Origin: an uncultured bacterium
GTDB lineage: Bacteria; CAIJMQ01
Assembly (NCBI GenBank): GCA_964573245.1
Contig: CAZNJA010000030.1
Location: 1 to 16,221, forward strand
DNA length: 16,221 nt
Direction: 5' to 3'
Part shown: positions 1 to 16,221 of the stretch, piece by piece
How positions within the stretch are numbered: the first letter of the stretch is position 1
Layout of the letters: each line of letters begins with the position of its first letter
Notes under the pieces: model-generated
Seen by the model: the letters and a program-made list of their open reading frames with translations, nothing else
Database searches by the model: none
What the model was told of the DNA's origin: nothing
Made by a program: the position numbers and the translations under genes

Positions 1-81
1 ATGAGAATGGTAATCTGTTCCGTAAAACAAATCTTGGGCACAATCTCCCTTTTTAGAAACTACTCCAAAAATTCCGCTCAT
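1..81 (-). CDS. 5' end (partial, runs off window) of an amidophosphoribosyltransferase (PurF-like Ntn amidotransferase)
   Basis: Not in the ORF track. The reverse complement from ATG at 81 reads MSGIFGVVSKKGDCAQDLFYGTDYHSH, resembling the PurF N-terminus (xGIxG...) of the 'GTDYHSHLG' subfamily as I recall it. A GAGGG RBS lies just upstream. Co-oriented and downstream of carB. Confidence 0.75.
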   Translation of the reverse strand, partial: MSGIFGVVSKKGDCAQDLFYGTDYHSH

Positions 82-132
82 TTTTCCCTCGCTTTAACCT
101 CACTACGCTCGGTAGTTAAAAGTTTACAGTGT

Positions 133-206
133 AAAGTAACCAGTAAAAAAATAACTATACACTGCCTGCCCGCCAAATCTTAACAGGCGGGGTTACTGGT
201 TACTTT
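133..206. repeat. Composite palindromic element: perfect 14-bp inverted repeat enclosing a CCTGCCCGCC-N11-GGCGGG hairpin
   Basis: aaagtaaccagtaa (133-146) / ttactggttacttt (193-206); inner cctgcccgcc 165-174 ... ggcggg 186-191. Overlaps the carB stop codon. Confidence 0.8.
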
Positions 207-3200
207 TTTATACTCCTATGGTATTCCTGTATCGATTTTACGTTCAAAGAAGGATTCTTTCTAAGAATTCCTATCCCGTTAACCGAAGCTTGTGCGCCAG
301 CTATGGTAGTTATTAACGGCACATTATAAAGTATGCAGTGAGACCTGATTTTCGTTTCGTCTTCTTTTGTGGCTTTACCCGCGGGAGTATTTATCAATAG
401 GTCTATTTTCCCGTCTTTTATAAGGTCTATTATGTTTGGTCTTAAACTTTCGTAAAGTTTTGGCAATGTTTCGGTTTCTATTTTATTCTCTTTTAAGAAC
501 TCCGCAGTTCCCGAGGTGGAAAAGATTTTGAATCCGAGTCCAGCCAATTTTTTTGCGATAGGAATTGTCCTTTTTTTATCGGAATCTTTGACGCTGATAA
601 ACACGTTGCCTTCTTTGGGCAGTTGCTGCCCGGCTGCTATCTGGCTCTTTAAATACGCTATTCCGAAAGTGGAATCTATTCCCATCACTTCTCCCGTAGA
701 TTTCATTTCCGGACCGAGAATTGCATCTACCCCGGAGAAACGTATGAAGGGGAATACGGATTCTTTTACAGCAACGCAACTTACTTCTTTCTCTTTGGTG
801 AAGTTTAATTCTTTTAACGTTTTCCCGAGCATTATCTTCGTTGCAAGGTTGGCAAGAGGAACTCCTATGACTTTGCTTATGAACGGTACTGTCCTGCTTG
901 CTCTTGGGTTCACTTCCAAAATATATACTGTGTTGTTTTTGACGGCGTATTGGATATTCAATAGCCCCTTTACATTAAGTTCCTTAGCCAAAGCGTATGT
1001 GTTTTCCCTTATTGTTTTTACTATCTCTTTTGAAAGAGTGTATGTTGGCAAAACCATTGCGCTGTCGCCGGAATGGATTCCGGCCTCTTCAATATGTTCC
1101 ATTATGCCGCCAATGACACACGTTTCGCCGTCTGATATCGCATCAACGTCCACTTCTATAGCGTCTTCTAAAAATTTGTCGATAAGTATGGGATGTCCGG
1201 GTGAAACTTCGATTGCTTTCTCCATAAAGCCTTTAAGCCCCTCGTCATCATAAACGATTTCCATAGCTCTTCCGCCGAGGACATAAGAGGGCCTTACTAT
1301 TACGGGATATCCTATTTTATTGGCGACTTTTAGGGCTTCTTCAAATGACATAGCTGTTCCGTTTTCGGGTTGAATGAGATGAAGTTTTTTGAGCATTTTC
1401 TGGAATCTTTTCCTGTCTTCGGCTTTATCTATTGCGTCGGGAGTAGTCCCGAGAATTTTTACTCCGAGTTTGAACAAGGGAACCGCCATGTTAAGAGGCG
1501 TTTGGCCGCCAAATTGGACTATTATTCCTTCGGGTTTTTCCAAATCTATTATGTTCAATACATCCTCAACCGTCAAAGGTTCGAAATATAATTTATCCGA
1601 TGTGTCGTAATCCGTGGAGACGGTTTCGGGGTTGCAGTTGACCATTATACTTTCGATTTTTTCTTCCTGCAGAGCATATGAAGCGTGAACGCAACAATAA
1701 TCGAATTCTATACCTTGTCCTATCCTGTTTGGCCCTCCGCCTAAGATAAGCACTTTCTTGTTTTGGGATGGTTTATTTTCGTCCGTATCTTTACTGCATT
1801 GAGCAGGCTTCGGCTCATAAGTGGAATAATAATAAGGTCTTTCGGCTTTGAATTCCCCGGCGCATGTGTCCAAAAGTTTATAGGATGCTTTTATATTGTA
1901 GTTCTTTCTATAATTTCTCACTTTTTGTTCGGTGGAATTTAGTAAGTATGCTATCTGGATATCGGAAAAACCGTTTTCTTTTGCTTTTTTTAGAAGTTCG
2001 ATAGGAATTTCAATTTTCTCTTTTGTATTTTGCTTTCTGAATTTATTTATCTCTTCTTCCGTTTCGACTATCTGTTTCATATTATCTATAAACCATTTGT
2101 CTATTTTCGATAGTTCGTATATCTCGTCGAGGGAAAGCCCCATCTTCAAGGCGTATCTTATATAGAACAACCGTTCGTCATTGGGAATTCTTATCTTTTC
2201 TTTTATGGTCTCTATTAATTCCGTTGAATGAAGTTTGAGCATCTCGTCAGATATTTTATCTTTTCCGTCCACGCCCAGCCCGAATCTTCCCGTTTCCGTG
2301 GACCTTATTCCTTTTTGAAGCGCTTCTTTGAAATTTCTGCCTATGGACATAGCTTCGCCTACGGCTTTCATTGAGGTGTTTAAAGTCTTGTTGGCTTGAG
2401 GAAATTTCTCAAAAGTGAATCGGCATATTTTAAATACACAATAATCAACAGTTGGCTCAAAAAAAGAAGTTGTTTTGCCGGTAACCTGGTTCAAGACTTC
2501 GGGGAGCGTAAGCCCTACGGCAAGCTTTGTTGCCACTCTTGCGATGGGAAATCCCGTTGCTTTGGAAGCCAAAGCCGAACTTCTTGAAAGCCGCGGATTA
2601 ACTTCTATAATTACAATATGCCCGTTATCGGGATTCTGCGCAAATTGAATATTTGCTCCGCCTCCCGTCATATCAATCTTGCGTATAATCTTCTTTGATA
2701 GGTTTACAAACTGAGCGTATTCTTCTTTTGTCAGACTTTGAGATGGAGCAACCACAGCGCTGTCGCCGGTATGTATTCCCATTGAATCTATGTTCTCCAT
2801 TGATGTAATCATAATAACGTTATCAACGCGGTCCCTCATCACTTCAAACTCTATCTCTTTCCACCCCAAAACCGACTGTTCAACCAAAACCTGCCCGACG
2901 GGACTTATCTCAATTCCTTTTACAAGGAATAATTCCAATTCTTCCTTGTTATATGCAATAGACCCGCCGCTTCCGCCCAAACAATAAGCAGGCCTCAAGA
3001 TTAACGGGAATCCTATCTTAAGCCCAATCTTCATACCCTCTTCAACACTCGTTGCAATTCCGCTTTTTGGTGTATCAACCCCGATTTCCTGCATCGCTTT
3101 CTTGAACAAATTCCTGTCTTCGGCTCTTGATATAGCTTCCACGCTTGCGCCTATTGACTCAACACCGTATTTCTTAAGTATGCCTTTCTTCATCAGGAAA

Positions 3201-3499
3201 AATGCAAGGTTCAAACCTGTTTGCCCGCCCAGTGTAGGAAGAAGCGCATCCGGCCTTTCCTTCTTTATTATTTCGGTTATAACTTCAACAGTAAGCGGTT
3301 CGATATATGTCTTATCCGCCATTTCCGGGTCCGTCATAATGGTTGCAGGATTGCTGTTAACAAGGATGGTGTAATATCCTTCTTCTCTTAGGGCCTTGCA
3401 CGCCTGAGAGCCCGAATAATCGAACTCGCACGCCTGGCCTATAACGATCGGCCCGGAGCCTATCATTAAAATTTTATGTATATCAGTTCGTTTAGGCAT
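200..3499 (-). CDS. carB: Carbamoyl-phosphate synthase large subunit
   Basis: 1099 aa. MPKRTDI..IGSGPIVIGQACEFDYSG, two ATP-grasp halves (EVNPRLSRSSALASKATG; GPNRIGQGIEFDYCC; EVNPRASRTVPF), and a C-terminal MGS domain. Confidence 0.99.
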   Translation of the reverse strand: MPKRTDIHKILMIGSGPIVIGQACEFDYSGSQACKALREEGYYTILVNSNPATIMTDPEMADKTYIEPLTVEVITEIIKKERPDALLPTLGGQTGLNLAFFLMKKGILKKYGVESIGASVEAISRAEDRNLFKKAMQEIGVDTPKSGIATSVEEGMKIGLKIGFPLILRPAYCLGGSGGSIAYNKEELELFLVKGIEISPVGQVLVEQSVLGWKEIEFEVMRDRVDNVIMITSMENIDSMGIHTGDSAVVAPSQSLTKEEYAQFVNLSKKIIRKIDMTGGGANIQFAQNPDNGHIVIIEVNPRLSRSSALASKATGFPIARVATKLAVGLTLPEVLNQVTGKTTSFFEPTVDYCVFKICRFTFEKFPQANKTLNTSMKAVGEAMSIGRNFKEALQKGIRSTETGRFGLGVDGKDKISDEMLKLHSTELIETIKEKIRIPNDERLFYIRYALKMGLSLDEIYELSKIDKWFIDNMKQIVETEEEINKFRKQNTKEKIEIPIELLKKAKENGFSDIQIAYLLNSTEQKVRNYRKNYNIKASYKLLDTCAGEFKAERPYYYSTYEPKPAQCSKDTDENKPSQNKKVLILGGGPNRIGQGIEFDYCCVHASYALQEEKIESIMVNCNPETVSTDYDTSDKLYFEPLTVEDVLNIIDLEKPEGIIVQFGGQTPLNMAVPLFKLGVKILGTTPDAIDKAEDRKRFQKMLKKLHLIQPENGTAMSFEEALKVANKIGYPVIVRPSYVLGGRAMEIVYDDEGLKGFMEKAIEVSPGHPILIDKFLEDAIEVDVDAISDGETCVIGGIMEHIEEAGIHSGDSAMVLPTYTLSKEIVKTIRENTYALAKELNVKGLLNIQYAVKNNTVYILEVNPRASRTVPFISKVIGVPLANLATKIMLGKTLKELNFTKEKEVSCVAVKESVFPFIRFSGVDAILGPEMKSTGEVMGIDSTFGIAYLKSQIAAGQQLPKEGNVFISVKDSDKKRTIPIAKKLAGLGFKIFSTSGTAEFLKENKIETETLPKLYESLRPNIIDLIKDGKIDLLINTPAGKATKEDETKIRSHCILYNVPLITTIAGAQASVNGIGILRKNPSLNVKSIQEYHRSIKK

Positions 3500-3509
3500 A
3501 TTACTCTAT

Positions 3510-3592
3510 GATTCTAGATACTAGATTCCAGATTCTAGTTAATGAATTTTTTCTTTGTTTCTACAAGTATCCAGCATCTAGCATCAAGTATC
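3510..3592. repeat. Two inverted blocks of degenerate 7-mer tandem repeats in the carA-carB intergenic region
   Basis: gattcta-gatacta-gattcca-gattcta (3510-3537) faces caagtat-ccagcat-ctagcat-caagtat (3564-3591), whose reverse complement has the same GATNCTR-type unit. Confidence 0.75.
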
Positions 3593-3600
3593 CTTTTTGT

Positions 3601-4680
3601 TTATTTTTTATTCACCATTTTCAAAAATCTCTTAAACACCCCATTTACTTCATCAAACCCCGGACTGACCGGATAATATTGCACAGAGATAAATTTCAAT
3701 TTTTTACTTTCCATTTCTTCTATTGAATTATCGTTTACGTTGCGTAGTGTTATTTTAATCTCTTTTCTATCTTTTATTGAATCCTCATCCACGACAAAAG
3801 AATGGTTCTGAACCGTAATTTTACCCTTGAATGAATCGGGCGCTTTGACCGGATAATTTACTCCGCGATGTCCCAATTTCATTTTGTTAAGTTGCGCTCC
3901 TAACGCCAGCGCAATGACTTCGTGTCCGGTGGAAATTCCCAAAACCGGAATTTTACCGAGTATTTTCTTTATTGTTTCCACAACAAAAGGGATTGCTTCG
4001 TCGTCTTCGGGACCGTTTGAAATAATCATAGCGTCAAATTTCGATTTTAATATCTTATCGGCATCTGTATTGTAGGGCAGTAAAGTGATGCTGCAACCGA
4101 GCGTTTTCAACTGTTTAATAAAACTGTTGGTAATCCCCAGGTCCAATATAGCTATATTGAATTTGCCGTTCTGCGACTTGAGCTTCGTAATTTCTTTTAC
4201 GGAAATTTTCTTGATAAAGTCTTTTTTTCTGTTTTTTGCGGTTTCTTTTAGCTTATTGAGTAATATTGTTTCATCCGTATCCTGTGTAGATATTATGCCG
4301 CACATTTCACCGTTTTCTCTAAGGTGGACTGCAAGCGCTCTCGTATCTATGCCTTCTACTGCAACGGTTTTTTCTTTCTTTAAAAAATTTCCGAAACTGT
4401 CTTCTGCCTGCCAGTTTGAATATGTTCTGCTGGATTCTTTGACAATTAGACCTTCAATCCAACATTTTTTTGATTCGTTGAATTTTTCGGCTACACCGTA
4501 ATTGCCTATGAGGGGATACGTAAGGACTAAGATTTTACCTGCATTTGCAGGGTCCGTCATCATTTCCTGATAACCTACAACTGCGGTATTTAAGATAACT
4601 TCTCCGATTTTTTCGCCGCCTGCGCCGACGGCAATGCCTTCAAAACAACTGCCGTCTTCTAATACTAATTTAGCTTTCAT
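3601..4680 (-). CDS. carA: Carbamoyl-phosphate synthase small subunit, with glutaminase catalytic residues substituted
   Basis: 359 aa. AKLVLEDG, GYQEMMTDP, TYPLIGNYG, GIDTRAL, SNGP, GHRGVNYPV, QNHSF; adjacent to carB. Has GISTGH instead of GICLGH and QYYPV instead of QYHPE. Confidence 0.97.
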   Translation of the reverse strand: MKAKLVLEDGSCFEGIAVGAGGEKIGEVILNTAVVGYQEMMTDPANAGKILVLTYPLIGNYGVAEKFNESKKCWIEGLIVKESSRTYSNWQAEDSFGNFLKKEKTVAVEGIDTRALAVHLRENGEMCGIISTQDTDETILLNKLKETAKNRKKDFIKKISVKEITKLKSQNGKFNIAILDLGITNSFIKQLKTLGCSITLLPYNTDADKILKSKFDAMIISNGPEDDEAIPFVVETIKKILGKIPVLGISTGHEVIALALGAQLNKMKLGHRGVNYPVKAPDSFKGKITVQNHSFVVDEDSIKDRKEIKITLRNVNDNSIEEMESKKLKFISVQYYPVSPGFDEVNGVFKRFLKMVNKK

Positions 4681-4765
4681 CGGTTAATTTTTCAGGTAAA
4701 AGTTTATCAGAATTAATAGAGTTTAGCAAAAGCGCCTACTTAGCCGGACTGCCTCGTTACACAAT

Positions 4766-4799
4766 AAAAAAACCACGGCGCCTTCCACGGCATCGTGGT
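4766..4799 (-). terminator. Intrinsic terminator-like hairpin in the carA leader
   Basis: Minus strand accacgatgcc-gtggaa-ggcgccgtggt followed by a T run, about 85 nt upstream of the carA ATG. Confidence 0.65.
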
Positions 4800-4825
4800 C
4801 AAAATTTCTTCAACTAACGTGGAGC

Positions 4826-4855
4826 ATTGTAACATAAAAATATCACAAATACGAA
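4826..4855 (-). promoter_or_regulatory. Putative sigma70 promoter for carA
   Basis: Extended -10 TGtTACAAT (4834-4826); weak -35 TTCGTA (4855-4850). Confidence 0.45.
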
Positions 4856-5143
4856 GAAATTTTTTAAATTGGAACTACGTTTCAATTTATTCCGTAGAGT
4901 ATCAAACCCTCTGGAATTTTGACCCTCTGCAATTTGCACCCTGAAATTTCAGAGAAATTTCGGGTACTTAGTCCTTGAAATGCTATGCATTTCTAAGAGA
5001 AAAATTGCGAGGACCAAAATCCCGGGAATTCTCCGAATTCCTCGGGGAAAATATCGAGTTCTATATGCAAATATAATGAGGGAGATTTTTTTGATGGTTT
5101 ACGATACGGGTTTATTTAATATAGAGAGATTTGTTTTTTTGCC

Positions 5144-5170
5144 CCTGCCCGCCGTCGCTTTAGTGGCGGG
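5144..5170. repeat. CCTGCCCGCC-N11-GGCGGG palindromic element overlapping the mnmG stop
   Basis: cctgcccgcc gtcgctttagt ggcggg; same arms as the elements at 165-191 and 6634-6659. Confidence 0.8.
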
Positions 5171-7058
5171 TTTTACCTTTTCTTAGATACACCATCAAAA
5201 CGGCAATTGCAACGGGCGTAATACCCGATATCCTGCTTGCCTGCCCGAGATTTACGGGTTTAAACTGTGCAAGTTTTTCTTTCACTTCAAAAGAAAGTCC
5301 TTCAATATCTTTGTAATTTAAACCGGACGGAATCTTTATTTTTTCCAGATTTTTAAAACTCTTTATCTCAGCTCTCTGCCTCTTGATATACCCTTCATAC
5401 TTAACCTCAATCTCTATTTCACGCAAAACATCGCTCGGATAATCGGGAAGTTCTGATTTTATATTCTGTATTTTTGTGTGCGGCCTCTTGATAAACTGAT
5501 AAAGTTTTAATTTCTCACCATTAATAACAGTACTTTGTTTCTTCAGTTCTTCTATCCCCTCTTTAATCTTCTTCTGTTTCTCTTTCGTTTCTTCAAATGT
5601 CTTCTTATCAACCAACCCGACCCGGAATCCTATTTTTCTAAACCGCAGGTCAGCATTATCTTCTCTTAAAATAAGCCGGTATTCCACGCGCGAAGTAAAC
5701 ATCCGATACGGCTCGTTAGTCCCCTTTGTTATCAAATCATCGAGCAAAACACCGATATAACTTGTCGAGCGGTCCAAAACTAGTGGCGGTCTTCCTTTTA
5801 CTTTCAAAGATGCATTAATCCCCGCAATAAGCCCCTGCGCGCCTGCTTCTTCATATCCCGTAGTCCCGTTAATCTGTCCCGCCAGATACAAATTTTTAAC
5901 TAACTTTGTCTCAAGTGTGGGAAAAAGTTGCATTGAATCAACAATGTCATATTCTATTCCGTAACCGAACCGGTTAATCTTAACCTTTTCAAGTCCCGGC
6001 ACGGAATGAATAAATTTCTCCTGCATGTCCTCAGCCATATTAGTAAAAAACCCGTTAGGATAATATTCATCCGTATCCGTCCCCTCCGGCTCCAAAAATA
6101 TCTGATGGCGCGGATGCTGGGGGAACCTGATTATTTTTTCCTCGATAGACGGACAATACCGCACGCTTGGCCCGTCAATCTTTCCGCCGAATAAGGCCGA
6201 TGATTTCAAATTATCGCTGATAATCCTGTGCGTCTTCTTGGTAGTGTAAGTAAGGTAGCAAGGCATCTGCTTAAGATTAAGCTTTTCCGTAGAAAGAGAA
6301 AACGGAACAGGCGGTTTATCCCCGTCCTGAACCTGCATCCTTGAAAAATTAATTGTCTTTCCGTCCAGCCGCGCGCTTGTGCAGGTGCTGAACCGCAGAA
6401 GTTTAAAGCCCGCCTTTTTTAAAGATTTGGATAGTCCGCCCGTGGTTTGGGGCTCCTCAACCCTTCCGCCGGGTGAGCTTTTCATACCCGTGTGCATTAA
6501 TCCGTTCAAGAATGTGCCTGGTGTCATTACAACTGTCTTGGCCTGTATTTCTCCCTTGTTGGTTTTAATACCTTTTACAATATTATTCTTTATTATTAGT
6601 CCCGTAACTTCCGCTTCAAGTATTTCCAGGTTCCCTGCCCGCCGATTAGTAGTGGCGGGTTTTTGTTTCCCTATAACCTTCTGCATATAAAGGGAATATT
6701 TTTCTCTGTCCACCTGCGCTCTGGAACTCCAAACAGCAGGACCTTTTGAAGTATTTAATATTTTAAAATGTATGCCTGTGGCGTCGGTTGCTTTGCCCAT
6801 CTCACCGCCAAGCGCGTCAATTTCCTTAACGAGTTGTCCTTTGCCTATTCCGCCCACCGCAGGATTGCACGACAAAAGTGCGATTTTGTCCTTGTTGTAT
6901 GTAACAAGAAGCGTTTTGCATCCCATCCGAGCAGATGCCAGCGCCGCTTCGCATCCCGCGTGACCAGCGCCGATGACGATGACGTCGTAAGTCCGTTCCG
7001 ATGTAATATCGGAACGAGATCTCGCCATTTTGGGAATGGCGGATTTTCTATTTTTCAT
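5160..7058 (-). CDS. mnmG: tRNA uridine-5-carboxymethylaminomethyl(34) synthesis enzyme MnmG/GidA
   Basis: [75 protein letters not shown] prefer start 7058 (MKNRK) over 7097 because it aligns with the start and upstream motif of the duplicate at 11963. Confidence 0.97.
   Translation of the reverse strand: MKNRKSAIPKMARSRSDITSERTYDVIVIGAGHAGCEAALASARMGCKTLLVTYNKDKIALLSCNPAVGGIGKGQLVKEIDALGGEMGKATDATGIHFKILNTSKGPAVWSSRAQVDREKYSLYMQKVIGKQKPATTNRRAGNLEILEAEVTGLIIKNNIVKGIKTNKGEIQAKTVVMTPGTFLNGLMHTGMKSSPGGRVEEPQTTGGLSKSLKKAGFKLLRFSTCTSARLDGKTINFSRMQVQDGDKPPVPFSLSTEKLNLKQMPCYLTYTTKKTHRIISDNLKSSALFGGKIDGPSVRYCPSIEEKIIRFPQHPRHQIFLEPEGTDTDEYYPNGFFTNMAEDMQEKFIHSVPGLEKVKINRFGYGIEYDIVDSMQLFPTLETKLVKNLYLAGQINGTTGYEEAGAQGLIAGINASLKVKGRPPLVLDRSTSYIGVLLDDLITKGTNEPYRMFTSRVEYRLILREDNADLRFRKIGFRVGLVDKKTFEETKEKQKKIKEGIEELKKQSTVINGEKLKLYQFIKRPHTKIQNIKSELPDYPSDVLREIEIEVKYEGYIKRQRAEIKSFKNLEKIKIPSGLNYKDIEGLSFEVKEKLAQFKPVNLGQASRISGITPVAIAVLMVYLRKGKTRH
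6634..6659. repeat. CCTGCCCGCC-N10-GGCGGG element inserted in frame within mnmG
   Basis: cctgcccgcc gattagtagt ggcggg encodes ...PATTNRRAG... between KQ and NLEILE, where MnmG usually has a shorter linker. Confidence 0.75.
6990..7043. repeat. Two stacked hairpins forming a 54-bp in-frame insert at the mnmG N-terminus
   Basis: cgttccgat-gtaat-atcggaacg (6994-7016) and cgccatt-ttggg-aatggcg (7023-7041); both absent from the duplicate mnmG 5' end. Confidence 0.8.
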
Positions 7059-7166
7059 AGGGAGTATTTTATCATTATTGAGGTAAGCTGTCCGCATAGT
7101 TCGTTCAAGAAACTAACGGTGTTCTCCCCCTACATTTCTTCGAAATGAAACAGGGGGACAGGGGTG

Positions 7167-7216
7167 TTCGGTTATCGCGAAAACCGCAAACCGTTTTTAT
7201 CTTTACGATAACCGAA
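7167..7216. repeat. 11-bp inverted repeat
   Basis: ttcggttatcg (7167-7177) / cgataaccgaa (7206-7216). Confidence 0.6.
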
Positions 7217-7240
7217 TTTTCACTTAATTGAAAATTTAAG

Positions 7241-7261
7241 GGGGTATTTTAGCATTTTCGG
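7241..7261 (-). repeat. 21-bp direct repeat containing an extended -10 (TGcTAAAAT), copy 1
   Basis: ggggtattttagcattttcgg, identical to 11965-11985. Confidence 0.85.
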
Positions 7262-7492
7262 AAAGGGTAACGGTAACGAAGCCCGTATCGGTTAGTTGAA
7301 AAACAATGAGGACTGTATGATAATCAAACCTATTCTGGAAAGGATAGAGTGGAAGAAATTTTGATGTTAGGTTTTTGATAATGTACAAAAGATGTGGAAT
7401 AATAACAATCTTATGGTACAGTGAAAAATATTTTTGGAAAAGGAATTCTCTCAAAGTAGGACAATTTAAATTTTTTTGTACTTAGATAAAAA

Positions 7493-8098
7493 ATGATAGG
7501 GATTATCAGTCTTGTTTTAGGATTAATAGGTGCAATTTCCGCACTGTGGTATTTTTGGGAAAAACTGGTTCCCATGCGAAGATTAGGCTGGAAGTTTGCT
7601 GAAAAAGCTGCAAAGAGAATGGCAGGAGAAATGATTGCAGATAATTTTTCTCCTACTTTAATTGTTGGGATTGGTCGAGGGGGAGCAATTATCGGTGCCT
7701 TAATCTCGGGCTGTCTTGGTCATCGTCCCTTGATTGTCATAGATAGAGAATATACATGGGAAGGGGGGGATAGGTGTGATGATATGATTTTTGCCGTAGA
7801 TATACCCCAAAAATTTCTAACGAGGGTATTGCTTGTATCTGGAGAAGTTCACAGTGGAAACACAATGAAGTTCTATTGTGAATACTTCAAAAAACTTGGT
7901 GCTAAATCTGTCCGAAGAGCAACTTTCTTTTATGAAAAAGGAGCAACCGCAACAATTCATTATAAGGGATTACAATCGGCAAAAAAGCACATACTGATGC
8001 CTTGGATGTGTACAAAACAATATATGAGAGCTGATAGATGCCAACCAAGAAATACACCGATAGAAGATCCTCAACATTTCACTGAAGACGATAAATAG
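7493..8098 (+). CDS. N-terminal TM helix + type I phosphoribosyltransferase-like domain (Gpt-like), degenerate PRPP loop
   Basis: Hydrophobic residues 1-22; IVGIGRGGAIIGALIS; RVLLVSGEVHSGNTM (canonical VLxVDDxxDTGxT); C-terminal ILMPW. Confidence 0.8.
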   Translation: MIGIISLVLGLIGAISALWYFWEKLVPMRRLGWKFAEKAAKRMAGEMIADNFSPTLIVGIGRGGAIIGALISGCLGHRPLIVIDREYTWEGGDRCDDMIFAVDIPQKFLTRVLLVSGEVHSGNTMKFYCEYFKKLGAKSVRRATFFYEKGATATIHYKGLQSAKKHILMPWMCTKQYMRADRCQPRNTPIEDPQHFTEDDK

Positions 8099-8102
8099 AA
8101 GG

Positions 8103-9215
8103 ATGAATGTCAAAAGCGAAGAGCCCTTGATAGAAGACTTTATTTCCTTTAAGTTAATTTTCAATCTTACACAATCTCTACGATGCAGGAATGAAGCCGT
8201 TTGGGATGATGAGTATGGAACTACCTTGATAAGTATGGGGGAAAATATTGCCTTTTCGCTTTTACAAAATTGGGGCAAAGATTCTATAAATTATGCTGTA
8301 GTTCTTTCTCCAATAATTGAAGGGCAGGTGGCAGTCCCCCCTAATCGTAGACTTGCCAGCAGTTTTCGAGAAGATTTAGATTGTGTCCTCTCAATCGGTG
8401 GAGCTCAAGAGCATAATATCGCTAAAGAGTTTCTATTAAACACAAAATCAGGGAAACAACAGCAACTCGTAACTGCACCTGTTCCCTTGAGTAATGATTC
8501 ATTTGGAACCAATAGAAGTTCTCCCTCCTTTAAGAAAGTTGAAATACCCTCAAGAGAAAGTTTATACCCATCTAGAATTTTAATAGACTTTGCCCTTTTT
8601 GAAGATGTTGATGATATCTTGCATTTGCGAGGTGTGGGAGAAGCCATCGGACTATATTATTCATTGTGGGATTACTATTCTATAAGAAAGTCCTCTCCAC
8701 CTGAAAGTTTAATAGATGATGTTGAAAAGAGCATTTCTGGCCTGATATATTCTATAAAAGATAAGAAGACTATTTGGACGAGACTCCTAGCTCTCAATCT
8801 TATAGAAAAATGTCTAGTTATGAGAGTAGCGGGAGATAACCAAATTGGTGCAGGAGGGGATCATCTCATTGCGTATGCTTTAGAATGCTATTGTGGAAAC
8901 GGTAAAGATGATAATTGCAGAAAACTTTCTCATGGAAAACTTGTATATTTAGGCTCTGTAGCTATGGCAGCTCTCTTTCCAGAGTGGAAATACAGTTTTT
9001 TTTCCCTAGAAAATCTGATAGATTTTGGGATGGAAATGAATATTTTGGAGCACAGAGACTTAAATCTATTAGTAGATATATCAACGAATGGATTGATACC
9101 ATTGGCTCTCCGAATGCGACCCTATCGTCTAACTTCTCTCTCTACCCTTTCCTCAAATAGAATAAAAAACGGTTGGATTAGGATAAATAAGTATTTAAGA
9201 GGGATTTTAAATTGA
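8103..9215 (+). CDS. Divergent glycerol-1-phosphate dehydrogenase (EgsA/AraM)-like protein, Fe-ADH/DHQS superfamily
   Basis: SIGGAQEHNIAK (cf. GGGxxIDxAK), PVPLSNDSFGT (cf. PTxxSHDGxxS), PSRILID, GVGEAI, GAGGDHLIAYALE (cf. SGSEHxxSHALD), HGKLVYLG (cf. HGEQVGLG). Confidence 0.75.
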   Translation: MNVKSEEPLIEDFISFKLIFNLTQSLRCRNEAVWDDEYGTTLISMGENIAFSLLQNWGKDSINYAVVLSPIIEGQVAVPPNRRLASSFREDLDCVLSIGGAQEHNIAKEFLLNTKSGKQQQLVTAPVPLSNDSFGTNRSSPSFKKVEIPSRESLYPSRILIDFALFEDVDDILHLRGVGEAIGLYYSLWDYYSIRKSSPPESLIDDVEKSISGLIYSIKDKKTIWTRLLALNLIEKCLVMRVAGDNQIGAGGDHLIAYALECYCGNGKDDNCRKLSHGKLVYLGSVAMAALFPEWKYSFFSLENLIDFGMEMNILEHRDLNLLVDISTNGLIPLALRMRPYRLTSLSTLSSNRIKNGWIRINKYLRGILN

Positions 9216-10291
9216 TGAACAATAAAAGTGTATTCCAATATAAAATTATAGACAATCGTAAATTGCTTAAAGAAATTGTAGAGAAACAAAGCGAAGAACT
9301 AAACAGAGGATTAGCTTTTATAATTTCACAAACTGATGAAAAAGTTGTTACTCTATCAGGTGAATGGGAAGGGTGGGTTACTACTACTGTTCGTGGAAAT
9401 AACGTTTATGTTTATGTTGATGATAGGTTTTTTAGTGATGGTTGTATTCTTGAACAAATTTTAACCTCTCTTTGGACAAACTTGTTAGATTTTGGTGAAA
9501 TTCGGTTGGAAGAGTTTAAACTGTCAGATGAGCTCCATAGTCTTCTAATTCCGGATAACCTTAATAAACCGTCTATTCAAGAATTGCTGCGAATAAATGG
9601 TCCTTACTTTGGGACAGTGTTTAAACCATCATTTGCCCTTTCCCTCTTTGAGAAGATAAATATTGCACAAAAATTTGCGAGCAAGGGGGGATTTTTCTTA
9701 AAGGAGGATGAAACTTATCTCATAGAAAAATCCAAATTATTGAAGGAGTCAGAATCTATCCAAAGGGCAATGAATACAGTCTCAGATCATTGTCTTTATG
9801 TTCCCAATGTTACATCTCACATTTTAGACGACCACCTTTATCAAGAACTCCGCGAAATTGGTATTAAGATAGTAATGGTGAACTATTTGATAACTGGATT
9901 TCCGACTGTTTATAAAGTACTAAAAAGAAATAAGGACATGTTGTTTTGGGGACATCGGGTAGGTTATAAATCCATAGAAAGATACATCTCGATGAAAGCA
10001 GTGGCTCTCTTGGCCATTTATAGTGGTATGAGTGTAATTCATATAGGGCATCCTTTCTTTTCTGCAGATAATAGTATTAAGGAACGCTTAAGTATTTTAA
10101 GAGCTATGGATGAAGTAAATCCAGATGTAATACCAGTGTTTACGAAATCTTCTTCTCAGGGAGTTCCTAATCTATTAAGATTGTTTGGTAAAAATATAAT
10201 TATTATGGCTTGTGGTTCTATAAGGACAAATGGATATTTAGACTGGGGAAAAATTGAAAAATGGATAAAGCAGGATAAAGTTAAAAAATGA
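9215..10291 (+). CDS. Highly divergent RuBisCO-like protein (form IV-like TIM barrel)
   Basis: GTVFKP, FLKEDE, LYVPNVT, VMVNYLITGF, GHR, IHIG and PVF occur in RuBisCO order. ATG at 9215 overlaps the upstream TGA (TGATG). Confidence 0.8.
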   Translation: MNNKSVFQYKIIDNRKLLKEIVEKQSEELNRGLAFIISQTDEKVVTLSGEWEGWVTTTVRGNNVYVYVDDRFFSDGCILEQILTSLWTNLLDFGEIRLEEFKLSDELHSLLIPDNLNKPSIQELLRINGPYFGTVFKPSFALSLFEKINIAQKFASKGGFFLKEDETYLIEKSKLLKESESIQRAMNTVSDHCLYVPNVTSHILDDHLYQELREIGIKIVMVNYLITGFPTVYKVLKRNKDMLFWGHRVGYKSIERYISMKAVALLAIYSGMSVIHIGHPFFSADNSIKERLSILRAMDEVNPDVIPVFTKSSSQGVPNLLRLFGKNIIIMACGSIRTNGYLDWGKIEKWIKQDKVKK

Positions 10292-10334
10292 TAAAATCAC
10301 AAAAGTTTTCTTCCACGTAATTAGGAGGTAAGAA

Positions 10335-10985
10335 ATGATAGCAGGAACTATAGCTAGTATCATAGGTGGAATTATTTTAATGGTGTTAGGTATACTTTTA
10401 AAAGTGCGTTGGTGGAGTTTAATAAAGAGGAAGATATTATTAGGGCTTACTGATAACAATCTAACAGGTATTTGTGAATATAATATCGCAAAGGAGAAAA
10501 TGGAAAGGCTTCTGAGCGACCCCAAAGTTATAAAATGGACACAGCCAGCACTGAAAATAATGTGTGTTAAGGGGAAAGACATAACGGGAGAACTGGAGAG
10601 AGGGATTAAAACTTTCCTGCGGAATGGTGGAGCAGCGTCAGTTTTACTCCTTGATCCAAATTCAAAATATACCGAGAAAAGAGCAAGGGAACTGGGTAGA
10701 GAAGACATAGATAAATTCCGAGCAAGTATCCGAAGACGTATCGATAGTATCAAGGATGAATATCACGAATGGTATTCTTCACTAGGAACACTGTGTATAA
10801 ATACATATGATTCTCCATATACATTTAGAATGAATTTTATTGATGAAACTCTATTCTTAGGATTTTACAGAGAAAAGTTGCCAGATTATGAGAATGTTTG
10901 GTATGAAATTCCGAGCCATTCGGAGTTATATAAAATATTGGTAAAATTATTTGATGAAATTCGAAGTGAGGAAGAAAGTGTGTAA
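10335..10985 (+). CDS. N-terminal TM helix + DUF5919-like domain protein
   Basis: AGGAGG RBS at 10323-10328; hydrophobic residues 1-23; VLLLDPNS...RARE and YDSPYTFRMNFIDETLFLGFY match my recollection of the DUF5919 (degenerate PLD-like fold) pattern. Confidence 0.6.
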   Translation: MIAGTIASIIGGIILMVLGILLKVRWWSLIKRKILLGLTDNNLTGICEYNIAKEKMERLLSDPKVIKWTQPALKIMCVKGKDITGELERGIKTFLRNGGAASVLLLDPNSKYTEKRARELGREDIDKFRASIRRRIDSIKDEYHEWYSSLGTLCINTYDSPYTFRMNFIDETLFLGFYREKLPDYENVWYEIPSHSELYKILVKLFDEIRSEEESV

Positions 10986-11643
10986 AACAGAAAAACATCC
11001 TTCCAATAAGATAATTGTTATAGGGGGAGGGTCTTTTCAGGGAAAATCGTTAATAGCTTCCCATGTTTCATGTAAATTAAAAATTCCACTTATAATTTAT
11101 ACGGATGTGATAAGGAATGTTTTACATGTTCTTAATCCTAAAAAACCTTATTTTTTTACATCTACGTATCTAATGTCCCCAAAGAATTTAGAAAGACAGA
11201 AGAAAGAAGTCTCCAATGTACTACAGGGAGTATTGTCTTTATGTGAAAAGAGAGGGGAGCATATTATTGTAGAGGGGATGCACTTATCCCAAGAGTTCAT
11301 TAATTATCTTTCTAATAAACATAACGTTCTACTCTTTTGTATTGATAACAAATTGTCTCTAGAAAAACGGCTGGAATATAAATCCATAACAAGACATAGA
11401 GTAAAGTACATTGATCCCGAAGCAAAAAACATTAAATATGGCGAGTTAACAACAAGTAATATATATTTTACACCATACATGGAACATGCTAACCGTATTG
11501 AAGAAATTCATCGAGAAATAGTTAGTTATTTTTTGCAAAGGCATTTACTTGTAATAGGGTTCGAAAATATCAGCAAAGGATTAAAGAAAATAGACGCAAT
11601 AGTAAATAATTGGTGGATGAATAAGGACGGAAATAGAAACTAA
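10978..11643 (+). CDS. P-loop kinase, 2-phosphoglycerate-kinase-like
   Basis: IIVIGGGSFQGKS Walker A, TDVIR, FTSTY, IIVEGMHL as in archaeal 2-PG kinases. GTG at 10978 has a GAGGAAG RBS and overlaps the upstream stop (ORF track begins at 10951). Confidence 0.8.
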   Translation: MCKTEKHPSNKIIVIGGGSFQGKSLIASHVSCKLKIPLIIYTDVIRNVLHVLNPKKPYFFTSTYLMSPKNLERQKKEVSNVLQGVLSLCEKRGEHIIVEGMHLSQEFINYLSNKHNVLLFCIDNKLSLEKRLEYKSITRHRVKYIDPEAKNIKYGELTTSNIYFTPYMEHANRIEEIHREIVSYFLQRHLLVIGFENISKGLKKIDAIVNNWWMNKDGNRN

Positions 11644-11675
11644 TATCAGCTTTACGAAAGCCATGAATGGTTAAT

Positions 11676-11963
11676 TCATTCCCTTACTCTTTCATCACAT
11701 CCTTCACTATAACCACAATACTCACACTTCCACTTCGCCAAATCCTTTGGTTGCTTTAGCAAATATGATTTCTTATCTACCTCTTTAACGAGCTGCCCTT
11801 TTCCTATTCCGCCCACAGCAGGATTGCACGACAAAAGTGCGATTTTGTCCTTGTTGTATGTAACAAGAAGCGTTTTGCATCCCATCCGCGCGGAAGCCAG
11901 CGCCGCTTCGCATCCCGCGTGACCAGCGCCGACGATTATTACGTCATATTTTTTGTTAGGCAT
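11676..11963 (-). pseudogene. mnmG: Truncated duplicate of the mnmG 5' end (~63 codons) fused to an unrelated Cys-rich tail
   Basis: [21 protein letters not shown]...GQLVKEVD is nearly identical to the intact gene. 71-bp (11818-11888 = 6859-6929) and 37-bp (11896-11932 = 6937-6973) blocks are identical at DNA level. Confidence 0.9.
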
Positions 11964-11964
11964 A

Positions 11965-11985
11965 GGGGTATTTTAGCATTTTCGG
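11965..11985 (-). promoter_or_regulatory. Extended -10 directly before the ATG of the mnmG fragment; 21-bp direct repeat copy 2
   Basis: Minus strand TGcTAAAAT-acccct-ATG, with no Shine-Dalgarno. Confidence 0.6.
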
Positions 11986-12052
11986 GGTATAAGTAAGTAA
12001 TTTCTAATTTATTTATACGGAAAATTTTCCCCGCAAAAACTTTAAGAAGCTA

Positions 12053-12080
12053 TTGACATTACTTTCTGAAGGCGTATAAT
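12053..12080 (+). promoter_or_regulatory. Consensus sigma70 promoter
   Basis: TTGACA (12053-12058), 16-bp spacer, TATAAT (12075-12080). Confidence 0.7.
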
Positions 12081-12169
12081 TCGTGTGGGAGTTTGAATTA
12101 AATGTATAAAATGTATTATTACAACGTATTACACCATTTACAATGTAAAGGATTGTAAATATTATTGTA

Positions 12170-12204
12170 TTGACAATTCTTATGATATTAAGATATGATA
12201 TAAT
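12170..12204 (+). promoter_or_regulatory. Second putative promoter for the 12262 gene
   Basis: TTGACA (12170-12175), 18 bp to TATGAT (12194-12199); also TGaTATAAT at 12196-12204. Confidence 0.5.
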
Positions 12205-12261
12205 ATAGAGTATATTTATTCATAGAAAATTGATATATAATTTTCATGATTTAAAAAGGAG

Positions 12262-12627
12262 ATGAAAATGTCATTTGAAAGATTTACAAAGGCAGGAAAG
12301 ACGTTTCAGCCGAAAGTTTCGATTAGAAAGGGTGGGCAGATGGGTTTTAATAATGGATCAAGAAGAAAGTTTAAATTGGATGATTATGAATATGTAATAT
12401 TATACTTTGATAAGGAAAATAGTAAGGTTGGTATACAATTGACAAATGACGATAATGAGAATGGCATAATAAAATTATACAAAAGAGAATTAGATGTAGC
12501 TGTATCTGCAAAGTCTTTTTTGGATTATTACGAGATAAGTTGCGATAAGACCGTTGTATATGATCCTCAATGGGTTGAAGAACAAAAGATGATTATTTTA
12601 GATTTGAAAAATATAGAGGAGCGATAA
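12262..12627 (+). CDS. Hypothetical protein, beta-rich, possibly AbrB-like DNA-binding fold
   Basis: 121 aa, AAGGAG RBS (start may be 12268). PKVSIRKGGQMGFN...VILYFD pattern resembles swapped-hairpin proteins; the fold is an inference. Confidence 0.7.
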   Translation: MKMSFERFTKAGKTFQPKVSIRKGGQMGFNNGSRRKFKLDDYEYVILYFDKENSKVGIQLTNDDNENGIIKLYKRELDVAVSAKSFLDYYEISCDKTVVYDPQWVEEQKMIILDLKNIEER

Positions 12628-12635
12628 ATTGAGAT

Positions 12636-12670
12636 AAAAAAAGAAAATGCTACGGCGCGAACCGTAGCAT
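12636..12670 (-). terminator. Intrinsic terminator (minus-strand polarity)
   Basis: atgctacgg-cgcgaa-ccgtagcat 9-bp perfect stem (12647-12670), with an A-rich run on its left. Confidence 0.75.
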
Positions 12671-12717
12671 AGGGAAAAATAAAGAGTTGACACGGCATGT
12701 ATCTAACTCAATCCCTT
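12636..12717 (-). ncRNA. Putative ~80-nt antisense small RNA
   Basis: Minus-strand promoter TTGCAT (12751-12746)-17 bp-TACAAT (12728-12723), an internal hairpin, then a terminator. No ORF. Confidence 0.5.
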
Positions 12718-12847
12718 TTTTTATTGTATCTCAAAGATTGGTTAAATGCAAGAGATTGTTGAAAGGAGGTTAGCATGAGTGGATTTACTTAGATATCGTA
12801 TGTAAAAGGTTTATTGTCTATAAAAATTCAAAATGGAGGAACAAGAA

Positions 12848-13138
12848 ATGTCAGAATTTGTAGTTAGTGAAGTGGTAGATGGTGACACTTTTAAAGTTAG
12901 AGAAGGTTGGAATTGGGATGGCAAGAATGGAGAAATTGTTCGTCCTGCTGGATACAACACTCCAGAAAAGGGAGAACCGGGATACGAGGAAGCAAAACTG
13001 AAACTTTCGAATCTAATTCTGAATGAGAAGATAGAAATCCAAAATGTCCAGACCATAGATGATTGGGGCAGATTGATAGCGGATGTTTCTTATAACGGCA
13101 AAAATCTTGCTGACTATTTCCCCGAGTATAAAAAATGA
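12848..13138 (+). CDS. Short thermonuclease (SNase-like) family protein
   Basis: VSEVVDGDTF, VRPAGYNTPE, GYEEAK, DDWGRLIADV. GGAGGA RBS at 12835-12840 favours the 12848 start. No signal peptide. Confidence 0.85.
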   Translation: MSEFVVSEVVDGDTFKVREGWNWDGKNGEIVRPAGYNTPEKGEPGYEEAKLKLSNLILNEKIEIQNVQTIDDWGRLIADVSYNGKNLADYFPEYKK

Positions 13139-13177
13139 AGATTTGATTCTATATTATAAAAAAGGAGGTGAATTGGA

Positions 13178-13492
13178 ATGGCTGAATGGTCAGAGAGATA
13201 TTTATATACCGAGAGTAATGTAGATAAATATGCTCCAGAAAGTGGAGGTGTATATAGACTTATCTATGCAAGCGAGAATAAGTACTATGTATTTTATGTA
13301 GGACAGAGTGATAACCTACATGATAGGCTTAAAGCGCATCTTGCCCCATCAGAACCTAATGAGTGTATAAAAAAATATTTACATAATTATACATGCTATT
13401 TTAGGTTCATTAAAATTAGTTCGCAAACAGAGAGGGATAAAGTTGAAAAAGAGGAGATAGAAAAGTTCAACCCTGTGTGCAACAGTAAATAG
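13178..13492 (+). CDS. Standalone GIY-YIG nuclease family protein
   Basis: GVYRL...YVGQS.NL..RL..H...E...N motifs; AGGAGGTG RBS. Confidence 0.85.
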   Translation: MAEWSERYLYTESNVDKYAPESGGVYRLIYASENKYYVFYVGQSDNLHDRLKAHLAPSEPNECIKKYLHNYTCYFRFIKISSQTERDKVEKEEIEKFNPVCNSK

Positions 13493-13499
13493 GCCTAAA

Positions 13500-13537
13500 A
13501 AATAGAAAGAGCGGTTTTAAAACCGCTCTTTCTATTT
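13500..13537. terminator. 38-bp perfect palindrome, likely bidirectional terminator
   Basis: aaatagaaagagcggtttt|aaaaccgctctttctattt, directly after the GIY-YIG stop. Confidence 0.8.
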
Positions 13538-13602
13538 AATACATAATATAATTGTTAAGATTTTCTTAACGTTTCCCCGTCGCCCTTAATTTGAAAACTC
13601 AG

Positions 13603-13631
13603 TTGCCAATTCACAGTTGGGGGAATATAAT
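13603..13631 (+). promoter_or_regulatory. Putative sigma70 promoter
   Basis: TTGCCA-17 bp-TATAAT upstream of the 13690 gene. Confidence 0.6.
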
Positions 13632-13689
13632 GAGATTTAATATGAAAACGAAAAATTTCCGTATAATCAATAGTTAGTCTGAGGAAAAA

Positions 13690-14415
13690 ATGAATACAGA
13701 TAAATCTGTAGTAAAAAAAACAGAAACTGCTATTGATGACTTTTTTGACCTTTGGAAACGAAGAAAAGTAGTTTGTATTTTTGTAATTATTATAATTATC
13801 CTTCCTGTATGTTGGGTTTTTTTAAAACAATTTGTGATAATTAAAGATAAAAATGATCAAATAAATAATTTAATAGATAGTAATGCAGGGCTTCAAAGCG
13901 CTTTAAAGGAATTGCAAAAAGTTTGGGAAATTAAAGAAGAGACTCTATTAAAGAAAGAGTTTTTATATACTAGAACTAATGAATTCCCCATTTCCTCAGA
14001 TTATTTTTTGCCTGGGGAATTAAATATAGATAGCTTAACAAGTTACAATTCGCCTAATATATTAAATGTAGATAACTTAATAAGTTCTTTTCCCCCTTAT
14101 TTTCATTATTCTAATGAGATTAAGGAAGAAGAATTTCAAGACCCAGTGACAGGTGCTATGTTAAAAGTTACAGAGATTAAATCAGATAATACTGCAAATA
14201 TTGCACTTTATTTTCCAAGTCTTCTAGAACCAAAAATAGATTATATTAAAAATGTATCTTCAGGAAAATCATGGGAGTTTAATTATTTAGGAAAAAAATA
14301 CGAAATAACAATTTTAGATATTAATTCGACTAAAAGTAGTTTTAGAGTGAGTATACAGGAGTTAACAAGCTCTGATATAGAAGATGTATTAGATTTGATT
14401 TTGATTAATAAATAG
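13690..14415 (+). CDS. Hypothetical single-pass membrane protein with coiled coil
   Basis: 241 aa, GAGGA RBS; basic patch KRRK, then hydrophobic VVCIFVIIIIILPVCWVFL, followed by a heptad-like segment. Confidence 0.75.
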   Translation: MNTDKSVVKKTETAIDDFFDLWKRRKVVCIFVIIIIILPVCWVFLKQFVIIKDKNDQINNLIDSNAGLQSALKELQKVWEIKEETLLKKEFLYTRTNEFPISSDYFLPGELNIDSLTSYNSPNILNVDNLISSFPPYFHYSNEIKEEEFQDPVTGAMLKVTEIKSDNTANIALYFPSLLEPKIDYIKNVSSGKSWEFNYLGKKYEITILDINSTKSSFRVSIQELTSSDIEDVLDLILINK

Positions 14416-14453
14416 ATCAAACAGCGTCAGGTCTTGTCCCTTTAACCCCTCTT

Positions 14454-14494
14454 CCTCCCGCCACAAAAATCGGCCCTCCAAAATGATTGGCGGG
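14454..14494. repeat. CCCGCCA...TGGCGGG palindromic element
   Basis: cccgcca (14457-14463) / tggcggg (14488-14494). The first 21 nt match 16201-16221 at 20/21. Confidence 0.75.
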
Positions 14495-14626
14495 TAAACG
14501 GGCAAGCACTGGAAAATCCCTTTTATAACTACAGTTTTAAGTTTCAAACTTAATCCCTAATCCTGCTATATTTGACATATAATTTTGGTTTGGTATATTT
14601 ACTGAATTCAATAAACTATCCATTAA

Positions 14627-15556
<930 letters not shown>

Positions 15557-15707
15557 TTCAAACATTCCTCTCCTTGTCAATCCCTTTTATATAATTTTTA
15601 ACTTAATCCTTAATACTATTATTTCTTTTCTCTCCCATCCGCAGTATAATTAATTATTAGTTAAAGAGAGATTATGTGTTAGGTGAAATCTCATAAAGAA
15701 GACTAAA

Positions 15708-16169
15708 ATGGAAACGAAACACATAGAGATGTTGTTTATAGTAATGTTTGGCGTATGTTTTGGGTTTATGGGGTCTGTGATGTTGAGGTCGATTCCTCCA
15801 TCAGGAGTGAAAATTATACTTCACGAGGGCATGCTCAATTTTCTTCCAAGAGCTGGCATTGTTTGCTTAACATTCTTCCTTTCTGCCTTAGCTTTTATCT
15901 TTTCACTAAAATTTTCTAGTAACATTTCATCCCACTCTTTAGTTTTAGACTTTCTTAATGTTCTAATTATTATCGTTTTTTCGGCAAGTCCTTGGGCATG
16001 CTATCACATTTCGAGAATAATTTTTAAGCCATACATTGGAGATCTGTATGTCTGGGATAGTGTAATTAAAAATGTTGATGTAATATTTATTTTATTGTAT
16101 GGAAGCACTTTGGGAATACTAATTCTTATAAGAAAGTTATTCATAGGGATCATTAAATACCAAGATTGA
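15708..16169 (+). CDS. Hypothetical membrane protein (~4 TM)
   Basis: 153-aa ORF with four hydrophobic segments. Confidence 0.65.
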   Translation: METKHIEMLFIVMFGVCFGFMGSVMLRSIPPSGVKIILHEGMLNFLPRAGIVCLTFFLSALAFIFSLKFSSNISSHSLVLDFLNVLIIIVFSASPWACYHISRIIFKPYIGDLYVWDSVIKNVDVIFILLYGSTLGILILIRKLFIGIIKYQD

Positions 16170-16200
16170 GAAGAGTTTATTAAAAGAATAGGGTCACATC

Positions 16201-16221
16201 CCTCCCTCCACAAAAATCGGC
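16201..16221. repeat. Partial second copy of the 14454 element (cut by window end)
   Basis: cctccctccacaaaaatcggc vs cctcccgccacaaaaatcggc. Confidence 0.7.

Follow-up and report, generated by a model that had tools for sequence, protein, structure and literature searches.

The five-gene operon at positions 7493-11643 of the window (the whole 16,221-nt stretch of DNA analysed, from an uncultured bacterium) is a copy of an enzyme cassette that is rare and moves horizontally. In several unrelated microbes the cassette lies beside known anti-phage genes, which makes it a possible, so far unrecognised, pathway of defence or nucleotide processing.

The operon and its recurrence

As a sequence-only reading had described, the operon consists of five intact, closely coupled ORFs on the same strand. 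Gene A, which encodes a membrane-anchored PRTase-like protein (TM-PRTase; 7493-8098, + strand, 201 aa), is followed after a gap of 4 nt by gene B (8103-9215, + strand, 370 aa), encoding a divergent protein of the G1PDH/glycerol-dehydrogenase family. The TGA of gene B (9213-9215) overlaps the ATG (9215-9217) of gene C (9215-10291, + strand), whose product is a compact RuBisCO-large-subunit-fold protein (RuBisCO-like protein, RLP). This ATG is the most likely start (358 aa; 359 aa from TTG 9212, where the ORF opens). The 43-nt gap between C and D contains an AGGAGG ribosome-binding site (10322-10327, + strand) 7 nt 5' of the ATG of gene D (10335-10985, + strand, 216 aa), and the GTG at 10978, overlapping the gene D stop, starts gene E (10978-11643, + strand), a 2-PGK-like P-loop small-molecule kinase of 221 aa (230 aa from TTG 10951). 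All these junctions agree with the earlier description. Two sigma-70-like promoter matches upstream of gene A (7296-7403, + strand; 10 of 12 positions each) are a weak pattern match only, with 30 sites found in the scan vs 20.7 expected in shuffles.

The duplicated mnmG 5' sequence reported to bracket the operon proved real. It is a 167-nt direct repeat, whose left copy (6823-6989, - strand) lies in the 5' end of full-length mnmG (5160-7097), where relatives align, and serves as the reference; the right copy (11782-11948, - strand) is 92% identical to it. A 21-nt motif at 7241-7261 is repeated identically at 11965-11985 and represents native mnmG upstream sequence, 7241-7282 matching at 93% the region directly upstream of mnmG in a genome of the same genus (G002). 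The truncated second mnmG 5' end (11676-11963, - strand) forms a 95-aa ORF, in which the first ~63 aa are MnmG and the rest is unrelated. On one side the operon is flanked only by housekeeping genes, and the small ORFs on its other side are not conserved. Its higher AT content, also noted earlier, is atypical for the genome: the module has a GC content of 35.2% vs 38.4% (4.8th percentile among 1,082 windows), and its tetranucleotide distance falls in the top 3.4%.

The gene set was found at 18 other, metagenomic loci with unrelated flanks, which were compared with the window proteins by tblastn, in the order [TM-PRTase +/- His-phosphatase] - G1PDH-family dehydrogenase - short RLP - [TM-DUF5919-like] - 2-PGK-like kinase; it is thus not a chance run of ORFs, and the co-occurrence of at least three of the five genes, proposed as a check, is observed. 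The five-gene module stands as a recurrent set, but its conserved core is the RLP and the kinase, usually with the dehydrogenase, while the PRTase and D are variable. The kinase follows the RLP in all 15 loci having sequence there, and the dehydrogenase precedes it in 15 of 17 (exceptions, L003 and L004). Ten loci extend 1 kb or more upstream, and six of these have the PRTase; D is missing from 6 of the 10 loci with a separate, unfused kinase ORF. The stretch shared by L003 and L004 (96.4% identity over 2,544 nt) comprises exactly PRTase, RLP and kinase, with nothing else in common between these unrelated contexts. Within the host's phylum, the cassette is present in one of nine genomes and was not found in the other eight; neither was it found in three genomes of the same genus, though carB-carA-mnmG synteny is kept there. 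The phylum distribution, the composition and the cassette shared by L003 and L004 bear out the proposal of an unrecognised, horizontally acquired operon. The RLP family is extremely rare and patchy (47 proteins among 5.8 billion), and a motif scan of species-representative genomes found no cassette.

Folds and conserved residues of the encoded proteins

Family and profile matches uphold the fold labels given earlier to A (PRTase), B (G1PDH-like), C (RuBisCO fold) and E (2-PGK-like). Gene C matches PF00016 with 36.3 bits (cut-off 30.1), and an alignment of 29 RLP sequences has 25 invariant columns, including the equivalents of K175, K201-x-D203-E204, H294-R295 and H327. The Mg/carbamate and enolisation residues are kept, the loop-6 Lys and K177 are absent, and a protein without the loop-6 lysine is not a carboxylase; judged by these residues, gene C is a non-carboxylating RuBisCO-family enzyme. 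Its closest relatives by profile and fold are archaeal type III RuBisCOs (model pLDDT 90.7; TM 0.82-0.84). Residues of both phosphate sites seem partly kept (R248, H276; T310-K311), which hints at a bisphosphate substrate. For gene B, the single-sequence match to G1PDH is weak (NF002022, E 2e-5), and the family profile matches glycerol/G1P dehydrogenase structures (E 3e-20); its putative metal ligands (D132, H254 and H277) show no variation among 11 sequences and align to SNDGF, EHL and HG in structures 3ce9 and 5fb3. Gene E matches the 2-PGK family NF003259 (E 3e-16, far under the equivalog cut-off), and the Walker A motif GGGSFQGKS is invariant. Hence the suggestion of degenerate active sites was not sustained: in the RLP, dehydrogenase and kinase the catalytic or ligand residues are invariant, and by this measure these enzymes look active; only in the PRTase is the acidic pair of the PRPP loop replaced.

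Gene A carries an N-terminal TM helix and an archaeal-type purine-PRTase-like domain (PF00156, 31.3 bits; gathering cut-off 26.3). Its PRPP loop is altered (VLLVSGEVHSGNT), and with the acidic pair missing, the protein may bind rather than catalyse. The TM helix is supported by hydropathy (Kyte-Doolittle 19-residue maximum 2.3 at residue 1), and the N-terminal anchor is present in the PRTases of all six related loci as well as in the window copy. The window protein has no His-phosphatase domain; elsewhere, His_Phos_1 occurs in seven of the ten loci that extend 1 kb or more upstream, four times as a PRTase fusion and three times as a separate protein. Against alpha-ribazole phosphatase CobC these domains score 101-143 bits, this family ranking first in two of the four scanned and second in the other two.

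The second membrane-anchored member is gene D (19-residue maximum 2.55 at residue 6), so both anchors postulated earlier are supported by hydropathy. Behind the helix lies a DUF5919-like domain of PLD-like fold with no HKD motif, whose model (pLDDT 74.8) matches the TrmBL2/TrmB effector domain, NucT, FAM83 pseudo-PLD and PLD/PSS. The window protein itself gave no family match and falls below the Pfam DUF5919 model; the label holds at the family level, with 20 of 87 scanned relatives matching DUF5919 (PF19319). An exhaustive HMMER search with D yielded 954 cluster representatives, and fusion partners among the relatives are TIR_2, TIR, ThsB_TIR, Guanylate_cyc, HD, Radical_SAM, PNP_UDP_1, CYTH, NACHT and P-loop kinases. 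A profile restricted to close homologues of D matches the N-terminal extension of the L014 kinase (E 1e-16); for the extension of the L016 kinase, an independent profile shows no significant resemblance to D.

Neighbourhoods and the possible role of the cassette

In most long loci the cassette has PADLOC or Pfam defence genes on its flanks, in line with the association sought, and strong known ones are present in five of nine independent long contexts, a raw count over selected ORFs (~40 of 187 called ORFs were compared with Pfam or PADLOC). In L002 these are HerA-like (1.6e-22) and DruA (4e-82) on one side and TmtA (2e-198) on the other; in L003, PDC-S39 (3e-43); in L005, HamB (2e-178) on one side and the type I R-M genes HsdM/S/R on the other; in L006, a retron-type RT (3.5e-84); and in L007, pAgo (5e-83) and type IIG R-M. 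Weaker cases are a SIR2_2-TPR neighbour in L015 and a TIR/SLOG-like protein directly upstream in L016 (PADLOC 'Effector TIR', 1e-9). The four nearest neighbours in L004 gave no match, and the flanking genes are a sugar kinase and an IS200 transposase in L009 and ABC permeases in L016 and L017. Mobile cargo of any kind tends to settle in defence islands, and none of the five window proteins matches any of 5,027 PADLOC models. The nearby nucleases once raised as a conflict argument do not serve as one, since these small ORFs of the window are not kept with the cassette elsewhere.

Location among anti-phage genes and the fusion of DUF5919 relatives to TIR, cyclase, HD, PNP and STAND domains lead us to favour a conflict (anti-phage) role over plain salvage, tentatively and at somewhat below an even chance. 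The universal core of compact non-carboxylating RuBisCO-family enzyme and 2-PGK-like P-loop kinase is joined by a usual third member, the G1PDH-family Zn/NAD(P) dehydrogenase, and by variable ones. These are the purine-PRTase-like protein, membrane-anchored and in many cases fused to a CobC-like histidine phosphatase, and the membrane-anchored DUF5919/PLD-fold domain, which would bind a ligand and is sometimes kinase-fused. The substrate, order of steps and biological role that we infer would be as follows. Acting on a nucleotide- or PRPP-derived pentose phosphate, the PRTase-like domain would form or split the C1-N bond in a 5-phosphoribosyl compound; a phosphatase, either fused to it or encoded nearby, would take off one phosphate. 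Next, (re)phosphorylation by the kinase would produce a bisphosphate, the ketose (bis)phosphate would be enolised or isomerised at the intact Mg-carbamate site of the RLP without CO2 addition, and the resulting carbonyl would be reduced or oxidised by the dehydrogenase. The DUF5919 domain may act as a small-ligand sensor at the membrane, gating the kinase. The outcome would be either the draining of nucleotides into a pentose-bisphosphate-type sink or the making of a sugar-modified nucleotide or signal. Against a conflict role, no protein of the core can be recognised as an effector such as a nuclease, pore or NADase, and defence systems do not usually consist of a four-enzyme conserved pathway.

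The metabolic genes around the cassette bear on the first alternative. The best family of the L006 HAD protein beside the kinase is ribulose-1,5-bisphosphate 5-phosphatase (202 bits), which for the L007 HAD comes second (178 bits) behind the generic TIGR02253 HAD; the L009 PfkB scores best as ribose-1-phosphate kinase (281 bits), and a type III-like RuBisCO lies upstream in L011 (295 bits); like the CobC assignment, all are under the NCBIfam equivalog cut-offs. These fusions and neighbours (CobC-like, HAD, PfkB, RuBisCO, TIR/SLOG-like) point to probable chemistry on nucleotide-derived pentose (bis)phosphates. The earlier view of known pathways holds in that the cassette does not fully map onto a characterised one, but it did not consider the metabolic rival that such neighbours suggest: an accessory catabolic or salvage cassette, unrelated to phage, that would be a non-carboxylating variant, in bacterial/DPANN style, of the pentose bisphosphate (nucleoside/nucleotide ribose) pathway and feed ribose from scavenged nucleotides into central metabolism. 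The PRTase would free the base (pyrophosphorolysis to PRPP), phosphatase and kinase would set the phosphorylation state (R15P/RuBP), the RLP would isomerise a ketose phosphate, and the G1PDH-like enzyme would reduce a C2/C3 aldehyde or ketone product. We consider this rather unlikely, although besides the accessory genes the kinship of the RLP with type III enzymes speaks for it, as do a nucleoside 2-deoxyribosyltransferase/SLOG-like protein upstream together with the permeases of L016/L017, and an uncultivated bacterial host with a small genome (1.46 Mb). Nucleoside-RuBisCO salvage is reported for small-genome uncultivated organisms of the host's kind (PMC5113843). The haloarchaeal non-carboxylating route, which has an R1P kinase, R15P isomerase, HAD RuBP phosphatase and Ru1P aldolase, also has a G1PDH-annotated glycolaldehyde reductase (PMC9700705). 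In the Thermococcales, the enzymes of the pentose bisphosphate route are AMP phosphorylase, R15P isomerase and type III RuBisCO. However, an R15P isomerase, nucleoside/AMP phosphorylase or aldolase was not seen in any cassette, and the host's sole IF-2B-family protein scores as MtnA (441 bits, above cut-off, vs 214 bits, below cut-off, for R15P isomerase). The rarity and patchiness of the RLP family, the two membrane anchors, one on a DUF5919 domain with relatives fused to TIR, cyclase and STAND domains, and the defence-flanked contexts also argue against salvage.

The cassette could also be biosynthetic, its product being a compatible solute or a compound associated with the membrane or the envelope, for example a phosphoribosyl/ribitol- or glycerol-phosphate head group made at the inner membrane face by the anchored PRTase-phosphatase. 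The consistent N-terminal anchor and the presence of G1PDH-family and 2-PGK-family enzymes would suit this reading, and its logic would resemble the processing of decaprenyl-phosphoribose (polyprenyl-phosphoribose), which employs a PRTase, a phosphatase and an oxidoreductase. It is nevertheless improbable: the loci examined yielded no glycosyl-, prenyl- or CDP-alcohol transferase and no flippase, each anchor is just one helix on a domain that is otherwise soluble, and defence-gene neighbourhoods and mobility are left unexplained. Least probable is a counter-defence or pool-repair module on a mobile element that would restore nucleotides or NAD-related metabolites depleted by TIR/SIR2-type neighbours. 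Such genes do adjoin the cassette in L015 and L016, and NAD reconstitution by phages uses PRTase and kinase chemistry, of which the cassette may be reminiscent; yet its PRTase is purine-type, not Nampt-like, and searches of 2.9 million viral contigs with four different profiles, of 50,697 phage records and of the plasmid collection revealed no copy.

Comparison with known systems

No match to the cassette was found in the literature searched. The characterised RLPs compared (MtnW/YkrW DK-MTP-1-P enolase, R. rubrum MTRu-1-P isomerase and OiaX-type apiose-pathway RLPs) have in common with the cassette RLP the fold, a conserved Mg/carbamate site and no carboxylation loop, which suggests by analogy that it may carry out enolase/isomerase-type chemistry on a ketose phosphate. 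However, it is ~50-70 residues shorter, reaches only 21 bits against MtnW (equivalog cut-off 409) and has different operon partners, among which MtnA/K/X and four-carbon acid kinases are missing. With the archaeal pentose bisphosphate pathways, the cassette shares a RuBisCO-fold enzyme closest to type III, a G1PDH-family oxidoreductase, a nucleotide or nucleoside start (PRTase, or the LOG/SLOG-like protein in L016) and accessory HAD/PfkB proteins that score best as RuBP 5-phosphatase/R1P kinase. It differs from them in having no R15P isomerase, phosphorylase or aldolase, an RLP devoid of the loop-6 Lys and K177, a P-loop 2-PGK-like kinase instead of PfkB, and two membrane-anchored members, one of them DUF5919, as well as in being mobile and located in defence islands.

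Among defence-linked small-molecule pathways are prokaryotic viperins with nucleotide kinases and the Ter-linked PRTase/HAD 'nucleoside-like metabolite' module. They resemble the cassette in combining PRTase, phosphatase and kinase-type enzymes in conflict-associated loci with predicted nucleotide-derived products, but the cassette contains no radical-SAM viperin, ATP-grasp or TerD/TerY component, and no defence-linked small-molecule system with a RuBisCO-fold or G1PDH-fold enzyme was found in the literature searched. The closest parallel for gene D is the TrmB-family effector-binding domain/DUF5919: its model shares the PLD-like fold of the TrmB/TrmBL2 C-terminal domain and differs in carrying a TM anchor in place of the HTH and in being linked or fused to a kinase.

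Five genes upstream of mnmG

The sequence-only reading had described the stretch at 7493-11643 as an unrecognised five-gene operon, and five ORFs in the same orientation are indeed present, both in the ORF listing and on direct reading. They encode a membrane-anchored protein resembling a phosphoribosyltransferase (PRTase, protein A; 7493-8098, 201 aa), a dehydrogenase of the glycerol-1-phosphate dehydrogenase (G1PDH) family (protein B; 8103-9215, 370 aa), a RuBisCO-like protein (RLP, protein C; from 9212 or 9215 to 10291, 359 or 358 aa), a membrane protein similar to DUF5919 (protein D; 10335-10985, 216 aa) and a kinase resembling 2-phosphoglycerate kinase (2-PGK, protein E; from 10951 or 10978 to 11643, 230 or 221 aa). 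The tight coupling of the genes was also borne out: A and B are separated by 4 nt, B and C overlap in TGATG, the 43-nt gap between C and D contains AGGAGG, and GTG at 10978 overlaps the stop codon of D. The duplicated mnmG 5' sequence said to bracket the module is a direct repeat of 167 nt (6823-6989 and 11782-11948, 92% identical). Its right copy is part of a truncated mnmG fragment on the minus strand (11676-11963), and a 21-nt motif found upstream of mnmG occurs identically at 7241-7261 and 11965-11985. The AT-richness holds as well, since the GC content of the module is 35.2% compared with 38.4% for the genome, which places it at the 4.8th percentile when 1,082 equally sized windows are compared. 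In tetranucleotide usage it ranks within the top 3.4% for distance from the genome.

The contig is complete in the window (C30, 16,221 bp) and belongs to an assembly of 1.46 Mb in 110 contigs, which is 93% complete. By comparison of CarA, the closest public relatives are MAGs with the labels Candidatus Omnitrophota and Ca. Ratteibacteria, and the host phylum is represented in the genome set used by only 9 species representatives. The order carB-carA-mnmG is kept in relatives, and their similarity to the window ends at the mnmG start. Within the host phylum the RLP was found in one of the nine genomes, that of the host, where it is the only RuBisCO-family gene. It was not found in three genomes of the same genus (81-96% complete), and a search of 40 relatives returned none except a weak match (E 3e-7) to an ordinary RuBisCO-family ORF of 442 aa. 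The mnmG 5' duplication, a composition unlike that of the genome and the lack of the module in congeners together indicate an insertion of approximately 4.8 kb upstream of mnmG. No integrase or transposase was found in the window, and tRNA and Rfam scans of it gave no match. The stretch is present in several salt-marsh DNA runs, and no RNA run is among those listed for it. In one of them (X1) a contig of 1,328 nt joins 11895 to 6937, in register via the repeat, with a period of 4,959 nt. This join may represent the island as an excised circle or in tandem copies or, equally, an artefact that a de Bruijn assembly graph of low depth (about 5) could produce at a shared 37-nt word. No island-free site was present among the sequencing-run contigs that match the window.

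Several features flank the module. Full-length mnmG carries an N-terminal extension (6990-7097) relative to both the duplicated fragment and the same-genus genome G001; it is common to another genome of the genus, G003, whose match reaches 7074. At 7055-7081, CAT is followed by a copy of the mnmG upstream motif, which suggests that the real mnmG start is probably an internal Met (MKNRKS...) and not 7097. A variant in another run (X4) has 32 other letters in place of 6980-7065. The 56 nt at 7102-7157 are 84% identical to a G001 sequence (L029, 8349-8404) about 44 nt beyond a tRNA-Cys gene (8448-8522). In runs X1 and X4, loose ends carry tRNA-like sequence attached at 7102; no tRNA lies in the window. 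This segment resembles the remainder of a rearranged tRNA-Cys flank beside the insertion. To the right, a perfect sigma-70 consensus (TTGACA, 16 nt, TATAAT; 12053-12080) lies ahead of a run of small AT-rich ORFs (12262-14415, 27-34% GC). The run includes a 121-aa ORF, an SNase-like ORF (PHROG endonuclease, 5e-10), a 241-aa transmembrane protein and a GIY-YIG ORF (Pfam 3e-6; PADLOC PDC-S14 5e-6), and none of its ORFs is common to the relatives or to the 18 metagenomic loci with a related cassette. A perfect palindrome of 19+19 nt without a spacer (13500-13537), likely a terminator or recombination site, directly follows the GIY-YIG ORF. A 309-aa ORF with a signal-peptide-like N-terminus is located at 14627-15556, in a stretch of 43-53% GC, markedly richer than its surroundings.

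Protein families and active sites

Protein C belongs to the RuBisCO large-subunit superfamily (PF00016, 36.3 bits, cut-off 30.1), and its AF2 model (pLDDT 90.7) shows the N-domain and TIM-barrel fold. The model superposes best on archaeal type III RuBisCOs (2d69, 2cwx and 8dht; TM 0.82-0.84, identity 17-19%), with the characterised RLPs 3fk4, 3nwr, 2oej and 2zvi close behind. The family of C has 25 invariant columns in 29 sequences, including K137-P138, K163-E164-D165-E166, H247-R248 and H276, which align in a profile alignment with the KPK, KDDE, HR and H(I/S)G motifs of solved RuBisCOs. We take these residues to be the equivalents of K175, K201, D203, E204, H294, R295 and H327 in spinach numbering. 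The second Lys of KPK (K177) is not conserved, the motif being KP-[Y/x], and the stretch between the equivalents of H327 and S379, the region of the loop-6 Lys K334, is about 18 residues shorter and contains no invariant Lys. The invariant active-site set, the loss of K177 and the shortened loop-6 stretch without Lys point to an enzyme of the enolase/isomerase type, and C is read, from its sequence, as a probably active RLP of this type and not as a carboxylase. A bona fide carboxylase of forms I-III was rejected on the same two missing Lys residues and on a score far below the equivalog (type III, TIGR03326: 46 bits, cut-off 497). The DK-MTP-1-P enolase MtnW/YkrW was rejected too, as C scores 21 bits against a cut-off of 409 (NF007095) and the cassette is without mtn genes.

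The type I PRTase domain of A is recognised by PF00156 (31.3 bits, cut-off 26.3), downstream of a hydrophobic helix at the N-terminus (Kyte-Doolittle maximum over 19 residues, 2.3 at residue 1). A profile of six family sequences matches the Pyrococcus purine PRTase 1vdm (E 6.6e-14), as well as the Sulfolobus GpT-1 and GpT-2 enzymes. In this alignment the PRPP loop VDDVSDTGKT of 1vdm corresponds to V[AS]GE-x-HSG-x-T, so that the two adjacent acidic residues before T/S-G-x-T are absent from the A family, yet E118 and H120 are invariant in all six sequences. The loop is thus remodelled and conserved and not decayed. A family of transmembrane PRTases fused to a His-phosphatase domain (about 60 proteins of 390-450 aa) outnumbers the RLP family in the protein collection. 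Seven fusion proteins come from contigs of the same size as those of RLP matches; members on long contigs (e.g., of 436,827 nt, named from an Eisenbacteria MAG) are not among the RLP matches, and the fusion may therefore also work outside the cassette.

Protein B has no match in Pfam and is not a member of the G1PDH equivalog (NF002022, E 2e-5, 23.6 bits, cut-off 413). Its profile (11 sequences) matches glycerol dehydrogenase 3ce9 (E 2.9e-20) and the G1PDH structures 5fb3 (E 3.3e-19), 4rgq and 9h4x. The SNDGF, EHL and HG motifs of the solved enzymes align with D132, H254 and H277 of B, three residues that are invariant in its family; both the profile and these Asp/His/His metal ligands place B in the G1PDH/glycerol dehydrogenase (DHQS-like) superfamily. 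Similarly, E is not a member of the 2-PGK equivalog (NF003259, E 3e-16, 59.9 bits, cut-off 343), and its family profile gave only a generic P-loop match in the PDB (E 5e-4). Within the family, the Walker A motif and several further positions do not vary, and the nearest description that its sequence suggests is a P-loop kinase related to 2-PGK at the family level only.

Protein D, with a transmembrane helix at its N-terminus (Kyte-Doolittle 19-residue maximum 2.55 at residue 6), has no family match in Pfam, NCBIfam, PADLOC or PHROGs and does not match DUF5919 (PF19319) at E up to 1. A word-based homologue search returned 2 relatives only, and an exhaustive HMMER search was needed to collect 954 cluster representatives at E up to 1e-3. 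DUF5919 was matched by 20 of the 87 HMMER relatives scanned (best E 7e-10), and a Protein Atlas cluster that contains it scores 0.89 for D. Other domains in these 87 relatives include P-loop kinases (AAA_18, AAA_33, AAA_28), Guanylate_cyc (3), TIR_2 (2), TIR (1), ThsB_TIR (1), HD (2) and Radical_SAM (2), and also PNP_UDP_1, Metallophos, CYTH, NACHT, nSTAND and Nuc_deoxyrib_tr. The model of D (pLDDT 74.8) matches proteins of the PLD fold without catalytic HKD motifs, namely the TrmBL2/TrmB effector domain, FAM83 pseudo-PLD, NucT and PLD/PSS (E 4e-6 to 1e-3, TM approximately 0.45-0.52). A predicted complex of the soluble domain of D with the kinase scored 0.01 against a mark of 0.32, which counts neither for nor against an interaction.

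Distribution of the cassette and its neighbours

The RLP family is small, comprising 47 proteins, including that of the window, among 5.8 billion. A cluster at 90% identity includes proteins whose names derive from a Micrarchaeia and a Sulfolobaceae MAG, according to which the family spans bacteria and archaea. The scan of metagenomic contigs gave 18 loci with an RLP. A motif scan with the RLP profile found no relative in 185,579 species-representative genomes, and viral contigs scanned with the RLP, dehydrogenase, kinase and PRTase profiles contained none. Phage records gave no tblastn match, and plasmids gave only distant RLP/RuBisCO matches (23-25% identity). Among the clusters nearest to the RLP by language-model features in the Protein Atlas there is a ‘RuBisCO catalytic domain’ cluster of 333 aa, 52% viral (Uroviricota) among members with a record; given the empty motif scans of viral contigs, it may be a separate group of short viral RLPs.

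Components of the cassette were counted by tblastn with the proteins of the window and by ORF clustering. The view of these genes as one unit stood up to this check, as the kinase follows the RLP in 15/15 loci with sequence there. The dehydrogenase precedes the RLP in 15/17 loci, the PRTase being directly followed by the RLP in L003 and L004. Among the 10 loci whose upstream sequence is 1 kb or longer, the PRTase is present in six and a His_Phos_1 domain in seven. The latter is fused in L002, L005, L007 and L009 (E 1e-47 to 1e-50), stands alone in L011, L016 and L017, and is absent from L003, L004, L006 and the window. A separate D gene occurs in L002 (62% identity). With a profile built solely from close D homologues, a separate D-like ORF was detected in L011 (E 8e-15), and in L014 the N-terminal half of the kinase is D-like (E 1e-16), i.e., the two are fused; the extension of the L016 kinase aligns with that of L014 and is not significant on its own. 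Flanking ORF families differ between loci, except in L016/L017, which are one locus, and for a HAD protein common to L006 and L007. L003 and L004 are 96.4% identical over 2,544 nt, exactly the PRTase-RLP-kinase segment, and similarity stops outside, which argues that the cassette moves as a unit. This three-gene form without the dehydrogenase lies at 2099-4633 in L003 and 5181-7724 in L004, with about 80 nt of weaker similarity leftwards; no convincing terminal repeats were found at its ends.

Neighbours were scanned with Pfam and PADLOC for about 40 selected ORFs of the 187 called. In L002, HerA-like (1.6e-22) and DruA (4e-82) genes precede the cassette and TmtA (2e-198) follows it. In L005, HamB (2e-178) lies before the cassette and HsdM, HsdS and HsdR after it, and the L003 cassette is followed by PDC-S39/DUF4209 (3e-43). 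The cassette and HAD gene of L006 are followed by a retron-type RT (3.5e-84), and those of L007 by pAgo (5e-83) and a protein like type IIG R-M enzymes (9e-34). Weaker cases are a SIR2_2-TPR protein in L015 and, directly upstream in L016/L017, a 349-aa protein that resembles SLOG/Nuc_deoxyrib_tr and has a PADLOC ‘Effector TIR’ match (1e-9). The four neighbours tested in L004 gave no defence match, and those in L009 are a sugar kinase and an IS200 transposase. Over nine independent contexts, judged from selected neighbours and with no background rate, five are strong (L002, L003, L005, L006, L007), two weak (L015, L016/L017) and two without a defence gene (L004 and the window). The window offers only the SNase-like and GIY-YIG ORFs, both small and neither conserved together with the cassette. 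They were rejected as members of the system, since none of the 18 loci has a counterpart of them, and the nearby nucleases used as an argument in the sequence-only reading lose their force.

Possible role and relation to pentose-bisphosphate chemistry

Accessory genes were assigned with NCBIfam, all of them below the equivalog cut-offs. The His-phosphatase domains resemble alpha-ribazole phosphatase CobC (101-143 bits), which ranks top in two of four and second in the other two. Ribulose-1,5-bisphosphate (RuBP) 5-phosphatase is top-ranked (202 bits) for the HAD of L006, located 157 nt after the kinase, and second (178 bits) for the double HAD of L007, behind the generic HAD family TIGR02253 (194 bits). 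The PfkB protein adjoining the kinase in L009 is closest to ADP-dependent ribose-1-phosphate kinase (281 bits). In L011, type III RuBisCO ranks top for a protein of 431 aa encoded two genes upstream of the cassette; this gene (442-1737) is a full-length type III-like RuBisCO with N and C domains (295 bits, cut-off 497), and this locus accordingly has two RuBisCO-family genes. The only other relevant gene of the host encodes an IF-2B protein, an MtnA-type methylthioribose-1-phosphate isomerase (contig C47, 1075-2058, 441 bits, above the cut-off); the product of MtnA belongs to the substrate class of some known RLPs.

It is proposed, tentatively, that the cassette acts in conflict, as an anti-phage system; we consider this a serious possibility that falls a little short of probable. 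It is based on the defence neighbourhoods and on the fusion of the D family to TIR, cyclase, HD, PNP and STAND domains. Islands of such a kind gather mobile cargo of all sorts. No cassette protein (0/5) matches PADLOC-DB v2.0.0 at E up to 1, and PHROGs gave nothing useful for the five. Plain salvage is another explanation, and we regard it as rather unlikely. Every fold of the cassette is known, and its chemistry resembles that of pentose-bisphosphate pathways; neither a ribose-1,5-bisphosphate (R15P) isomerase, nor a nucleoside or AMP phosphorylase, nor an aldolase was seen in any cassette, and judged by an R15P isomerase together with a phosphorylase the cassette is not a pentose bisphosphate pathway.

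A more specific form of the anti-phage role, which we hold to be improbable, assumes chemical defence through a sugar-modified (deoxy- or keto-pentose) nucleotide serving as a chain terminator or an alarm signal. In such a scheme the kinase would phosphorylate a pentose hydroxyl for activation, the RuBisCO-family enzyme would enolise the ketose bisphosphate, eliminating phosphate, and the G1PDH-family reductase would fix the product. The atypical PRTase, in which the acidic pair that binds the ribose diol is replaced, would join the altered sugar to a base, and the membrane DUF5919 sensor would gate the pathway.

No description of the cassette was found in the literature searched, which excluded supplements and about 1.7 million PMC articles, and the same literature held nothing relevant on DUF5919 or on RuBisCO with defence islands or anti-phage activity. 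The RLP clade, the combination of genes, their membrane anchoring, the link to DUF5919 and the defence-island setting appear to be undescribed. A defence function, if shown, would be categorically new and would give the RuBisCO fold its first role in immunity; this fold and that of G1PDH would join the immune repertoire, and bacterial and archaeal immunity would gain a new route based on a small molecule. If the role is metabolic, the cassette would add to pentose-bisphosphate chemistry a branch not seen before, one that is mobile and non-carboxylating and has a new, deep clade of RLPs, bearing on the diversification of RuBisCO-family functions. Either way, it would give the first functional context for the DUF5919 domain family with its 954 cluster representatives, and as a compact unit of 2.5-4.8 kb the cassette is directly testable.

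The closest comparison is with the non-carboxylating pathway of haloarchaea. This pathway is described as consisting of a ribose-1-phosphate kinase, an R15P isomerase, a HAD RuBP phosphatase, ribulose-1-phosphate (Ru1P) aldolase and glycolaldehyde reductase, the last being a protein annotated as sn-glycerol-1-phosphate dehydrogenase (PMC9700705). The haloarchaeal pathway differs from the cassette in its R15P isomerase and Ru1P aldolase, neither of which the cassette has. From the NCBIfam assignments and the haloarchaeal reductase, three folds or recurrent neighbours of the module have counterparts in pentose-bisphosphate chemistry, and the PRTase-phosphatase fusion ties this chemistry to a phosphoribosyl-base compound.
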